The notes under the pieces were generated by a model. It was not told the origin of the DNA and ran no database searches. It worked only from the letters and a program-made list of their open reading frames with translations. Source: Vicinamibacteria bacterium (GTDB taxonomy: Bacteria > Acidobacteriota > Vicinamibacteria > Marinacidobacterales > Marinacidobacteraceae). Taken from it: a stretch of DNA of 64,000 nt. The stretch lies in assembly GCA_964291235.2 (NCBI GenBank), contig OZ219816.1, forward strand, positions 1,056,001 to 1,120,000, read 5' to 3'. The position numbers were made by a program, and so were the translations under genes. Shown here one piece after another: positions 1 through 64,000 of this stretch; within the stretch, counting starts at the first letter, position 1, and each line of letters starts with the position of its first letter.

Positions 1-1
1 C

Positions 2-310
2 CTGAATCAGGGAGAGGTGTACGAGCTCTACGCGCGCTCCGTCAGCCAGGGAGGCATCTTCGGGTTTGTGGAAATAGCGGATCTGATCTTCCGCGACGAG
101 ACGAAGAAGGTCATCGATCCTTCCCGTGAGCGGATCGCGAACGAGTTCAAGGGTGTCCCGCGGACTTTCGTGCCGCTCCACGCGGTACTCCGGATCGATC
201 AGGTCGAGCGGGAAGGGGAGGCCCGGATCACGCCCAACGCCGGTACGGCGCCGCGTGGCCAGGTGCGCCTCTTCCCGGCTCCGATACCCACGCCGGCCAC
301 CGACTCCTGA
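2..310 (+). CDS. DUF1820-family protein (5'-partial)
   Basis: Frame is open from the window edge (LNQGEVYELYARSVSQGGIFGFVEI...VIDPSRERIANEFKGVPRTFVPLHAVLRIDQVE), resembling DUF1820 proteins. Confidence 0.7.
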   Translation: MNQGEVYELYARSVSQGGIFGFVEIADLIFRDETKKVIDPSRERIANEFKGVPRTFVPLHAVLRIDQVEREGEARITPNAGTAPRGQVRLFPAPIPTPATDS

Positions 311-315
311 AACGC

Positions 316-2043
316 ATGGACCCATCCCGGCCGGCGGTTGCGGGGTTGGCCCTGGCGCTGCTCGGAGGCTTCGCCCCCGCCGCGCCGGCGATCATCCAGC
401 CGGCGCCGGCGATCACCCAGCCCGCCGCCTCCGCCGTCGATTCCGTCTTCGCGGCCTGGGACCGGCAGGACTCTCCCGGGTGCGCCGCTGGCGCTCTCCG
501 GCACGGCGAGTGGGTTTTCCGCAACGCCTACGGGATGGCCAACCTGGACCACGCGGTTCCGCTCACTCCCGACTCGATGTTCCGGATGGCCTCGGTGTCC
601 AAGCAGTTCACGGTCGCGGCCGTGCTGGTCGCCGAGAATCAGGGGCTCTTGTCGCTCGAGGATCCCCTCCGCAAGCACTTCCCCGATCTCCCGGGTTGGG
701 CCGACCCGGTCCGGATTCGGCATCTCGTGCACCACACGAGCGGGATCCGCGACTACCTGGTGGTCATGTCCCTGGGGGGTTTCGGGGATGACGCGCACTA
801 CACCGATGCCGACGTGCTCGCGGCGCTGCGCCGGCTCGAGCGGCTGAACTTCGACCCGGGCACTGAGTACCTCTACTCCAACTCGGGCTACTGGCTCCTC
901 GCCGAGCTGATCCCCCGGGTTTCCGGTCTGACGCTGCGGCAGTTCGCCGCGGAGCATCTCCTCGGGCCGGTGGGCATGAACAACAGCCACTTCCATGACC
1001 GCTACCGGGAAGTGGTTCCCGGGCGGGCCACCGGCTACCGGCCGCTTCCGGAAGCCGAGGGCGGCGGGTTCGAGGTGGATGCGACCACGCTCGAAATGGT
1101 CGGCGACGGCGGCCTCATGACGTCGGTCAACGAACTCGCACACTGGGAGAGGATGTTTCTCGATCCGGCGGTGCTCGGGCCCGAGCTGGTCGGACGCCTG
1201 CTGGAACCGGGGCGATTTCGTGACGGCTCGGTTCAGGACTACGCCGGCGGGCTCGTCCTCGGTGTGTACCGGGGTCTCCCCACCGTCTCTCACGGGGGTT
1301 CCTGGGTGGGCTTTCGGACCTACGCACTCCGCTTTCCCGAACAGGCGTTCGCGGTCTTCGTGCTCTGCAACTCCGCCGGCGCCGACCCCGGGGCGCTCTC
1401 GCGGCGGGTCGCTGATCTGTTCCTGGCGGATGCGCTGGCTCCCTCCCCGGAGGTTTCGGGTTCCGGTTCCACCGAAGACGCCGGGTTGGCGCCCGGCCAG
1501 TTCTGGGAATCCGGCTCAAGGTCGCTCGCGTCGGTCGAGCGACGGGATTCGGACGAGGGATCCGGCCTCGTGCTGGTCCGGGGCGCCACGCGAACCCCGT
1601 TGTCCCTGGTCGGAGGTGCGCTCTCCGGACTACTGGGAGATACTCGGTTTCATATCGAGCCGCTCTCGGGAAGTCTTTCCGACGGTTTCGCGCTCCGGCA
1701 GCCGGGACAGCGGGACTTCCACTACGTGCGTATCGAGGAATTCCGACGCGAGGAGGGGCAGCCCGCTTTCGCCGACCTGGTCGAGCTTGCCGGCGCCTAT
1801 CGCTGCCGGGAACTGGACGTCAGCTACGAAGTGCGGTTTGACGCGCGCCCCGGGCTCACGCTGGTGGGCCTCGGCGGGGAGCGGGCCCTGGAGCCGGTGT
1901 TCGTGGACCCGGAAGGACACGCACCGGTGTACGCCTGGGACCGGGGGACGGTACGGTTCCTGCCCGACCCGGGCGAGGCCCGCGCCCGCGCGTTCGAGTT
2001 GTCGGCGGGCCGGGCCCGGGGTTTCCTGTTCGTCCGCGAGTGA
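316..2043 (+). CDS. Exported serine hydrolase, beta-lactamase/PBP-like family
   Basis: Signal peptide; SxxK (ASVSKQF), YxN (YSNSGY) and HGG (SHGGSWVGF) motifs. Confidence 0.85.
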   Translation: MDPSRPAVAGLALALLGGFAPAAPAIIQPAPAITQPAASAVDSVFAAWDRQDSPGCAAGALRHGEWVFRNAYGMANLDHAVPLTPDSMFRMASVSKQFTVAAVLVAENQGLLSLEDPLRKHFPDLPGWADPVRIRHLVHHTSGIRDYLVVMSLGGFGDDAHYTDADVLAALRRLERLNFDPGTEYLYSNSGYWLLAELIPRVSGLTLRQFAAEHLLGPVGMNNSHFHDRYREVVPGRATGYRPLPEAEGGGFEVDATTLEMVGDGGLMTSVNELAHWERMFLDPAVLGPELVGRLLEPGRFRDGSVQDYAGGLVLGVYRGLPTVSHGGSWVGFRTYALRFPEQAFAVFVLCNSAGADPGALSRRVADLFLADALAPSPEVSGSGSTEDAGLAPGQFWESGSRSLASVERRDSDEGSGLVLVRGATRTPLSLVGGALSGLLGDTRFHIEPLSGSLSDGFALRQPGQRDFHYVRIEEFRREEGQPAFADLVELAGAYRCRELDVSYEVRFDARPGLTLVGLGGERALEPVFVDPEGHAPVYAWDRGTVRFLPDPGEARARAFELSAGRARGFLFVRE

Positions 2044-2202
2044 AGGAACCGTTTCGCCCGCTCTCGAATCCGCGGGCGCTGGCCGTTTATCGGCGGCCGC
2101 TACGGGCGTCCGGATGCTGGTAGCATGGCCGTCGCAGGCGGCAGGCGAGTTGCAGATTTCGTCGCGAAGCGGCGGGGCCGCGTGCTGAAGGGGAAAAGAC
2201 TC

Positions 2203-3366
2203 ATGTCGAAACAGACCACTCGTCGCGAAGTCCTCCGGGGCGGTGTCGCGCTGGCCGGGCTCGGGACCCTCGGCGTGCCGGAATGGGCGTTTCCCGCACT
2301 CGCGCAGGGCGAGGAACTCGTCGAGTTCACCGACTTGCCGGACGAGATCGTGCTCGCGCCGACGCCGGACCGCCGCATCATTGACGTCCGGAACATCGAC
2401 GGCTCGATCACGCCGGCCGACCAGTGGTTCACCACCCAGCACTACGGCCATCCGGAGGTCGATCCGGACACCTACCAGTTGAAGGTGTCGGGCATGGTGA
2501 ACACCACGTTGAACCTGTCGCTGGCCGACCTCCGGGCGATGCCCAGCCGGGAGCTGGTGTTCGGGTTCGAGTGCTCGGGCAACCGGGGTCCGTTGAACGG
2601 GCTGTCGAGTAACGGGCGCTGGACCGGCGTCCCGCTACGGGCGGTCCTCGAGCGGGCGGGCGTTATGGATCGCGCCCGTGAGGTCGTCTTCTTCGGGGCC
2701 GATCACGGCGAGGAAGAGGTCGTGTTCCGGGGCCGGACCTACAACGTCGAACAGCAGTACGGCCGCAGTCTGACGCGGGACAAGGCGCTCTCGGACGAGC
2801 CGCTGCTGGCGTACGCGCTGAACGGCGAGCCGCTGAGCGTGCACCAGGGCCGTCCGCTCCGGCTGCTGGTCCCCGGCTGGTACGGCGCGCCGAACGTCAA
2901 GTTCCTCTCCGAGATCCATGTGCAGGAAGACCCCTATCTCGGCAAGTACCAGGCGCGCTGGTACCGCACCCTGAAGGGGGAGATGATCAACGGCGAGATG
3001 AAGTGGGTTGAGACCGCGATCACGAAGATGCGGCTGAAGTCGTACATTGCCCGGGTGACGAAGGTGGGCGACCACCACCGCGTCTTCGGGGTGATCCTGC
3101 ACGACGGCACGCCCATTGAGTCGGTCGAAGTGCAGGTGGACGACGGTCCGTGGCAGGCCGCCACCCTCGACCCCGGTATGACCGAGAAGTACTCGTGGAA
3201 GTTCTTCACCTACGACTGGCACGGGGCGACGCCGGGCGAGCACACCGTCACCTCGCGCGCCTCCGACGCGAGTGGCTATCGGCAGCCGACCGCCGAGGAA
3301 CTCGAGGTCAAGCACACGTTCCTCGAGCAGAACAACCAACATCCGCGGACGCTGATCATCGCCTGA
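2203..3366 (+). CDS. Tat-exported molybdopterin-dependent oxidoreductase, sulfite oxidase family
   Basis: TRREVL twin-arginine leader after ATG 2203; Mo-ligand Cys in FECSGN; WTGVPL, LNGEPL..HQGRPLRLLVPGWYG motifs; C-terminal Ig-like dimerisation domain. Confidence 0.85.
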   Translation: MSKQTTRREVLRGGVALAGLGTLGVPEWAFPALAQGEELVEFTDLPDEIVLAPTPDRRIIDVRNIDGSITPADQWFTTQHYGHPEVDPDTYQLKVSGMVNTTLNLSLADLRAMPSRELVFGFECSGNRGPLNGLSSNGRWTGVPLRAVLERAGVMDRAREVVFFGADHGEEEVVFRGRTYNVEQQYGRSLTRDKALSDEPLLAYALNGEPLSVHQGRPLRLLVPGWYGAPNVKFLSEIHVQEDPYLGKYQARWYRTLKGEMINGEMKWVETAITKMRLKSYIARVTKVGDHHRVFGVILHDGTPIESVEVQVDDGPWQAATLDPGMTEKYSWKFFTYDWHGATPGEHTVTSRASDASGYRQPTAEELEVKHTFLEQNNQHPRTLIIA

Positions 3367-3385
3367 CGGCGCGCGCCGGCGCTGG

Positions 3386-3823
3386 GTGCCCTTCCGACCG
3401 CCCGCGAATCCACGGGCGCTGGCAGCGTTCCTGGCGCGGACGCTGTTGGGCCTGATCTTTCTGATGGCGGGCTGGTGGAAGGTGTTCAGTCTGGGGCCGG
3501 TGGAACACGCTCGGTCTTTCTTCGTGCAGCCGTACGCGGACACCTGGCTGCCGGAGCTGGCGCTGTGGGCGACGGGGACGGCGGTACCGTTCGTGGAGCT
3601 CCTGGCTGGAGGTTTGCTGCTGGTCGGCTGGTTCCGCTGGCCTGCGGCGCTCGGACTGGGCGGGGTACTGGTCCTCGTCACCTTCGGGCATCTGCTGGCG
3701 GAGCCGCTCTTTGCGTTCAACGCGCATGTGATCCCGCGCACGGTGTTGCTGATCGTGGTGCTCGTGCTCTTCGAAGAGGACCAATGGAGCGTGGACGGGT
3801 GGCTGCGGCGCCGCGCCGGCTGA
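3386..3823 (+). CDS. DoxX-family membrane protein
   Basis: Four hydrophobic segments; ARTLLGLIFLMAGWWK, PFVELLAGGLLLVG, and C-terminal WSVD. Confidence 0.75.
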   Translation: MPFRPPANPRALAAFLARTLLGLIFLMAGWWKVFSLGPVEHARSFFVQPYADTWLPELALWATGTAVPFVELLAGGLLLVGWFRWPAALGLGGVLVLVTFGHLLAEPLFAFNAHVIPRTVLLIVVLVLFEEDQWSVDGWLRRRAG

Positions 3824-3904
3824 CCGGAGCGGCCCGCGCCGGCTCCCCCGCCGGTATTCTTGGCAGCCTGCGGAGCGCGTGCGCCCCGCTGCCTCTTTCC
3901 ATCC

Positions 3905-3930
3905 CAAGATTCGACAACAAGATTCGACAA
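3905..3930. repeat. 13-bp perfect tandem direct repeat (caagattcgacaa x2)
   Basis: Directly visible, 18 bp upstream of the ATG at 3949. Confidence 0.85.
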
Positions 3931-3948
3931 GGCGCGACCGTTCCTGCC

Positions 3949-6543
3949 ATGACCAACACCTCCACTCTCCGGATCCCGCGCCGGGGCGCCGTTCGCGCCC
4001 TCCGTGCTCTCGGCCTCTCGGCGCTCCTTGCCGCCGGGAGCCTCGCTACCCAGGCCGCCGCCCAAATCCCTACGCCCGAGGAGTTCTTCGGGCACCGGAT
4101 GGGCGCGGACCGCCAACTCGCCAAGTGGGACCGGCTCGTCGAGTACTACGAACTCATCGGCCAGGCGAGCGACCGGGTCCGGGTCGAGAACGTGGGCTCC
4201 TCGACGCTGGGGCGTCCCTTTCTCGTGTTGTATGTCTCCTCTCCGGAGAACCTGGCCCGGCTCGACGACTACCAACGGATGAACGCGGTCCTGCAGGATC
4301 CGCGGGGACATTCGCAGGCGGCGGTCGACGAGGCCATCGCGGAGGGCAAGGTGGTCTTCGTCCAGGGCTACGCGCTCCACTCGACGGAGGTCGCTGCCAG
4401 CCAGGCGGCGGCGGAGATCGTCTGGCTGTTCGCCACCCGGGCCGATCCGGAGATTCACGAGATCCTCGACAACACCATCTCGATCCTTGTTCCCTCCATG
4501 AATCCGGACGGAGTGGATCTGGTCAACGAGTGGTACGACCGGTGGGTGGGGACCGAATACGAGGCGGCCCAGCCACCGGGGCTCTACCACCACTACATCG
4601 GCCACGACAACAACCGCGATGCCTTCATGCAGAACACCGTGGAGTCGCGCTACGTAGCCGACATTCTCTTTCGGAAGTGGATCCCCCAAGGATTCATCGA
4701 CCACCACCAGATGGGGGCCTACACGGCGCGCATCTACCTGCCGCCCTACGCCGAGCCCATCCGTCCCGGAGCGGACCCGCTCGTCTGGCGGGAGATGTCC
4801 TGGTACGGCGCGCACATGGCCTACCGCATGGAGGAAGAGGGCTTCGAGGGGACGGTGAACTCCGCGATCTACTCGGGCTGGGGGCACTTCGGGTTCCACT
4901 GGATTACCCCCTTCCACAACATCGCCGGAATGCTCACCGAGTCGGCCAGCGCGCGGCTCGCGACCCCGCTCTACGTGCATCCGGACCAACTCCGCGGTTC
5001 GCGCCAGCTCCCGGAATATGAAGCGCAGACCACGTTCCCGAACCCCTGGCCCGGCGGCTGGTGGCACGTGCGCGACATCGTGGACCGGCAGATCTCGGCC
5101 ACCTTCTCGCCGCTCGAGATCGCGGCCCGGAATCGCGAGACCGTCCTGCGGAATGCCTGGCACAAGGCCAGCCGCCAGACGCAGCGGGGCGCCGAGGGCG
5201 AGGTGAAGGCATACATCGTGCCGGCGAGCCAGCACGACCCGCTGACCATGGGCAAGATGGTGGACAAGCTGCTTCTGCAAGGGATCACGGTGGAGCATTC
5301 GGCCACGGGGTTCACCCACGAGGGCCGGATGTACGGGCCGGGAAGCTGGGTGGTCTCGATGGCCCAGCCGAAACAGGGTGTCATCCGCTGGTTGCTGGGA
5401 CGGACCCTCTACCCGGACAACTCCTATACCCGGAACCGCGACGGCAATCCGATCCGTCCCTACGACATGTCCGGTGACGTGATCGCGGAGTTCATGGGCG
5501 TGCGCGTGGACGAGGCGCGCACGCCGGTCGAAACCGAACTCGAGGCGGTCGCCGAGCGGACACTGTCCGCGGGCGGGGTCGCGTCCACGGCGCCAAACGG
5601 GTACCGCGTTGACGGCGCGCTGAACGACGCCTTCCGCGCGGTGAACGTGCTCTTCGGGGCCGGGGCGTCCGTCAGCCGCGTCACCGGGGACGCAGCGGGG
5701 GCGAAGCGCGGTGACTTCATCGTTGCGTCCGGGGTCGCTCGGGAAACGCTGAACGAGGTGGCGGAGGCCACCGGGGTCAGCTTCGGCGCGCTCGACGGCG
5801 ATGTCGGCTCACAGTCCCTGTCGCAACAGCGGATCGGTATGTACCAGCGCTACTACGGCGGCAACATGGACGAGGGCTGGACCCGCTGGCTCCTCGAGGA
5901 TTTCGGTTTCGAGTACACGAGCCTCTTCGACCCGGAGATCCTCGCGGGCGACCTTCACGAGCGCTGGGACGTGATCGTGCTGCCCGCCGACTCGAAGGAG
6001 GGGATGCTCGGGCGAGAGGATCCCGGACAGACGCCGCCCGACTACCAGAGCGGTTTCGGGAAGGAGGGCACCGAGGCGCTCGAGGCGTTCGTAAAGAACG
6101 GGGGCACCCTCGTGACCTTCGCGCAGGCCGGACAGCTCGTACTAGACGAGTTCGACGTTCCAGTCCGCGACGCCGTTGCCGGCAAGTGGGGGGACGAATT
6201 CTGGGCGCCGGGCTCGACGCTCAAGGTGAAGGTGGACACGTCGAGTCCGTTCGCCTACGGGATGCCGGAGGATGCGCTGGTGGCTTACCTCGCGGGCGGG
6301 CAGGTGTACGAGACCATCGCGGGGGCGCGCAGCGCCGACGTGCGGCGCGTACTGACCTACGTGGAGCGCGATCTCCTGCAGAGCGGCTGGCTGCTCGGCG
6401 AGGACGAGATCGCGAACAAGGCCGCCATGGTGTCGGTGGACCACGGGGAGGGGAAGGTCGTGATGATCGGCTTCCGCGCCCAGCACCGCGCCCAGACCCA
6501 CGGCACCTTCAAGCTGTTCTTCAACGCCCTGGTCGGCGAGTAG
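3949..6543 (+). CDS. Exported M14-family zinc carboxypeptidase with C-terminal GATase-like domain
   Basis: Signal peptide; LHSTE, NPDG, DNNRD, DHHQ motifs; C-terminal MDEGWTRWLLE...GGTLV; paralog at 13577. Confidence 0.85.
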   Translation: MTNTSTLRIPRRGAVRALRALGLSALLAAGSLATQAAAQIPTPEEFFGHRMGADRQLAKWDRLVEYYELIGQASDRVRVENVGSSTLGRPFLVLYVSSPENLARLDDYQRMNAVLQDPRGHSQAAVDEAIAEGKVVFVQGYALHSTEVAASQAAAEIVWLFATRADPEIHEILDNTISILVPSMNPDGVDLVNEWYDRWVGTEYEAAQPPGLYHHYIGHDNNRDAFMQNTVESRYVADILFRKWIPQGFIDHHQMGAYTARIYLPPYAEPIRPGADPLVWREMSWYGAHMAYRMEEEGFEGTVNSAIYSGWGHFGFHWITPFHNIAGMLTESASARLATPLYVHPDQLRGSRQLPEYEAQTTFPNPWPGGWWHVRDIVDRQISATFSPLEIAARNRETVLRNAWHKASRQTQRGAEGEVKAYIVPASQHDPLTMGKMVDKLLLQGITVEHSATGFTHEGRMYGPGSWVVSMAQPKQGVIRWLLGRTLYPDNSYTRNRDGNPIRPYDMSGDVIAEFMGVRVDEARTPVETELEAVAERTLSAGGVASTAPNGYRVDGALNDAFRAVNVLFGAGASVSRVTGDAAGAKRGDFIVASGVARETLNEVAEATGVSFGALDGDVGSQSLSQQRIGMYQRYYGGNMDEGWTRWLLEDFGFEYTSLFDPEILAGDLHERWDVIVLPADSKEGMLGREDPGQTPPDYQSGFGKEGTEALEAFVKNGGTLVTFAQAGQLVLDEFDVPVRDAVAGKWGDEFWAPGSTLKVKVDTSSPFAYGMPEDALVAYLAGGQVYETIAGARSADVRRVLTYVERDLLQSGWLLGEDEIANKAAMVSVDHGEGKVVMIGFRAQHRAQTHGTFKLFFNALVGE

Positions 6544-6559
6544 GCCGGGAGGGCCGGCA

Positions 6560-6581
6560 GGAGCGCCGGCCTCCGGCCGGC
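6560..6581 (+). repeat. REP-like palindrome GGAGC-GCCGGCCTCCGGCCGGC
   Basis: Hairpin just after the stop codon; same family as 51376-51397, 51564-51585 and the palindromes in the 6.8-7.3 kb array. Confidence 0.65.
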
Positions 6582-6759
6582 ATCGTCCCCCGGAGGGGGA
6601 CGAAACGCGTATCGGTGCTCAGCCGCACGGCGCGCCGGTACCAGAGGCGTTTCCCCGTCGACGTCTGGCTGGGGCTGAGCGCCGGATGAGACGCGTGAGT
6701 TTCGCGGCCTGCGGCCGCGATGTCGGCCTGGAGGCCGACCCAGTCCTCCGAGTGGGGTT

Positions 6760-7365
6760 CCCGTGCGTGTGCGACATCAAGGCCGGTGCGGGTTTTCGCC
6801 GAGAGGGGAGTCATCCTGACGGATGGGGTTTTCGCCGAGAGGGGAGTCATCCTGACGGATGGGGTCTGCGCCGACGCGGGCCTGCGGCCCGCTGTGCCGA
6901 CCTGGAGGTCGGCGTTCCCGTGCCTGTGCGACATCAAGGCCGGTGGGGGTTTTCGCCGAGAGGGGAGTCATCCTGACGGACGGGGTCTGCGCCGACGCGG
7001 GCCTGCGGCCCGCTGTGCCGACCTGGAGGTCGGCGTTCCCGTGCCGGTGCGACATCAAGGCCGGTGGGGGTTTTCGCCGAGAGGGGAGTCATCCTGGCAG
7101 ATGGAGTCTGCGCCGACGCGGGCCTGCGGCCCGCTGTGCCGACCTGGAGGTCGGCGTTCCCGTGCCGGTGCGACATCAAGGCCGGTGGGGGTTTTCGCCG
7201 AGAGGGGAGTCATCCTGGCAGATGGGGTCTGCGCCGACGCAAGCCTGCGGCCCGCTGTGCCGACCTGGAGGTCGGCGTTCCCGTGCGTGTGCGACACCAC
7301 GGCTGTTGGCGTCGAGGCCGAGAGGGGAACCATCCTGACAGAGGTTTGTGCCGACGCCTGCCTCC
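6760..7365. repeat. Tandem array of about 121-bp units, each with a REP-like palindrome (BIME-like)
   Basis: Units start with cgaca at 6772, 6929, 7050, 7171 and 7292 (last degenerate). Period is 121 bp; the first unit has an extra 36-bp internal duplication. Palindrome gccgacctggaggtcggc at 6896, 7017, 7138 and 7259. Lies between convergent genes. Confidence 0.9.
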
Positions 7366-7380
7366 GGCGGGCTGTCCGGG

Positions 7381-8373
7381 CTACGCCGGGATGGGTTCGG
7401 CGGCGACCGCGGTCCGGTCCTGGTGTTCGAGGATCCAGTGGCAGGTCTGGGCGAGCCCCTCGTCGAGCGAGGTGGCAGGAGTCCAGCCGAGGCGACGGAT
7501 CCGCGTGGTGTCCATGCTGTAGCGGCGGTCGTGTCCGGGACGATCGGCCACGTGGGCGATGCGGCCCCTCGCGCCACGGGCATCTTCCGCGAGATCCAGA
7601 ATGCGGCCCGCCATGTCCAGGTTGGTTCTGCGGTCTCCGCTGCCGACGTTGTAGATCGTGCCCGGCACGCCGGCGCGGAGAAGCAGCTCCAGGGCCGCGC
7701 AGTGGTCCGCCACAAACAGCCAGTCGCGCACCTGGCGTCCGTCCCCGTACAGCGGAAGCGCTTCCCCGGCGAGCGCCTTCTGGAAGAAGGTGGGGGTCAT
7801 CTTCTCGTGGTGCTGGCGCGGGCCGTAGGTGTTGGCGCCGCGGCTGATGATCACTGGCAGGCCGTGGGTGGCGCGGTAGGCGAGCGCCAGCAGATCGGCG
7901 CCGGCCTTGCTGGCGGCATAGGGGTTCTGGGGCGCGAGGGGCGCCTCCTCGTCGGCATCGCCTTCGAGAATCTCTCCGTACACCTCATCCGTCGAGACCT
8001 GCAGGAGGAGCTTTCCGCGTCCTGACCGCCGGAACCCTTCCAGCAGCACCGCGGTTCCCAGGGTGTCGGTGCGGGCGAAGGCCTCGCCATCGAGAATGGC
8101 GCGGTCCACGTGGGTTTCGGCGGCGAAATTGATGATGAAATCCGCCTGGGCGGCAAGCGGCTCGCTCACCGCGTGGTCGCAGATATCCCCGTGGATGAAC
8201 TCGTGCCGGGGATCGGTGAGGGCGGCCGCGAGATTGTCGAGAGACCCGGCGTAGGTCAGCTTGTCCAGGGTGAGAACCCGGCACTCCGGATAGCGGGCCA
8301 GCAGCAGGTCCACGAAATGGCTGCCGATGAAGCCGGCGCCGCCGGGAACCAGGAAGGTGGGGCTTGGGAGCAT
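7381..8373 (-). CDS. rfbB: dTDP-glucose 4,6-dehydratase
   Basis: GGAGFIGSHF, DKLTYAG, NFAAETHVDR, VSTDEVYG, YAASKA, DRPGHDRRY motifs. Confidence 0.92.
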   Translation of the reverse strand: MLPSPTFLVPGGAGFIGSHFVDLLLARYPECRVLTLDKLTYAGSLDNLAAALTDPRHEFIHGDICDHAVSEPLAAQADFIINFAAETHVDRAILDGEAFARTDTLGTAVLLEGFRRSGRGKLLLQVSTDEVYGEILEGDADEEAPLAPQNPYAASKAGADLLALAYRATHGLPVIISRGANTYGPRQHHEKMTPTFFQKALAGEALPLYGDGRQVRDWLFVADHCAALELLLRAGVPGTIYNVGSGDRRTNLDMAGRILDLAEDARGARGRIAHVADRPGHDRRYSMDTTRIRRLGWTPATSLDEGLAQTCHWILEHQDRTAVAAEPIPA

Positions 8374-8412
8374 CGGGCGTGGAATCGGCAATTGTGGCGG
8401 GTCGGGAGCTGA

Positions 8413-9423
8413 TCAGGCGATCCGGATGATGATTTTGCCGAAATGGGCTCCCTTTTCCATGCGGTCGAGCGCCGCGGGGAGTTCGGCAAGGGGACGGTGG
8501 CTGTCGAGGACGGGCCGCACGCTGCTTGTTTCGAGAAAGCCCACCAGGTCCCGGAGCGCCCGCCGGCAGTCGGTCATGATTCCCGCGATCCGGATCCGCC
8601 GCATCACGACCGGCGCGAACTGGACCGGGGCCTCGAGCCCGGTGAGGGCGCCGAGCATCGCCACCGTGCCCCCGGCGGCGGTGGCCCGGATGGACTGGTT
8701 CAGGGTGCCGGCACCGCCGTTTTCGACCACCAGGTCCGCACCTTCCCCGCCGGTGGCCTCCCGCACCGCCTTCTCCCAGGCCGGTGTCTCCAACCGGTGA
8801 ATCCCCACGTCGGCGCCCAGGGCGCGCGCCCGGTCCAGCTTGTCGTGGGAGGAGGAGGTGATGATCACCCGGGCTCCGAGTGCCTTGGCGAGCTGGAGGG
8901 CGAAGACGGAGACCCCGCCCGTGCCGAGCGTGAGCACGGTCTGACCCGCCTGCACTGGCCCTTCGGTGACGAGGGCGCTCCACGCGGTGACGGCGGCGAT
9001 CGGGAGCGCGGCGGCTTCCTCGTGGCTCCAGCCGGACGGGGCGTGGCAGAGCGCGGCTTCGGGCAGCACGACCTGCTCCTGAGCCATGCCCGGGCCCGGT
9101 CCGCCCAGCGTGGCCCGCGAGTACTCGCGCCGGAAGCGGCCATCCTCCCAGCCCACCACAGGGTGGGTGATCACCGGATCTCCCGGAGCGAAGGCCGTGA
9201 CCCCCCTCCCGACCTCGAGGACTTCGCCCGCCCCGTCGCTCACCGGAACCTGGGGCAGGGGGAGCCGGGGGTTGTAGAGCCCCTTCAGAATGAGGAGATC
9301 GCGGTAGTTCAGCGAGGCCGCCCGAAGTCCCAGCAGGACCTCGCCCGGCCCGGGCGCCTCCGGCGAGTACTCCTCGAAGCGCAGATTTTCGGCGCCAAAC
9401 CGATGGAACACCCAGCGCTTCAC
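8413..9423 (-). CDS. NAD(P)-dependent alcohol dehydrogenase/quinone oxidoreductase (MDR family)
   Basis: AASLNYRDL, PVSDGAGEV, GTGGVS, GAHFGKIII motifs; GTG start chosen (VKRWVF). Confidence 0.85.
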   Translation of the reverse strand: MKRWVFHRFGAENLRFEEYSPEAPGPGEVLLGLRAASLNYRDLLILKGLYNPRLPLPQVPVSDGAGEVLEVGRGVTAFAPGDPVITHPVVGWEDGRFRREYSRATLGGPGPGMAQEQVVLPEAALCHAPSGWSHEEAAALPIAAVTAWSALVTEGPVQAGQTVLTLGTGGVSVFALQLAKALGARVIITSSSHDKLDRARALGADVGIHRLETPAWEKAVREATGGEGADLVVENGGAGTLNQSIRATAAGGTVAMLGALTGLEAPVQFAPVVMRRIRIAGIMTDCRRALRDLVGFLETSSVRPVLDSHRPLAELPAALDRMEKGAHFGKIIIRIA

Positions 9424-9509
9424 GGGCGGCAGTGTACCGAGCCAGGCTGCCAAAACGGCCCCTCTCTTGCGGCCGCTGCGGCGCCTGCGGACTGCTAATG
9501 TTCGTTCGC

Positions 9510-9965
9510 ATGTCCGAGGGCACCCTCTTCGACCGGATCATCCGAGGCGAACTGCCGAGTCATCGCGTGTATGAAGACGACGCGGTATGCGCGTTCCTCG
9601 ACATCGGCCCGCAGAGTGGCGGACACCTGCTGGTGGTTCCCCGGGAGAGCAAGGAATCCCTCGGCGACCTCTCGGACGATTCCGCGGCGGCCATCGGGAG
9701 AGTGCTGCCCCGGATTTGCCGGGCCGTCGCGAAAGCGACCGGCACCCCGCACTGCAATGTCCTCCTGAACAACGGTCGGCCCGCCGGACAGGCGGTTCCG
9801 CACGTACACTTCCACGTCATCCCCGCCTACGGTCGCCGGAGCGGGCCGGGGCAGGGGCTTCACACGGTCTGGCGGCCGGGATCACTCGGCGCCGCCGAAG
9901 GAGAGCGGATCTCGGCCGGGATTCGCGAGGCCCTCGCCACGGATTCGGCGGACCTCGCTCCCTGA
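9510..9965 (+). CDS. HIT-family (histidine triad) nucleotide hydrolase
   Basis: TLFDRIIRGELP, AFLDIGP..GHLLVVP, AGQAVPHVHFHVIP. Confidence 0.9.
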   Translation: MSEGTLFDRIIRGELPSHRVYEDDAVCAFLDIGPQSGGHLLVVPRESKESLGDLSDDSAAAIGRVLPRICRAVAKATGTPHCNVLLNNGRPAGQAVPHVHFHVIPAYGRRSGPGQGLHTVWRPGSLGAAEGERISAGIREALATDSADLAP

Positions 9966-10020
9966 ATCCACCCTAACCGCCACTGGGCTCCACGGCCGGG
10001 TGGCTCCCGCAGCGAACACG

Positions 10021-11775
10021 ATGACGAAACCCTGGCGACGAACCGGCGCGCAACTCATCTGGGAAACCCTCATCGCGGAGGGGGTGGAGACGGTCTTCGG
10101 ATATCCCGGAGGGGCGATTCTCCCGGCGTACGACGCCATGCTGGACTACCCCATCCGGCACATCCTGGTGCGTCACGAGCAGGGCGCCACCCACATGGCG
10201 GACGGCTACTCCCGGGCGACCGGAAACGTCGGAGTCGCCGTCGCCACGTCCGGCCCGGGCGCCACCAACATGGTGACCGGCATCGCCACCGCGATGCTCG
10301 ACTCGTCGCCCATCCTCTGCATCACCGGGCAGGTAGGCAGCGCGCTCATCGGCACGGACGCCTTCCAGGAAACCGACGTTACCGGCGTCACCCTCCCCAT
10401 TACCAAGCACAACTACCTGGTGACGGAGGTGGACGACATCGCGCCGGCCATCCACGAAGCGCTCTACGTGGCTCGTTCGGGCCGGCCGGGGCCCGTGCTC
10501 GTGGACATCACCAAGGATGCCCAGCAAGCGTTGACGGATCAGCGCCCTCGGCTCGGGAAGGTGGACCTTCCCGGGTATCGGCCCGAGCCCAAGCCGCCGG
10601 AATCGGAACTGCGGCGCGCGGCCGAACTCATCAACCGGGCGGAGCGTCCGGTGATCCTGGCCGGACACGGGATCCTGATTTCCGGCGCGATGGGACAGGT
10701 ACGGGAGCTGGCCGAAGGCGGCCGCATCCCGATCGCCATGACCCTGCTCGGAATCGGCGCCATTCCGGCGAACCATCCGCTCAACATGGGGATGATGGGA
10801 ATGCACGGCGAGTCGTGGGTGAACCAGGCCATCCAGGAAGCGGACCTGCTGTTGGCGCTGGGGATGCGTTTCGACGACCGGGTGACCGGCAAGCTACAGA
10901 CCTACGCTCCCCAGGCGGCCAAGATCCATATCGACATTGACCCCGCGGAGTTCAACAAGAACGTGCGGGTGGACGTGGCGCTCGCGGGGGATCTGGCGGC
11001 GGTGTTGACCCATCTGCTTCCGGAGATCGAGCCCCGGGACCGCGCCGAATGGCTCGGAGCCATCTCGGGTTTCAAGGGCGACACCTCGGTGCGCGACATC
11101 CAGAACCTGCCCGACATGGGCAAGCTCTACGCCGCGCACGTGATCCACGACATCTGGCGCATGACGGACGGGAAGGCGATCGTGACCACCGACGTCGGCC
11201 AGCACCAGATGTGGGAGGCCCAGTACTACCGCCACAACGACCCGCGCTCCCTGATCACCTCCGGCGGCCTGGGCACGATGGGTTTCGCGCTTCCCGCCGC
11301 GGTGGGCGCCAAGGTGGCGCGTCCGGATGACGAGGTGTGGGTGATCGCGGGCGACGGCGGGTTCCAGATGACCATGTGCGAGCTGGCGACCATCGCGCAG
11401 GAGCGCCTCAAGCTGAACATCGCCATCATCAACAATGGCTATCTGGGGATGGTCCGCCAGTGGCAGGAGTTCTTCTACGACCGCCGCTATGCCGGCACGC
11501 CGATCCTGAGCCCGGACTTTGCGGCCCTCGCCCGCTCCTTCGGCCTCGGCGGCGAGACCGTGAAGAACCGGCAGGACGTCGAGGGTGCGGTGGAACGCGC
11601 CCGGGCCGACGGACGCACGGTGGTGCTGGACTTCCAGGTCGAAAAAGAGGACACGGTGTACCCCATGGTCCCCACCGGAGCCCGGCTCCAGGACATGATC
11701 CGGAGGCCCGAACGGTCTTCCGACGAAGAGTCGGAGGCGGAACCGGTAACGGCGGGCAAGGGGATGGAGTGGTGA
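10021..11775 (+). CDS. ilvB: Acetolactate synthase large subunit
   Basis: FGYPGGAILP, RHEQGA, TSGPGATN, DVGQHQMW, GDGGFQM TPP motif. Confidence 0.95.
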   Translation: MTKPWRRTGAQLIWETLIAEGVETVFGYPGGAILPAYDAMLDYPIRHILVRHEQGATHMADGYSRATGNVGVAVATSGPGATNMVTGIATAMLDSSPILCITGQVGSALIGTDAFQETDVTGVTLPITKHNYLVTEVDDIAPAIHEALYVARSGRPGPVLVDITKDAQQALTDQRPRLGKVDLPGYRPEPKPPESELRRAAELINRAERPVILAGHGILISGAMGQVRELAEGGRIPIAMTLLGIGAIPANHPLNMGMMGMHGESWVNQAIQEADLLLALGMRFDDRVTGKLQTYAPQAAKIHIDIDPAEFNKNVRVDVALAGDLAAVLTHLLPEIEPRDRAEWLGAISGFKGDTSVRDIQNLPDMGKLYAAHVIHDIWRMTDGKAIVTTDVGQHQMWEAQYYRHNDPRSLITSGGLGTMGFALPAAVGAKVARPDDEVWVIAGDGGFQMTMCELATIAQERLKLNIAIINNGYLGMVRQWQEFFYDRRYAGTPILSPDFAALARSFGLGGETVKNRQDVEGAVERARADGRTVVLDFQVEKEDTVYPMVPTGARLQDMIRRPERSSDEESEAEPVTAGKGMEW

Positions 11776-11779
11776 AGCG

Positions 11780-12382
11780 GTGACCTCCCCAGCGACCGGC
11801 CCGTCGGCCGAGAAGGTGCGGCCGCACATCTTCGCCGTATGGGTCGAAGACCTGCCGGGAGTCCTGAACCGCGTTACGTCGCTCTTCCGGCGGCGGGGAT
11901 TCAACATCGAGTCCCTCAGCGTCGGCCACGCGCGCGTTCCCGGAGTCTCGCGAATGACGATCGTGGTCCACACCGATCCGGGAGGCGCCCGCCGGCTTCT
12001 GGTTCAGCTTGTCCGACTCGTCAATGTGCTGCGCGCCGACGACATCAGCCATGAACCCGCGATTCACCACGAGCTGGCCATGTTCAAGATTGCGGCGACC
12101 GCCGAAGAACGCACCCAGGTGATCCAGCTCGCCGGGGCGACCGGAGCGCGCCTGGTGGACATCGCTCCGGGATCGGTGGTGATCGAAGCCACCGCCTCAC
12201 CGCAGAAGATCGACGGCCTCGCCGAGGTGCTCCGTCCCTACGGCATCCTCGAGCTGGTCCGGACCGGGCTGGTCGGGATGGCGCGGGGAGCCGCGAGCGT
12301 CATGACCGATCCCGTTCCGCGGAATCCCCCGAAGCGTCGCAAGGCGGCGGAGGATGATGGCGAGGGCTCGCACTCGGTTTAG
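11780..12382 (+). CDS. ilvN: Acetolactate synthase small (regulatory) subunit
   Basis: ACT domain PGVLNRVTSLFRRRGFNIESL; C-terminal ELVRTG; follows ilvB. Confidence 0.93.
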   Translation: MTSPATGPSAEKVRPHIFAVWVEDLPGVLNRVTSLFRRRGFNIESLSVGHARVPGVSRMTIVVHTDPGGARRLLVQLVRLVNVLRADDISHEPAIHHELAMFKIAATAEERTQVIQLAGATGARLVDIAPGSVVIEATASPQKIDGLAEVLRPYGILELVRTGLVGMARGAASVMTDPVPRNPPKRRKAAEDDGEGSHSV

Positions 12383-12502
12383 CATCTTTGACACAAGCGG
12401 ACGGCTGACACCAATTCCCCGCTCGCGTCCGCGGTTGCCGGGGCATTGCGAGCGGTGTTTCCGGCGAAACAGCGCATTCACCATTTCCGGAGGAACTCTT
12501 CC

Positions 12503-13516
12503 ATGGCCAACATCTACTACGACGACTCGGCGGATCTCAAGCTGATCCAGGGCAAGAAGGTGGCCGTTTTCGGCTACGGCTCACAGGGCCACGCCCACGC
12601 GCTGAACCTCCGGGACAGCGGGGTCGAGGTGCGGATCGCGCTGCACGCCGGGAGCCGCTCGCGGGCCCGCGCCGAAACCGAGGGGCTCACCGTCCTCTCC
12701 GGCCCCGAGGCGGCGGCCTGGGCCGACGTCATCATGGTGCTCACGCCGGATACCACGCAGGCGGCGATCTACGAGGAGCAGATCGCGCCGCATCTGGCGG
12801 CGGGCAAGACCCTCATGTTCGCCCATGGCTTCAACATCCGCTTCGGCACCATCAAGCCGCCCGCGGAGGTGGATGTCTCGCTCATTGCTCCGAAGGCGCC
12901 CGGGCACCGGGTCCGCGAACTCTTCATCGAGGGGGGCGGGACTCCGGCTCTCGTTGCGGTGGAACAGGACGCATCGGGACAGGCTCTCGCGCTGGCGCTT
13001 TCCTACGGCCGGGGAGTCGGGCTGACCCGCGCCGGGGTGATCGAGACCACCTTCGCCGAGGAGACCGAGACCGACCTCTTCGGAGAACAGAGCGTTCTTT
13101 GCGGCGGCGTGAGCGAGCTGATCAAGGCCGGTTTCGAAACGCTGGTAGAAGCCGGGTATCAGCCGGAGATCGCATACTTCGAATGCCTCCACGAGCTCAA
13201 GCTGATCGTGGACCTGATGTACCGGGGCGGCCTCAACTACATGCGGTATTCGGTCAGCGACACCGCCGAGCATGGGGATTACCACGGAGGCCGCCAGATC
13301 GTCACCGGCGAGACCCGGGCGGCCATGCGGAAGATCCTCGCGGATGTCCGGAGCGGCGCCTACGCCCAGGGATGGATCGACGAGGACCGGGCCGGCCGTC
13401 CCAATTTCATGGCGCGCCGGCGGGAGGAACAATCCCATCAGATTGAAGAGGTTGGCGCCGAACTCCGGAAGATGATGCCCTTCCTGGACGCGGTCACGTT
13501 GAAAGAGTCGGTCTGA
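12503..13516 (+). CDS. ilvC: Ketol-acid reductoisomerase
   Basis: [39 protein letters not shown]; GGAGG RBS upstream. Confidence 0.96.
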
Positions 13517-13576
13517 TCGGCAGACTCGCGGATCTCGCTTCCCCGTAAGATTTCCGGCCTGCCGCGGGGGGCGTTC

Positions 13577-16204
13577 ATGCTTCGAGTTACCGTTTTTGCT
13601 TTGCTGGCCCTGGGGCTGGGTCTGCCGTCCGGGTTGGCTCAGGCGCAGGTGCGGGCGCCGGCCGAGGTTCTCGGTTTCGAGCCCGGCGACGACTACCAAC
13701 TGGCGCTTTGGGGGGAGCTGACCCCCTTCTACGAGCAGCTCGCCGCAGCCAGCGATCGAGTGGAGATCCGCCAGATTGGGGAGACGGTCCTCGGGAAGCC
13801 GCTCCTGGTCCTGTTCATCTCCTCACCGGAGAACCTCGCCGAACTGGATCGCCACCGGGCGAACGCGCGGGCGCTCGCCCATGCGGAGATTCCGGAAGAC
13901 GAGGCGGTGCGTCTTTCCCGCGAGGGGAAAGCGGTCGTCTGGATCGATGCCGGATTGCACGCCACCGAGGTGGCGCCGGCGCAGATGATGCCGCTCCTCG
14001 CCCACCGGGTCGCCACCGAGGAATCCGAGGAGATGCAGAAGATCCGGGACGAGGTGATCCTGATCCTGATGCCGTGCATGAATCCGGACGGCCTGGACAT
14101 CGTGGCGTCGTGGTACCGCCGGAACCTCGAGACTCCCTTCGAAACCACCCGCCCGCCCGAGCTCTACCACCACTACGTCGGCCACGACAACAACCGCGAC
14201 TGGTTCATGAACAACATGCCGGAGACAGCGGCGGTCAGCCGGGTGCTGTACCACGAGTGGTTCCCGCAGATCGTTTACAACCACCATCAGACGGGTCCCG
14301 CGTGGGCGCGGATTTTTCTGCCGCCATTCGCGGACCCGGTGAATCCCAAGATTCACCCGGGAGTCACCACGTCGGTGAACCTCATCGGGTCGGCGATGGC
14401 AAACCGTTTCGCGATGAAGAAGATGCCGGGAGCGGTCTCGGACATGATCTACTCGATGTGGTGGAACGGGGGCATGCGTACAGCCCCGTACTTCCACAAC
14501 ATGATCGGGCTCCTTACCGAGACCTCGCATGCCTCGGCGAGCCCCCGGATGTACGACCCCGAGGACCGTCCCGAGTTCGTGGGGAATCCGCGCCGCGGAC
14601 AGGCGGCGCCGACGAACGGCACGGATGTCTTCTATCCGTATCCGTGGCCGGGCGGGGAGTCGCGGTTCTCCGATCCGATCCGCTACACGCTGACCGCCTC
14701 GATGGCTGTCCTCGACGTCGCGGCGGATCTCCGCGAGAAGTGGCTCTTCGACATCTGGCGGATGGGGCGGGACGCGATCGAGGGGAGTGATGCCAGCTGG
14801 ATCGTGCCGGCCGAGCAGTGGGATGCGGGCGAGGCGGCAGCACTCGTGAATGTGCTTCACGAGGGAGGCATCGTGATTGAGCGCGCGGACGAGGCGTTCG
14901 AAATCGACGGCGAAACCTACGGTGAAGGCACCTACGTCGTTCGCGGAGAGCAGGCATTTCGCGCCTATGCCGACGATCTGCTGGAGCCGCAGGAGTACCC
15001 CGATCGGCGGCGCACGCCGGACGGGCCGCCCGACCCTCCCTACGACCTCGCGGGCTGGACGCTGCCGATGCAGATGGGGGTGCGGGTAGATCGCGTCGCC
15101 GAGCTGCCCGAGTTCGCGTCCACGAGGGTTGACGGCCCGGTCCACTCCCCGGCCGGTGAGGTCTCCGGAGGGGGGTCGTTCGGCTACGCGATCTCGCATC
15201 GGCCGAACGCGGCGGTCATCGCCCAGAACCGGTTGCTCGCGGCGGGCGCGGAGGTCGCCTGGGCGGCGGAAGGATTCCGTGACGGGGGAACCGACTACCC
15301 CGCGGGGACGCTGGTGGTCCGGAAGTCGGATCCCGCCGACGCCGCGATGGAGGGAATCGCCTCGGAACTGGGCCTGGACGTCGCCGGGCTTGCCGGCGCC
15401 CCGAACGTGGAACTCTTGCCGCTCGAGCCGGTGCGCGTCGGACTCTACAAGTCCTACGTGGCGAGCATGGACGAGGGTTGGACCCGCTGGCTGCTCGAGA
15501 ACTACGAATACGACCTCACGAGCCTGTCCGACGACGACATCCGCACGGGGGACCTCTCGCGGTTCGACGTGATCGTCCTGCCGCACCAATCCGCGGACGC
15601 CATCCTGCAAGGACACGCTCCCGGCACCATGCCGGAGGAATTCACCGGCGGAATTGGTCTCGAGGGGTCTCTCGCGCTCAGCCGTTTCGTCGAGGAGGGC
15701 GGCACGCTCGTGACCCTCGACGGCGCGAGCGACTTCGCGATCGCCCAGTTCGGACTGCCGCTCCGCAACGTTACGGCCGGGCTTGCCGACCGCCGTTTCT
15801 TCATCCCGGGGTCGCTGATCCGGGCCCAGGTGGACACCTCGCACCCGCTGGCGTTCGGGATGCAGGACGAGGTGGCGACCCAGTTCGTCCGCAGCCGCGC
15901 GTTCGACACGGTGAGCATTCCACGGACGCGGGAGGGTGGCCAGGAAACCACCGAGGAGCCGGCCCCCGCCAACGTCGAGGCCATCGCCCGCTATGCCGAG
16001 GAGGAGATTCTGATGAGCGGTTGGGCGCTCGGGGAGGAGGATGCGATCGGCGGCAAGATCGCCATGGCCAGGGTGCCGATGGGGGCGGGCGAGGTCGTGC
16101 TCTTCGGCTTCCGTCCCCAATTCCGGGGCCAGCCCCGCGGAACCTACAAGCTGTTCCTGAACGCGCTGAACGGCGCCACGGTGGAGGATCTCGGGGCCCG
16201 GTAG
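13577..16204 (+). CDS. Exported M14-family zinc carboxypeptidase
   Basis: Signal peptide; LHATE, MNPDG, DNNRD, NHHQ, MDEGWTRWLLE; paralog of 3949-6543. Confidence 0.85.
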   Translation: MLRVTVFALLALGLGLPSGLAQAQVRAPAEVLGFEPGDDYQLALWGELTPFYEQLAAASDRVEIRQIGETVLGKPLLVLFISSPENLAELDRHRANARALAHAEIPEDEAVRLSREGKAVVWIDAGLHATEVAPAQMMPLLAHRVATEESEEMQKIRDEVILILMPCMNPDGLDIVASWYRRNLETPFETTRPPELYHHYVGHDNNRDWFMNNMPETAAVSRVLYHEWFPQIVYNHHQTGPAWARIFLPPFADPVNPKIHPGVTTSVNLIGSAMANRFAMKKMPGAVSDMIYSMWWNGGMRTAPYFHNMIGLLTETSHASASPRMYDPEDRPEFVGNPRRGQAAPTNGTDVFYPYPWPGGESRFSDPIRYTLTASMAVLDVAADLREKWLFDIWRMGRDAIEGSDASWIVPAEQWDAGEAAALVNVLHEGGIVIERADEAFEIDGETYGEGTYVVRGEQAFRAYADDLLEPQEYPDRRRTPDGPPDPPYDLAGWTLPMQMGVRVDRVAELPEFASTRVDGPVHSPAGEVSGGGSFGYAISHRPNAAVIAQNRLLAAGAEVAWAAEGFRDGGTDYPAGTLVVRKSDPADAAMEGIASELGLDVAGLAGAPNVELLPLEPVRVGLYKSYVASMDEGWTRWLLENYEYDLTSLSDDDIRTGDLSRFDVIVLPHQSADAILQGHAPGTMPEEFTGGIGLEGSLALSRFVEEGGTLVTLDGASDFAIAQFGLPLRNVTAGLADRRFFIPGSLIRAQVDTSHPLAFGMQDEVATQFVRSRAFDTVSIPRTREGGQETTEEPAPANVEAIARYAEEEILMSGWALGEEDAIGGKIAMARVPMGAGEVVLFGFRPQFRGQPRGTYKLFLNALNGATVEDLGAR

Positions 16205-16242
16205 GCGAGGCCCGTCTCGTACGGCTAGAATCCGCGCCTCTC

Positions 16243-16509
16243 ATGGCCAGAACCTGCAAGCTGACCGGAAAGCGCCCCCTCACCGGGAACGCGATCAGCC
16301 ACGCTCACAACAAGACGAAGCGGCGCCAGCTTCCCAACCTGCAGTGGAAATCCGTTTGGGTTCCCGAGTTGGAGCGGTCCGTCCGCCTGCGCCTCAGCGC
16401 CCGCGCCCTCCGCACCATCGACAAGAAGGGTCTGCTCAGCTTCCTCAAGGACGAGGGCCTGCGCCTCCGGGACGTCCTCCCGGCCCGCGCTCACGCCCGC
16501 AACCTGTAG
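16243..16509 (+). CDS. rpmB: 50S ribosomal protein L28
   Basis: MARTCKLTGKRPLTGNAISHAHNKTKRRQLPNLQ...LRLSARALRTIDKKG; TAGAAT -10-like box upstream. Confidence 0.96.
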   Translation: MARTCKLTGKRPLTGNAISHAHNKTKRRQLPNLQWKSVWVPELERSVRLRLSARALRTIDKKGLLSFLKDEGLRLRDVLPARAHARNL

Positions 16510-16632
16510 GGCAGGGGCCGGCCGCGGCCGCTCCCCCTGGTAACGGCCTTCGACCGGCATCGCGGCCGGCAGCGCCGCCAAACACGCGGCGCCAGTCCGC
16601 CGAGGCTGACAAGCCCCGGATCCGTGTCCGCG

Positions 16633-17043
16633 TCACGCGGGAAGAAAACCCTGCTCCCTGAAGTGCCCGTCGTACGTGAACGCGTGCCGGATCCGGCGGT
16701 CGCGCATCACCTCGAAGGAGAGCCAGTCCACGAGCGACACCTGGCGCCGGCCGGCGGCGAACATGGCCGCAGCGGCGCGGCGGTGCAGCTTCTCGTCGAT
16801 CCAGACGACCTCGGCGACCGGCAGCAACCCCTCGTGGAGTTCTCGGACCGCCTGCATGCCCAGTCGCCGGGCGATGAGCGCGGTCGCTTCCATGATGATC
16901 GCATGATGCGTGAGCAAGGGTTGCTGGCCGCTGCGAGTGCTGGCGAGCAGCCGATCCCAGGTCCGTTTTGCGTGGTCATGAAACCGCTGTTCAGCGTCGA
17001 GCAGGGTGTAGAGCGCCGAGGTGTCGACGAAAACGGGCGGCAT
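16633..17043 (-). CDS. vapC: PIN-domain (VapC-type) toxin
   Basis: VFVDTSA, IIMEA, SLVDWLSFEVM, AFTYDGHFREQGF; ATG overlaps the antitoxin stop (TGATG). Confidence 0.88.
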   Translation of the reverse strand: MPPVFVDTSALYTLLDAEQRFHDHAKRTWDRLLASTRSGQQPLLTHHAIIMEATALIARRLGMQAVRELHEGLLPVAEVVWIDEKLHRRAAAAMFAAGRRQVSLVDWLSFEVMRDRRIRHAFTYDGHFREQGFLPA

Positions 17044-17507
17044 CACTCGGGTAAGCGCCACCTTGCCATCTCCTCCTCCAGGATCTCCACGTAAGCCTCG
17101 TCGTGGTTCTCGGCGAGGTCGCGGCGCCCGGAGCGGAACGCTCCGACGGGTCGTCGGGCCCGTTCGATCAGTTCGTCCAGCGCGCTGCCGCCGCGGAAGG
17201 CGTCGAGCGCCTGGTGGAGCAGGCTGTCCGGCAACAGGCCGAGTTCTCCCGCCAGCCGGTGCAGTCGCTCGGTCGCGTTCTCGGTGAGACTTCCGGGAGC
17301 GTCCGAGCCGTACGGCTGGGTTCCCTCCTCCACACTGGCAGCGCCCGGTTCCGCGGGCGTTTCCGGGTGGCGCGGAGCGACAACCGGAACCAGGCGGGCG
17401 ACGGGACGGCCCCACTTGGTGATGGTTACCGGAGTGCGGGTGGCGGCGACCTCGTCCAGGATCCGGAGGCAGGTGTCCTTGAATTTGCCGGCGGAAATGG
17501 AACGCAT
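17043..17507 (-). CDS. Antitoxin: N-terminal Phd/YefM domain fused to a CopG/RHH-like VapB domain
   Basis: MRSISAGKFKDTCLRILDEV..PVTITKWGRPVARLVP (Phd-like), then LTENATERLHRLAGELG...VGAFRSGRRDLAENHDEAY (VapB-like). Confidence 0.75.
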   Translation of the reverse strand: MRSISAGKFKDTCLRILDEVAATRTPVTITKWGRPVARLVPVVAPRHPETPAEPGAASVEEGTQPYGSDAPGSLTENATERLHRLAGELGLLPDSLLHQALDAFRGGSALDELIERARRPVGAFRSGRRDLAENHDEAYVEILEEEMARWRLPE

Positions 17508-17530
17508 CCAAGAAATATAGCCATAGCCAG
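17508..17530 (-). promoter_or_regulatory. Putative -10 box and operator-like GGCTAT direct repeat of the TA operon (possibly leaderless)
   Basis: Minus strand reads ggctatggctatatttcttggATG: TATATT lies 6 nt before the ATG, with no SD. Confidence 0.4.
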
Positions 17531-17619
17531 ATTCCGCTGCAAACCCCGACGACCTCCGGGGACCGTGGGTCCGGCGTCGCCGGTGGTTCCGTAGAATCGG
17601 CGCCCCGAGAGGAACATCC

Positions 17620-20211
17620 ATGCACCTGCGTCCCAGCCTCGTCCTCGTCCTGTTGGCCACCCCGCTCTTCGCCGGGCCCCAGCGCTGGCCGCCGCCGCCC
17701 ATCATCCAGGGAGTGGCGGAGGCGTATCCGCCCGCCCGTCACGGTGGGAACTACATGCACAACTACTACTTCCCGCCGGCCCCGAGCAGCACTCCGTGGG
17801 CGCCGGCCTGGTCACCGGACGGGAAATCGATCGCGGTGGCGATGTCGGGCTCGATCTGGCGGGTGGACCCCGAAACCGGGATCGCTGACGAGCTGACCTC
17901 CGGGCCCGGCTACCACTCGCTACCCACCTGGTCGCCGGACGGGAGGTTCATCGTTTTCACGGTGGACCGGAACGGCCAGAACATCGGTCTTGCGCTCGTG
18001 GATCTGACGACGGGGGAGAGCCGGATGCTGACGGACGACGACTTCCTCTACATGGACCCGGCCTTCTCCCCGGACGGGAACCGGCTCGCCTACGTCTCCA
18101 CGAAGCCGTCGGGCTACTTCAATGTCTATGTCCGCGAGTTCGAGAACGGGGAGCTCGGGTCGGAAGAGATCGCCCTCACCCGGGACGAGAACTACGGGAA
18201 AGAGCGGCTCTACTTCGGCTCCTGGGACATGCACATCACCCCGGCCTGGATGCCGGACTCCCGGGAACTCCTGATGGTTTCGAACCACGAGGTGCCGCTC
18301 GGCTCGGGGAACGTGGTCCGGACTCCGATGGCGGTGGACGGCTTCGAGGAGGGGGTCGCCGTCCTCGCCGAACAATCCCTGTACCGGACCCGTCCGGACG
18401 TCTCGATCGACGGGAAGCGGTTCATCTATTCCTCGACGGCGGGCGCGGCGGATCAGTTCTCGAACCTCTACGTGCAGCCGACCGACGGCGGATCCCCCTA
18501 CAAGCTGACCTTTTTCGAGCACGACGCCTTCCACCCCCGCTGGTCCCCGGACGGCGAGTGGATCGCCTACATCGACAATTCCGGCGGACTGCCGCAGCTC
18601 GCTCTCCTGGAAACCTACGGGGGGAAGCGCCGCGTTCTCGAGATCACCCGGCGTAACTGGAGCCGGCCCATGGGGGTGCTCTCGGTGCGCACGGTGGACG
18701 CCGCGACGGATGAGGAGGTTGCCGCCCGCATCCACCTTGAGGCTGCCGACGGGCGTTTCTACGCGCCGCCGGATGCCTACGCCCGGATCGGCGGCGCGGC
18801 GGAACACTCGTTCCACCAGGCGGGGAGTTTCCGGATGGAGGTTCCCGTCGGTGCGCTCGAGATCGAGGCGGTGCGGGGCTTCGAGTACGAGCCGATGAGT
18901 GTACGGGTGGAAATCACGGCCGGTGATGTCACCGAGTTGACCCTCCGCCTCCCGCGGATCACGGACATGGCAGCGAAGGGGTGGTGGAGCGGTTCCACCC
19001 ACGTCCACATGAACTACGCCGGAAATCTCCACAACACGCTCGAAAACCTGATGTTCATGTCGGACGCCGAGGATCAGGACGTGGTGCTGGAGCAGGTCGC
19101 CAACAAGGACAACCGCATTCTCGACTACCAGCACTTCCTTCCCGGCGGGGGCGCGCATCCGCTCTCCACGGCGGACCGGGTGCTGGTGGTGGGCCAGGAA
19201 TACCGGCCGCCCTTCTACGGCCACGTCTTCTACTTCGGCCTTGAAGAGCACCTGATCTCGCCCTACACCACCGGCTACGAGGGCACGGGAATCGAGAGTC
19301 TTTATCCGTCGAACACCGACATGTTCCGAAAGGCGAAGGCTCAGGGTGCGACGGTGGGTTACGTGCACGCCTTCTTCGGAGAAAACGATCCGCTGGTCGG
19401 CCCGGAGGGAAGTCCTGGCAGCCTCGGTGGCGCGAAGGGATACATGGTGGATGCGGCCCTCGGCACCACGGACGCGGTGGAGTGGTCCTCGGCGTCGCGG
19501 GCGGGGTTCTTCCCGTGGTACGCCACCATGAACAACGGTCTCCGGGTCACTGCCGTCGGCGGCGAGGACTCCATCAGCAACATGCAGCGGTCCAAGCTGG
19601 TCGGTTCGGTGCGCACCTACGTGCACACCGGAGAGCGCGGGCTGGATCTGGACGCCTTCCTCGAAGGCATCCGGGAGGGCAGGGCATTCGTGAGTTGCGG
19701 GCCGGTGCTCGATTTCCGGGTCAATGGACGGATACCGGGGGACGAGGTACAGCTCCCGGAGTCTGGAGGCGAGGTGGAGTGGAGCGCCTGGGTTCGCTCC
19801 TCGACCCCGCTCGAGCGGGCGTGGATCGTTTCCGGCGGCGAGGACGTAGCCGAGGTGGCGCTCTCCGAGGATCGGCGTTCGGCCCGCGCGACCGGTCGCG
19901 TCGCGATGGAGCGGAGCGGCTGGATGATTCTCCGGGCGGAGGGAGCGCCGGAGGCAGCCCGCCCGCTGGACTGCGGCTACGCCCAGGCGTTCACGAATCC
20001 GGTCTGGGTCATGGCCGGCGACCAGCCGGTCCGCAGCGCCGCTGCCGCCGACTACTCGATTCGCTGGATCGACCGGCTCCGTGAGATGGCGGAAGCGTGG
20101 GAATACTGGCGGTCGGATGCCGAAAAGGCCCACGTGTATGCCCAGTTCGACGAGGCTCGGGCGGTCTACGAGGGGTTTCTCGTTGAGGCGCGCGCCCTGG
20201 GCCGAGAATGA
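17620..20211 (+). CDS. Exported PD40/TolB-like beta-propeller fused to CehA/McbA-family metallohydrolase
   Basis: Repeated PAWSPDG-like motifs; THVHMNY, GQEYRP..GH, YVHAF, GGEDS metal-site motifs; C-terminal AFTNPVWV. Confidence 0.75.
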   Translation: MHLRPSLVLVLLATPLFAGPQRWPPPPIIQGVAEAYPPARHGGNYMHNYYFPPAPSSTPWAPAWSPDGKSIAVAMSGSIWRVDPETGIADELTSGPGYHSLPTWSPDGRFIVFTVDRNGQNIGLALVDLTTGESRMLTDDDFLYMDPAFSPDGNRLAYVSTKPSGYFNVYVREFENGELGSEEIALTRDENYGKERLYFGSWDMHITPAWMPDSRELLMVSNHEVPLGSGNVVRTPMAVDGFEEGVAVLAEQSLYRTRPDVSIDGKRFIYSSTAGAADQFSNLYVQPTDGGSPYKLTFFEHDAFHPRWSPDGEWIAYIDNSGGLPQLALLETYGGKRRVLEITRRNWSRPMGVLSVRTVDAATDEEVAARIHLEAADGRFYAPPDAYARIGGAAEHSFHQAGSFRMEVPVGALEIEAVRGFEYEPMSVRVEITAGDVTELTLRLPRITDMAAKGWWSGSTHVHMNYAGNLHNTLENLMFMSDAEDQDVVLEQVANKDNRILDYQHFLPGGGAHPLSTADRVLVVGQEYRPPFYGHVFYFGLEEHLISPYTTGYEGTGIESLYPSNTDMFRKAKAQGATVGYVHAFFGENDPLVGPEGSPGSLGGAKGYMVDAALGTTDAVEWSSASRAGFFPWYATMNNGLRVTAVGGEDSISNMQRSKLVGSVRTYVHTGERGLDLDAFLEGIREGRAFVSCGPVLDFRVNGRIPGDEVQLPESGGEVEWSAWVRSSTPLERAWIVSGGEDVAEVALSEDRRSARATGRVAMERSGWMILRAEGAPEAARPLDCGYAQAFTNPVWVMAGDQPVRSAAAADYSIRWIDRLREMAEAWEYWRSDAEKAHVYAQFDEARAVYEGFLVEARALGRE

Positions 20212-20284
20212 GAAACCCGGTGACCAGCGGAATGGGCCGAGCCGCGTGGCCGGGTTCCGGCCGTCTGCCTGATACCCTCGGGCC

Positions 20285-20626
20285 ATGAGCCTGATGGGAC
20301 GGGCCCTCGGGACGAAGGCCCCGTTCGTTCCGCCGAATCAGATCGACGATGTGCTGCGCGACGACGAGGTACTTCTGCTGGATGTGCGGACCGCCGTGGA
20401 GCTGGCCGAATCGGGGACCATCCCGGGGGCGCTCCACATCCATCTCGGAGAACTCGCCGACCGGCTCGACGAGTTGCCCCGCGGCCAGCCGGTGCTGACC
20501 ACCTGAATGGTGGGCCCCCGGGCTGCGCGTGCCGCGGCCATTCTGGAGAAGGCAGGTTTCGAAGTCGTGGGTTATTGCGGCCTCAAGCAATACGCGGGCG
20601 CCCGGGAGTACCGCCCGCTCAACTGA
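20285..20626 (+). CDS. Rhodanese-domain selenoprotein (Sec at TGA 20504-20506), cytoplasmic, 113 aa
   Basis: LLDVRT..E...GTIPGALHIHL..L...LDELP..PVLTT-[TGA]-MVGPRAARAAAILEKAGFEVVGYCGL; read-through completes the rhodanese fold; hairpin follows the TGA. Confidence 0.85.
20507..20545 (+). promoter_or_regulatory. Putative bacterial SECIS element 1
   Basis: GGCTGCG-CGTGC-CGCGGCC stem-loop; loop starts 21 nt after the UGA and contains G. Confidence 0.7.
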
Positions 20627-20647
20627 TTCCCAATAGGAGGGTCCACG

Positions 20648-21100
20648 ATGAAGAGGACTTTTTCCCTCGCCGCGGCTGCCCTGACGGCGCTCGGTTGGGG
20701 CTGTGGCGGAGGCGAGCCGGCGGCTGAAATGCCCGCGGCCACCGAAGAGGCCACGCCGGAGCCGACGCCGGAGCCGACGCCGGAGCCAGCGCCGCGAGTC
20801 GAGGCCGAGGACATTGACGCCGCTCTCGCGAACGGCGCCGTTCTCCTCGATGTGCGCACCGATGAAGAACTCGCCGAGCACGGCACCATCGAGGGCTTCG
20901 TCCACATTCCGATCGATGAACTGGAGGCGAGGATCGGCGAACTCCCGGTGGGAGTTCCCATCCTCACCGCTTGACAGGGTGGCGGAAGAGCCGCGCGTGC
21001 CGCGGAGCTACTACAGGCGAACGGACACGAAGTCGTTGGTTTTTGTGGCCTGATGGGCTATGAAGGCGAGCGGGTCTATCCCGGGGCAGCGGAAGACTGA
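20648..21100 (+). CDS. Rhodanese-domain selenoprotein, lipoprotein (Sec at TGA 20972-20974), 150 aa
   Basis: AGGAGG RBS; lipobox-like LGWGC; EPTP-repeat linker; LLDVRT..GTIEGFVHIP...PILTA-[TGA]-QGGGRAARAAELLQANGHEVVGFCGL. Confidence 0.85.
20975..21010 (+). promoter_or_regulatory. Putative bacterial SECIS element 2
   Basis: CCGCG-CGTGC-CGCGG stem-loop with the same loop and the same 21-nt spacing from the UGA as element 1. Confidence 0.7.
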
Positions 21101-21104
21101 TTCG

Positions 21105-22403
21105 TCAGATCTGAACCGTCCGGAAGCCCGCCAACACGTCGCGGCGATCCGGACTGAAGAAATTTCGATAGCGGCCGGTCAGCAGCCGGCCGCGCGTCGC
21201 CCAGGCGCCGCCGCGCAGCACCTTGGTCTCGTGGAAACCGGCTTCGGAGTATTCCCGGTAGGCATCGGGACGGAAACCGGGGAACGGCCTGAAGGTGTCC
21301 CCGGTCCACTCCCAGACATTGCCAATCATCTGCCGGCAGCCGAAGGCGCTGTCCCCTTCGGGCAGCGCTCCCACGTCGAGGCAGCCCAGCGCCCAACCGT
21401 CCAGGTTCGCCCGCCGAGGGTCGGGAGGCGTTTCTCCCCATGGGTACGACCGCTTCTTCGGGGCGAGGGCGTCCCCGGCGGGTTCGCCGAGGGCGGCCGT
21501 TTCCCACTCGGCTTCCGAAGGGAGCCGCCGGCCGGCCCAGGCACAGTAGGCATTTGCCTCGAACCAGTTCACGTGGATGACGGGTTCGTCGGGCGCCAGC
21601 GGGCGGACCCGGTCGAAACGGCGTACCCGGAACCCGCCTTCCCGGTCGGGGCGCCAATAGACAGGATGCGCGGCGTCGGCTCGTTCCCGCCAATTCCAGC
21701 CCGCCCGGCTCCAGAACTCACGCTCGCGGTAGCCTCCGGCTGTCACGAATTCGGCGAACTCCGCGTTCGTGACCGGGGCTTTCGCGATCGCAAACGACTG
21801 GACGCGGAACGGATGCGCCCACTTCTCGTTGTCGTAGAGGAACGGTGCGTCCGGCTCAGCCCCCAGCCGAAACGTCCCGCCGGGAACGCGGGCGTCCCCC
21901 GGATGGCGGCCGCCCGGCGCTCGCCGGGGGCGCTCCCGTCCCAGAGCCGGGGCCGGGTAGCCGAGGGTCTGCCGGGAGTAGATGTACGCCTCGGTGTGCA
22001 TGTCCTCGTGGAAGGTGGCGAACTGGTACATGAAGCTGTCGCTCTCGGTCGCGAGGTTCTGATCCAACCGGTCGAGGCAGCGGCACTTGACCCTTTCGGC
22101 GTAGCCGATCACTTCCTCCATGCCGAGGAGAGGGAGGTCCCAGCGCAGTTCCTGGGCAACGGTCGCCGAGTCATAGATTTCGTCCCCCCTGGGCAGGATC
22201 GCTTCGCACCCGTGGAGTTCGCGCAGGATGAACCTCTCGTAGAACCACGCGACGTGCCCGATTTCCCAGCGCAGCGGGTTGACGATGCGCAGCCGCGACC
22301 CCATCCACTGGTCCTCGTCGAGCCCGACAATCAGTGCGAGACTGCGCCGGTGGGCATCTTCCATGATGGCGGCCAGGTGGTCGGCCGGGACACGCTTGGT
22401 CAT
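21105..22403 (-). CDS. senA: Selenoneine synthase SenA-like (EgtB/OvoA-family DinB + FGE-sulfatase non-heme iron enzyme)
   Basis: NPLRWEIGHVAWF and FHEDMHTEAYIYSRQTLGY His iron ligands; RRLPSEAEWE, GNVWEWT, VLRGGAWAT, YRNFF, AGFRT; adjacent to senB-like gene. Confidence 0.82.
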   Translation of the reverse strand: MTKRVPADHLAAIMEDAHRRSLALIVGLDEDQWMGSRLRIVNPLRWEIGHVAWFYERFILRELHGCEAILPRGDEIYDSATVAQELRWDLPLLGMEEVIGYAERVKCRCLDRLDQNLATESDSFMYQFATFHEDMHTEAYIYSRQTLGYPAPALGRERPRRAPGGRHPGDARVPGGTFRLGAEPDAPFLYDNEKWAHPFRVQSFAIAKAPVTNAEFAEFVTAGGYREREFWSRAGWNWRERADAAHPVYWRPDREGGFRVRRFDRVRPLAPDEPVIHVNWFEANAYCAWAGRRLPSEAEWETAALGEPAGDALAPKKRSYPWGETPPDPRRANLDGWALGCLDVGALPEGDSAFGCRQMIGNVWEWTGDTFRPFPGFRPDAYREYSEAGFHETKVLRGGAWATRGRLLTGRYRNFFSPDRRDVLAGFRTVQI

Positions 22404-22423
22404 GGTGGGAGCAGGCTTCGCCC

Positions 22424-23377
22424 GTGCGAATCATTGTAGTAACCCCCGCCGGAGCCAACTCGCGCGCCGGAAACCGGATCACCGCGGTCCGCTGGGCGCG
22501 GATGCTGCGGTCGCTGGGGCACCGAGTCGCCGTCCGGACGGAATGGGACGGCGGGAGCGCGGATGTGCTGATCGCGCTCCACGCCTGGCGGAGCGCTGCT
22601 TCCGTTGCCCGCTACCGATCCCGTTGCCCGAACGGTTCCCTGGTGGTCGCGTTGACCGGCACCGATGTGCACGGCTTTCTCGGCACCCATGAAGAGACGA
22701 CCCGGAGGTCGCTTGAACACGCGGACGTGCTGGTGGCGCTGCACGATCTGGTGTCCGATGCCATCCCACCGGAGTTTCGCAACAAGGTCCAGGTGGTGCA
22801 TCAGTCGGTGAAGAACCGCGGTATATCGCGCGATCCGTCGAGACGCACGTTTGACGTGTGCGTCGTCGGACACCTGCGCCGGGAAAAGGATCCGCTGCGG
22901 GCGGCGTACGCGGCGCGAGCGATCCCGGCGGCGTCCCGGTTGCGCGTTTTGCACGCCGGTGGAGCTCGGGATCCGGATTGGGGGGTCGCTGCGCAGGAGG
23001 AGATGGCGCGAAACCCGCGTTACCGCTGGCGCGGTGAACTTCCGGGGTGGCGCGTGCGCCGGCTCTACGCGAAAGCCCGGGCGATGGTGATCTCTTCGGT
23101 CGTGGAGGGGGGCGCCAATGTGGTGTCCGAGGCGGTGGTGGCCGGACTCCCGGTCATTGCGTCGCGCATCCCGGGGAACGTCGGCCTTCTCGGCCCCGGA
23201 CACCCGGGCTATTTCCCCCCGCAGGATACCGGGGCTCTCCGCGATCTCCTGTGGTGCGCGGAGAGTGATCCCGGTTTCCTCGAGGACCTCATGCGGCACG
23301 GGGCGGCGCGAGCGCCGCTGTTCGCCCCCGAGCGTGAACGCGAGGCCTGGCGCCGGCTACTCGCGGCGCTCTCGTAG
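22424..23377 (+). CDS. senB: Selenosugar synthase SenB-like (TIGR04348-type glycosyltransferase)
   Basis: IVVTPA...SRAGNRITAVRWARML, IALHAWRS, LTGTD, VGHLRREKDP, SS..EGGANVVSEA, GNVGLLG..HPGYFP. Confidence 0.88.
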   Translation: MRIIVVTPAGANSRAGNRITAVRWARMLRSLGHRVAVRTEWDGGSADVLIALHAWRSAASVARYRSRCPNGSLVVALTGTDVHGFLGTHEETTRRSLEHADVLVALHDLVSDAIPPEFRNKVQVVHQSVKNRGISRDPSRRTFDVCVVGHLRREKDPLRAAYAARAIPAASRLRVLHAGGARDPDWGVAAQEEMARNPRYRWRGELPGWRVRRLYAKARAMVISSVVEGGANVVSEAVVAGLPVIASRIPGNVGLLGPGHPGYFPPQDTGALRDLLWCAESDPGFLEDLMRHGAARAPLFAPEREREAWRRLLAALS

Positions 23378-23388
23378 TTCCGCCCCGA

Positions 23389-24858
23389 TCAGTTGATGAG
23401 GAATATCTTCTCGTTCGGCGGCTGTAGCCATTCGACGCCCTTGTTGGTCACGATTTGCGGGTTCGAGATGTTGATCGCGAGTGGGAAGCCCGGACGCTCC
23501 GGGATGTTCATATGCACCATGTACTCGTACGCGAAGATGTGATTCTCCTGGATCACCAGGTGGTGCCGGTCGGCGCGGAAATTCGTCACCGAGGGACCGA
23601 CGGTTCCGGTTCCGACGGTGCCGTGGGCGTGGTGGTCGATGGCGAAACCCGGCTGGTCGCTGTCGCCGAGCCCTTCCTGGATGATCACGTAGTCGAGGTT
23701 CCTGGCGCCGTCGGGGGTTCGGCCGATCCCCTGGATTCCGGAGTTGACGAACGGCGTGTAGATGTAGCCCGCCTCTTCCATGGCTGCGACCATGGCGTCG
23801 AGCGATTCCTTCGCCGTCATGCCCACCCGCATGTGGGGCCGCATGATCCACTGGCCGGCGATCGCGAAGTCGAAGAGTTTCTGGATGCTCTCCGGAGGGG
23901 CGGTTTCACCCTCGCGCAGAATGTAGGCGTGGGTTTTGGTGTCGGTCCCGAATCCCATGTAGTTGACCCCGACGTTGAAGGCGAAGAAGTCGCCGCGTTG
24001 GAAGACGTAGTCCTCGTGCCAGATCCAGTAGCGGGCGTCGGGCGGGTAGGGTGGGTCCTCGGATACCGCGGTGTAGTAGAGGCGGATGCCACCGCGTCCC
24101 CCGGTGCTGAAACCGGCCAGGTGCCGCTCATAGGCCCACTCCCGGGCCCAGGTGGTGATCTCCCGGATCGTGGTGCGTCCCGGCTCGATCCGGGCCAGGG
24201 CCTCCTGGGTGAGCTGCCGGGCGGCCTCGAGATTGTTGATCTGTTCGGCCACTTCCCGGACCGTTCGCCGCACCAGGAAGTCGGTGATCACGTTCTCGGC
24301 GGACACGATCCGCTCGGCATACCTGGGGCCGAGAATCCCGGTGAGCTTCAGGTAGGAGGTGTGGGATAGCCCGTCGGCCTCGGCGAGCCACTCGGAGGTG
24401 TTGACCGCAATGGTCTGCGGGTCCCGTTCGGCGACGAACTCCGTGAACTCGTCGTACACCTCGTCGCCATAGTTGAACGCCATCTGGTAGCCGCGGCCGT
24501 AACTGGAAATGGTCCTCGCGAAGGTGTCCGATCCGCGGACATCGATGTCCGGGACCGCGCCCGCACTACCGAAGGCGGCCCGCTCGATCCGGTCGCCGAG
24601 GTCGGTGAAGACGAGGTAGCCGTAGGTGTTGCCGAACCAGTAGGCCATCGGGTCGGGGTCGCCGTGCCGGGTGACGTGGATCCACATGTCCACGCCGTTG
24701 TCGCGCATGGCTCCCGGCAGGATGAGGTCGAGTTTCTCCCGCCTCATGAGGCGCATTACCTCGCCCCCACTGCTTGAGGTGTGGACGCCAGGTTGGGCGC
24801 CCGCGAGCGTGCCCGCAAGGAGCAGTGAAATCAGGATGGACGGGGTACGGACGGACAT
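23389..24858 (-). CDS. Exported M24-family (Xaa-Pro aminopeptidase-like) metallopeptidase
   Basis: Signal peptide; RREKLDLILPGAMRDNGVDMWI, YMGFGTDTKTHAYILREGE, HHAHG, AYEY. Confidence 0.7.
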   Translation of the reverse strand: MSVRTPSILISLLLAGTLAGAQPGVHTSSSGGEVMRLMRREKLDLILPGAMRDNGVDMWIHVTRHGDPDPMAYWFGNTYGYLVFTDLGDRIERAAFGSAGAVPDIDVRGSDTFARTISSYGRGYQMAFNYGDEVYDEFTEFVAERDPQTIAVNTSEWLAEADGLSHTSYLKLTGILGPRYAERIVSAENVITDFLVRRTVREVAEQINNLEAARQLTQEALARIEPGRTTIREITTWAREWAYERHLAGFSTGGRGGIRLYYTAVSEDPPYPPDARYWIWHEDYVFQRGDFFAFNVGVNYMGFGTDTKTHAYILREGETAPPESIQKLFDFAIAGQWIMRPHMRVGMTAKESLDAMVAAMEEAGYIYTPFVNSGIQGIGRTPDGARNLDYVIIQEGLGDSDQPGFAIDHHAHGTVGTGTVGPSVTNFRADRHHLVIQENHIFAYEYMVHMNIPERPGFPLAINISNPQIVTNKGVEWLQPPNEKIFLIN

Positions 24859-24996
24859 AGGGGCCTCCTGCCCGGTCAGGGTATGGGAGGAACCCTCAGG
24901 TCCGCCAATTGCGGAACGGCAGAACGCCGTGTGCGGCGCGAAGCGAGGCGACGCCGACCGGAGGCCGGCGCCCGTGTGCTCGGTGTTCTCGCGTCG

Positions 24997-26172
24997 CTAC
25001 GCCGCCATCTTCTGGGCGGAGTCGAGGACGGTCGCGATCTTGGTGGCGGCGCGCTGCATCTCGTCCATCGTGCCGATGGAGATGCGGCACCGGGTCCACA
25101 GCGGCGGGAACGGCCGTCCGACGCGCACGCCCTCGGCGGCGCAGGCCGCCTGGAACTGCTCGATCGGCATTCCGACGTCCGCGAAGATGAAGTTCGTCTG
25201 GGCGTCGGTGGCGGTCAGGCCCCGGTCGGCGAAGAACTTGATGATGAAGTCCCGCGCCTCGGCGTTTCGCTTCTTCTCGTTCGGGAGGTAGTTGGGGTCC
25301 GCCTTGTCCCGCTCGAGGGCCGCGTTTGCGGCGACCAGCGCCGGGGTACTCACCGAGTTGCCCATGTGGAACTCACCGAGTTCCTCGATGGTTTCCTCGT
25401 GGGCGATCGCATAGCCGACCCGCAGACCCGCCATCCCGTAGGCCTTCGAGAAGGTGCGCGCCACGATAAGCCGTGGGTTTTCGATGGCCGTCGGGATCAT
25501 CGTCTCGTGGCCCGGAGTGGTCACGTAGTCGATATAGGCCTCGTCCACCAGGATGCGGAGGTTCTTCTCCACGTCGAGCGCCCGCATCAGGAAGTCCTTG
25601 CTCTGGGCAGGATCCACGAGCGTCGCAACCGGGTTGTTCGGATTGCAGAAGAACAGCATGCCGCTTCCCTTGCAGGCGTGGAGCGTCTGGTCCAGATCCA
25701 TCTTGAACTCTGAGTCCAGCGGCACCGCCTTCGTCCGGTAGCCCAACAGGTTTGCATAACCGAAGCACTCTTCGTAGGTCGGCAGCGACCCGACGAGCGC
25801 CTTTTCCTTGCTCGCGTACTGGTGCGTGCAGTCCACCAGGATCTGGGTGGAACCCGCGCCGATGAGGACGTTCTGCGGCTCGACGCCCCACTTCTCGGCA
25901 ATCGCCTCCTGCAGCGGACCCATGAACCGGAACGGATACCGCCCGGCGATCACCCCTTCGGGGCCAATGACCGAGTCGAGAGCGTCCATGACGGCTTCGC
26001 CGGGACCGAGCGAGTTCTCGTTGTTCGCGAGGTTGATTGCCTCTTCGGGAGCGATACCCATCTGGGCGGCGAAGGCGAGCTGCTCGCGGAGGCGCGTGCG
26101 CACCAGGGTCGCGGCGTAGATGCCGGCGGCGCCGGCGGAGGCATGACTCAGGAAACTGCGGCGGGAGAGCAT
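24997..26172 (-). CDS. Tat-tagged class I/II PLP aminotransferase (HisC-like)
   Basis: SRRSFL leader; NEN, CNPNNP, DEAY, RTFSKAYGMAGLRVGY, RISIGT. Confidence 0.85.
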   Translation of the reverse strand: MLSRRSFLSHASAGAAGIYAATLVRTRLREQLAFAAQMGIAPEEAINLANNENSLGPGEAVMDALDSVIGPEGVIAGRYPFRFMGPLQEAIAEKWGVEPQNVLIGAGSTQILVDCTHQYASKEKALVGSLPTYEECFGYANLLGYRTKAVPLDSEFKMDLDQTLHACKGSGMLFFCNPNNPVATLVDPAQSKDFLMRALDVEKNLRILVDEAYIDYVTTPGHETMIPTAIENPRLIVARTFSKAYGMAGLRVGYAIAHEETIEELGEFHMGNSVSTPALVAANAALERDKADPNYLPNEKKRNAEARDFIIKFFADRGLTATDAQTNFIFADVGMPIEQFQAACAAEGVRVGRPFPPLWTRCRISIGTMDEMQRAATKIATVLDSAQKMAA

Positions 26173-26250
26173 GGGGTGGCTACCTCCTCGTAGCGAGGGT
26201 TCTCGGCTGGTTCGTCAGGACATCCTGCGGGACGTTTCTCCCTCGGGTGG

Positions 26251-27444
26251 TCACTGTTGCTGGTTGTCGGTGGTGGCGAGCCCGAGCACTTCCGCGAATA
26301 CCGCGGTTGCGCGCTGCATCTCCTCGAGGGTGCCGATCGAGATGCGGGCGTGTGACTTTTCGTAGGGGGGGAAATCCCGTCCCACCATGATGCCCTGCTT
26401 CGCGCAGGCCTCACGGAACTCCTTGGCCGACCGTCCGATGTCCACGAAGAGGAAGTTCGTGTGGCTCGGCACCGGATCGAGCCCGTTGCTCGAGAAGAAG
26501 TCGAAGGTGAACTGGCGCGCGGCATCGTTCCGCTTGATTTCATTCTTGATGTAGTCCGGATCCTCAAGCGACGCCATGGCGGCGGCGATCGAGAGAACGG
26601 AGGTTCCGAACGTGAGCTGCAGCGGCGCGAGTTTCGCGATGGTGTCGGCCTGGCCGTAGGCGTAGCCGACCCGCAGCCCCGCCATGCCGTAGGCCTTCGA
26701 GAAGGTGCGGCCCACGAACACGTCGCGGTACTCCATCGCGAGTTCGGCGCCGGTGTCGAAACCCGGATGCGCGACATAGTCGTAATAGGCCTCGTCAAGA
26801 AGAATCGCGGTATAGGGAGATTCCTTCTTCACGAACTTCACGAAGTCCGTGATGTCGGCCAGCGAATGGACGGTGCCGGTGGGGTTGTTCGGGTTGCAGA
26901 GAAATACGAGTCCAGCGCCGATGGAGGCGCCGGCCATTTTCTCGAGGTCGAGCCCGAGGTCCCCCATCATCGGGATGGATTTGACGGACGCACCGAAGTA
27001 CTTCGCGGTCCGCACCGGGTTCTCGTAGGAGCACTCGCCGGTGACGAGAGGCCGGTCCGGCCCGGTGTAGATGCGGACCGCGTTGCGCAGGATCTCCGAG
27101 GAACCCGGTGCGAGAACCACGTGTTCGGCTTTGCCGCCGTACATTTCGCCGATCCGCTGCCGGAGATCGGTGCCGCTCACCTGCGCGTTCATCGGGTAGC
27201 GCATGATCGAGCCGTAGGCGCCGCGAAGTCCGGCCACCGCGGCCGGACCAGGACCGAGTGGGTTTTCGTTGCTGCTGATCCGGACCTCGTCGGCCTCGGG
27301 TGGCGGCACGAAAACCGGGGCTCCCCGAAAGCCGTTCTCGGCTTCCCAGGCCTCGCGGCCCCTGGCGCTGATCGCGTGGAGCGAAGCCGCACTTCCGGCT
27401 CCGCCGGACGCGAGACTGAGGAAACTGCGACGGTTCGTCTTCAT
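26251..27444 (-). CDS. Tat-tagged class I/II PLP aminotransferase (HisC-like), paralog
   Basis: NRRSFL leader; SSNENPLGP, CNPNNPTG, DEAY, RTFSKAYGMAGLRVGY. Confidence 0.85.
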   Translation of the reverse strand: MKTNRRSFLSLASGGAGSAASLHAISARGREAWEAENGFRGAPVFVPPPEADEVRISSNENPLGPGPAAVAGLRGAYGSIMRYPMNAQVSGTDLRQRIGEMYGGKAEHVVLAPGSSEILRNAVRIYTGPDRPLVTGECSYENPVRTAKYFGASVKSIPMMGDLGLDLEKMAGASIGAGLVFLCNPNNPTGTVHSLADITDFVKFVKKESPYTAILLDEAYYDYVAHPGFDTGAELAMEYRDVFVGRTFSKAYGMAGLRVGYAYGQADTIAKLAPLQLTFGTSVLSIAAAMASLEDPDYIKNEIKRNDAARQFTFDFFSSNGLDPVPSHTNFLFVDIGRSAKEFREACAKQGIMVGRDFPPYEKSHARISIGTLEEMQRATAVFAEVLGLATTDNQQQ

Positions 27445-27606
27445 AGGGTCTCTCCCTGATCGATTCTTGGCTCGGTGGTCACGAGCGTCGGGACAACGTT
27501 GGGCACGTTCCTAATTTGTCTGCCCTCTCATGATCTTGGATAGCGGAGAGTATCCGCTGCGGCGAATACGCCGCAACCCTCCCGGAGGTTCCGAGGCGGG
27601 GATCGG

Positions 27607-28122
27607 TCAGTGCACCATGAGGTCGGTGACGAGAGCAGTTTCACCCCACTGCATCTTGAGGGTGCCGTTCATGCCGTCCGCCATCAACGAGATCGTGAAC
27701 ATCTCGGCGGAGCTGCCCGCCTCTTCGATCTTGAGCGGCGCGCTGAACAGGTCCTTTCCGGGGTCGTGGGCGAGCCCCGACTGGCCGGTCTCGCTGTTGA
27801 CCAGCAGGTCCCAGCCGTCGTCCGTCTTCTTCGCGAAGAGGGTGTAGGCGCCGGCCGGCACCATCTCGCTGCCGATCATCAAATCGCCCTCGGTGGTGAT
27901 GGTGGTGGCGTTTTCGGATCCGAGACGCCACACCATTCCGGCAGTCGCCTGGCCGAGCATGTCGCGCCCATTGAGGCTCGGCCTGCCGTATTCCACGGTG
28001 ACCGCCTTGCCGTTGAAGCTGGCTTCGGCCTTGCCACGCGGGTTGTGCGCAAGCGCTATTGCCGCGACCGCCATACAAACGGCGAAAACGGCCACCAACC
28101 GGTGCTTGGGGGAGTAGGTCAT
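27607..28122 (-). CDS. DUF2911-domain exported protein
   Basis: Signal peptide; NPRG, VEYGRPSLNGR, VWRLGSENATT, VPAGAYTLF, LKMQWGET. Confidence 0.8.
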   Translation of the reverse strand: MTYSPKHRLVAVFAVCMAVAAIALAHNPRGKAEASFNGKAVTVEYGRPSLNGRDMLGQATAGMVWRLGSENATTITTEGDLMIGSEMVPAGAYTLFAKKTDDGWDLLVNSETGQSGLAHDPGKDLFSAPLKIEEAGSSAEMFTISLMADGMNGTLKMQWGETALVTDLMVH

Positions 28123-28263
28123 GAATTCGTCCTCCGGACCGGCGATTCTAGCGACCGCGTAGGGTGCGGCTCGCGTTGCGGGGCCCGGGGGGAGCGCGGT
28201 AGGCTCACTCGTGAGGGGCGCCAGGCTGGTTGGGCCTGGATTTGGACCCCCGTTGACGCTGCC

Positions 28264-30417
28264 ATGAAATCCGCTCTGTGTCTCCGACGCCGGAGAATTG
28301 CCGTCGCTGCCGCCCTCGTGCTTCTGGCGGCGCTCCCTGGGGGAGCTGACGAACGGGTGGACCGCCTGCCCGAAGAACATCGGGTCTGGCTGGAGGAAGA
28401 GGTCGTCTACATCATCACCGAGGCGGAGCGGGAGGTCTTTCTGGGGGTAGAGGGGTTCGAGGAGCGCGAACATTTCATCGACGCGTTCTGGCAGCGGAGA
28501 GATCCCGTCCCGGCCACCAGGGAGAACGAGTTCAGGATCGAGCACTACGAGCGTCTCGACTACGCCAACGCCTTCCTCGGCCGCGATGCGCCCCGGCCCG
28601 GTTGGCAAACCGACCGCGGCCGTCACTGGATCATCCTCGGCGAGCCCCGTCAGCGGGAGCAGTTCGATGGCCGCAACGAGGTGGTGAGCATCGACCTCTG
28701 GACCTACCAGGGCGACACCAAGCTCGGCTTGCCCCCGCGCTTCAACCTGATGTTCTTCAAGAAGGAGGACATCGGCGAATACGAGCTGTACCACCCGTGG
28801 GCGGACGGACCGGACGCCCTGGTTCGCCGCGGCGAACTGCTGCGGAACCGCCAGCACGCCGCGGTGGACATTCTCGAAGTGGTATCCATGGATGTGGCGC
28901 GGGCCAGCCTGGTCGTGGATCTGACCGACCCGCACGCCGACTTCCTGTCGGCAACGAACACCATCGCCCCTCGCCTTGACACCGTGCGGCCTTCGATGAG
29001 CGTGGACAAGAACTTTGCGGACATCGCCGAATCGCCCTACCGGCTGGTGGATCTCGACGAGATCGAGGGGTACCTGCGCTACGGCGATCGGGTAACCGCC
29101 GAGTACTCGTTCCGGTTCGTGAAGAGCGAGGCCGATTTTCGGGTGCTGGTGGGGCCTCGGAACACGCCCTTCATCCACTACAGCGTGAAGTTCGCTCCGG
29201 AGGACTTCGCCCTGGAGTTCGACGACCGCGAATACATGTACCGGACGACTCTCGATGTGGATCTCGAGTTGAGGACGCTCGACGGACAGCTCGTGGCCAT
29301 GCAGCGAAACGAACCCGAGATCACCCTGACCGAGAGCCAGCAACTGGAGGTATCCCGCCACCCGTTCGCCTACCGGGACAACCTTCCGGTAATTCCCGGG
29401 GACTACGAGGTGAGCGTGATCGTCCGGAACCGGGCCACGCAGCAATACACAGTGGTGAGCGCCGAGGTCCGGGTACCCGCGACCGGGCCCACCGCGGTCG
29501 GCCTCGCAGACCTGATTCTCGCCTATCGGGTGGAGCGCGGGGTCGAGTTCTCGGGCGGGCTCCCCTTCGGAACCTTCCAGTTCGGAGCGGCGGTTCTCGA
29601 GCCTTCGGTCGGAGGGGTGTTCGCGGCGAGCGACACGCTGAGCGTGGCCTCCCAGCCGGTGAATGCCGGCGCCGAGCATCAGGTGCGACTGCGCATCGTC
29701 CCCGGAGATTCTCCCGACGCGAAAACGGAGACCTCCGCTCCGCCGCTCGTCGAGCGGGTCATCTCCGCGGGCACCGCCGGTTCTCCACCGATCGAGGACT
29801 TTCCGCTCACCGAGATTGGCGCCGGACGGTACCTGGTAACGGCGGAGCTGCTGGACGGGGCGGGCACGGTGGTTGCCTCGAGGGAGGCTCCCCTCCTCGT
29901 TTCGCCCCGCGCGGCGGTGGACCGCCCGGGCTTCATCGTGCGTCGTTCCTTCGCGGGTCACGTCCCGGGACTTCTCGCCCTCGCCCTTGGCGAGCAGTTC
30001 ATGGCGCACGGACGAATTCCGGAGGCGACCATCGCTTTCCGGGAAGCCACCGCCAACCCGGCTTTGCCGATGGCGCGCTGGAAACTCGCGAGCGCGTTGC
30101 TGTTCGCCCGAGAGGCGGATGAAGCACTCGATCTGCTGCTTCCTATCGAGGCGGAGTACCCGAACGAGATCGAAGTGACCGAGGGGGTCGGGTTCGCCTA
30201 CTACATTCGGCGAGAGTGCAACGAAGCACTTCCCCGGCTCGAGCATGCCCTCAGCCTGCGCGCGGCCGATCCCTCGCTGTTGAACGCGCTCGGGGACTGC
30301 CACGAACAACAGGGCGATGGGGAGCGGGCTCGTGAGATGTTCGAGCGCTCCCTGGAGTTGAATCCCGGGCAGCAGGGCGTTCGCGACCGCCTGGCGGGGC
30401 TCGGCGACCCCCGCTGA
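28264..30417 (+). CDS. GWxTD-domain protein with C-terminal TPRs
   Basis: WLEEEVVYIIT..ER..F...FW..RDP.P.T.ENEF..EHY.R, PGWQTDRGR; TPR-like helices at the C-terminus. Confidence 0.85.
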   Translation: MKSALCLRRRRIAVAAALVLLAALPGGADERVDRLPEEHRVWLEEEVVYIITEAEREVFLGVEGFEEREHFIDAFWQRRDPVPATRENEFRIEHYERLDYANAFLGRDAPRPGWQTDRGRHWIILGEPRQREQFDGRNEVVSIDLWTYQGDTKLGLPPRFNLMFFKKEDIGEYELYHPWADGPDALVRRGELLRNRQHAAVDILEVVSMDVARASLVVDLTDPHADFLSATNTIAPRLDTVRPSMSVDKNFADIAESPYRLVDLDEIEGYLRYGDRVTAEYSFRFVKSEADFRVLVGPRNTPFIHYSVKFAPEDFALEFDDREYMYRTTLDVDLELRTLDGQLVAMQRNEPEITLTESQQLEVSRHPFAYRDNLPVIPGDYEVSVIVRNRATQQYTVVSAEVRVPATGPTAVGLADLILAYRVERGVEFSGGLPFGTFQFGAAVLEPSVGGVFAASDTLSVASQPVNAGAEHQVRLRIVPGDSPDAKTETSAPPLVERVISAGTAGSPPIEDFPLTEIGAGRYLVTAELLDGAGTVVASREAPLLVSPRAAVDRPGFIVRRSFAGHVPGLLALALGEQFMAHGRIPEATIAFREATANPALPMARWKLASALLFAREADEALDLLLPIEAEYPNEIEVTEGVGFAYYIRRECNEALPRLEHALSLRAADPSLLNALGDCHEQQGDGERAREMFERSLELNPGQQGVRDRLAGLGDPR

Positions 30418-30453
30418 ACCCGGCGCCGCCGCAGCACCCGATCGCGCGGATCC

Positions 30454-31386
30454 ATGGGTTGGGAGCCTGTCCCGCTACCCAACGGCAAGCGCTTTCAGCG
30501 CGACTACCCGCTCGCGCCGTTGACGACGCTTGGGGTCGGGGGGGCGGCTGACTGGTTTGTCGAGGCCGGTGACGAAGACGAACTGCTGGCGGCGCTCGCC
30601 GCCGCCGGAAACGCCGGAGTCCGGGTGACCGTGCTCGGTGGTGGATCCAACGTGCTGGTGTCGGACGACGGGGTCCGCGACCTGGTGATCCGGGTCCGGG
30701 GCGGTTCGGCGCGCCGGATCGGTGCGGACACGGTTCGGGCATTTTCCGGGATGAGCGTGAACGGGCTGGTCCGCTGGTCCATTCAGCGCGGGCTGGAGGG
30801 GCTGGAGACGTGGGCGGGGACCCCCGGGACGGTGGGCGGAGCCATCCACGGAAATGCCCACTTCGGCGGCCGGGAGGTGAGCGAACTGGTGACCGGCCTG
30901 CGCATCGCCGGTGTACAGGGTCGGGTGCGAACACTTCGCAGGGACGCCCTGGAACTCGGACCCGGTGGGGCCGCGCTCGGAGAGCAGGGGGGCGTCCTCC
31001 TGTCGGCCGACTTCGGAATTCGAGCGGGGGAACCGGATGAGCTGCGCCGGCGGGCCAGGGCATCCCTCGCGTTCCGCAAACGGACCCAGCCGCTCGGGGT
31101 GCCGAGCGCCGGCTGCGCCTTCCGGAACCCGGATCCCACCCGTGTCTCCCTGCCGCCGGGTGTTCCCTGTGCGGCGGGCGCGCTGCTCGACCGGGCCGGA
31201 ATGAAAGGCGTGGCGGTAGGTGGAGCCCGCGTGTCGGAGGTCCACGCGAATTTCCTGAGCGCGGACCCCGGCGCCACTGCGGCGGACGTGCACCGGTTGC
31301 TCGGGGTATGTGCGGAGGCGGTGAAGAGGGTTTTCGGGGTGACGCTGGTTCCCGAAATCGTCCTCCTGGGAGACTTCCCTTCTTGA
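30454..31386 (+). CDS. murB: UDP-N-acetylmuramate dehydrogenase
   Basis: TTLGVGGAA, LGGGSNVLVSD, PGTVGGA..GNA, TQP..PSAGCAFRNP, VSEVHANF. Confidence 0.93.
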   Translation: MGWEPVPLPNGKRFQRDYPLAPLTTLGVGGAADWFVEAGDEDELLAALAAAGNAGVRVTVLGGGSNVLVSDDGVRDLVIRVRGGSARRIGADTVRAFSGMSVNGLVRWSIQRGLEGLETWAGTPGTVGGAIHGNAHFGGREVSELVTGLRIAGVQGRVRTLRRDALELGPGGAALGEQGGVLLSADFGIRAGEPDELRRRARASLAFRKRTQPLGVPSAGCAFRNPDPTRVSLPPGVPCAAGALLDRAGMKGVAVGGARVSEVHANFLSADPGATAADVHRLLGVCAEAVKRVFGVTLVPEIVLLGDFPS

Positions 31387-32669
31387 CTCGGTCCGACCTC
31401 TCACCGACGAGCCTGATCGTTGAGGGCGGTGTGCGCCTGGAGGGTCAGGTGACGGTCGAAGGAAACAAGAACGCGGCCCTGCCGCTGCTCGCCGCCTGCC
31501 TGCTCACCGATCAGTGGTGTGAACTCCGCAACATGCCCGCCATCCGGGATGTCATCACCATGGCAGAGGTGATGCAGGGCATGGGAGCCGAGGTGGAACG
31601 CACGGGAGAGGGGAGCGTCAGGGTCCGCGCTGCCGATCTCCAGAGCGAGGAGCCGGATCCTGCCGGGGTGGGGCGCCTGCGGGGGTCGGTGCTCCTCGCG
31701 GCGCCGATCCTGGCCCGCCGGGGCAGGGTCCGGATGGGGGAGCCGGGGGGCGACTTCGCCGGGCGCCGGAGCCTCGAGGTGCATCTGTCGGCCCTTCGCG
31801 CCCTCGGGGTCCGGGAGGCCGCGGGGCCGGGACACTTCCTGGAGGCTCCCGACGGCCTGCGGGCGGCCTCGATCTATCTCGAGGAGGCCTCGGTGACCGG
31901 AACGGAAACCGCGATCCTGGCGGCGGCCGGAGCGGAGGGCATCTCCGAGATCCGTCACGCGGCCTGCGAACCCCATGTCGTCGAGTTGTGCGGCTTCTTG
32001 CAGAAGATGGGGATTCAGGTGGAGGGAGCCGGTACCCCCACCGTGCGGGTAGCCGGAGGAAAGCGGCCGGTCGGCGCGTCCTGGACGCTCGCCGGGGACT
32101 TCGTGGAGGCGGGCAGTTGGGCGGCGGCCGCCGCGCTGACCCGGGGAACGGTGGAGATCCGGGGAGCGCGCGCCGGGGACCTGGAGCCGATCGTCGCCGT
32201 CTTTCGTCGTCTTGGGGTGGCGATCACTCTCGACGAGGATCGCCTCGTCGTCGAGCCCTCCTCCCTGAAGGCGGCCCGGCGCATCACGACCGCGCCCTGG
32301 CCCGGATTCCCAAGCGACATGGTGAGTCTCACGACGGTTCTGGCGACTGCCGCCGAGGGCGCCACCCTGGTTCACGACTGGATGTACGAACTCCGCCTCT
32401 TTTCGCTGGAACAGTTGATCGGCATGGGCGCGGACATGTTCCTGTGTGATCCGCACCGCGTGATCGTGACCGGGCCGACCCGCCTCCGGGGCAGGGATCT
32501 CGACGCCCGCGACATCCGGTCGGGCATGGCGCTGATCGCGGCGGCGCTGGCCGCGTCCGGTGAGAGTCGCATCACTCCCCTCGAGACCGTGCAGCGGGGC
32601 TATGCCGATCTGCCGGCCAAGCTCCGCTCCCTGGGCGCCGCGGTTGAATTGAGGCGCGCCTCCGTCTAA
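31383..32669 (+). CDS. murA: UDP-N-acetylglucosamine 1-carboxyvinyltransferase (Asp variant)
   Basis: GNKNAALP, LRGSVL, PGGDFAGRR, SVTGTE, PWPGFPSD, DIRSG, QRGY; TTG start overlapping the murB stop is inferred. Confidence 0.92.
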   Translation: MTRSDLSPTSLIVEGGVRLEGQVTVEGNKNAALPLLAACLLTDQWCELRNMPAIRDVITMAEVMQGMGAEVERTGEGSVRVRAADLQSEEPDPAGVGRLRGSVLLAAPILARRGRVRMGEPGGDFAGRRSLEVHLSALRALGVREAAGPGHFLEAPDGLRAASIYLEEASVTGTETAILAAAGAEGISEIRHAACEPHVVELCGFLQKMGIQVEGAGTPTVRVAGGKRPVGASWTLAGDFVEAGSWAAAAALTRGTVEIRGARAGDLEPIVAVFRRLGVAITLDEDRLVVEPSSLKAARRITTAPWPGFPSDMVSLTTVLATAAEGATLVHDWMYELRLFSLEQLIGMGADMFLCDPHRVIVTGPTRLRGRDLDARDIRSGMALIAAALAASGESRITPLETVQRGYADLPAKLRSLGAAVELRRASV

Positions 32670-34801
32670 TGCGCGTCTCCATCTGACGCCGGCAGATACC
32701 GCTCCCGAAACTTCTCGATCGCCGGCAGCAGGGACTGGCGGTCGTGGAGGGTGCCGGCGAACAGGTCGCCGAGCCGGTCGAGACGTTCCGGGAGGCTGAT
32801 GATCGTGAAGCGCTCGGGACGCAGGTCTCCATCGAGTTCGTCCCAGTCAAGCGGGGTCGAAACCGAGGCAGCCGGTACCGGCCGCGCCGCGTACGGAGGG
32901 ACCACGGTCTGCCCGCGCCGGTTCTGGAGGAAGTCCAGATAGACCCGTCCACCCCGCCGGGACGTCGGGCGCTCGACGGTCGCGATGTCACGGTGTTCCG
33001 CGGCGACATGAGTGGAGACCGCCTCGGCGAACTGACGAACCACATCGTAGGGATAGATCGGTTCCAGCGGCACGTAGATGTGCAGTCCGGTGGCGCCGGA
33101 TGTCTTCAGGTAGGGACGAAGGCCAATTCCCCGAAGCACCTTGCCGAAGGCCCGGGCGAGACGCACCACGTCGCTGAAGGGGCCCCCGCCGGGATCCAGG
33201 TCGAAGACCGCCCAGTCGGGAGTCTCCCGGTGGGTTCGGCGGGAGAGCCACGGGTGGATGTCGATGCTGCCCAGATTGGCGGCGTAGAGGAGCGCTGCCG
33301 CGTCGCTGACGATGAGATAACGGATCGTTTCGCCCCGATGTCCCGACGGGATGTCCTCGCTCACGATCCATTCCGGCGTGTGGTCGGGCAGGTCCTTCTG
33401 GTAAAAGGCCTTGCCCTCCACGCCGTCGGGATAACGGAGGAGGTGCGCCGGGCGCTCGTGCAGATAGGGAAGGAGATGCCCCGCGACGCGGTCGTAGTAG
33501 CGGATCAGGTCCCCTTTCGTGTAGCCGTGAGCGGGCCAGAAGACCTTGTTGAGATTGCTGAAGCGGAGCGGCTGGGTCGAGTCTCTTGCGGCTCGCTGGC
33601 GTGAGAGGCCGGCGAGCAGGTGCTCCGAGGGATCCCGGGCTCCCGCCCGGCGCGCCGGAATGCGGAGGCAGTCCGCAGCTCCGGACATCCCCCCGGGCGC
33701 GGTTGGTTCCACGGGGTACGACGCAGCACCTCGCCGCGCGATGGTTCCCGGAAGTCCGGCGGCCTCGCAGGTCGCATGGAACTCCGCTCCGCGGACGGCG
33801 ACATGCTCTCCGAAGAGCAGGCTGCTTTCGGGCGGCAGTAGCGTGGAAAGGAGTTCCTTCCGCTCCAGCAGGGGGACGTTTCGCACGTCCCACTCCTCAT
33901 ACCGGAGCAGGTCGTTCAGGTAGAGCGAGACCGGAATCGATAGGTCTCCCGCCACCCGCGCCTCCACCCGTTCCAGCGAGGGCCGTTCGGCCGCATCCGT
34001 GCTCACCAGCGTCCCGTGGGCGAGGAACTCCTCGGCACGCACCGCTTCGGCGCCGGCCAGGATCTCCGGCAGGTCGAGTCGGGTTCCTTCGGCCGCGCGC
34101 TCCACGAACACCTTTCCCCCGCGGCGTCCGAGAAAGACCCCGATCCCGTCGAGCTGGGGCTCGAAGATCCAGTCCTGATCGGTGAACGCGTCTCGTTCGG
34201 TGTCCGGCAGGACCGGGACCGGACGGGGTTCTCCAGTCCACGGCGCCGCCGAGCTCAGGTCGAAGAACGGTTGGCGGTCCGACTCCTGGCGCGCGTAGCG
34301 GTCGCGTCCCTTGAACAGGAGCCATTCGTCCTCACCGCGTCTGGTCTTCACCATGTGCCAGGAGCCGCGGAGCTTGCGGCCGCAGAGGTGCACCACGAGT
34401 TTCCCCGCCTCGATTCCCGCGGCGCCCTGATCTTCGCCACCTTCGGTCAGTTGGTAGGTGCCCCGGTCCCAGATTGACATCGTCCCGCCCCCATATTCCC
34501 CTTCCGGAATGACTCCTTCGAAATGGGTGTAAGCGAGCGGGTGATCCTCGGTTCGAACCGCGAGTTTCTTGACCTCGGGGTCGTAGCAAAAACCCCTGGG
34601 GACGGCCCACGACCGGAGCACGCCGTGCATTTCCAGTCTCAGGTCGTAGTGGAGGCGGCGGGCTTCATGCCGGTGCACCACGAAGCGCCTACCGGCCGGC
34701 GCGGCCACTTCCGAGGCGGTTTTCGACGGGGGCTCCGGAGTGCGGCCGAAGTCCCGCTTTTCCTCGTAGGCGGCAATCGTCTTTGGTCGTTTGTCAGGCA
34801 T
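32666..34801 (-). CDS. ligD: LigD-like NHEJ protein (phosphoesterase + degenerate ligase + primase/polymerase)
   Basis: YEEKRDF.RTPEP, HEARRLHYDLRLE, EDHPLAY (PE); SNLNKVFWP..YTKGDLIRYY, FYQK, FDLDPG, KTSGATGLH, DFLQN (POL); ligase motif I reads EPQLDG. Confidence 0.85.
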   Translation of the reverse strand: MPDKRPKTIAAYEEKRDFGRTPEPPSKTASEVAAPAGRRFVVHRHEARRLHYDLRLEMHGVLRSWAVPRGFCYDPEVKKLAVRTEDHPLAYTHFEGVIPEGEYGGGTMSIWDRGTYQLTEGGEDQGAAGIEAGKLVVHLCGRKLRGSWHMVKTRRGEDEWLLFKGRDRYARQESDRQPFFDLSSAAPWTGEPRPVPVLPDTERDAFTDQDWIFEPQLDGIGVFLGRRGGKVFVERAAEGTRLDLPEILAGAEAVRAEEFLAHGTLVSTDAAERPSLERVEARVAGDLSIPVSLYLNDLLRYEEWDVRNVPLLERKELLSTLLPPESSLLFGEHVAVRGAEFHATCEAAGLPGTIARRGAASYPVEPTAPGGMSGAADCLRIPARRAGARDPSEHLLAGLSRQRAARDSTQPLRFSNLNKVFWPAHGYTKGDLIRYYDRVAGHLLPYLHERPAHLLRYPDGVEGKAFYQKDLPDHTPEWIVSEDIPSGHRGETIRYLIVSDAAALLYAANLGSIDIHPWLSRRTHRETPDWAVFDLDPGGGPFSDVVRLARAFGKVLRGIGLRPYLKTSGATGLHIYVPLEPIYPYDVVRQFAEAVSTHVAAEHRDIATVERPTSRRGGRVYLDFLQNRRGQTVVPPYAARPVPAASVSTPLDWDELDGDLRPERFTIISLPERLDRLGDLFAGTLHDRQSLLPAIEKFRERYLPASDGDAH

Positions 34802-34904
34802 TGTTCGGCGGCAGCAGGCGCCGGTCCGGCCCCTTCATTCTGGCGTCTCGCGGGCCGCCCCGGCGCGGCGGGCCGCGGACCGCTTTTGCCGGCGGCGTCA
34901 GCGC

Positions 34905-34932
34905 TTGACAGCGGACCGGGGCGCGCTAGTCT
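34905..34932 (+). promoter_or_regulatory. Putative sigma70 promoter
   Basis: TTGACA (34905-34910), 16-bp spacer, TAGTCT (34927-34932). Confidence 0.5.
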
Positions 34933-35130
34933 GCCGTTGCCCTGCCGGTTCCCCGCAATCGGCGCTTTGGGTGCGCTCGTCCCGTGCGCGGCTCCAAGGG
35001 TCCGGGTTTCCGGGCCCACCTCCATCCGTCTCCTTCCTTCCTCACGGAGCCAGAACGGGACACCTTTCACCGGACTCGCCGGAGCCGCGCCGACCAGCAA
35101 CTGTATCCGGTCGAGGAATCCCAGCCTCGG

Positions 35131-35340
35131 ATGAGCGCCCCCGTGTCTGTAGAGACCACCGTAACGGCGCCCGCGGAGGTCCCCCAGCGGCCTTGTCTCG
35201 CCGAGGGAATCCATCACGCCCCGGGTCGTGTCGGGGGAGAAGCGGAGGACCGATCCCTTCACCTGGTGCCAGCCCGCCGGATACCATCCGGGAGCGCCTC
35301 CTGGACGACGGAGGTTGCGGAAGGCGAGATTCGGAAATGA
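35131..35340 (+). CDS. Possible small hypothetical protein (69 aa)
   Basis: ATG with GAGGA upstream; stop overlaps the next ATG (ATGA); no recognisable motif. Confidence 0.25.
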   Translation: MSAPVSVETTVTAPAEVPQRPCLAEGIHHAPGRVGGEAEDRSLHLVPARRIPSGSASWTTEVAEGEIRK

Positions 35341-37532
35341 CACGAGTTCAGGAAGTTGGCGCGTCGGATCTCCCGGTTTCCGGTTTCCCCGCCGGAGTCT
35401 TCGCGGTGCTCCTCGCGACGCTGGCACTTCTGCCGGCCGGCTGCGGTCAGCCCGCCGAGGCGCCCCCGATGACCCTCGAGGACATCCTCGACATCCGGCA
35501 CCCAACGGAGCCGGTCTGGACCCCCGACGGCTCGGAGGTCATCTTTGTCTGGGATCTCAACCAGCAGATGGACCTTTATGCGGTCGAGCCGGGTTCCGGG
35601 GAGCCGCCGCGGCAGTTGACGCGGTGGGGTGACTCCTACGAGGAGATCGCGATTCTGTTCTGGGGTGCGGATGGTGACTTCCTGTTTTTCACGCGGAACG
35701 GGCGGCTCTACCAGATGAACCCGGAGCTTGCCGGAACTCTCCGGTCGGTCTTCGAGGACGAGCCGGGAGGCGAGTCCGGCTTTGCGCCGTCGCTGGACCG
35801 TCGCCGGATCGCGTTTTCGCGGGACGGGGATCTGTACGTTCGCGATCTTGCGGATGGCGCCGAGATGCAGTTGACCCGCACGGACGACCGTTCGGAAGAA
35901 GGGGCCGTTTGGTCACCGGACGGGAGGTTCCTTGCCTATACGGTCTCGACTCGCGACACGGTGGATGAGTCCGACGAGATCTCCGGCGCGAAGTTGGTGT
36001 ACCGCCGCTTCGTCGGAACGCCGCCCGACCTCTGGGCGGCCCCGGTGGTCCGGAACGGGGTTGCCCGGCGCATCGCGGCCGGGCCCGGCTCCGAGTCGAG
36101 TCCCCGCTGGCTCGACACGGCGCGCCTGGTCTTCCAGGAGGTCTCCCCGGACTATCGCACCCGTTCGGTGGTCCTGGCCGACCTCCGGGACGGCTCCCTT
36201 CGCACTCTCCACCGCACCGAGGACGAGAAGTGGTGGAGCCTCAACTATCTGGGCGCCGAACCGCGGCCCTCTCCGGACGGCGAGTGGGTGGCGCTCGTGG
36301 ACGATTCCTCGGGCTGGGATCAACTGGTCGTCGTCTCGGTTGCCGACGGATCCGCTCACTCCCTGACCGGAGAGGGCGAGGAGGCGCGGCGGTTCGCCTG
36401 GGCGCCGGACGGCAGCGTGCTCGCTTGGGACGCGAATCCCGACCATCCCGGCCAGCGCCAACTCTTCGCGGTGGATACCGCACAACTGCCCGACGCCACC
36501 CCGAGGCGCCTCACCTCGGCGCGCGGCACGAACACCCAGTCAACCAGCGCGACGGGGTTCCGACTCAGCGCGGAACACGGAGGGTTGGCTCCCGATGGAA
36601 GCCGAATCGTGTTTCAGCACGCGGGCCCCCGCGCCCCGCCGGATCTGTTCGTAGTGCCGAGCAGCGGTGCCGGCGAAGCGGAACGGCTCACGAATTCGAT
36701 ACCCGAGTCGCTGGACCCCGTGCACTTCACGGAAGGTGAATTCATCCACTTTCCGGCGCGGGACGGCGGGGAGGTTCCTGGGTACCTGTTCGTACCCGAA
36801 GGGCTCGACCGTTCCGTCCGGCATCCGGCGGTCGTCTGGGTGCACGGGGACGGGATCGCCCAAAACTACGACGGTTGGCACATCCGCCGGGATTACGGCG
36901 TGTACCACTCGTTCCATCAGCTGCTCGCCTCCGAGGGTTACGTCGTGCTCATGCCCGACTATCGGGGGAGCATCGGCTACGGCCGCGACTTTCGGCAGGA
37001 GTCCTACCGCGATGTCGGCGGAGGGGACTACCAGGATGTCGCCGCGGCGGGTGACTACCTCAAGACGCTTGAGTTCGTGAACCCTGACGGCATCGGGGTG
37101 TGGGGGCTCAGCTACGGTGGCTTCATGACGATGCAGGCGCTCACGCTCGACCCCACGCTGTTCGCGGCCGGCGTGAACGTCGCCGGGGTCGGGGACTTCA
37201 GCCTTTGGTTCGAAGACCCCGGCGGGCCGTGGGTGGTGGGGCGTATGGGGACTCCCGAAGACAACCCGGCCGTCTATGAGTTGGCGGCGCCCGCCCAACG
37301 GATAGAACGCGTCGAGCGGCCGCTTCTCATGCTGCACGGGACGGCGGACGTCAACGTGGAGTATTTCGAATCCATCAATCTGGCCGACCGGTTGCTACGG
37401 GGCGGCAAGGACTTCGAGTTCGTCACCTATCCGGGCGAGTTCCACTACTTCCACCGGGAACATGTCCTGCGTGACGCCTGGACCCGGGTCGGCCGCTTTT
37501 TCGACGAACACCTCGGGCCGCGTGCCCCCTAG
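35337..37532 (+). CDS. S9-family (prolyl oligopeptidase/DPP-like) peptidase, probable lipoprotein
   Basis: LPAGC lipobox-like; PD40 repeats; GVWGLSYGG nucleophile, HGTADVNV, YPGEFH. Confidence 0.88.
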   Translation: MTRVQEVGASDLPVSGFPAGVFAVLLATLALLPAGCGQPAEAPPMTLEDILDIRHPTEPVWTPDGSEVIFVWDLNQQMDLYAVEPGSGEPPRQLTRWGDSYEEIAILFWGADGDFLFFTRNGRLYQMNPELAGTLRSVFEDEPGGESGFAPSLDRRRIAFSRDGDLYVRDLADGAEMQLTRTDDRSEEGAVWSPDGRFLAYTVSTRDTVDESDEISGAKLVYRRFVGTPPDLWAAPVVRNGVARRIAAGPGSESSPRWLDTARLVFQEVSPDYRTRSVVLADLRDGSLRTLHRTEDEKWWSLNYLGAEPRPSPDGEWVALVDDSSGWDQLVVVSVADGSAHSLTGEGEEARRFAWAPDGSVLAWDANPDHPGQRQLFAVDTAQLPDATPRRLTSARGTNTQSTSATGFRLSAEHGGLAPDGSRIVFQHAGPRAPPDLFVVPSSGAGEAERLTNSIPESLDPVHFTEGEFIHFPARDGGEVPGYLFVPEGLDRSVRHPAVVWVHGDGIAQNYDGWHIRRDYGVYHSFHQLLASEGYVVLMPDYRGSIGYGRDFRQESYRDVGGGDYQDVAAAGDYLKTLEFVNPDGIGVWGLSYGGFMTMQALTLDPTLFAAGVNVAGVGDFSLWFEDPGGPWVVGRMGTPEDNPAVYELAAPAQRIERVERPLLMLHGTADVNVEYFESINLADRLLRGGKDFEFVTYPGEFHYFHREHVLRDAWTRVGRFFDEHLGPRAP

Positions 37533-37571
37533 ACCCCCGCGCCCCGGGCGGAGCTAACCAGGCGGATTCCG

Positions 37572-38742
37572 TCAGCCCAGCGCGGCGCGGAAGCGGTCGG
37601 CCAGGTCGCCCGGGGTGGCCCGGTTCCAGGTCTCGTTGACACCGATCAGGAAACGGCCATCGGCCCGCATCCCTCCGAGGTCCACATCCCGCGCCCGGAG
37701 CCGGCGCCGGAAGTCCTCCGGGTCGGGCCCGGTCACCCCGAGCCGGAACAGATTGGTGCCGCCTGACAGGCGCTCGACTTCGAATGCGCCGTGGCGGCTG
37801 ACCTCGGCGATGAAGCCCTCGGAGATTCGCACCGCGTTCGTGAACCGGTCGATGAATCCCGGGAGAAAATTGAGCGCGACCGCGGCGAAGGGCCACGCGG
37901 CGGGCAGTCCGCTGCCGAACATTCGGCGGGTGTGGAACATCCCGTCGAGCAGCGAACGGGGCCCTGCCAGGATGGCCCCCGAGGCTGCGTTGAAATACTT
38001 GTAGAGCGACACGTACACGGTGTCGAAGGGGCGCGCCAGGTCGGCGACGTCCATCCCGGTGTAGGCGCTTTGCAGGAACATCCGCGCGCCGTCGAGGTGC
38101 AGCCGGATGCCCTCCTGGCGCGCGAAGGCGGCGATCCGGTCAAGTTCGGGCTGATCGAACGTTTCGCCCGCGCGCCGCCGAACCGGAGTCTCGATCGAGA
38201 TCACCGAAACCGGCCGCGAAACGCGCCCGCCGCGGGTGCGTTCCACGGTTTCCTTCACCTGGTCGAGGGTGAAGGTGGCGCGGCCCGGAGCGAGCGGGAT
38301 CAGACGGGATCGAGCTCAGGGTCTGTACGCAGTCCCCCGAGTCGTTATAGAGGTGGGCCTCGGCCTGCACGATCGCCCGTCCGCCGCCGGCTCCAGCCAG
38401 GCTGCGCACCGCAAGATGGTTGGCCAGCGTCCCCGTCGGCATGAAGACCGCGCGCTCCTTGCCGAGGATCGTGGCGAACTGTTCTTCGAGCGCCTCGACC
38501 GTGCCGCCGTTCGAATACGAATCCCGCTCGATGCGGCCCTCGTCGGCCATCTGCGCCAGCAGGCGGCCCTGCTCGCCCGGAGTCAATCCGAGGCCGTCTC
38601 CCATCATGCGGACCCGGTTCGAATCGGGAACGGCGACGGGCGCGTAACCGCTCCCTGCCGCCGCGGCGGCGGAGCCGGCCAGGCTCGCGCCGAGCCCGGC
38701 GGATCCCGCCTGAAGAAAACGTCGCCTGGGGATGGTGGTCAT
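37572..38742 (-). pseudogene. Tat-tagged low-specificity threonine aldolase family, split by a +1 frameshift near 38306
   Basis: N-part: PRRRFL, VFMPTGTLAN, AHLYND; C-part: ISIETP, LHLDGAR, VSLYKY. One extra base in atc-ccg-t-ctg-atc-ccg. Real lesion or assembly error. Confidence 0.75.
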
Positions 38743-38854
38743 GGCGTCCTCACTCCGTTGGGACCGATTGCCTGGCTGTCCGTCAAACGAAGCCGGGGCG
38801 GCCCGCGAACCAATGTATCCGCCCCTCGCGGGGCCGGCAACCCTGATCGGTTGC

Positions 38855-40282
38855 CTACCGCGCGCCTTCCAACTGGGCGCGAAAGGCGGGCGGGATGGTC
38901 ATGCCGAGTTCCTCGGCCCGCGCGAGATGGTGAAGGGCCTCCGCGGTGCGCCCTCGCTGGCGCGCCACATCCGCAAGCAGGAAGTGGAGGCCGGCCACCT
39001 GCCCGTCGGCCGCCCCTGTTTCTTCCGCGGCGCCGAGGGCCAGCTCCAGAGTGTCGGCGGCCTCGCCCAGGCGACCGACGGTGGCGAGCAATTGGCCGAG
39101 GCCCTGAAGGGCGGCCGGGTGCCGTGGTTCCTCGGACAGGGCCTCGCGGAGAAACCGCTCAGCCTGCCGGAGATCGCCGCGCTGGAAGTGCAGGCTCGAG
39201 GCGCCGAGCAACGTCGGGACGTGGGTGGGGTCGGCGGTGACGGAGCGACGGTAGAGGTCGTCCGCTTCGTGGTCCCTGCCGCTCCGGGCGAGCAGGTTGG
39301 CGAGGTTGGCCATGGCGGCGCTCGAGTCCGGGTCGCGCGCCAGTGCGGAGCGGTAGGCCGCCTCGGCGTCGTCTCCGCGGCCGAGGCGCGCGAGCGAGTT
39401 CGCGTGGTTGTAGTGCAGCTCGGCGCTGTCGGGGCGCTCGGTCACCAGGCGGCGGTAGATCGTTTCGGCGGTCTCGTAGTCCCCGGCGGCACTCGCCCGT
39501 CGCGCGCGCGCCTCCCGGCCCTGGCGGTCAGCCCGAAGATCTTCGACGGCGACAAGCAGCGGATCCGGGTCGAGGGTGATGCCGAGGCTCGGAGAACGGG
39601 CGGCGATGCGGGCCCGGTCGGCGGCCCGAGCGGCGCCGGCGGTATCGCCGGAACGCCTGAGAACCTGCGACAGGAAGGACCAGCCGGCGACCGAGGCCGG
39701 GAACCGTTCCACCACCCGCTCGAACTGGCGGCGTGCGCCCGCCAGGTCGCCGTGCTGAAGGCTGCGCCGCCCGAGAGCGAGCGGCGCCTCAACCGAACTC
39801 GGAGACGCTTGGTCGAGCGCCTCCCACGCGGCTTCCGCCGCATCGTGATTCCCGGTCGCCTCGAGCGTGCGGGCGCGGAGCGCGAGTGACGGAGAAAAAC
39901 GCGGATTCCGGCGGAGCGCCTCGTCGGCGAGCGAGAGGGCCCGTGCGGGTTCGGCGCCTTCGAGGAGGCGGCCGAGGAGGTGCGGCCAGCGATGATCGTC
40001 GCCATCCAGACGCGCGGCCTCGACATACGCGGTTTCCGCGGGGGCGGGCAGGCGATGGGCGTGGAGAACCATCCCCAATCGTCCCCACCCGGCGGGATCG
40101 CCGCGGTCCGCTTCGAGGGCGGCCCGGGCTCCGCGGATGGTCTCGGCGACGGCGGGTTCCATCCCCTCCGACGAGATTTCCGGAATGTCCGGTCCCCCGC
40201 AGGACGCGGCGAGCGCCACCAGTACCGCCGGCAAGAGGCTCCGACGCGCCGGGGCAGCCGGCCGGGGAGGGGATTCAGTCAA
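38855..40282 (-). CDS. TPR-repeat lipoprotein
   Basis: LAASC lipobox-like; many TPR-like helices; coupled to the upstream CRTAC1-like gene; TTG start inferred. Confidence 0.75.
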   Translation of the reverse strand: MTESPPRPAAPARRSLLPAVLVALAASCGGPDIPEISSEGMEPAVAETIRGARAALEADRGDPAGWGRLGMVLHAHRLPAPAETAYVEAARLDGDDHRWPHLLGRLLEGAEPARALSLADEALRRNPRFSPSLALRARTLEATGNHDAAEAAWEALDQASPSSVEAPLALGRRSLQHGDLAGARRQFERVVERFPASVAGWSFLSQVLRRSGDTAGAARAADRARIAARSPSLGITLDPDPLLVAVEDLRADRQGREARARRASAAGDYETAETIYRRLVTERPDSAELHYNHANSLARLGRGDDAEAAYRSALARDPDSSAAMANLANLLARSGRDHEADDLYRRSVTADPTHVPTLLGASSLHFQRGDLRQAERFLREALSEEPRHPAALQGLGQLLATVGRLGEAADTLELALGAAEETGAADGQVAGLHFLLADVARQRGRTAEALHHLARAEELGMTIPPAFRAQLEGAR

Positions 40283-41906
40283 TTGGCTGTCCCCCGCCGC
40301 GGACAACAACCACCGCCCGGTTCGGCGCCGGCGCGGGAAAGCGTTCCTCCGCCCCGTCGGACCACCGGACCGTCAGGCCTTCGATCGTGACGCCGGCGGG
40401 AAGTCCGAAGTGGGCTCTCGGATCCGAGGAACTCAGGTAGGAGACACCGGGGTTGGCGCGCGCGATGCGGATTCCACCCGAGGTGCGCAGCAAGACCGTG
40501 GCGCCGTGGTCGGGGACGCCCGCGGGTAGCTCTGCCGCCACCAGCAGCCACCCGGCGCCCTCGGGCGCGGTGTTTTCGTAGATGCGGGCCGGGCCCTCCA
40601 CCGCGGTGAGCACAAGATCGAGATCCCCGTCGCCGTCGAGGTCCCCGGAAGCCAGTCCCCGGCCGACGACGGGGACCTCGGTGAGTTCCGGCGACCGCGC
40701 GCCGACATCATGGAAGCGCTGACCGTCTCCGCCAAGAACGAGAGCCGGCTCCGCGTACTGCTCGAAGAACCGAACCTGCGGGGGTTCGCCGGCGGGGCGT
40801 GCGACCCGCCCGTTGGCGATGACCGCGTCGAGCACTCCGTCGTGCTCGAAATCCGCCAGGGCCACGCCGAATCCGGTCATCCGGAGGCCGAGCGTTCCCA
40901 GCCCGAGATCGATGGAGGCGTCCACGAAGCCGATGCCCGGTTCGGCCAGGTAGGCCGTATTGGTCTCGTCGGCGAAATGGGTGAGCAGGATGTCGAGGAC
41001 TCCGTCGCCGCTCAGGTCACCGATTTCCACTCCCATCCCCGCCTCGGGACGTCCGAAGCCGCTGAGCGCGGCGCCGAGCAGCAGCGCTTCTTCGATGAAC
41101 GTGCCGTCGCCCTGGTTCACCCAGAGGTGGTTGGCCTCGGTGTCGTTCGCGACGTAGAAGTCCAGTCGTCCGTCGCCGGTGAGATCCTGGCAGACCACTC
41201 CGAGGCCCCGCGCCGGGAGAGCAGCGATTCCGGCGTCTTCCGAGACCTCGACGAATTGCCCGTCACCGCGCCCCCGATAGAGGAGATCCGTCAGGCCGGA
41301 CACGGCGGTGGGATTGCAGTAGTCCTGTTCCCCGGTGGCTGCAAAGCACGGGAAATCCGGGTCGTAGTCCATGTAGCGGGTGACGAACAGGTCGAGACGA
41401 CCGTCCGCGTCGTAGTCGCAAAAGGTCGCCGAGGCGGACCAGCCGTCGTCCCAGCCACCTTGGTCGGAAACCCGGAGACCATCCGGGCCCGAATTGATAA
41501 GCAGCGTGTCTCGCCCGAACCCGGTTCGGAAGAGATCCAGGTCGCCGTCACCGTCCGCGTCTCCGGCGGCCACACCCATCCCGTAGGCGTCCACTTCGGG
41601 AAGCGCCGGGGCGGTCTCGAACCGGATCCCCGGCCCTCGGTTTCGAAAGAGCTGGTCGGCCCCGTCCCCCTGAACAAGATAGAGGTCGAGATCGCCGTCG
41701 CCGTCCTGGTCGAAGAGAGCGGCGCCCGACCCCATGATCTCGGGCATGAAGTAGTCCGGGCGGCCGTCGGCGTTTCTCCCGGTGCGGTGGGTGAATCCGG
41801 CGCCCGAAGTCGCGGTCACATCGGCGAAGCGCGGCTGCGCGGCGGCCGCCGAGCCAAGCGCGAGGGCACCCGCGAGGCCCCCCGCTGCGAACTTCCCGAA
41901 GATCAG
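40275..41906 (-). CDS. CRTAC1-family (FG-GAP / ASPIC-UnbV) exported protein
   Basis: Repeated DxDGDGDLDL motifs, AGMGV, SYLSSSDPRAHFGL, VRWSDG; the signal peptide lies upstream of the track start, implying a CTG start at 41906. Confidence 0.8.
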   Translation of the reverse strand: MIFGKFAAGGLAGALALGSAAAAQPRFADVTATSGAGFTHRTGRNADGRPDYFMPEIMGSGAALFDQDGDGDLDLYLVQGDGADQLFRNRGPGIRFETAPALPEVDAYGMGVAAGDADGDGDLDLFRTGFGRDTLLINSGPDGLRVSDQGGWDDGWSASATFCDYDADGRLDLFVTRYMDYDPDFPCFAATGEQDYCNPTAVSGLTDLLYRGRGDGQFVEVSEDAGIAALPARGLGVVCQDLTGDGRLDFYVANDTEANHLWVNQGDGTFIEEALLLGAALSGFGRPEAGMGVEIGDLSGDGVLDILLTHFADETNTAYLAEPGIGFVDASIDLGLGTLGLRMTGFGVALADFEHDGVLDAVIANGRVARPAGEPPQVRFFEQYAEPALVLGGDGQRFHDVGARSPELTEVPVVGRGLASGDLDGDGDLDLVLTAVEGPARIYENTAPEGAGWLLVAAELPAGVPDHGATVLLRTSGGIRIARANPGVSYLSSSDPRAHFGLPAGVTIEGLTVRWSDGAEERFPAPAPNRAVVVVRGGGQPID

Positions 41907-43189
41907 CGCCGGAGCACCGATCGCGGACCGATGTCCGCCAGGCTCGGAGTTCCTGCGAGCTGCATCGCGAGCTTCAGCTCGTCACGGAGAATCCGGAGGA
42001 CGGTTTCGACCCCCGCTTCCCCGAAGGCGGCGAGTCCCCAGAGGTAGGCGCGACCAACCAGGATTGCGTCGGCGCCGAGCGCCAACGCCTTGAAAATGTC
42101 CACCCCGCGCCGAATGCCGCTGTCCATGATGACGGGAATGCGGCCGTCTATCGCCCTCACGACCTCGGGCAGACTGTCGATGGTGCCGATGCCGCTTTCC
42201 TCGGCGCGCCCGCCGTGATTCGAGACCACGATCCCGTCCACGCCGTGCTCGAGGCAGAGTTCGGCGTCCTCGGCGGTGACGATGCCTTTCAGGAGGACCT
42301 TCATGGACGTGATGTCCCGCAGGCGCTTCACGACGTCCCAGGTGAGACGGGGATTGTTGAGGCCGGCGAAGCGGCTGCGCCCGGTGATGTTCTCCACATC
42401 GATTCCGTCGAACATGCTCTTGCGGGAGACATAGCCCGCGAGTCCGGGCACGTGGCAAACCTCGCATTCCCGCTCATCCAGGCGGGCCGTAAGCGGCGTG
42501 CTGATCCGGTTGCTTCCGGCGGGGAGATCCACGGTCAGCGCTACCGCCGGACAACCGGCCGCTTCCGCCCGCGCCACGAGCTGTTTCGTAACCTCGAAGT
42601 TGGTGGTCGGGTAAAGCTGGTACCAGACCGGTTCGCCACGTGCCTCGTTGACTTCTTCCACCCCGGAGGTGGTCACCGTGGAGAGCAGTTGCAGGTGGTC
42701 CATCGTCCGTGCCGCCCGGGCCACGGCGACCTCTCCTTCGGGATGAAACGCCTTCTGACTCCCACAGGGGGCAATGCAGATGGGGGACGTCCAGCGCCGC
42801 CCGAAGAGTTCCACCGACATGTCGGGGTTCGAAACGTCCACCAGCCGGCGCGCTCGAATCCCGACTTTGTCCAGGGCCCGGCGGTTCGCAGCCAGAGTGC
42901 CTTCTCCGTCCACTCCGGTTGCCATGTAGCCGTAGTGGGCGGGCGGCAGGTTCCGTTCCGCCAGCACCCGGAAGTCGAAGATGTCCGCAGCTTCTTCGGG
43001 CGCGTTGATCGGTGTCCGGGGGAAGCGGTTGTAGCCGAACAGTTCCGCGCTCTGCTGCTGCGAACCGGTCTCATAGCCCTGGGCCGAGGCGCGCGGTTCC
43101 CAGCATCCGGAGCCAAGCAGCAACGGGCTTCCGGCCAGATAGCGCAGGAAACGGCGGCGATTCGGGTTCAGGTCGTGCGCGTCACGCAT
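41903..43189 (-). CDS. Tat-tagged FMN-dependent alpha-hydroxy acid oxidase/dehydrogenase
   Basis: NRRRFL leader; WYQLY, LTVD, LKGI, VSNHGGR, DSGIRRGVDIFKALALGA. Confidence 0.88.
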   Translation of the reverse strand: MRDAHDLNPNRRRFLRYLAGSPLLLGSGCWEPRASAQGYETGSQQQSAELFGYNRFPRTPINAPEEAADIFDFRVLAERNLPPAHYGYMATGVDGEGTLAANRRALDKVGIRARRLVDVSNPDMSVELFGRRWTSPICIAPCGSQKAFHPEGEVAVARAARTMDHLQLLSTVTTSGVEEVNEARGEPVWYQLYPTTNFEVTKQLVARAEAAGCPAVALTVDLPAGSNRISTPLTARLDERECEVCHVPGLAGYVSRKSMFDGIDVENITGRSRFAGLNNPRLTWDVVKRLRDITSMKVLLKGIVTAEDAELCLEHGVDGIVVSNHGGRAEESGIGTIDSLPEVVRAIDGRIPVIMDSGIRRGVDIFKALALGADAILVGRAYLWGLAAFGEAGVETVLRILRDELKLAMQLAGTPSLADIGPRSVLRR

Positions 43190-43428
43190 CGGGCTCCTCC
43201 TGACTGGCTCGCCATTGTGTCACTCGCCGGCTGCTAACCACTTGACGAACCGCGAGCGCCCCGGTCGGCGGGTTCCCCAGACGCCCGGCCTCCGCGATGC
43301 GGGACGACGGTCGTGGGGCGGTTCGCGTTTCGCAAACAAATCACACGGTATCATCGAGAATCGGCGGCTGGGCGGCGACGTGGCCGAACGGCTTGGACGC
43401 GCGCTCCGAGGAACCTGGAGGGGAACCC

Positions 43429-44808
43429 ATGAACACGGCGATGGACTTGACCAGGAGTGACAGTCGGCGCCAGACCGACGCACCGCTCTGGAGTCGGAGA
43501 TCTCTGATGCACTCGAGTTGCGCGGCCGCGTTCCTGGTCCCGTGGGCCCGCCTTGCGCATGCTGCCCTCGGTACGGGTGACGGAGGGGCGTTTTCCAGTG
43601 CTTCGGGACCGGCTGCCGGTGCCCAGGACCCGGTGCCGGGAACCGCCGGAGACGAAATCGTGCTCGGGACGTCGGCCGCCTTCACGGGTCCGTCGCGCGG
43701 GCTTGGGAACGAGCTCTACCGCGGTGCGATGGCGTACTTCAGGCACCTGAACGACAGCGGCGGAGTGGGCGGAAAACGGATCGCGCTGAAACTCTACGAC
43801 GATGGCTACCAGCCCGACCCGTGCGTCCAGAACACCCTGAAACTGATGCTGGAGGATCAGGTCTTCCTGCTGTTCGGCTACGTGGGGACTCCTACCGTAA
43901 CCCGGGTGCTTCCAATGTTGAAGAAGTTCCAGGACCAGCGGATCTATATGTTCTTCCCGTTCACCGGAGCGCAGCCGCAGCGGGAGCCGCCCTACGGCGA
44001 TTTCGCGTTCAACCTGCGCGCGTCCTACCGCCAGGAAACGGCTGGGTTGGTGGACAACTTCCTCGCCACCGGCCGCCGCCGGATCGCGGTGTTCTACCAG
44101 GCGGATGCTTACGGCCGGAGCGGATGGGCCGGAGTTCGCGCCGCGCTTGAGAACCACGGGGAGACCATTGCCGGCGAGGCGACCTATCAGCGCGGCTCCC
44201 GCTTCACCGGGACGATGCGCGCCCAGGTCGAGATCCTTCAGAAGGCATCGCCGGACGCCGTCATCTGCGTTGGGGCGTACGCCGCCTGCGCCGCCTTCGC
44301 CCGCGACGCTATTGATCTCGGACTTCGCGTCCCCATTGCGAACCTTTCGTTCGTGGGGAGCGAGAACCTGGTCAATCTGCTCAGCGAGGGGCGCGACGAT
44401 GCGGAGACCTATACGCAGTGGCTCGTCAACTCGCAGGTGGTGCCCAGCTACGAGGATGAGTCGGTTCCGGCGGTCCGGGAATACCGTGAGTTGATGGCGC
44501 GCCACAATCCCCAGATCCCGGAGCAGTTCGCGGACGAGCAGTACGAGCCGCTGCCACAGAGTTTCGTCAGCCTCGAGGGCTTCATGAACGCGAAGCTGAT
44601 GGCGGAGATCCTGCGGCGCTTCGACGGGGCTCCGACGCGGGCCGGCCTCGAAGAGGCGGTTTTCTCGATTCGGGACTTCGACCTCGGCATCGGCGAACAG
44701 GTCTCGTTCGGTCCCGACCGCCGACAGGGGCTCCAGCGCGTTTATTACACCGTCGTCGAGGAAGGCCGTTTCGTTCCCTTGACCGACTGGAACTCACTTC
44801 CCTCCTGA
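43429..44808 (+). CDS. Type I periplasmic substrate-binding protein (Leu/Ile/Val-binding-like)
   Basis: GGAGG RBS; SRRSLM Tat-like leader; LGTSAAFTGP, GGVGGKRI, YDDGYQP, GYVGTPT, LRASYRQE. Confidence 0.82.
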   Translation: MNTAMDLTRSDSRRQTDAPLWSRRSLMHSSCAAAFLVPWARLAHAALGTGDGGAFSSASGPAAGAQDPVPGTAGDEIVLGTSAAFTGPSRGLGNELYRGAMAYFRHLNDSGGVGGKRIALKLYDDGYQPDPCVQNTLKLMLEDQVFLLFGYVGTPTVTRVLPMLKKFQDQRIYMFFPFTGAQPQREPPYGDFAFNLRASYRQETAGLVDNFLATGRRRIAVFYQADAYGRSGWAGVRAALENHGETIAGEATYQRGSRFTGTMRAQVEILQKASPDAVICVGAYAACAAFARDAIDLGLRVPIANLSFVGSENLVNLLSEGRDDAETYTQWLVNSQVVPSYEDESVPAVREYRELMARHNPQIPEQFADEQYEPLPQSFVSLEGFMNAKLMAEILRRFDGAPTRAGLEEAVFSIRDFDLGIGEQVSFGPDRRQGLQRVYYTVVEEGRFVPLTDWNSLPS

Positions 44809-44809
44809 T

Positions 44810-45574
44810 ATGAAAGTCCACAAACTGTTCCAGCGGATGCGGTTCGGCATCTTCGCGCTCTTCGGGCTGATCGTTCTCTCCACGTCGCTGCTCTGCATCC
44901 GGACCGTGGATACCGAACTCTCGGCGGAATACGCAGCCAACAGTCAGAGCATCGCGAAGACGATTGCCGACGCGAGCGTGGACATCCTCCTGAATCGGAA
45001 CCTGGCGACGCTGCAGTCGCTGATCGACCAGTTCGTCGAAGTTCAGGGGATCCGCTACATCTACATCACGGATGAGGAGGGCGAGTTCCTCGCCCATACC
45101 TTCGTGCCGGGGATCCCGGAACAGATCCTGGAGAGCGATCCCTTCCGCACGGAACCGATCGAGCGCAGCCTGCCGGGCATGGGTGATTTCGTCGAGGTCA
45201 GCAGTCCCATCCTGGCGGGAGTGGCGGGGACCGTGCATCTCGGCATGGACCTCGACCTCGTGGCGCTCAAGATCCAGCGGGCCATCGGCCAGCAGGTGTA
45301 TCTGATCTCGATCCTGCTGGTTCTCGGGATCCTGGCCTCCATCTGGCTCGTGAACCTCGTAGCGCGTCCGCTGGCCGAACTCCTTACCTATGCGGTGGAA
45401 ACCGCCAGACGTCCTCCGGAACAGAGAGCGCAGGTGGTTGCCAGGGAAGACCTGCTCGCACGTGACGATGAGGTCGGGCAGTTGGCGCGGCTGATCCTCT
45501 ACATGTCGCAAACCCGGCCGCCCTCGGGATCCGGCGCGCGTCCCGGCCCGGAAGAGGCGCGCTCCGCGGCGTAG
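44810..45574 (+). CDS. Two-TM sensor-like membrane protein with degenerate HAMP and no output domain
   Basis: TM - Cache-like periplasmic region (YIYITDEEGEFLAHTF) - TM - VARPLAEL...DDEVGQLA, then stop. Confidence 0.7.
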   Translation: MKVHKLFQRMRFGIFALFGLIVLSTSLLCIRTVDTELSAEYAANSQSIAKTIADASVDILLNRNLATLQSLIDQFVEVQGIRYIYITDEEGEFLAHTFVPGIPEQILESDPFRTEPIERSLPGMGDFVEVSSPILAGVAGTVHLGMDLDLVALKIQRAIGQQVYLISILLVLGILASIWLVNLVARPLAELLTYAVETARRPPEQRAQVVAREDLLARDDEVGQLARLILYMSQTRPPSGSGARPGPEEARSAA

Positions 45575-45606
45575 TCGCCGGTGAGCCGTCTGGCTGAGGG
45601 AACGCC

Positions 45607-46929
45607 GTGATCCAACTGCCGCCGAACTTGTCCCGCTGGCTGGCGGTGACCGTGTGTACGGTGCTGCAGCTCTGCTTCGGGACGGTGTATGCGTGGAGCT
45701 TCTTCCAGACCCTGCTCGTCCGGCAGTCCGGCTGGACCTTCACCGAAACGGCCTGGGCGTTCAGTCTCGCCATCTTCTCGCTGGGAGTATCGGCGGCGTG
45801 GGCGGGCCAGGTGCTGCCGCGGGTGGGCCCGCGGAAGCTGGCCCTGGCCGGGAGCATGTTGTTTTGCGCCGGTTACCTGATCGCGGGCTTCGCGCTGCAA
45901 GTGGACAACATTCCGCTGTTCTGCCTCGGCTACGGCGTGATCGGGGGGATCGGGATCGGAATGGGCTACGTGACGCCGGTCGCCACGGTGGCCAAGTGGT
46001 TCCCGGAGAAAAAGGGACTCGCGACCGGCATCGTGGTCATGGGTTTCGGGGTGGGCGCCCTGCTGCTCAGCAAGGGCCTCGCTCCGGTTCTCGTCGTCCA
46101 GACGGCCGGAGATCTGCCCCTGGTCTTCTTCGGACTGGGCGCCATCTTCGCGATCATCCTGATTCCGGCGAGCCTTCTGATCAGCAATCCTCCGCCCGCG
46201 CCCGCAGCGGGAAGTCCGGGTGGCGGGGCCAGGGCCGGGGGCGCCGAGGAATCCGAGACGGTAAGGACATACCTCAAAACGGGACAGTTCCTGCTGCTCT
46301 GGATCGTCTTCTTCTTCAATATCGCCGCGGGCATCTCGATCATCAGTTTCCAGTCGGAGTTGCTGCAGGAAGTGTGGACCCTGGCCGACCCGTCGCTGGA
46401 GCCGGCGGTCCTCGCCCAGTACGGCGCGACCCTGATAGCGGTCAGTTCGTTGTTCAACGGCTTGGGACGTCTGTTCTGGGGGCTCCTGTCGGACCGGATC
46501 GGCCGGGTGAAAGTCTTCCGGACTCTGCTCGCCACCCAGATGGTCGTATTCGGCATCCTCATGACCGAAACGAACCCCTGGGTCTTTTCGATCCTCGTCT
46601 GCTATGTCCTGCTCTGTTTCGGCGGTGGCTTCGCCACCATGCCACCCTTCATCCTGGACACGTTCGGCGCCCGCCGGATGTCGGCCGTTTACGGCGCCGT
46701 GCTCACGGCGTGGGCGGCAGCCGGTATCGCCGGCCCGATGTACGTGGGCTACCTGAAGGACAGCTACCCCGACCGCGCGGTCATGTACTGCTTCCTGATC
46801 GGCATCCTCATGCTTGGCGGGGGGTATCTCTTCTCCTACCTGCTGAACGAAGAGAGGATCCGCCTCACGAAACCGACGATGGAGAGCACGCTCCGGGATT
46901 TCGGAATCGTGGCGCCCAAGAGTTCCTGA
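45607..46929 (+). CDS. OFA-family MFS transporter (oxalate/formate antiporter-like)
   Basis: GTVYAWSFF, GMGYVTPVATVAKWFPEKKGLATG, FNGLGRLFWGLLSDRIGR, FGGGFATMP. Confidence 0.85.
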   Translation: MIQLPPNLSRWLAVTVCTVLQLCFGTVYAWSFFQTLLVRQSGWTFTETAWAFSLAIFSLGVSAAWAGQVLPRVGPRKLALAGSMLFCAGYLIAGFALQVDNIPLFCLGYGVIGGIGIGMGYVTPVATVAKWFPEKKGLATGIVVMGFGVGALLLSKGLAPVLVVQTAGDLPLVFFGLGAIFAIILIPASLLISNPPPAPAAGSPGGGARAGGAEESETVRTYLKTGQFLLLWIVFFFNIAAGISIISFQSELLQEVWTLADPSLEPAVLAQYGATLIAVSSLFNGLGRLFWGLLSDRIGRVKVFRTLLATQMVVFGILMTETNPWVFSILVCYVLLCFGGGFATMPPFILDTFGARRMSAVYGAVLTAWAAAGIAGPMYVGYLKDSYPDRAVMYCFLIGILMLGGGYLFSYLLNEERIRLTKPTMESTLRDFGIVAPKSS

Positions 46930-46942
46930 CGGGGTCCCGTCT

Positions 46943-48055
46943 TCAGAGGCGGATCCGCCGCACTACCTGGCCGTTGTTCTCCCAGGGGGTCGCCTTGTAG
47001 CGGGACGCCTCCTCTTCGGTCGGTTGCGCGCCTCCCGCGTCCCGCGCCCGAGAGACGAGGAGGTGTTCCCCCCGGTCCGGCGAAGGCCAGTTCATGCGGA
47101 AGTGCCGGAACCCGAAGCGATGGGGCGCCGGAAGGAGTTCGGCCGGCTGGAAGGGACCGCCGTCCACCCGGAGCTCGACACCGGTGATGTCGGAGGCCCC
47201 GTCGTTCCAGGCGAGCCCGTGGACGCGGAGGTCGGAACCCCGCGCCCGCTCGACGCGGGTGACGAGCGACTTGAGCCGCATCCGGCCGATGGCGCTCGCG
47301 GTGTGGAGGATCCCCGACGGGGTTTCCGCGCCGCGCACGGTCACGTAGTCCTTTGCCTGGTACCAGCCCGCGAAACGGGACGGCCAGACCTCGATTCGCT
47401 CCACCCACTTCACCTGGGAAACCCCGTAAAACCCCGGAACGATCAGCCGGAGCGGCCCGCCGTGGGGTGCTGGCAGGGGTTCGCCATTCATGGTGTCGGC
47501 GAGCAGCACCTCGGGTGAGAGCGCGTCGCCGACCGGCAGGCTGCGGGCGAAGCGGCCGGGGTAGCGGTTTCCGCGCAGGCGCTCGTCCGCCTGGTCCGCC
47601 CCGAAGAAAACAACCTCCCGGGCACTGGAGTCGACAATGCCATCGAGAAGCGGCGCGAGTCGAACCCCTCCCCAGCGGGCGGCGCCGACGAGGCCGTGCA
47701 TTCCGATCCCTCCGTTGCCGCAGCATTCGAACGCCGCCACGGATTCCGCGCGCGGGAGGGCGGCGATTTCACCGAGGCCGAGGGTGCGGGCCGGGGGGAC
47801 GCCGGGGCGGCCGATGGACAGGTTGAAACCGGCGGCCGCGACTCTCGGAACGTCGCCATGGTGGAGGACGAAGAACTCGTCGTTGGGGACGACATCCGCG
47901 GTGACGCGGGTGAGATCCGTGTAACGGGCGCGGGTGCCGGACGGCAGGGGTTCGAGATCGCTCCAGGGGAGGGCGCTGCCCTGGTTGCCGCTGACTCGAA
48001 ACGGGTACGCAGCGGCCAGGGCGGCCAACGCGGCTAGAACGCGGCGCCGATTCAC
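46943..48055 (-). CDS. Tat-exported molybdopterin-dependent oxidoreductase, sulfite oxidase family
   Basis: NRRRVL leader; FECCGN, WGGVRL, MNGEPLPAPHGGPLRLIVPGFYG..VKW; paralog of 2203-3366. Confidence 0.85.
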   Translation of the reverse strand: MNRRRVLAALAALAAAYPFRVSGNQGSALPWSDLEPLPSGTRARYTDLTRVTADVVPNDEFFVLHHGDVPRVAAAGFNLSIGRPGVPPARTLGLGEIAALPRAESVAAFECCGNGGIGMHGLVGAARWGGVRLAPLLDGIVDSSAREVVFFGADQADERLRGNRYPGRFARSLPVGDALSPEVLLADTMNGEPLPAPHGGPLRLIVPGFYGVSQVKWVERIEVWPSRFAGWYQAKDYVTVRGAETPSGILHTASAIGRMRLKSLVTRVERARGSDLRVHGLAWNDGASDITGVELRVDGGPFQPAELLPAPHRFGFRHFRMNWPSPDRGEHLLVSRARDAGGAQPTEEEASRYKATPWENNGQVVRRIRL

Positions 48056-48127
48056 CGCACCGGCTCTTCCGGCGGCCACCGGTCCCCTGAGGGACCGGCG
48101 GCCAACTCTCTCAAGGAATGACTACGC

Positions 48128-50943
48128 TCAGAAGTGGATGCGAATCGCGAAGCGCGCGATCCGGGGCGAGAGGTAGTTGGAGATCCGACCGTAGTTTGGG
48201 CCGCTCGAGGTGTTGATTGCGGTCAGCGTGTTCTGGTTCGTGATGTTGAAGAGGTTGAGCTCCGGAGAAACGCGGAAACGGCCGGCCTGGAAGTCGCGGA
48301 AGAGCGCGATGTCGAAAGTCGTCACGTTGTCGAGCCGTTCGGTTCCGACCGGTACCGCCAGGATGGAGGCGCCGCCCTGGTTGAGGCCGCCCACGAAGAT
48401 GGTCCGGCCGACCGGAGCGCCGGTCTGGTAGCGCATCACGCCCGAGGTCCGGAAACCGAAGGGTGCGTGCCAGGTCCCGATGGCCTTGAACTGGTGGGTG
48501 CGGTCGTAGAAGGACTTGCCCTGGGCGTTCACCTGCGAGTTCGGGTTCCCGAAGATGCCGGGGTTGGTGTTTTCCCACTGCCCGCCGCGGGTCCAGGTGT
48601 CGGTGTCGTTCCAGGTGTAGGACACGAGCGCCTGCCAGTTGTTCGAGAACCGCTTCTGGGCGATCAGTTCCACCCCCTTGTAGTCGGTCTCGAACTTGTC
48701 CACGGTGGCGATCTGCAGTTGGCTCTGGCCCACGAGATGCTCGGGAAGGTTGTACACGGTGAGCATCCCGCCGTCGTCGCCTGTTCCGGCCATGTTGTCC
48801 GGCCCCGGATCCTGCACCTGCATCGCCTCGTAGGCGGAGTCGGGCGCCAAGAGGTTGATCGTATCCGACTTGTCGTCGCTGGTGCGCCGACTGAAGGTGG
48901 CCGACAGCCAGATGTCTCCCGCGAACTCGCGTTCGAGGCTTATGGTGAATTCGTCGGTGTATTCGTGCTTCAGGTCGGGGGAGATCGTGTTCACCGCTGC
49001 TTCGGCGCCGAACGCGTTGGCGAGCAGAGTGCCCTGTTCGCCGTCCTGGAACTGCCGATCCCCGTTCAGGTCGCTCCATGTCCACCGGTTCGTAAGGCCG
49101 CCGTTCTGGTTCACGAAGTTGGCGAACCCGGTCGAGAACTGGTGGTAGTAGCGCCCCCAGCTCGCCTTCAGGGCGCTTTGGCCGCCTTCTTCGAGCCCGA
49201 CCACGATGCCGACGCGGGGCGCGAAGCTCGCGAGGTCGAGGAGGCCGGTGCGTTCCGCGAAGTCGCGGGGACAGCCGTTCGCGGCGGTGCACCAGCGTCC
49301 GTCCGGACTGTTCTGCTCCGGCAGCCAGCCGTGATAGCGGTCCCAGCGGAGTCCGAGCTTCAGGGTGAAGCGGCCGCTGGTGATGATGTCGTCAATGTAG
49401 GCGGAGGTCTGGTCGAGGGTCTGCCCGTCGTGGCGGGGGGTGTTTCGAAGCCAGACCTGATCCGCCACGTTGTTGTTGAAGCGGAGGAACACGTCGTCGA
49501 TCGCGGTGGTCTCGTTGCGGATCGGGTTGTGCGAGTACTCGACCCCAACGTTGAACTCGTGGTCGGCGCCGGCGATGTCTTCCGCGAAGTAGGTCAGGTC
49601 GCTCTTGTAGGAGAAGCGCTTCCGCTTGCGCTCCACGTTGTAGTCGCGCGCGTTCAGGAAGACGCGAGGCCCACGTCCTGGCCCGCCTGCAGTCCGGCCG
49701 CCTGGGCTTCTTCGGAGTGATAGGTCGGGAAAAAGACGTTCAGATGGGAGAAGCGGGTCTCGAGCAGGGCGCTCTCGCTCAGCGTGGAAGTCCAGGTCGC
49801 CTGGACGATCCGGAAGGTGTCGTCCTCGATCCAGGTCGCTTCCGGAGGACGAGACTGGTCGAGTCCGCGCCGCGGCTTCCAGTAGGTCATCTCGTGCCAT
49901 TCGAGGCTCATCTTGTTGCTCTGGTTGAGGTCGGTGTCGCTCTTGAGGACGAACTGGCGCATGTCGGTGTCTTCGGTAACGTCGGTGACGCCGGAGACGT
50001 ACCGGTGGACCTTCTCATCGCGGAACGAAAAGTAGAAGGTGGAGCGGTCACGGATCACCGGCCCCCCGATCTGGCCGTTGAAGTCGCTCAGGTAGTCGAA
50101 CTCCGAAGCGGTGCCGCCGCGCGACTCCAGCTCGCTGCTGAAGTTGTCGAACTGGGTGGCGTCGTTTTGGTAGAAGGCGCCCACAGAGCCGGTGAATTCG
50201 TTGCTGCCGGTCTTGGTCACCATGTTCAGGTACACACCGGGAGCGTTCACCGAGGCCGGGTGGGAGCCGACTTCGACCTGGACTTCTTCGAAGCTGTCGT
50301 AGTCGTAGTAGTAGCCGCTGGCGCCGAGGGCCGCGGGGCAGGTCACGTTCACCCCGTTCAGGTAGTAGCTGTTCTGGCCCCAGGAGGTTCCGCGGCCCGA
50401 GAACACGGCCTGCAGGCCGGTCTCGCTGCCGCCCACGTCGAGGCGGTTGGTGGTGACTCCGGGCGCCTGGTGCTCGAGCAGCGACCAGACGTCGCGGGCA
50501 CTCGGCACCTCTTCGAGCAGGCTCTGGTCGAAGGTGGCGCCGATGACCGTGCTCTTGGTGTCGAGCAGCGGCGCCTCACCGACCACCGTCACTGTCTCTT
50601 CGAGCTGGGACAGGTCGAGGGTCACGTCCAGCCCGGTGGTGCGGCCGATGTCCACCCGGACTTCCTCATAGATTCGTGTCTGGAAGCCGCCGAGCTCGAA
50701 GCGCACCGTGTAAATGCCGGGCGAAATCGCGAAGAAGCGGTAGCTGCCGGTGCCGGAGCTGACGGCGACCTCGCTGCCGCCTTCTCCGCTCAGGGTGACG
50801 GATACCCCGGGAAGCACCTGCCCGGTACCGTCGACGACACTTCCCTCGACGGTCCCGGACTGGGTCTGTCCGGTTGCAAACGCCGCGCTAAGCGCGATGG
50901 CGAGAAAGGCGAAGAGGGAACTTCGCAAGTACGACTTCCTCAT
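48128..50943 (-). pseudogene. TonB-dependent receptor (carboxypeptidase-regulatory-like N-domain), split by a -1 frameshift near 49665
   Basis: N-part: signal, GTVEGSVVD..LPGVSVT, plug region NMVTKTGSNEF; C-part: LGLRWD, APRVG...PRIARFAIRIHF with C-terminal Phe. One base is missing at ctc-gc-gtc. Confidence 0.8.
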
Positions 50944-51375
50944 GGGATCCTCCTGGAATCAGACTGGGCCGAGTGGTGATGGAGTAGAAGAGCGGACCCA
51001 TCGGGCCCGCCCGTTCGGACAACGAGAATGTGGTTCGGGGATGTGGTGCGGGGGTGTCGTCCCGGGCAGGGCACCGCGCTCGCCATGAGCGCTCCGGGCC
51101 GATTTGTCAGGCGGCTTGCCAGCCGAGTGGGCGCCGGTTGTCCAATCCGATGGATTCAGGGAACGGGAGACGAAGCCACGGGTGGGAGGTTCCGACGCGA
51201 CAAGAGACGCAGAACCCCCCGAATCTGAACGCATGGTGGCTCCATTTCCTCCATCGGCCTTCCAAACCGGGAAACTCTTATACCACATGCTCCGCCCAGA
51301 CGGAGGCAAGACTGGTACCGCGGTCGGCGGGGCCGGTCGGCGGCCCGGAAAATCCGTCTGCCCGAAAACTGGGCG

Positions 51376-51585
51376 GGAGCGCCAGCCTCCGGCTGGCATC
51401 GCCGAGCACAGCGAGGCGAAACTCCCGACTTGGTCAGCCCCGACGGTACCAACCCAAGCGGGGACAGCGCATCGCCGTACGGGAGCGCCGCGCCACCCTG
51501 CTGGGCTGCGGCGCCATCCGGGAGGGTTGACGACGGGAGTTTCGCTCCGCTCCGCGGAGCGATGCCGGCCAGAGGCCGGCGCTCC
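51376..51585. repeat. Inverted pair of REP-like palindromes
   Basis: ggagcgccagcctccggctggc (51376-51397) and gccggccagaggccggcgctcc (51564-51585, reverse orientation). Confidence 0.65.
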
Positions 51586-51663
51586 TGGCCGGCGCTCCTC
51601 TGGCTACCCGGATCCGAAGGCCTGGTGAGTTTTCCACCACGGAAACGAACAATGGCAGCGAAC

Positions 51664-51818
51664 TTTGTTCGCTGCCTGCGAGTTCGGGGGAAAGTGTGAA
51701 AGGGGGTTCACCCCCTGTCACAAGACGGTAACGACGAATCGCAACTCGCCGCCGCGCGCCAACGGCGCGCAAGGGAGTTGTGGTTCGCGGCGCGCCAGTT
51801 CTCCCGGTGGGGGGGCGC
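51664..51818. repeat. Dispersed structured element, copy 1
   Basis: Shares ttgttcgc, a GGGG-x-CCCC hairpin, cgaatcgcaa and cgccagttctcccggtgggggggcg with 60156-60266. Confidence 0.65.
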
Positions 51819-51914
51819 CGGGCGGTAAGGAAGCGGGGCTCTGCTGTTTGATGGCCAGCTGGTTCCCGTTCCTCTTGCGTTGGAGTCGCCCCGCTTCCTT
51901 ACCGTTCGACGCAC

Positions 51915-53090
51915 TCAAGGCGATCGCGTCCGGGCGCAGGAGAAAAGCGCCTGCTGCGCCGTTGTCCAGTCTCCTGAACCATCGGCGTGCTGGATCAGCA
52001 TCCGGCCCTCGCGATACATCCCGAGGTTCAGAGTGAACTCCTTGGCGTTCGATTGGCGGCCGGTGTGGTCCCAGGCGGCGGGAATTGTGGGGTCGCTGAA
52101 GCGGTAGGCCCCGGTCCGGCCGTAGGCGATCTCGTTGGACCAGACATCCATTCCGGGAATGCGCCCGGCGAGCGAGCCTCCCTCCAGCGGCAGCGTGGTC
52201 TCCATCTCGAGGATTCCGGGAATGAGCGCCCGGCGAAGGACCTCTCCGGGGCTGCGCAGCTCGGTGATCGAGAGCGGCACCTGGCGGATCGCGCGGTAGC
52301 GCTGCGGAGCGCCGGGCGCCAGGCTTCGGAAGATTCCGAGGATGGCCCGGCGCCGCGACTCGGTGAGTTCTTCGTCGAAGTAGAGGGCGACCCACGTTTC
52401 CGGGCCCAGCGTCACGAATCGGGCGCCCGCCAGGTCGAGGCCGCCATAGTGCCCCGCGTTGATGTGGGTGGCGGTGGTGGCATGGCAGGGAGGGTGAGAC
52501 GGCGGCCCGTTCGAACGGCAGGGGCAGGGGGTGTTGCAGGGGCAGGCGGTGAACGCGTGGCCCGATATCTCCCAATCGGGAAACCCGGTGTTCCGAACGG
52601 CGCGCGGCCCCGCCTCGACCGGAAGACGCATGCCGTTACCGCCGCTCGGGCGAAGCACGAAGCGGATCGTGTCCGCGAACCGGACGGCGGTGGGTTCGCC
52701 GTCCACCAGCGTCGGTTCGTAGGTCCAGCGTCGGGCCGCGGCGGCCGCGGCGGCGCCGAGATCTGCCGGCCCCCGGAGGGAGCGGGCGTCCGCCACCGTC
52801 CCGTCGCGCGCGATGGTCAGTTCCAGAATGACGAGCGCCTCTTCGCCCCGTTCCCGGGCCGACTCCGGGTAGGCGGGCGGTTCGAAGCGGATCCTCTCCG
52901 GACGGCGGACATCCCCGCCCACCGGCACGACCTCCCCCTCCGGGAGAGCCGCGGGCGGGATGCTCCCGGAGTCCGGCGCCGCGGTCGCCTCCGGTGTCTG
53001 CTCCTCGGGGCGCTCGCCGCAGCCGCCGCCCAGCAAAACCAGGAGGGCGGCATAATGCGGGAGGCGGCGTAGCCGATGGAACCAGGACAT
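51915..53090 (-). CDS. TonB C-terminal domain fused to a DUF1326-like Cys-rich domain (probable lipoprotein)
   Basis: LGGGC lipobox-like; PPAYPESARERGEEALVILELTIARDGTV...WTYEPTLVDGEP (TonB_C); WEISG..FTACPCNTPCPC...C...INAGHYGGLDLAG (DUF1326-like). Confidence 0.72.
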   Translation of the reverse strand: MSWFHRLRRLPHYAALLVLLGGGCGERPEEQTPEATAAPDSGSIPPAALPEGEVVPVGGDVRRPERIRFEPPAYPESARERGEEALVILELTIARDGTVADARSLRGPADLGAAAAAAARRWTYEPTLVDGEPTAVRFADTIRFVLRPSGGNGMRLPVEAGPRAVRNTGFPDWEISGHAFTACPCNTPCPCRSNGPPSHPPCHATTATHINAGHYGGLDLAGARFVTLGPETWVALYFDEELTESRRRAILGIFRSLAPGAPQRYRAIRQVPLSITELRSPGEVLRRALIPGILEMETTLPLEGGSLAGRIPGMDVWSNEIAYGRTGAYRFSDPTIPAAWDHTGRQSNAKEFTLNLGMYREGRMLIQHADGSGDWTTAQQALFSCARTRSP

Positions 53091-53113
53091 CCGGTTGCCG
53101 CCGATTCTGACTC

Positions 53114-54244
53114 ATGTGCCGAAACGTCCGTCGAACTCTGTCTTTCGCGCTCTGCGGATGGGTGTTCGCCGCGCCGGTTGCCGGCCTCCAGGAGGCGCCG
53201 CCCGAGCCCGAGATCGTGGAGGCGGCGGCCCTCATCCAGGCCGGAAACAAGGATGAAGCGGAGCGGCTGCTGAACGAGTTCCTGGTGGGGCGGCCCTGGG
53301 ACGTCGGGGCGTTTCACCAGGTCGGCGCCATGTGGCTCGTCGCCGGGGAACCCGAACTCGCGGTCCCAGCGCTCGAGGGAGCGGTGGCGCGCGCGCCGAG
53401 CTTCGTGGACAGCCGGTTGGCGCTTGGACAGGCCTACGGACAACTCGGCAACGTGGAAGATGCCCTGATCCAGTTGGAAGCAGTCTCCCGAACGGCCCCT
53501 GAACGTTCGGAAGCACCCTACCTTGCCGCCGCGGTGCTCGACCAGGCGGGACGGCTCTCGGAGGCGGTTGACCAAGCTGCCCGGGCCGTGGAGCTCGCGC
53601 CGCGGGATGCCGGGATGCGGCGATTCCTGGGCCGGCTTCTGCTGCGCATCGAGCACTGGCCCGAGGCCCAGGCCGAACTCGAACGCGCGCTCGAACTCGG
53701 GTACCGCGAGGATCCCGCGATCTTCTTCGACCTCGGGGGGGCGCTCGTTGGCCAGGAGCGCCTGGAGGAGGCGCGGGGCGCCTATGAGCGGCACCTGGAG
53801 CTTGCGCCTGACGACGCCGAGACGCTCCTGCAGATCGGATATCTCGATTGGCGCCGCGAGGACTACGCGGCTTCGGAAGCTCGCCTCGAGCGAGCTATCG
53901 CGCTTGATCCCGGCCTCCGCCGGGCCCACCATTTTCTCGGCCTGACGGCGTTCCGCCGACAGGAATTCGACCGCGCGGAGGCGGCTTTCCGCCGCGCTCT
54001 CGAAGGGGAGGAGGATTTTCCGGAGGCTTGGTTCAACCTCGGGAAAATCGCGCTCCAGCGGGGGGCTACGGAGGAAGCGGCGCGCCTGTTGGAGACGGCG
54101 ATCCAGTATTCCCCGGACTATGCGGACGCGTACTACCAGCTCTCCTTCGCCCGGCGCCGGCTCGGCGATCCGGATGGAGCGGCGGCCGCGCTCGAGCGGT
54201 TCGAGGCACTCAAGGCCGAAGAAGCCGGCAAACCGGAGCCCTGA
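53114..54244 (+). CDS. Exported TPR-repeat protein
   Basis: Signal peptide; many TPR-like repeats (AWFNLG, AYYQL). Confidence 0.8.
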   Translation: MCRNVRRTLSFALCGWVFAAPVAGLQEAPPEPEIVEAAALIQAGNKDEAERLLNEFLVGRPWDVGAFHQVGAMWLVAGEPELAVPALEGAVARAPSFVDSRLALGQAYGQLGNVEDALIQLEAVSRTAPERSEAPYLAAAVLDQAGRLSEAVDQAARAVELAPRDAGMRRFLGRLLLRIEHWPEAQAELERALELGYREDPAIFFDLGGALVGQERLEEARGAYERHLELAPDDAETLLQIGYLDWRREDYAASEARLERAIALDPGLRRAHHFLGLTAFRRQEFDRAEAAFRRALEGEEDFPEAWFNLGKIALQRGATEEAARLLETAIQYSPDYADAYYQLSFARRRLGDPDGAAAALERFEALKAEEAGKPEP

Positions 54245-54265
54245 CAAACGAGGTCCAAATCTCAG

Positions 54266-54646
54266 TTGGTGTTGCATCTGTTTCGGAGGCCTGAGCCGGA
54301 CTCCCACCAAGCCCGGATGGCGGCGGAGCGGGAGCGGGTCCGGCAATCCATGCGGGAGCAGAGGGTGCCGGGTCTGTCCCGGGAGGAGCCCTGGTGGAAG
54401 GAACGGCTGGGGAGCGGGACGAAACTGGAATGGATGCTGGTTGGCGCGTTCGGTTTGGGGTTCGTCCTGTTTACCTACCAACGGGACGGGCTCGGTAAAG
54501 CCCTGTTGTTCGGCGCCGCCCTGGTCTCCAGCACGCTGATCAGCGGTTGGTGGAAAAAACGCGAGGAAGCCAAAGCCAAGGAGGAACGAAAGCCTCTCCT
54601 GGAACGCGCCGATGCGGAGCGCGACGAGCACGACAACCGGAGCTGA
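54266..54646 (+). CDS. Hypothetical two-TM membrane protein
   Basis: Fills the gap between co-oriented genes; two hydrophobic segments with charged termini; start uncertain. Confidence 0.55.
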   Translation: MVLHLFRRPEPDSHQARMAAERERVRQSMREQRVPGLSREEPWWKERLGSGTKLEWMLVGAFGLGFVLFTYQRDGLGKALLFGAALVSSTLISGWWKKREEAKAKEERKPLLERADAERDEHDNRS

Positions 54647-54721
54647 TCCCGCGCCTTGCCGCTGGCGGTTCGCCGGGTCCGGCGCGGACGCGTACCATGG
54701 GCTCGCCGTGGTAGGAGCTTC

Positions 54722-55726
54722 ATGATGCGTTCGAGACGAATCCTCACTGGCGCGCTCTGGCTGATCGCGTTCTCCGCCCCGCCGGGTTTCGCCCAGTCCA
54801 GCCATCCGCCGGTAGCGACGTTTTCCATCGTCGCCTATGACCCGGGCACCGGCGAGATGGGAGTCGCGGTGCAGTCCAAGTACTTCTCGGTAGGGCATGT
54901 GGTGCCGTGGGGCGAGGCTGGAGTCGGGGTGGTGGCGACCCAGGCGAACGTGAACGCCGGCTACGGTCTCCAGGGGCTCGACCTCCTGCGGCAGGGGCTC
55001 CGGGCGGAGGAAGTCAAGGACCGCTTGCTCGCGGAGGACACCTTTCCCGGAGTGGAAGGCCGGCAGTTCGCCGTCGTGGACGCGAACGGCGGCATTGCGG
55101 TCCATACCGGGCCCACCGCGAATTTCTGGGCGGGCCACCGGGTGGGGGAGAACTACTCGGCGCAGGGGAACATCCTGACCGGACCGGAAGTCGTGGAGGC
55201 GATGGGGGACGCTTTCGAAGCGGCGGAGGGCACGCTCGCCGAGAAAATGCAGGCGGCGATGGTCGCCGGGCAGGAGGCTGGAGGTGACAGCCGCGGCCGC
55301 CAGTCATCGGCGATGCTGGTGGTCGGCAAAGGCATGGGCCGGAACATCAACAACGACGTGGTGGCGAGGCTCCAGGTCGAGGATCATCCCCGGCCGATCG
55401 AGGAGCTGGGACGGGTGCTAAACATCAACCTGGCGATCACCGCGATGTCCCGCAGCCGGGAACGGAACGAGGCCGGTGACGGCGCCGCCGCGTTGGCCGC
55501 CGCCGAGAAAGCGACGGAGCTCTGGCCGGAGGCGTCGGATACCTGGCTGAACCTCGGCCTGCTGAGCTACTCGCTTGGCAACCGCGACCGGGCACTCGAT
55601 GTCCTCAAGAGAGCGGCGGGGATGAACGAACTTTTCCGGGGCCAACTGGAATCCACCATCGGCTGGACCCGGCATCCCGGGCTCGACGACGAGTTCCTGG
55701 CGGCGCTCTTCCCGGGGGGATCCTGA
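54722..55726 (+). CDS. DUF1028-family Ntn-hydrolase-like protein with C-terminal TPR
   Basis: ATFSIVAYDP.TGEMGVAVQS, GVVATQA, QGNIL, AGGDSRGRQSS, VEDHPRP. Confidence 0.85.
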   Translation: MMRSRRILTGALWLIAFSAPPGFAQSSHPPVATFSIVAYDPGTGEMGVAVQSKYFSVGHVVPWGEAGVGVVATQANVNAGYGLQGLDLLRQGLRAEEVKDRLLAEDTFPGVEGRQFAVVDANGGIAVHTGPTANFWAGHRVGENYSAQGNILTGPEVVEAMGDAFEAAEGTLAEKMQAAMVAGQEAGGDSRGRQSSAMLVVGKGMGRNINNDVVARLQVEDHPRPIEELGRVLNINLAITAMSRSRERNEAGDGAAALAAAEKATELWPEASDTWLNLGLLSYSLGNRDRALDVLKRAAGMNELFRGQLESTIGWTRHPGLDDEFLAALFPGGS

Positions 55727-55769
55727 GAGGTCTGTCTGCGGCTGGCAGGGGCGCCGCGCAGTTCGTAGC

Positions 55770-56705
55770 GTGACCGGTTCCTGGGCCGCGGCACTGGCCG
55801 TCGCGGCGGCGCTGGGTGCTCAGGCCGCCCAGCCTCCCGACGAACTTCTGCGGACGGGCCAGCGATGGCTCGACGCGGGGAACGCGGCCGCGGCGGTGGA
55901 GAGTTTCCGGCGGCTCGTGGAGGCGGCGCCTGATTCCCGCTCCCACTACTACCTGGGAGTGGCGCTGTTACAGGACGGACAGCCCGAAGAGGCGTTGGCC
56001 GCGCTGCGGCGCGCCGAGAATCTCGCCAGCACGCCCAACCTGGCGCTGGCCTTGTCGCTCGGCACGGCGCTGCTCCGGAACGGGGACTCCGAGGGAGCCC
56101 TGTCGGTGCTTGAGCGTGCCGCCGAACGGCACCCGCGCGCCGTTCCCATCCTGCTGCAGCTCGGATACACCCACTACGCGCGGCTCGAGGGAGAGGCCGC
56201 CCGAGCGGTGCTTCTGAGGGCCCGGGAAGCCGCGCCGGCCAACCCGTTGGCCCACTTCTACCTCGGCCTGGCCGAGGCGGCGCTCGGCGCTCTGGAGCCG
56301 GCGGCGGTTTCGTTCCGCGAGGCGATCCGTCTCGACCCGGGCAATCCGGAAGCGCCGGTGGCGCTTGGCCGCAGCCTGTCCCAGTTGGGCCGGACCGAAG
56401 AAGCGCGCGAGGCGTACCGGGCGGGGTTGGCACGCGCCCCCGGTTCGCCCGCGGCACTCGTCGGGCTCGGCAGGTTGCATCTCCAGGGCGGAGAAGCGGC
56501 GGAGGCGGCGGCCCTGTTCCACGCCGCTCTCGAGAGCGCCCCCGGCCACCGGCAGGCGCTCTACAACCTCGCGGCTTCGCTTTCCCTCCTCGGCCGCGCC
56601 GAGGAAGCGGCCGAGATCCGGCGCCGATTTGCCGAAGCCGCGGCCTCCGGGGAGGATCCGGCGCGTTCGCTCTCCCGGACCCGCTCGAAGACCCGGCCGC
56701 GCTGA
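55770..56705 (+). CDS. Exported TPR-repeat protein
   Basis: Signal peptide; TPR-like repeats; stop overlaps the next ATG. Confidence 0.8.
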   Translation: MTGSWAAALAVAAALGAQAAQPPDELLRTGQRWLDAGNAAAAVESFRRLVEAAPDSRSHYYLGVALLQDGQPEEALAALRRAENLASTPNLALALSLGTALLRNGDSEGALSVLERAAERHPRAVPILLQLGYTHYARLEGEAARAVLLRAREAAPANPLAHFYLGLAEAALGALEPAAVSFREAIRLDPGNPEAPVALGRSLSQLGRTEEAREAYRAGLARAPGSPAALVGLGRLHLQGGEAAEAAALFHAALESAPGHRQALYNLAASLSLLGRAEEAAEIRRRFAEAAASGEDPARSLSRTRSKTRPR

Positions 56706-58396
56706 TGCGGAAGGTTCCGCTCGCGCTTGCCGCGTCCCTTGCCGCGTCGCCCGGGGCCGCCGAGGACTTCGTCTTCGTGGACCGGACCGACCGAGCGGGA
56801 ATCCGGTTCCACCACGAAGAGGGCGGCAGCGGGCGGCGCTACGTCATCGAGATTGTCGGTGGGGGCGTTGTGGTCTTCGACTACGACACCGACGGATGGC
56901 CGGATCTGTTCTTCGTGAACGGACATCCCCTGCCGGGCGATGCAGGCGGAGCCACAGTGGGAAACCGTCTTTTTCGCAACCAGGGCGACGGAACCTTCCG
57001 GGATCGCACCGCCGAGGCCGGCCTCCTGGCTGCGGCCGGGGAGCGGCGCTACGGCATGGGCGGTGTCGCGGGCGATCTCGACGGGGATGGCGACCCCGAC
57101 CTCTTCCTCACCCACTTCGGCGAGGAACGGCTCTTTTGGAACCTGGGAGACGGAACATTTCGGGAGGCCCCGGGCGCCGGCGGAGCGAGCGATCCCCGCT
57201 GGACCACGAGCGCGGCGCTCTTCGATCCGGACCGCGACGGGGACCTGGACATCTATGCCGCCAACTACCTCGACTACGCGCTCGAGCGGCACCGGGACTG
57301 CGTGAGCCCGGTCAAGGAGGTTCTCGCCTACTGCCACCCGCAGGAGTATCCGGGCGCCCCGGATTCGTATTTCGAGAATCTCGGCGACGGGACCTTCCGG
57401 AGTCTCGTGGTACCGGGCTCGCAGGAAGGCAAGGGCCTGGGGGTGGTAATCACCGATCTCGGCCGCGACGGAGCACCCGAGGTGCACGTTGCGAACGACA
57501 CTACACCCAACTTTCTGTTCCGGACCGAGTCCACGCCGGACGGCATCCGTTTCCTGGAGGACGGCCTCGCCTCGGGGATCGCATATAACGAGGAGGGGTT
57601 GCCCGAAGCCGGGATGGGGAATGACTTTGGGGACGTGGACCGCGATGGGCGCATGGACCTCGTGGTGACGAATTTCGATTTCGAGACGAACACGGTCTAC
57701 CGAAATCTCGGGGGCGGCCTCTTTCTGGACGCTACCGCCTCCTTCGGCATGGGCAGCGAGAGCCTCACCGAACTCGCCTTCGGGTGTGACTTCGCGGACC
57801 TGGACAACGACGGGTGGCTGGATCTGGTGGTCGCAAATGGCCACATCCTCGACAACATTGCCCAAATCCAGTCGAACTTGCGGTTCGCCCAGCCTGGCCA
57901 GGTGTTCCGAAATGATCGCGGGCGCCTCCGGCGCAGTCCCGAGAGCGAGGGAGACTTCGCCCGGCCCCGGGTGGGGCGAGGACTTGCGACTCTCGACTAC
58001 GACCTCGATGGCGACCTCGATCTGGTCCTTGCGAACAACCGCGGTCCCGCCGAATTGCTCGAGAACCAGGGAGGGTCCGAAGCGGGGCGCTCCGTGGGAT
58101 TCTCGTTGGTTGGGACGGCGGGAAACCGCGAGGGGATCGGAGCGTCGCTGAGGCTCGGGAACGGCGGCCTCGTGCAGTGGGAGGAGCGGCGGGCAGGCGC
58201 CAGCTACCTCGCCCAGCACGATCCGGTGATGTGGTTCGGCCTCGGCCCGGCAGTGAGCGCGGGCGACATCAGGGTTCGCTGGCCGTCGGGGCGCGAGGAG
58301 TCCTTCGGGTCCCTGCCAGCCGGATGGATCCACGTCCTGAAGGAAGGTTCCGGCCGGGTCGGCGGTTTCGGGTTGGGGAACCGGGAGGAGCCGTGA
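56705..58396 (+). CDS. CRTAC1-family (FG-GAP / ASPIC-UnbV) exported protein
   Basis: DxDxDGxxDL repeats, AGMG, NREGIGA, SYLAQHD..WFGLG, VRWPSG. Confidence 0.85.
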   Translation: MRKVPLALAASLAASPGAAEDFVFVDRTDRAGIRFHHEEGGSGRRYVIEIVGGGVVVFDYDTDGWPDLFFVNGHPLPGDAGGATVGNRLFRNQGDGTFRDRTAEAGLLAAAGERRYGMGGVAGDLDGDGDPDLFLTHFGEERLFWNLGDGTFREAPGAGGASDPRWTTSAALFDPDRDGDLDIYAANYLDYALERHRDCVSPVKEVLAYCHPQEYPGAPDSYFENLGDGTFRSLVVPGSQEGKGLGVVITDLGRDGAPEVHVANDTTPNFLFRTESTPDGIRFLEDGLASGIAYNEEGLPEAGMGNDFGDVDRDGRMDLVVTNFDFETNTVYRNLGGGLFLDATASFGMGSESLTELAFGCDFADLDNDGWLDLVVANGHILDNIAQIQSNLRFAQPGQVFRNDRGRLRRSPESEGDFARPRVGRGLATLDYDLDGDLDLVLANNRGPAELLENQGGSEAGRSVGFSLVGTAGNREGIGASLRLGNGGLVQWEERRAGASYLAQHDPVMWFGLGPAVSAGDIRVRWPSGREESFGSLPAGWIHVLKEGSGRVGGFGLGNREEP

Positions 58397-60063
58397 GGGC
58401 GCGCTGGGGCGGCGTGGGCGTCCTGCTGCTGGCGTCCGCCGCGGCGTTCGCTCAACCCCAAATTCGCTTCAGCGAAGTGGCGGAGGCATCGGGTATCCGC
58501 TTCGTCAACATGTACGGCGGCGTTCGCAGCAAGGACTACATCCTGGAAACGACCGGCACCGGCGCGGCGTTTTTCGACTATGACGGCGACGGGGATCTGG
58601 ATCTCTTCCTGGTGAACGGCTCCCGGCTCGGTTACGACGAGACCCAGAGCCTCTCGAACGCGCTGTTCCGCAACGAGGGAGAAGCGCGGTTCACGGAGGT
58701 CACCGGACCCGCCGGGCTCGAATCCTACGGCTGGGGCCAGGGCGCGTTTGTGGTGGACCACGACAACGACGGCGATCTCGATCTCTTCGTGACGCGCTAC
58801 GGCAGGAATCTCTTCTACCGAAACCGGGGCGACGGGACCTTCCAGGAAGTGGGGGCCGAGCTGGGAGTGGATGATCCCCGCTGGGGGACCGGGGCTGCCT
58901 TCGGCGACCTCGACGGCGACGGTGTCCCGGATCTGGTCGTCGTGAACTACGTGGATTTCGACCCGGCACGGACGCCCGGGCCCGGAGAGGAGCCGTATTG
59001 TTTTTTCCTCGGGATTCCCGTGATGTGCGGGCCGAAGGGGCTCGCGCCGGCCCCGGCGCTTCTTTACCGCGGGCTTCCCGACGGGCGCTTTGTCAGGGTC
59101 GAGGGGCTCGAGATCGGGGCGGAGAGCTACTTCGGGCTTGGAGTGGTGCTCGGCGATCTGGATGACGACGGCGATCTCGACGTTTACGTCGCGAATGACC
59201 AGACGCCAAACAACTTCTACCGAAACGACAGCGCGGAACAGGGCCTCGAATTCACCGATGTGGGCCTTGCCGCCGGCCTCGCCTACAACGAGGACGGGCG
59301 GGCCCAGGCGGGAATGGGGGTGGACCTCGGGGATTACGACAACGACGGGCAACTGGACATCGTGGTGACCAACTTCTCCCACGACTACAACACCATTTAC
59401 CGGGCTGCCGGGGGCGGCTGGTTTCTCGATGCGTCGTTCGCCGCCGGAGTCGCGGAACCCAGCTACCCGTATCTTGGCTGGGGAGCCGGTTTCCGCGACC
59501 TGGATCGGGACGGTTGGCTCGATCTCGTGGTCGTGAACGGCCACGTCTATCCGGAGGTTGAAGGTGGGGTGACCGAAAGCGACTACGAACAGCGCGGACT
59601 GGTGTTTCGGAATCTCACCGGTGGGGTGTTCGCCGAGGTCGCCCCGACCGCTCTGGGAGTGCCCCGGGTGTACCGGGGAGCGGCCTTTGCGGACTACGAC
59701 GACGATGGAGACACCGACCTGTTGGCCACGGTGATGAACGGGACGCCGTCGCTCTTCCGAAACGACACGGACACGAATTCGGCCTGGGTCGGTTTCCGGC
59801 TGGTCGGCCGGGAGAGTCCGCGGGATGGGATCGGCACCCGGCTGGTGCTGACGGGAGCCGGTTCCTCCCAGCTGCGGGAAGCCCGGTCCGCCGGCAGCTA
59901 CCTCGCCTCCAGCGATCCCCGGGTCTTTTTCGGGGTGGGCTCGGGCGCCGGCCCCTATCGGGCCGAGGTCCGCTGGCTCTCCGGCTGCCGGCAGGAGATC
60001 GAGGCCGTCCCCGGACGCTACCTGCTGGTGGTGGAACCGCCCGACTGCGGCGCCCCCGGTTAG
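58393..60063 (+). CDS. CRTAC1-family (FG-GAP / ASPIC-UnbV) exported protein
   Basis: GTG start overlaps the previous stop; DYDGDGDLDL repeats, AGMGVDLGDYDNDG, SYLASSDPRVFFG. Confidence 0.85.
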   Translation: MRARWGGVGVLLLASAAAFAQPQIRFSEVAEASGIRFVNMYGGVRSKDYILETTGTGAAFFDYDGDGDLDLFLVNGSRLGYDETQSLSNALFRNEGEARFTEVTGPAGLESYGWGQGAFVVDHDNDGDLDLFVTRYGRNLFYRNRGDGTFQEVGAELGVDDPRWGTGAAFGDLDGDGVPDLVVVNYVDFDPARTPGPGEEPYCFFLGIPVMCGPKGLAPAPALLYRGLPDGRFVRVEGLEIGAESYFGLGVVLGDLDDDGDLDVYVANDQTPNNFYRNDSAEQGLEFTDVGLAAGLAYNEDGRAQAGMGVDLGDYDNDGQLDIVVTNFSHDYNTIYRAAGGGWFLDASFAAGVAEPSYPYLGWGAGFRDLDRDGWLDLVVVNGHVYPEVEGGVTESDYEQRGLVFRNLTGGVFAEVAPTALGVPRVYRGAAFADYDDDGDTDLLATVMNGTPSLFRNDTDTNSAWVGFRLVGRESPRDGIGTRLVLTGAGSSQLREARSAGSYLASSDPRVFFGVGSGAGPYRAEVRWLSGCRQEIEAVPGRYLLVVEPPDCGAPG

Positions 60064-60100
60064 GAAGGGAACGCCGGCCAGCTCTCCCAATGGAGCCCCG

Positions 60101-60366
60101 GTGGCGTTTCACCACCGGCTGCTCAGCAGCCCCGATGGTGAAACTCTGAAGGGGCTTGTTCGCGGCGCGCCGCGCCGCGGGGGTGGGGTGTGGGGAGGGG
60201 TTTCCCCTCCCCACGAAAGACGATGCCGCGAATCGCAAAGCGCCAGTTCTCCCGGTGGGGGGGCGCGGCATCAACCCGTGGTGAAAGCGCCCCGCACACA
60301 CACAAACGACGGATCCGCTGCGCGTGATTTCCTGGGGCTCGTGCGGGGCGCTTTCACCACGGCTGT
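60101..60366. mobile_element. MITE-like palindromic element containing copy 2 of the dispersed structured repeat
   Basis: Imperfect inverted ends (cagccccgatggtgaaa ... tttcaccacggctg); internal inverted pair gtggtgaaagcgccccgcac / gtgcggggcgctttcaccac; hairpin tggggagggg-ttt-cccctcccca. Confidence 0.5.
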
Positions 60367-61475
60367 CAGCCGTCGTCGAACGCAACGGTCTTCAACAGCG
60401 CGTACACCTCGCGGCCGGTCTCGAGTCCGAGTTCGGTGACGGCATCCCGGGTGATCCGGGCGCTGAGACGCTGCTCGGCGATCTCCACAACCACCTCGGC
60501 GAAGGGGGTTTCCGGCACTTCCCGAGTCTCGAGAACATTGCCCCGCAGCACATTGCGAATGCTGATGGAGGCGGGCCGGACGGTGGCGAGCGCGACGTCC
60601 CGGGCCCGTACCCGAAGCCGCGCGACCGTTCCGGCCGCCCGGCCGGTGCCCGGAACGCGCAGGATCTGCCCGCCGAGCTCGAGTTCCGACAGCCCCAGCG
60701 CCGGGAGGCGGGTCCGGACCGCGGCCGTCAACACGGTTCCAGCCTCGAACCGGGACAGGGCATCCTCGGCCGGAAGGTGCTCGAGCGCCTCCACGACCGG
60801 AGCGGCGCCGCTCACGTGTCCACCGGAGATCGGGGCGATCCGGTGGGCGATTTCCACGACCTCTCCGAGGTCGTGGCTCACGTACACCACGACCATCCCG
60901 GACGCCTCGCCGAGGGATCGAAGCCAAGGCAGGATTCCGGCGCGGGCGGTGCGGTGGATCCCGGAGACCGGCTCGTCCAGAAGCAGCACTGACGGCCGGG
61001 AGAGCAGGGCCCGCGCCAGGGAGACCCGCTGGCGCTCCCCTCCGGAAAGCCGGTGCGGGTGTCGTGAGAGGTGCCTTCCGAGCTCGAGGCGTTCCACTAC
61101 TTCGGAAAAGCGGAGGGCAGGGGCAGTTTCCGACGCACCGGCGCGGCGCTGGGCGTAGCGGAGGTTGCCCTCGACGGCGAGGTGGTCAAAGAGCGCGGGT
61201 TCCTGGAAAGCGAACCCGATCCGCCGTGCGTGGGTTGGCAGGAAGATCCCCTGGCGGTGGTCCTGCCAGGTTGCTGCTCCAAGCCGGAGTCTTCCCTCGA
61301 AACGGGTGAGTCCGGCGATCGCTCGCAGAAGCGTCGTCTTCCCGCTACCCGAGGGGCCGAACAAGGCCGTCGTTTCGCCCGCGCCCGCCGAGAACTCCGC
61401 GTCGATCCGGAGTCCGCCGACCGTGCCCCGAAGACCTACCTCGAGGGGGCCGGCGGCGGACTCGAGGCCGGTCAC
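60366..61475 (-). CDS. modC: Molybdate ABC transporter ATP-binding protein
   Basis: [36 protein letters not shown]-terminal TOBE domain; GTG overlaps the modB stop. Confidence 0.92.
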
Positions 61476-62152
61476 CGCTCGCGGCCGCCCGCTTTTTTGT
61501 GGAGGCTGAGGGTCAGCGCCACCACGACGAATGAGAAGACCAGCAAACCCCCGGAAAGGAGATGCGCGGTGCTCCACTCCATGAGTTCCACGTGGTCGTA
61601 GATGGCGATCGAGAGCACCCGGGTAACGCCGGGGATGTTGCCGCCGATCATCAGGATCACTCCGAACTCGCCCACCGTGTGGGCGAAGCCCAGCACCGCC
61701 CCAGCGATGAGGCCGGGCCGGGCCAGTGGCACCGCCACCGTCCAAAAAGCGTCCCAGGGGGAGGCGCGCAGGGTGGCGGCGGCTTCCAGCGGGCGGTCTC
61801 CGACCGCCTCGAAGGCGCTTCGGATCGGCTGGACGGTGAATGGAAGTGAATAGATGACCGACCCGATCACGAGGCCCGGAAAAGAAAACGCGAGCGAACG
61901 CTCGCCAAGCAGTCGGGCCACGAAGCCCCCTGGTCCCTCGGGGCCCAGGGCAATCAGGAGATAGAAACCGAGAACCGTGGGGGGCAGGACCAGCGGCAGG
62001 GCAACGAGGGCCGCTACCGCCTCCTTGAAGCGGAAGCGCGTCCGGGCAAGCCACCAGGCGATGGGTGTCCCGAAAAGCAGCAAGAACACGGTGGTCACTC
62101 CGGCGAGCTCCAGCGTGAGTCGAATCGGCGGCCAGATGGCTTCGGCGTTCAC
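61472..62152 (-). CDS. modB: Molybdate ABC transporter permease
   Basis: [41 protein letters not shown]. Confidence 0.95.
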
Positions 62153-62158
62153 GATCGG

Positions 62159-62947
62159 TCAGTGCGCGCCGCCGGCGGCTTCGGTGCGGTATCCGTGCCG
62201 CCGGAGGATCTCGGCGGCGGTCTCCGAGCCGAGGAAATCAAGGAACCGCGCGGCTACCGGATTGCCGCGTCCGGATTCCAGGAGCACAGCCTGCTGCCGA
62301 ATGGGAGCGTGGAGGTCCTCGGGGACCAACCAGCGGGATCCATCGGCAGTCCCGGCGACCTGGGAGAGCGCGAGGAATCCCAGCTCGGCGTTGCCGGTGC
62401 GGACGAATTGGTGCGCCTGGGAGACGCTCATCCCGATGACCAGCCGCTCTTGAAGGAACTCCTCGAGACCCAGGGCGCGCATCACCTCGACCGCTGCCCG
62501 GCCGTAGGGCGCGAGCGCCGGATTCGCCAGCGCCAGGCGCTGGAGATCCGCGTTTCGGAGGGATGCGGGGCCGGTTGCGCGCCCCGGGTCCCGGCTGAAC
62601 AGGACGAGCCGGCCCACCGCGTAGGTCCGCCGGCTACCGGCCACCGCGAGCCCGCCCCGTTCCGCCCGCTCCGGTCGTTCCCGGTCGGCAGCGAGAAAAA
62701 CGTCAAACGGCGCTCCCTGCACGATCTGCGCATAGAGCTGGCCGGTGGAACCGAAGCTGAGAAGCGGCTTGTCCCCGGTGCTGTCCTCAAAGGCAGCGGC
62801 GATTTCGCGTGCTGCGGACATGAAGTTGGCGGCTACCGCAGCCCGCACGTTCCCGTCCTCCCCGCCGGCCTGAGCCGGCGAGCCTGAGAGCAGTCCGGCC
62901 GCTGAAATCAGGGCCAGGATGCGAAGTCGGGCCATGCCGATCGGCAT
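62159..62947 (-). CDS. modA: Molybdate ABC transporter substrate-binding protein
   Basis: AVAANF, SFGSTGQLYAQIVQGAPFDVFLAAD, ANPALAPYGRAA, PIRQ. Confidence 0.93.
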   Translation of the reverse strand: MPIGMARLRILALISAAGLLSGSPAQAGGEDGNVRAAVAANFMSAAREIAAAFEDSTGDKPLLSFGSTGQLYAQIVQGAPFDVFLAADRERPERAERGGLAVAGSRRTYAVGRLVLFSRDPGRATGPASLRNADLQRLALANPALAPYGRAAVEVMRALGLEEFLQERLVIGMSVSQAHQFVRTGNAELGFLALSQVAGTADGSRWLVPEDLHAPIRQQAVLLESGRGNPVAARFLDFLGSETAAEILRRHGYRTEAAGGAH

Positions 62948-62992
62948 GGTAGCGGCGGCGCGCGGTGCGCTGACCCGAGTCCGGACGGGGTC

Positions 62993-64000
62993 CTACCGGG
63001 TTGCGGTCATCATGATCTCGACCTTGATGCCGGCTCCCATCATCTGGGTCTCAACCGTGGCCCGCGGCGGGAACGGCTCTCCGACGACTTCCCGGTACAC
63101 GGCGTTCATGGCGCCGTAGTCGCGCATGTCCTCGAGGTACACCATGGCGTCATCGACATCGCGGAAGGTGAGGCCCGCCGCTTCGAGCGCGGCCGACAGC
63201 CTTCCGAGAACGGCGCGCGTCTGCTCGCCGGGATCCTCGCTGCGGTCCGGTCCGGGAGCGACCATCCCGGAGAGATAGAGCCGGTCGCCAGCCCAGATTC
63301 CCGGTGAGAGCGGGCTCCCGGAGCGGGGGCCGTCCGGCGCCAGAACGCTGCGCTCGGCGCGGCTGGCCACGCACTGCACTTCCGCCGTGAAGAGGGGATT
63401 TGCCAGCCGGGCCTCGACGGTGGCCCGAGTCGGCGGGTCCTCGGGGAAAAACTCCCGGTACGCCGCGTTCATTTCCCCGAAGGTGCGCGGGTCATCCAGG
63501 AACACCCGGCAGTTCGCGACGTTCGAAAAATCCATTCCCCCCGCCTCGAGAACGAGCCCGATGTTCCCCATGATGCGCTGCATCTGCTCGGGCACGCCAC
63601 CCGCCACCGGCTGGTAGGTATCCGGATCGCGCGCGGTGGCGCCGGCGACGAACAGTGTGTCTCCGGCTTCGATGCCCCAGGAATAGGGAAGCTCGGGACT
63701 CTTCATGGCCTCCGGGTTGATGACCCGGCGGTCCACACCCTGTCGCACCGCGACCAGCGAGATTTCGACGAGGGCTCCCGGGATCGCGATCCCCGCCTCC
63801 ACCGTGGCGCGCGTTGGGGGATCCTCCGCGAAATACTCGCGATATATGCCGTTCATCGCCTGGAAATGGCGGATGTCCGACAGGTACACGTTGACGGCGG
63901 CCACCCGGGAAAAATCGAGACCCGCGCTTTCGAGCGTCGCGCCGAGATTGTCGAGCGTCTGGCGAACCTGGGCCTCGATGCCTCCCGGCACCAGATCGAG
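62993..64000 (-). CDS. RidA/YjgF-family protein with three tandem domains (5'-partial)
   Basis: Three repeats of MN..Y.E..-PP.RATVE; the frame runs off the window edge. Confidence 0.85.
   Translation of the reverse strand, partial: LDLVPGGIEAQVRQTLDNLGATLESAGLDFSRVAAVNVYLSDIRHFQAMNGIYREYFAEDPPTRATVEAGIAIPGALVEISLVAVRQGVDRRVINPEAMKSPELPYSWGIEAGDTLFVAGATARDPDTYQPVAGGVPEQMQRIMGNIGLVLEAGGMDFSNVANCRVFLDDPRTFGEMNAAYREFFPEDPPTRATVEARLANPLFTAEVQCVASRAERSVLAPDGPRSGSPLSPGIWAGDRLYLSGMVAPGPDRSEDPGEQTRAVLGRLSAALEAAGLTFRDVDDAMVYLEDMRDYGAMNAVYREVVGEPFPPRATVETQMMGAGIKVEIMMTATR

Follow-up and report, generated by a model that had tools for sequence, protein, structure and literature searches.

A senAB Gene Pair Beside Tandem Rhodanese Selenoproteins in One Vicinamibacteria Genus: Two Probably Independent Selenium-Using Modules

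Two predicted rhodanese selenoprotein genes (rhd1 and rhd2) and the selenoneine genes senA and senB lie side by side in the 64-kb stretch of DNA analysed here, hereafter the window, which comes from a soil bacterium of the Acidobacteriota (class Vicinamibacteria). Four kinds of observation, namely gene identity, selenocysteine (Sec) recoding signals, phyletic and syntenic distribution, and placement in the SenB tree, probably reflect two independent selenium-using modules that became adjacent by descent, a lateral senAB cassette having landed, apparently by accident, beside a resident Sec-rhodanese pair; that rhd1/rhd2 are not functionally coupled to senAB is inferred. Both gene sets are of known families. 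The original prediction had seen a candidate selenium-handling system at this locus, of which the gene identities and the adjacency stand, whereas the functional link is not supported outside the one genus to which the arrangement is confined, and rhd2 looks exported.

Organization of the locus

The features of the locus and its flanks, with protein lengths of the rhodaneses taken from read-through translations, are the following:

17620..20211, + strand: TolB-like beta-propeller/CehA-McbA metallohydrolase gene (context, 5' of rhd1)
20285-20626, + strand: rhd1, predicted single-domain rhodanese selenoprotein, 113 residues
20504-20506, + strand: predicted Sec codon TGA of rhd1 (U74, loop U-M-V-G-P-R)
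20521..20539, + strand: SECIS-like hairpin of rhd1 (GGCUGCG / loop CGUGC / CGCGGCC), beginning 17 nt past the UGA
20648-21100, + strand: rhd2, predicted rhodanese selenoprotein, 150 residues
20972-20974, + strand: predicted Sec codon TGA of rhd2 (U109, loop U-Q-G-G-G-R)
20991..21005, + strand: core of the SECIS-like hairpin of rhd2 (CCGCG / CGUGC / CGCGG)
21098-21100, + strand: terminal stop TGA of rhd2
21105-22403, - strand: senA, selenoneine (selenoxide) synthase, 432 aa, NF041186
22424-23377, + strand: senB, selenosugar synthase (glycosyltransferase), 317 aa, TIGR04348
23389-24858, - strand: M24-like gene (context, beyond senB)
24997-26172 and 26251-27444, - strand: HisC/PtaA-like aminotransferase genes with RRSFL N-termini (context)

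As predicted, rhd2 read through its TGA ends at 21100, and its stop converges on that of senA across a gap of exactly 4 bases (21101-21104), so that the two genes are not co-transcribed on one strand and do not form one operon. senA and senB are divergent, their starts lying 20 bp apart. Neither selD nor senC is present in the window, in agreement with the earlier reading, which leaves the senA-senB-senC cluster incomplete here. The sole match above the selD cut-off in the source genome (249.5 bits; C1:1307759-1308700) is on a different contig, and its product is fused to an N-terminal extension resembling pyridine-nucleotide-disulfide oxidoreductases.

Rhodanese genes and selenocysteine recoding

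The Pfam Rhodanese domain (PF00581; cut-off 22.2 bits) spans the TGA in both rhd1 (45.6 bits) and rhd2 (42.3 bits), and the six-residue C-X4-R active-site loop of rhodaneses is present in each, with U replacing C. These are two of only three rhodanese genes in the source genome. Assignment to the NF041203 rhodanese_LYCAU form was rejected, rhd1 reaching 19.6 bits where 115 are required and rhd2 giving no match. No signal peptide was seen at the N-terminus of rhd1, which is cytoplasmic. The rhd2 ATG, preceded by GGAGGG, opens a hydrophobic signal with a Cys at its end, followed by a Pro/Glu-rich linker, and since rhd2 orthologues also show such 'signal...C' N-termini, the protein is most likely an extracytoplasmic lipoprotein; given this apparent export, it would not share a compartment with SenA, SenB and SelD.

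That both rhodaneses would be selenoproteins was well founded, as the in-frame TGA is conserved in 44 distinct orthologous sequences from many families, and the hairpin in nearly all of them (L082, which is included, comes from G049, an unpublished genome). After the TGA, the orthologues keep the Arg that closes the CX4R loop as well as the remainder of the domain; U is aligned to the catalytic Cys column of three Cys-type rhodaneses, and rhd1 orthologues sharing the TGA were found throughout the genus and the family. The consensus hairpin occupies columns 20-34 past the U of UGA, with 5 pairs that are paired in 42-44 of the 44 sequences. Synonymous third-codon sites in its stem are near-invariant (entropy 0.27-0.79, versus 1.4-1.9 in most flanking third positions), and compensatory changes are few (GC to CG in 2; CG to UA, UG or GU in 6). 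Furthermore, the Sec machinery of the source genome is complete, with selA (498 bits), selB, tRNA-Sec (selC; 69.7 bits) and the selD described above, so all four genes that the original prediction had asked after were located.

A contrary reading takes the in-frame TGAs as true stops or decay, which would make the rhodanese frames truncated genes or pseudogenes. It can draw on the terminal stops of both rhd genes, likewise TGA, on single-sequence folding past each TGA, which gave stability not above shuffles (z = +2.5 and -0.25), and on Rfam, where no family or SECIS match was found across 19500-24000. The comparative alignment is required to see the hairpin. The protein sequence conserved past the TGA, the paired hairpin with its frozen synonymous sites, the complete Sec machinery and the position of the TGA exactly in the catalytic Cys column all speak against true stops, a reading that is scarcely credible. 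By these comparative signals, the TGAs are Sec codons, not chance stops, and selenium incorporation is predicted. Thus rhd1 and rhd2 would be resident tandem single-domain rhodanese sulfurtransferases whose catalytic Cys has become selenocysteine, with the UGA decoded by SelA, SelB and tRNA-Sec via the conserved hairpin ~17 nt past it. Sixteen further rhodanese loci came from a metagenome scan, on contigs of 1.0-9.6 kb, and 14 of these loci have the in-frame stop; senA, senB and selD were not found in their flanks, which are too short to weigh much.

Identity of SenA and SenB

SenA reaches 475.2 bits on NF041186 (cut-off 420) and stays below the cut-offs of both sister models, EgtB (TIGR03440; 316.6, cut-off 360) and the OvoA N-terminal model (144.2, cut-off 400), which bears out its reading as SenA and not as a sulfur-type EgtB. 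Its Pfam domains are DinB_2 (DinB) and FGE-sulfatase. The adjacent glycosyltransferase was also correctly recognized as SenB-like, scoring 399.1 bits on TIGR04348 (cut-off 300) and aligning along residues 3-314 with SenB chains of known structure, 8jjn and 8fbx (E = 1.9e-54 to 2.5e-54).

If SenA were instead an EgtB of the sulfur type, or else an ovoselenol synthase (OvsA), the product of senAB would be a different one. This possibility takes some strength from a sequence search of solved structures, in which OvsA came closest (8ux5, 301.9 bits; 8u41, 292.1 bits) and even EgtB 4x8b (271.3 bits) ranked above the Variovorax SenA 8k5i (207.6 bits). According to the available text on the ovs cluster, OvsA also uses a SenB/SenC-type selenosugar supply, and the residues that switch it to SenA specificity are M401Y, Q430N and A431F (Kayrouz et al., 2024; PMC11030361). 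Aligned to 8ux5, the window SenA has the hercynine-type Y/N/F at positions 401/430/431, where OvsA has M/Q/A, with Y..Y and N-F at the hercynine-binding and catalytic Tyr columns, and its score is better with the YNF mutant of OvsA than with the wild type. Histidines of the window SenA also align with those of the 'GH' and 'HxxxH' motifs of OvsA, and they may be the ligands of the three-His iron site (His, then H-x3-H in the DinB domain). Moreover, no OvsM-like methyltransferase was seen beside senA, and the genome has a separate true EgtB (456.5 bits) adjoining an EgtD (329.6 bits, cut-off 290.9) at C2:210164-212357, unlinked to senAB, which can supply hercynine. Together with the passed SenA model and the missed EgtB cut-off, these points render an EgtB or OvsA identity very improbable.

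At genome level, the selenoneine pathway finds both a selenophosphate synthetase and a hercynine synthase (EgtD). SenB would convert selenophosphate, necessarily from the single, unlinked, fused SelD, to a selenosugar, which SenA would join to hercynine from the unlinked EgtD. The locus shares with the sen cluster (Kayrouz et al., 2022) a SenA and a SenB above NCBIfam cut-offs, the divergent layout and an EgtD in the genome, but differs in that no senC is adjacent and the only SelD is unlinked and N-terminally extended. The missing senC is not unusual, since the available text counts 827 three-gene senA-senB-senC clusters among 2,353 TIGR04348 genes (10.1101/2022.04.13.486033), and since selD was near senB at 46/80 and 3/32 loci in our two samples.

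Phyletic distribution and synteny

The four-gene arrangement (rhd1-rhd2-senA-senB) recurs in 14 of the 15 other genomes of the genus; the whole 3.09 kb stretch aligns at 77-79% nucleotide identity in 12 of them and in pieces in 2 more. The flanks are shared as well: the TolB-like/CehA-McbA gene is syntenic throughout the genus and also lies near the rhodanese pair in the sister genus G417, and both aminotransferase genes flank the pair in senAB-free sister genera too. In the sister genera G416, G417 and G418 only the rhodanese pair is present, and no gene scores above the senB cut-off.

Beyond the genus, the expected co-occurrence of rhodaneses with senAB did not materialize. An rhd homologue was found at none of the 32 Acidobacteriota senB loci (tblastn E<=1e-3), and a Sec-rhodanese was within reach at 0/110 senB loci (32 Acidobacteriota, 78 other). 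The only rhodaneses there were Cys-rhodaneses, at 4/110 loci (L113, L120, L136 and L159), a density (4 genes/1.54 Mb) that is about the background of 38 domains/15.6 Mb in five senB-bearing Pseudomonadota genomes. Contig ends shorten many of these loci, which attain at least 16 kb in only 18/32 and 49/78 cases. The local rhodanese profile, widened by 20 more Cys-rhodanese stretches, is weak or marginal for two-domain TST-type rhodaneses, which were covered by one single-sequence search (phmmer with the TST-type protein of the source genome).

The Sec-rhodanese family itself is widespread in Acidobacteriota. In a phylum sample of 400 genomes, at least 35 others carry a TGA-rhodanese; senB is also present in 9 of these 35 and never adjacent, the two being more than 2.3 Mb (G002) or more than 1.38 Mb (G112) apart, or on different contigs in the rest. 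No neighbour gene recurs among 21 other Sec-rhodanese loci. Among the selD-positive genomes of the sample, senB and TGA-rhodanese overlap in 9, against ~3.6 expected (33 x 33 / 303), an excess that is confounded by phylogeny and shared selD dependence; 5 of the 9 genomes belong to a single family (f16), and G049, also counted, is unpublished.

Origin of senAB in the genus

In an unrooted FastTree tree of SenB, a split supported at 99% separates the 12 rows of the genus, together with 65 mostly Pseudomonadota rows, from all 31 other Acidobacteriota rows. Those Pseudomonadota loci commonly have a divergent senA/senB pair as well, spaced by ~20-40 bp, and beyond their senB there is usually a convergent selD. 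On this tree and layout, the best reading is that the senAB of the genus was laterally acquired and is of Pseudomonadota type, and it is from these data that we infer the direction of transfer. The divergent cassette would have entered the ancestor of the genus without senC, somewhere in the interval that separates the rhodaneses from the aminotransferase genes. A 486-aa ORF adjoining rhd2 in G418 was considered as a counterpart of the M24-like gene and rejected, being not homologous to it and apparently in a wrong frame.

Relationship between the two modules

The rival to independence is a selenium island specific to the genus, in which the neighbouring Sec-rhodaneses, Rhd1 especially, would take up, carry or recycle selenium for senAB, bound to their Sec in perselenide or selenenylsulfide form, passing it through the fused SelD to SenB or recovering it from spent selenoneine or selenosugar. 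Such a role would agree with the tight four-gene block kept in nearly all congeners, with the absence of senC in cis and the single selD, with the concentration of two of three rhodanese genes at this locus and with the modest tendency of senB and TGA-rhodanese to share genomes across the phylum. Moreover, the Sec-rhodanese of another genus (L062) adjoins an aminotransferase of class V; cysteine desulfurases and selenocysteine lyases have this fold, and the neighbourhood is thus a hint of S/Se mobilisation. These points are set against the convergent genes, the unchanged rhodanese pair of three sister genera, the Sec-rhodanese-free senB loci elsewhere, the apparent export of rhd2 and the confounded overlap statistic, and we regard the island as unlikely. 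Its fuller version, a four-gene island with Rhd1 recruited as carrier to the oxidoreductase-fused SelD/SenB and Rhd2 perhaps capturing extracytoplasmic selenium, is more doubtful still. Were the link real, the island would bridge Sec decoding and selenoneine synthesis, a pathway to a small-molecule selenometabolite would for the first time have a dedicated protein for selenium delivery, and a function would be given to long-catalogued, uncharacterised rhodanese selenoproteins.

Independence of the two modules is thus preferred: the functional link is unsupported outside the genus because Sec-rhodaneses are missing from all 110 outside senB loci and the sister genera have no senB, and the case for a 'selenium-handling system' therefore comes down to a gene adjacency passed on inside one genus. 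The locus cautions against reading shared function into neighbours that stay together within one genus alone. On present evidence, it is a clean case of lateral senAB spread without senC, relying on a housekeeping fused SelD.

Two further observations concern this adjacency. The 4 bp and 20 bp spacers are kept in 12 of the 15 congeneric species at only ~78% nucleotide identity, so the arrangement is not a very recent accident; selection for rhd-senAB linkage inside the genus is conceivable, an argument weakened because the flanking genes are equally syntenic. Both modules, besides, require selenium and have one SelD in common. With senAB taken without senC, another route must feed selenium to the pathway, and a cytoplasmic Sec-rhodanese is a plausible selenium carrier.

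Comparison with known rhodaneses

EanB, an oxygen-independent ergothioneine synthase, has a rhodanese fold. SelU, the tRNA 2-selenouridine synthase, is a rhodanese enzyme as well, according to the available text (10.1101/2022.04.13.486033). Both share with rhd1/rhd2 a rhodanese domain that moves S or Se on an active-site nucleophile, but they are large multi-domain Cys enzymes, whereas rhd1/rhd2 are Sec domains of ~100 residues, and no similarity between them was detected beyond the fold family. In the available portions of the selenoneine literature, 'rhodanese' denotes SelU or general sulfurtransferases only; the supplements of the 2022 and 2024 preprints, where sen/ovs neighbourhoods are displayed, could list co-localised genes.

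The nearest likeness is to the 'UxxG' rhodanese-related sulfurtransferase selenoproteins, forms 2 and 4, catalogued in the available text of a 2026 review (PMC13188914) and matched here by motif. Shared are the single PF00581 domain and Sec at the catalytic Cys (UQGG in rhd2, UMVG in rhd1); the present genes differ from those forms, as far as that text describes them, in being a tandem pair, one member of which has a lipoprotein-like signal. On the aligned orthologues, the Sec-rhodanese family of Acidobacteriota is now well supported, with a SECIS core that appears unusually invariant and one paralogue that is probably exported.

Gene content of the locus

The genome of the Vicinamibacteria bacterium (G000; 3.45 Mb, two contigs, about 68% G+C) carries four contiguous genes at 20285-23377 of the window, which spans 1056001-1120000 of contig C2. 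The nearest named relatives at the locus are MAGs that bear the labels Vicinamibacteria and Acidobacteria. Under table 11 both rhodanese genes end at a TGA, and reading through it yields a complete rhodanese domain in frame:

20285-20626, + strand: rhd1, rhodanese; TGA at 20504-20506, loop U-M-V-G-P-R; PF00581 45.6 bits (cut-off 22.2)
20648-21100, + strand: rhd2, rhodanese; TGA at 20972-20974, loop U-Q-G-G-G-R; PF00581 42.3 bits (cut-off 22.2)
21105-22403, - strand: senA; NF041186 475.2 bits (cut-off 420)
22424-23377, + strand: senB; TIGR04348 399.1 bits (cut-off 300)

The end of senA lies 4 bases from the rhd2 stop, and the starts of senA and senB are 20 bases apart. The four-gene arrangement described in the original prediction was confirmed and its rhodanese, SenA and SenB calls were correct, since PF00581 matches across the TGA and both sen genes exceed the NCBIfam cut-offs. 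The NF041203 rhodanese form was rejected for the window rhodaneses on NCBIfam scoring.

The rhodaneses as selenoproteins

Both TGA codons occupy the first position of the C-X4-R catalytic loop, and when three Cys-type rhodaneses are aligned with them, the U falls in the catalytic Cys column. The decoding genes, which the original prediction had left to be located, are all present in G000, namely selA (498 bits), selB (285.7 bits; 311 with its C-terminal piece), tRNA-Sec (69.7 bits) and one copy of selD. This only selD open frame has a Cys-type active site and a long N-terminal extension:

G000 contig C1, 1306427-1308814: SelD fusion, open frame about 795 residues long (about 758 if counted from the candidate start), SelD forming the C-terminal part

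Its N-terminal half resembles a pyridine-nucleotide-disulfide/NADH-dehydrogenase-type oxidoreductase (GGGHSH... motif), and oxidoreductase-SelD fusions have already been described. Sec-type SelD, with one in-frame TGA, makes up most of the listed Acidobacteriota selD matches, in contrast to the Cys-type G000 fusion; several other genomes of the phylum have similarly long selD frames, of 730-820 residues.

With rhd1 as query against 401 Acidobacteriota genomes, hits interrupted by a single in-frame TGA came from at least 35 genomes besides G000, at least 21 of them at E<=1e-19 and 40-56% identity, both counts being lower bounds drawn from the best 150 matches. Forty-eight sequences (44 distinct) were taken from these genomes, the genus and its family, among them locus L082 of the unpublished G049; their protein sequence is conserved both before and after the TGA. 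Positions +20 to +34 of the 57 aligned nucleotides after UGA form a consensus hairpin (CCGCG, loop CGUGC, CGCGG), whose five pairs are formed in 42-44 of the 44 distinct sequences with a few compensatory changes, and the entropy of third-codon positions is 0.27-0.79 bits within the stem but 1.4-1.9 at most of those flanking it. Judged from this paired hairpin and the low entropy of its stem, selection acts on the RNA after UGA, as expected of a bacterial SECIS. Neither single-sequence folding past the TGA nor an Rfam search showed the hairpin. A 19-nt core, GAGCCGCGCGTGCCGCGGC, or near variants of it, follows UGA (window 20521-20539 and 20991-21005; loci L056-L097) and is nearly identical at the nucleotide level across families of the phylum; it encodes merely R-A-A-R-A-A, and could act as a search pattern for the Acidobacteriota Sec-rhodanese family.

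According to passages of a 2026 review, 'UxxG' rhodanese-related sulfurtransferase selenoproteins are already catalogued (PMC13188914), and the rhd1/rhd2 family fits that description. The N-terminus of Rhd2 and of many orthologues is basic, followed by a hydrophobic stretch ending in Cys and by a Pro/Glu-rich linker, from which we infer a lipoprotein signal; this N-terminal pattern is absent from rhd1. About 24 residues past the U lies a second conserved Cys (G-F-C-G-L), a candidate for resolving a selenenylsulfide, but several species of the genus have Ser at this place in rhd1, where the Cys is therefore not essential.

Identity of SenA and SenB

In a sequence search of solved structures, the window SenA scored 301.9 bits against the OvsA-YNF mutant (8ux5), 292.1 against wild-type OvsA (8u41), 271.3 against EgtB (4x8b) and 207.6 against Variovorax SenA (8k5i), the mutant thus being preferred over its wild type. 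Three residues set substrate and regiochemistry, M401, Q430 and A431 in OvsA and Y, N and F in SenA, as stated in portions of a published study (PMC11030361); unlike the OvsA described there, the window protein carries Y, N and F in these columns, together with the catalytic Tyr. The EgtB model gives it 316.6 bits, below the cut-off of 360, so that the profile comparison sided with SenA as had been proposed. Furthermore, a separate true EgtB (456.5 bits) adjoins EgtD (329.6 bits) at G000 contig C2, 210164-212357, and the presence of EgtD means that hercynine would be available. On the residues, the preference for the YNF mutant and this separate EgtB beside EgtD, we concluded that the SenA-like gene encodes SenA. 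The window SenB matched solved SenB chains at E about 2e-54.

Conservation of the neighborhood in the genus and family

The 3.09 kb stretch was recovered whole, in one piece and at 77-79% nucleotide identity, in 12 of the 15 other genomes of the genus, and in pieces with small insertions in two; the remaining one, G407 (89% complete), gave no match. Wherever parts of the region were available, the order was TolB/CehA-like > rhd1 > rhd2 > < senA senB > < M24-like < AT1 < AT2, AT1 and AT2 being HisC/PtaA-like aminotransferase genes. The flanking proteins are 90-95% identical within the genus, and the whole region is therefore syntenic beyond the four genes.

In the three other genera of the family (G416, G417 and G418), the rhodanese pair was the sole part of the stretch that matched, and no TIGR04348 or SenA match over cut-off was found in any of the three; the G417 and G418 genomes each consist of one contig and are 89% and 94% complete. 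The genes run AT2 > AT1 > rhd1 > rhd2 > amidohydrolase in G417, on one strand throughout, and AT2 > AT1 ... < rhd2 < rhd1 in G418. Since the pair stands beside the same aminotransferases without senAB, it predates the senAB neighborhood and persists without it. In an order-level relative (G422, contig C16, 124757-126992), both senA and senB are broken across two frames, with a TGA in one piece, which points to decay or sequencing frameshifts.

Rhodaneses and senB in other genomes

TIGR04348 matched 34 of the 401 Acidobacteriota genomes, 33 of them over cut-off. Flanks of up to 8 kb on each side of senB came from all 33 genomes besides G000 except the unpublished G049, which gives 32 loci; 18 of these reach 16 kb, the contigs of the others ending earlier. 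Homologues of rhd1/rhd2 were found in none of the 32 (tblastn, E<=1e-3; both were found in the window control), while senA adjoins senB in 22 and selD lies near senB in three. A scan of GTDB species genomes added 80 senB loci, two of them from the genus, both with rhd1-rhd2, and 78 mostly from Pseudomonadota, of which 49 reach 16 kb. With a widened local profile and phmmer using the two-domain rhodanese of G000, rhodanese genes were detected in four of the 110 senB loci outside the genus (L113, L120, L136 and L159), all Cys-type and three confirmed by Pfam. These four genes in 1.54 Mb, set against 38 rhodanese domains in 15.6 Mb of five senB-bearing Pseudomonadota genomes, give similar densities of about 2.5 per Mb, a rough comparison of genes with domains. 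Consequently, the co-occurrence of rhodaneses with senAB elsewhere that the original prediction called for was not borne out.

Ten of the 32 Acidobacteriota loci (L030, L036, L043, L044, L046, L047, L048, L049, L050 and L054) have no senA-like gene in the available flank, including all six of one family (f16), among them the three-contig genome G002; this suggests an 'orphan' SenB or a different partner enzyme. In two congeneric Acidobacteriota genomes (G006, L023:8040-8963, - strand; G132, L025:1975-2919, + strand) the fourth codon of senB is an in-frame TGA (M-R-I-*-I-V-T-P-A); it falls within the first beta-strand, at a position that varies among other SenB, and could be a mis-set start, read-through or Sec.

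Viewed from the rhodaneses, nine of the at least 35 TGA-rhodanese genomes also have senB (G002, G049, G055, G094, G112, G225, G235, G327 and G385), on the same contig in G002 (>2.3 Mb apart) and G112 (>1.38 Mb apart) and on different contigs in the other seven. A contig break in fragmented MAGs could hide adjacency, but G002 and G055, better assembled members of the same family, argue against this. Among the 304 of 401 genomes with selD, about 3.6 such overlaps would be expected under independence against the nine observed. Since a single family accounts for five of the nine and selenium is required for either trait, we do not take the excess as evidence of a functional link. Around the Sec-rhodanese of 21 other loci, 62 of 70 flanking ORFs were scanned (all but those of L065, L071 and L074, which are near-duplicates); no partner recurred among them and none was a selenium gene. 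Sixteen metagenome contigs with relatives were short and uninformative. In one genus a class-V aminotransferase (L062:115-1257, + strand; also in L065) precedes the Sec-rhodanese (L062:1465-1797); cysteine desulfurases and selenocysteine lyases share the fold of this aminotransferase, and the pairing is a classical one for sulfur/selenium mobilization.

Origin of the arrangement

In a FastTree of 121 SenB rows, the 12 of the genus form one clade (100% support), placed with 65 rows, nearly all Pseudomonadota, by a split of 99% support that leaves all 31 other Acidobacteriota SenB on the opposite side. Loci on the Pseudomonadota side are mostly < senA senB >, with starts about 20-40 bp apart and usually a convergent selD after them, and senA, senB and selD occur together in 46 of the 80 GTDB loci. 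Most simply, the ancestor of the genus would have acquired a Pseudomonadota-type cassette, though not senC (the selD-like selenophosphate synthetase gene), and the cassette would have landed beside the rhodanese pair; with a quick, unrooted tree, the direction of transfer is one that we infer.

Rhd1 and Rhd2 most likely act as sulfurtransferase-type rhodaneses with selenolate replacing thiolate, and the lone fused SelD would supply selenophosphate, which SenB would convert to a selenosugar for SenA to couple to EgtD-made hercynine, giving selenoneine. The SenB and SenA steps are established for the sen pathway, as set out in parts of two reports (10.1101/2022.04.13.486033; PMC11030361). Both modules belong to known families and nothing requires them to interact; indeed, if Rhd2 lies outside the cytoplasm, it cannot hand selenium directly to SelD or SenB. 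We regard the adjacency as most probably coincidental and insertional. A functional link specific to the genus would fit the inheritance of the whole stretch there, but with the pair persisting without senAB in related genera, we consider it improbable. The small remaining probability falls to a mis-assignment of SenA, against which stand its residues and profile scores, or of the TGA codons, against which stand the catalytic column and the complete decoding set. Searches of the literature on selenoneine, SenA and SenB and on rhodanese selenoproteins yielded no paper linking rhodaneses with senAB, and the new selenium-handling system originally proposed is not supported beyond an adjacency inherited in one genus.

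The two aminotransferases (window 24997-27444, - strand; L094:10005-12449) are paralogous PLP enzymes with twin-arginine-like N-termini (SRRSFL and NRRSFL), and in each of the three genera examined they lie beside the rhodanese pair. Those of G417 run in the same direction as rhd1-rhd2, with short gaps, so that AT1/AT2 may be the more ancient partners of the rhodaneses.

Follow-up and report, generated by a model that had tools for sequence, protein, structure and literature searches.

The window analyzed here is the whole 64,000-nucleotide stretch G000:C2:1056001-1120000, which belongs to a source genome (G000, an uncultured Vicinamibacteria acidobacterium) of 3.45 Mb with 68% G+C. Within this window, two adjacent rhodanese genes were found on the forward strand. 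Gene A (rhdA; 20285-20626) starts with ATG, ends with the stop codon TGA at 20624-20626, and encodes a single-domain rhodanese of 113 aa. Gene B (rhdB; 20648-21100) ends with TGA at 21098-21100 and encodes 150 aa, comprising a rhodanese domain preceded by a predicted signal peptide and a Pro/Glu-rich linker. The two genes are spaced by 21 nt, and a GGAGG ribosome-binding site, read from the sequence, lies on the same strand at 20636-20640, 7 nt upstream of the ATG of gene B. Genes A and B likely form one operon; a scan for promoters and terminators yielded nothing useful.

Each gene contains one in-frame TGA

The lengths given above are those obtained when one internal TGA in each gene is read through. 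As conventional open reading frames, gene A (20285-20506) and gene B (20648-20974) would encode only 73 and 108 aa, respectively, and both frames are closed by TGA. The codons in question are codon 74 of gene A (20504-20506, forward strand) and codon 109 of gene B (20972-20974, forward strand), each of which falls in the column of the catalytic Cys and is predicted to encode selenocysteine (Sec, U). An earlier note on this DNA had pointed out that the ORF track cuts both genes at these two TGA codons, and our analysis of the reading frames confirmed this. When TGA was read as U, gene A yielded ...PVLTT-U-MVGPRAARAAAILE... and gene B yielded ...PILTA-U-QGGGRAARAAELL..., with exactly one internal TGA per gene. 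The same note had proposed that about 40 further residues lead to a proper stop; the read-through adds 39 residues in gene A and 41 in gene B, with the qualification that the terminal stop is, in both cases, TGA as well.

When the read-through proteins were compared with Pfam, the Rhodanese family PF00581 (gathering cut-off, 22.2 bits) matched gene A at residues 18-94 (E 8.4e-12, 45.9 bits) and gene B at residues 53-129 (E 1e-10, 42.4 bits). Both matches were above the cut-off, and both span the TGA. Moreover, A and B align over 95 residues, of which 55% are identical, and their TGA codons share one column. The N-terminus of gene A, MSLMGRALGT, is kept in its orthologues.

The sequence downstream of the TGA completes the rhodanese fold

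An AlphaFold2 model of gene A was built from a 35-row alignment with Cys in place of Sec. The model (pLDDT 91.6, pTM 0.84) displayed a complete rhodanese fold, in which residue 74 ends the strand formed by residues 70-74 and is followed, past the TGA, by a helix (78-89) and a strand (94-99). Because this helix and strand are encoded 3' of the TGA, the 73-aa product would lack part of the core. Foldseek matched the model to rhodanese domains with a probability of 1.00, and the best matches were the rhodanese domains of CoADR-RHD (3icr; rmsd 1.2 Å over 94 columns, 35% identity) and of persulfide reductases. Sequence-profile searches matched thiosulfate sulfurtransferases, GlpE, and PspE. The catalytic loop in both A and B reads U-x4-R and thus has six residues. 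The suggestion that the TGA occupies the position of the rhodanese catalytic Cys, just past a beta-strand, was borne out by the model, where the TGA follows strand 70-74, and by distant homologues from other phyla, which carry Cys in the TGA column within the motif C-x-x-G-x-R-S.

Conservation of the TGA codon and its pairing with Cys

Conservation was examined in a set of 41 related genomes, drawn from the same GTDB family together with 16 genomes of two sister families. In the same family, 24 genomes (G000 included) contained the pair, with two matches each and one TGA in every match; one family genome, G007 (89% complete, with 1105 bases withheld), gave no match to the pair. All 20 relatives' loci that were examined have TGA at the identical codon in A and in B; 3' of it, none of the 20 differs in the peptide U-MVGPRAARAAAILE of A or in U-QGGGRAARAAELL of B. 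In the sister families, a single exported form (U-NGGGRAARAAALL), likewise with TGA, is present once or twice in 6 of the 16 genomes. A search of an even sample of 401 genomes from the phylum gave 27 matches at E <= 1e-14 in 24 genomes; 26 of these matches carried one TGA. Altogether, 67 of 67 distinct homologous sequences, coming from dozens of independent assemblies, have TGA at the Sec codon (25/25 distinct A-type and 24/24 distinct B-type sequences among them), and TAA, TAG, or a sense codon was found at this position in none of the 67. Since TGA occupies the same codon in both genes of 20/20 loci and in 67/67 distinct sequences, chance can be excluded, in agreement with the earlier argument that independent nonsense mutations at this codon are unlikely. 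The sequence past the TGA was also strongly conserved in the relatives.

Pairing of the TGA with Cys was assessed in 35 homologue loci. At the catalytic column, 12 loci had TGA and 21 had Cys, and in the remaining 2 the Cys was one column off in the BLAST alignment; column C74 was invariant across 35 aligned sequences when U was counted as C. A Cys form of the same subfamily was found in P0078, a metagenomic protein of 104 aa (...ILTACNGGGRAARAAA...). The proposed Cys/TGA pairing was recovered both among the 35 loci and within the subfamily itself. In another metagenomic relative, P0065 (134 aa), the catalytic column contains no Cys and no stop (...ILVLGASGDARAARAA...), which may reflect either loss of activity or a sequencing artefact.

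A quick tree was computed from 86 rows, after removal of duplicates, of sequences containing X, and of those with under 56 upstream codons. A-type sequences formed one group (SH-aLRT 92) and B-type sequences another (97), and a split with a support of 97 set the Sec subfamily apart from seven generic Cys rhodaneses. P0078, the Cys form, nested in the exported N-type group, in an unresolved fork. Genomes G027, G036, G039, and G040 (loci L079, L081, L082, L083, L084, and L085) contain near-identical copies of the exported Sec-rhodanese, two per genome, across two GTDB families. The exported copies in the sister families often adjoin integrase or transposase genes (rve, DDE, ISL3), and these neighbours suggest that the copies have recently been mobile. 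The copy at L085 has a stop within the signal peptide.

A conserved hairpin follows the in-frame UGA codons

A SECIS-like hairpin was found downstream of the in-frame UGA in both genes; the earlier note had named a search for such an element as a check. In gene A, the hairpin (20521-20539, forward strand) has a 7-bp stem and the loop CGUGC (20528-20532); numbered from the U of UGA, positions 18-24 of the stem pair with 30-36. In gene B, the hairpin (20991-21005, forward strand) has a 5-bp GC stem pairing positions 20-24 with 30-34, and again the loop CGUGC (20996-21000). The calculated energies were -12.4 kcal/mol (A) and -7.8 kcal/mol (B). This GC hairpin, which begins 15-16 nt past the UGA and has the loop CG(U/G)GC, is near-invariant in the 67 distinct sequences; the string GCCGCGCG(U/G)GCCGCGG, at positions 19-34 from the U of UGA, is common to all three gene types, and the loop U is replaced by G in 6 of 25 A-type sequences. 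RNAalifold independently predicted the pairs 20-34 to 24-30, with positions 25-29 as the loop. The terminal UGA of A and that of B are both without such a hairpin.

A model of bacterial SECIS elements given in a section of PMC13188914 describes a loop of 3-9 nt, a stem of 4-16 bp, a spacing of 16-37 nt, and an MFE of <= -7.5 kcal/mol, with G in the first two loop positions, then G or U. The hairpins of A and B agree with this model in having a 5-nt loop with G at loop position 2 followed by U/G, and a stem of 5-7 bp. The UGA-to-loop spacing, 21 nt, also lies inside the range of the model, and the two energies are within its MFE limit. When the 60 nt past each TGA were folded singly with ViennaRNA, the MFE structures did not pick the hairpin, and these folds were no more stable than those of shuffled sequences (z +1.80 for A and -1.49 for B).

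Base pairing was then tabulated across the 67 distinct sequences. The five core pairs were formed in 334 of 335 cells. Pair 24-30 changed from GC to AU once and to CG once, and pair 21-33 changed from CG to UG three times and was broken once. The outer pair 19-35 was formed in 50/67 sequences, and pair 18-36 was formed in 33/67 (AU in 16, GC in 9, CG in 7, and GU in 1) and unpaired in 34. The covariation score (0.073) was greater than that of 500/500 shuffles and of the slid controls, except the control slid by +2 (0.070). Because 3 of the 7 stem pairs never vary, so that covariation is thin, the case for an RNA element rests mainly on the invariance of synonymous sites. For the four-fold degenerate codons at +6 to +10, the third-position entropy was 0.36 (A), 0.00 (B), and 0.00 (single exported form) bits, compared with 1.17, 0.73, and 0.97 bits, respectively, for the other four-fold codons of the same genes. 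In gene B, the 33 nt past the TGA differ in only 2 columns among 20 orthologues. This hairpin is an unusually clean case of a SECIS freezing both the RNA and the encoded peptide (AARAA).

A covariance model built from the hairpin, when run against the whole genome, recovered the two known sites (64.3 and 62.6 bits) and no other, the next match scoring 19.1 bits (E 1.8). Given that this model finds just two sites, other Sec genes of G000 use different hairpins. Outside the window, two more genes of this genome, at G000:C2:1623975 and G000:C2:1926748, were seen to have an in-frame TGA and then a hairpin. They encode a Cys/His-rich protein (loop GGUCC) and a MerB-like protein (loop GAAGA), and checks of their frames and folds placed the loops at similar distances (~+21-25 and +28-32). 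A genome-wide screen for further Sec genes that combined codon-position GC with hairpins failed to recover the two known sites, and it was dropped because GC3 was not discriminating in G000.

Sec machinery and TGA usage in the source genome

The genome was searched for the components of Sec insertion, whose presence the earlier note had named as a check on its reading. All were found over their cut-offs: selA (498 bits; cut-off, 268), selB (285.7 bits, or 311 with the C-terminal piece in frame; cut-off, 242), selD (249.5 bits; cut-off, 125), and tRNA-Sec (69.7 bits; cut-off, 47; ARAGORN anticodon tca). TGA is the terminal stop of 8 of 13 neighbouring genes, and internal TGA codons were absent from all 13 neighbouring genes checked, which argues that the codon is not reassigned genome-wide.

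Predicted localisation of A and B

Gene A is without a signal peptide, and its product is predicted from the sequence to be cytoplasmic. Gene B begins with MKRTFSLAAAALTALGWGC, followed by the Pro/Glu-rich linker. A lipoprotein-like signal peptide (MKRTFSLAAAALTALGWG-C19; 20648-20704, forward strand) was predicted from alignments inspected by eye. In these alignments, the Cys past the hydrophobic stretch was retained in B-type and most single exported forms. The lipobox in relatives reads L-V-A-C, L-F-A-C, or A-I-A-C, and that of gene B in the window is the non-canonical G-W-G-C; a few exported forms have an Ala-x-Ala-type signal instead. Gene B is accordingly a candidate for export as a lipoprotein.

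The pair adjoins selenoneine genes in the source genus

Downstream of gene B, and convergent with it, lies senA, encoding selenoneine synthase (21105-22403, reverse strand; NCBIfam NF041186, 475 bits versus a cut-off of 420). It is followed by the divergent senB, encoding selenosugar synthase (22424-23377, forward strand; TIGR04348, 399 bits versus a cut-off of 300). The start codons of senA and senB are ~20 nt apart. No selD-like senC adjoins them, and the single SelD is encoded on another contig. Upstream of the pair, gene 17620-20211 encodes an 863-aa protein that combines a TolB-like beta-propeller with a CehA/McbA metallohydrolase domain; the gene at the corresponding position in sister genera encodes a large Peptidase_M14 protein.

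The distribution of SenA relative to the pair was then compared across genomes. In the source genus, SenA lies ~30-280 nt from gene B in 15/15 genomes with the pair (G000 included). In other genera of the same family, the pair is present in 9/9 genomes and SenA exceeds the cut-off in 0/9, with 3 of these 9 giving no SenA match even at E <= 1e-30; the pair lies there in the same neighbourhood, from which senA and senB are missing. Six sister-family genomes have the exported form, and in these SenA is found either on a different contig or at a distance of 0.3 Mb or more. Among 23 further genomes of the phylum with a Sec-rhodanese, SenA exceeded the cut-off in 1, on another contig. Since the linkage to sen genes is confined to the source genus, we regard the adjacency as a lineage-specific context and not as part of the unit. 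A SenA match over the cut-off in another genome (G040:C2:1214434-1215657; 469.5 bits) has one TGA inside, which could reflect a broken gene, a mis-set boundary, or another case of recoding.

The SelD of G000 is a 778-aa protein fused to an N-terminal pyridine-nucleotide-disulfide oxidoreductase domain (L011 220-2556; G000:C1:1306478-1308811), and its gene contains no in-frame TGA. Fused SelD is widespread in the phylum, both with and without the rhodanese, and is thus uninformative on a link between the two. In many other members of the phylum, SelD is unfused, and its gene contains one TGA. More generally, the neighbourhood of the pair in the family is of a housekeeping kind (peptidases and aminotransferases), and neither the family neighbourhoods nor the neighbours of the exported copies contained a conserved partner gene that would name a substrate.

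Discussion

The earlier note had read this locus as two hidden selenoproteins in tandem, and that reading is supported and very likely on the sequence evidence assembled here. Specifically, we consider, with a probability of about 0.87, that A and B are intact single-domain rhodanese genes whose in-frame UGA would be decoded as Sec by SelB and tRNA-Sec via the conserved GC hairpin. SelB and tRNA-Sec would insert Sec at the in-frame UGA of each mRNA, and the terminal UGA of each gene, which is without the hairpin, would end translation. The resulting proteins would carry a selenol in place of the catalytic thiol. Such a selenol may hold sulfane sulfur (or selenium) as an Se-S or Se-Se adduct and hand it to an acceptor, comparable to the persulfide of a Cys-rhodanese. 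The product of gene A would act in the cytoplasm, and that of gene B, once exported, would be held by a lipid anchor on the periplasmic side. The function of the pair is likely to be the transfer of sulfane sulfur or selenium.

It is highly improbable that the two TGA codons are true stops, which would make A and B truncated or decaying pseudogenes, or that they are read through otherwise than as Sec, or stem from an assembly error. Every public gene call seen does halt at the TGA, and TGA is the usual stop codon of G000; however, TGA is present in each of 67 distinct sequences, which come from dozens of separate assemblies and include no TAA, TAG, or sense codon at that place, and conservation extends over the 39-41 residues past it, which complete the fold. 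A full Sec machinery and a SECIS-type hairpin are present as well, and the 13 neighbouring genes checked have no internal TGA. Another unlikely explanation is that A and B are Sec-dependent redox enzymes and not transferases, for example selenol/thiol oxidoreductases, in which the conserved Cys of the C-terminal G-F/Y-C-G-L motif would be the resolving residue, or rhodaneses of the arsenate-reductase or phosphatase type. The loop U-x4-R has the length found in sulfurtransferases, whereas Cdc25 and arsenate reductases have C-x5-R. The nearest solved relatives, moreover, are sulfurtransferase or persulfide-handling domains. The Cys of the G-F/Y-C-G-L/I/M motif is kept in all B-, N-, and T-type sequences seen, but it is Ser in most A-type orthologues and is thus not essential for the A form. 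A passage in PMC9312934 considers most bacterial selenoproteins to be redox proteins, which we count in favour of a redox role.

The selenium genes beside gene B invite the proposal that the pair is a dedicated selenium-delivery module for selenoneine, in which exported B captures selenium and A passes it to SelD for use by SenB and SenA. A selenium-donor function has been proposed for Se-substituted rhodanese, which forms from selenite and glutathione, and this favours such a role. So do the scores of senA (475 versus 420 bits) and senB (399 versus 300 bits) directly adjoining gene B, the proximity of SenA to gene B in 15/15 genomes of the genus, and the fusion of the sole SelD to a reductase domain, resembling the combination of reductase and rhodanese in the closest solved structures. 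Outside the source genus, however, this association dissolves: 9/9 genomes of other genera keep the pair, in the same neighbourhood, with neither senA nor senB there and with SenA over the cut-off in none, the 6 sister-family genomes have SenA unlinked to the exported form (on a different contig, or no closer than 0.3 Mb), and only 1 of the 23 further phylum genomes has SenA over the cut-off, on another contig. Fused SelD, for its part, is common in the phylum whether or not the rhodanese is present. We therefore regard a dedicated selenoneine module as improbable. We would also give little credence to a broader, speculative scheme, namely a two-compartment relay of selenium (or sulfane sulfur) in which lipid-anchored and cytoplasmic Sec-rhodaneses would scavenge at the envelope and feed the reductase-fused SelD, with senA and senB having been recruited beside the pair in this genus to form a selenium-handling island.

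The reading preferred here, two Sec-decoding rhodanese genes, also bears on public annotation. Among the public calls for the best 73 homologues of gene A, 71 are fragments of 70-77 aa, and A-type calls are named 'hypothetical' or 'rhodanese-like domain-containing protein'. The present analysis thus corrects a systematic annotation error, in which dozens of public records stop at the predicted Sec codon. The earlier note had remarked that Sec-containing rhodaneses are known and that gene callers miss them; these fragmentary calls, and the five forms described in the relevant section of PMC13188914, bear out both points.

Rhodanese selenoproteins were predicted in 2004-2005, and a table in PMC1088965 gives three sequences. 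The 2026 review PMC13188914, in its section on these proteins, distinguishes five rhodanese selenoprotein forms, two of them with the motif UxxG: form 2 (MBM9537886.1) and form 4 (MCY3690685.1, a rhodanese-related sulfurtransferase from the Sargasso Sea set). UxxG rhodanese selenoproteins were first reported in PMC1088965. The portions of the reviews considered here place rhodanese selenoproteins under 'predicted' and list none with a tested function. In the accessible part of the supplement of PMC1088965, neither 'rhodanese' nor 'RAARAA' was present, and a literature search for selenoneine or selenoproteins in Acidobacteria or Vicinamibacteria showed nothing relevant among the papers listed (15 of 819). 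Two of the other described forms were considered as homes for A and B and rejected. NF041203 (rhodanese_LYCAU, form 3, rhodanese-related (seleno)protein), the only small-rhodanese selenoprotein model in NCBIfam, describes a small rhodanese selenoprotein like A and B, but A and B scored 19.9 and 12.7 bits against its cut-off of 115 and have T-T-U and T-A-U, not CxU. The TsoB rhodanese/DsbD fusion-like family (NF045694, form 5, UxxxxU) gave no match at E <= 0.1, and A and B have one TGA per gene.

Among proteins of known structure, the rhodanese domains of the CoA-disulfide reductase-RHD and the NADH-dependent persulfide reductase (3icr and 3nt6) are the closest to the A model (rmsd 1.2-1.3 Å, 94 columns, 33-35% identity). 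Those domains are fused to a flavoprotein reductase and use Cys, whereas the A/B domain is free-standing with a predicted Sec. The single-domain E. coli sulfurtransferases GlpE (1gmx; profile E 3.6e-12) and PspE (2jtq; 2.6e-12) resemble A and B in their rhodanese fold of ~100 aa, in the six-residue catalytic loop, and in the existence of cytoplasmic and periplasmic (PspE) versions, but they have Cys where A and B have a predicted Sec. The C-terminus of A and B is also shortened and ends in G-F/Y-C/S-G-L...Y, in contrast to the usual rhodanese, which ends in a ...GG..AW helix. Forms 2 and 4, compared here by their description in PMC13188914, share with A and B the PF00581 domain, a single Sec at the position of the catalytic Cys, and the UxxG motif (U-M-V-G in A and U-Q-G-G in B), and they were likewise predicted from Sec/Cys pairing and a SECIS hairpin. 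The tandem of a cytoplasmic and an exported copy is a feature of A and B that the relevant sections of PMC13188914 and PMC1088965 do not describe for forms 2 and 4. Since both the protein family and the mechanism of recoding have been described before, the pair does not represent a new kind of system; what it would add to the rhodanese selenoproteins is an Acidobacteriota-wide clade with cytoplasmic and exported copies.
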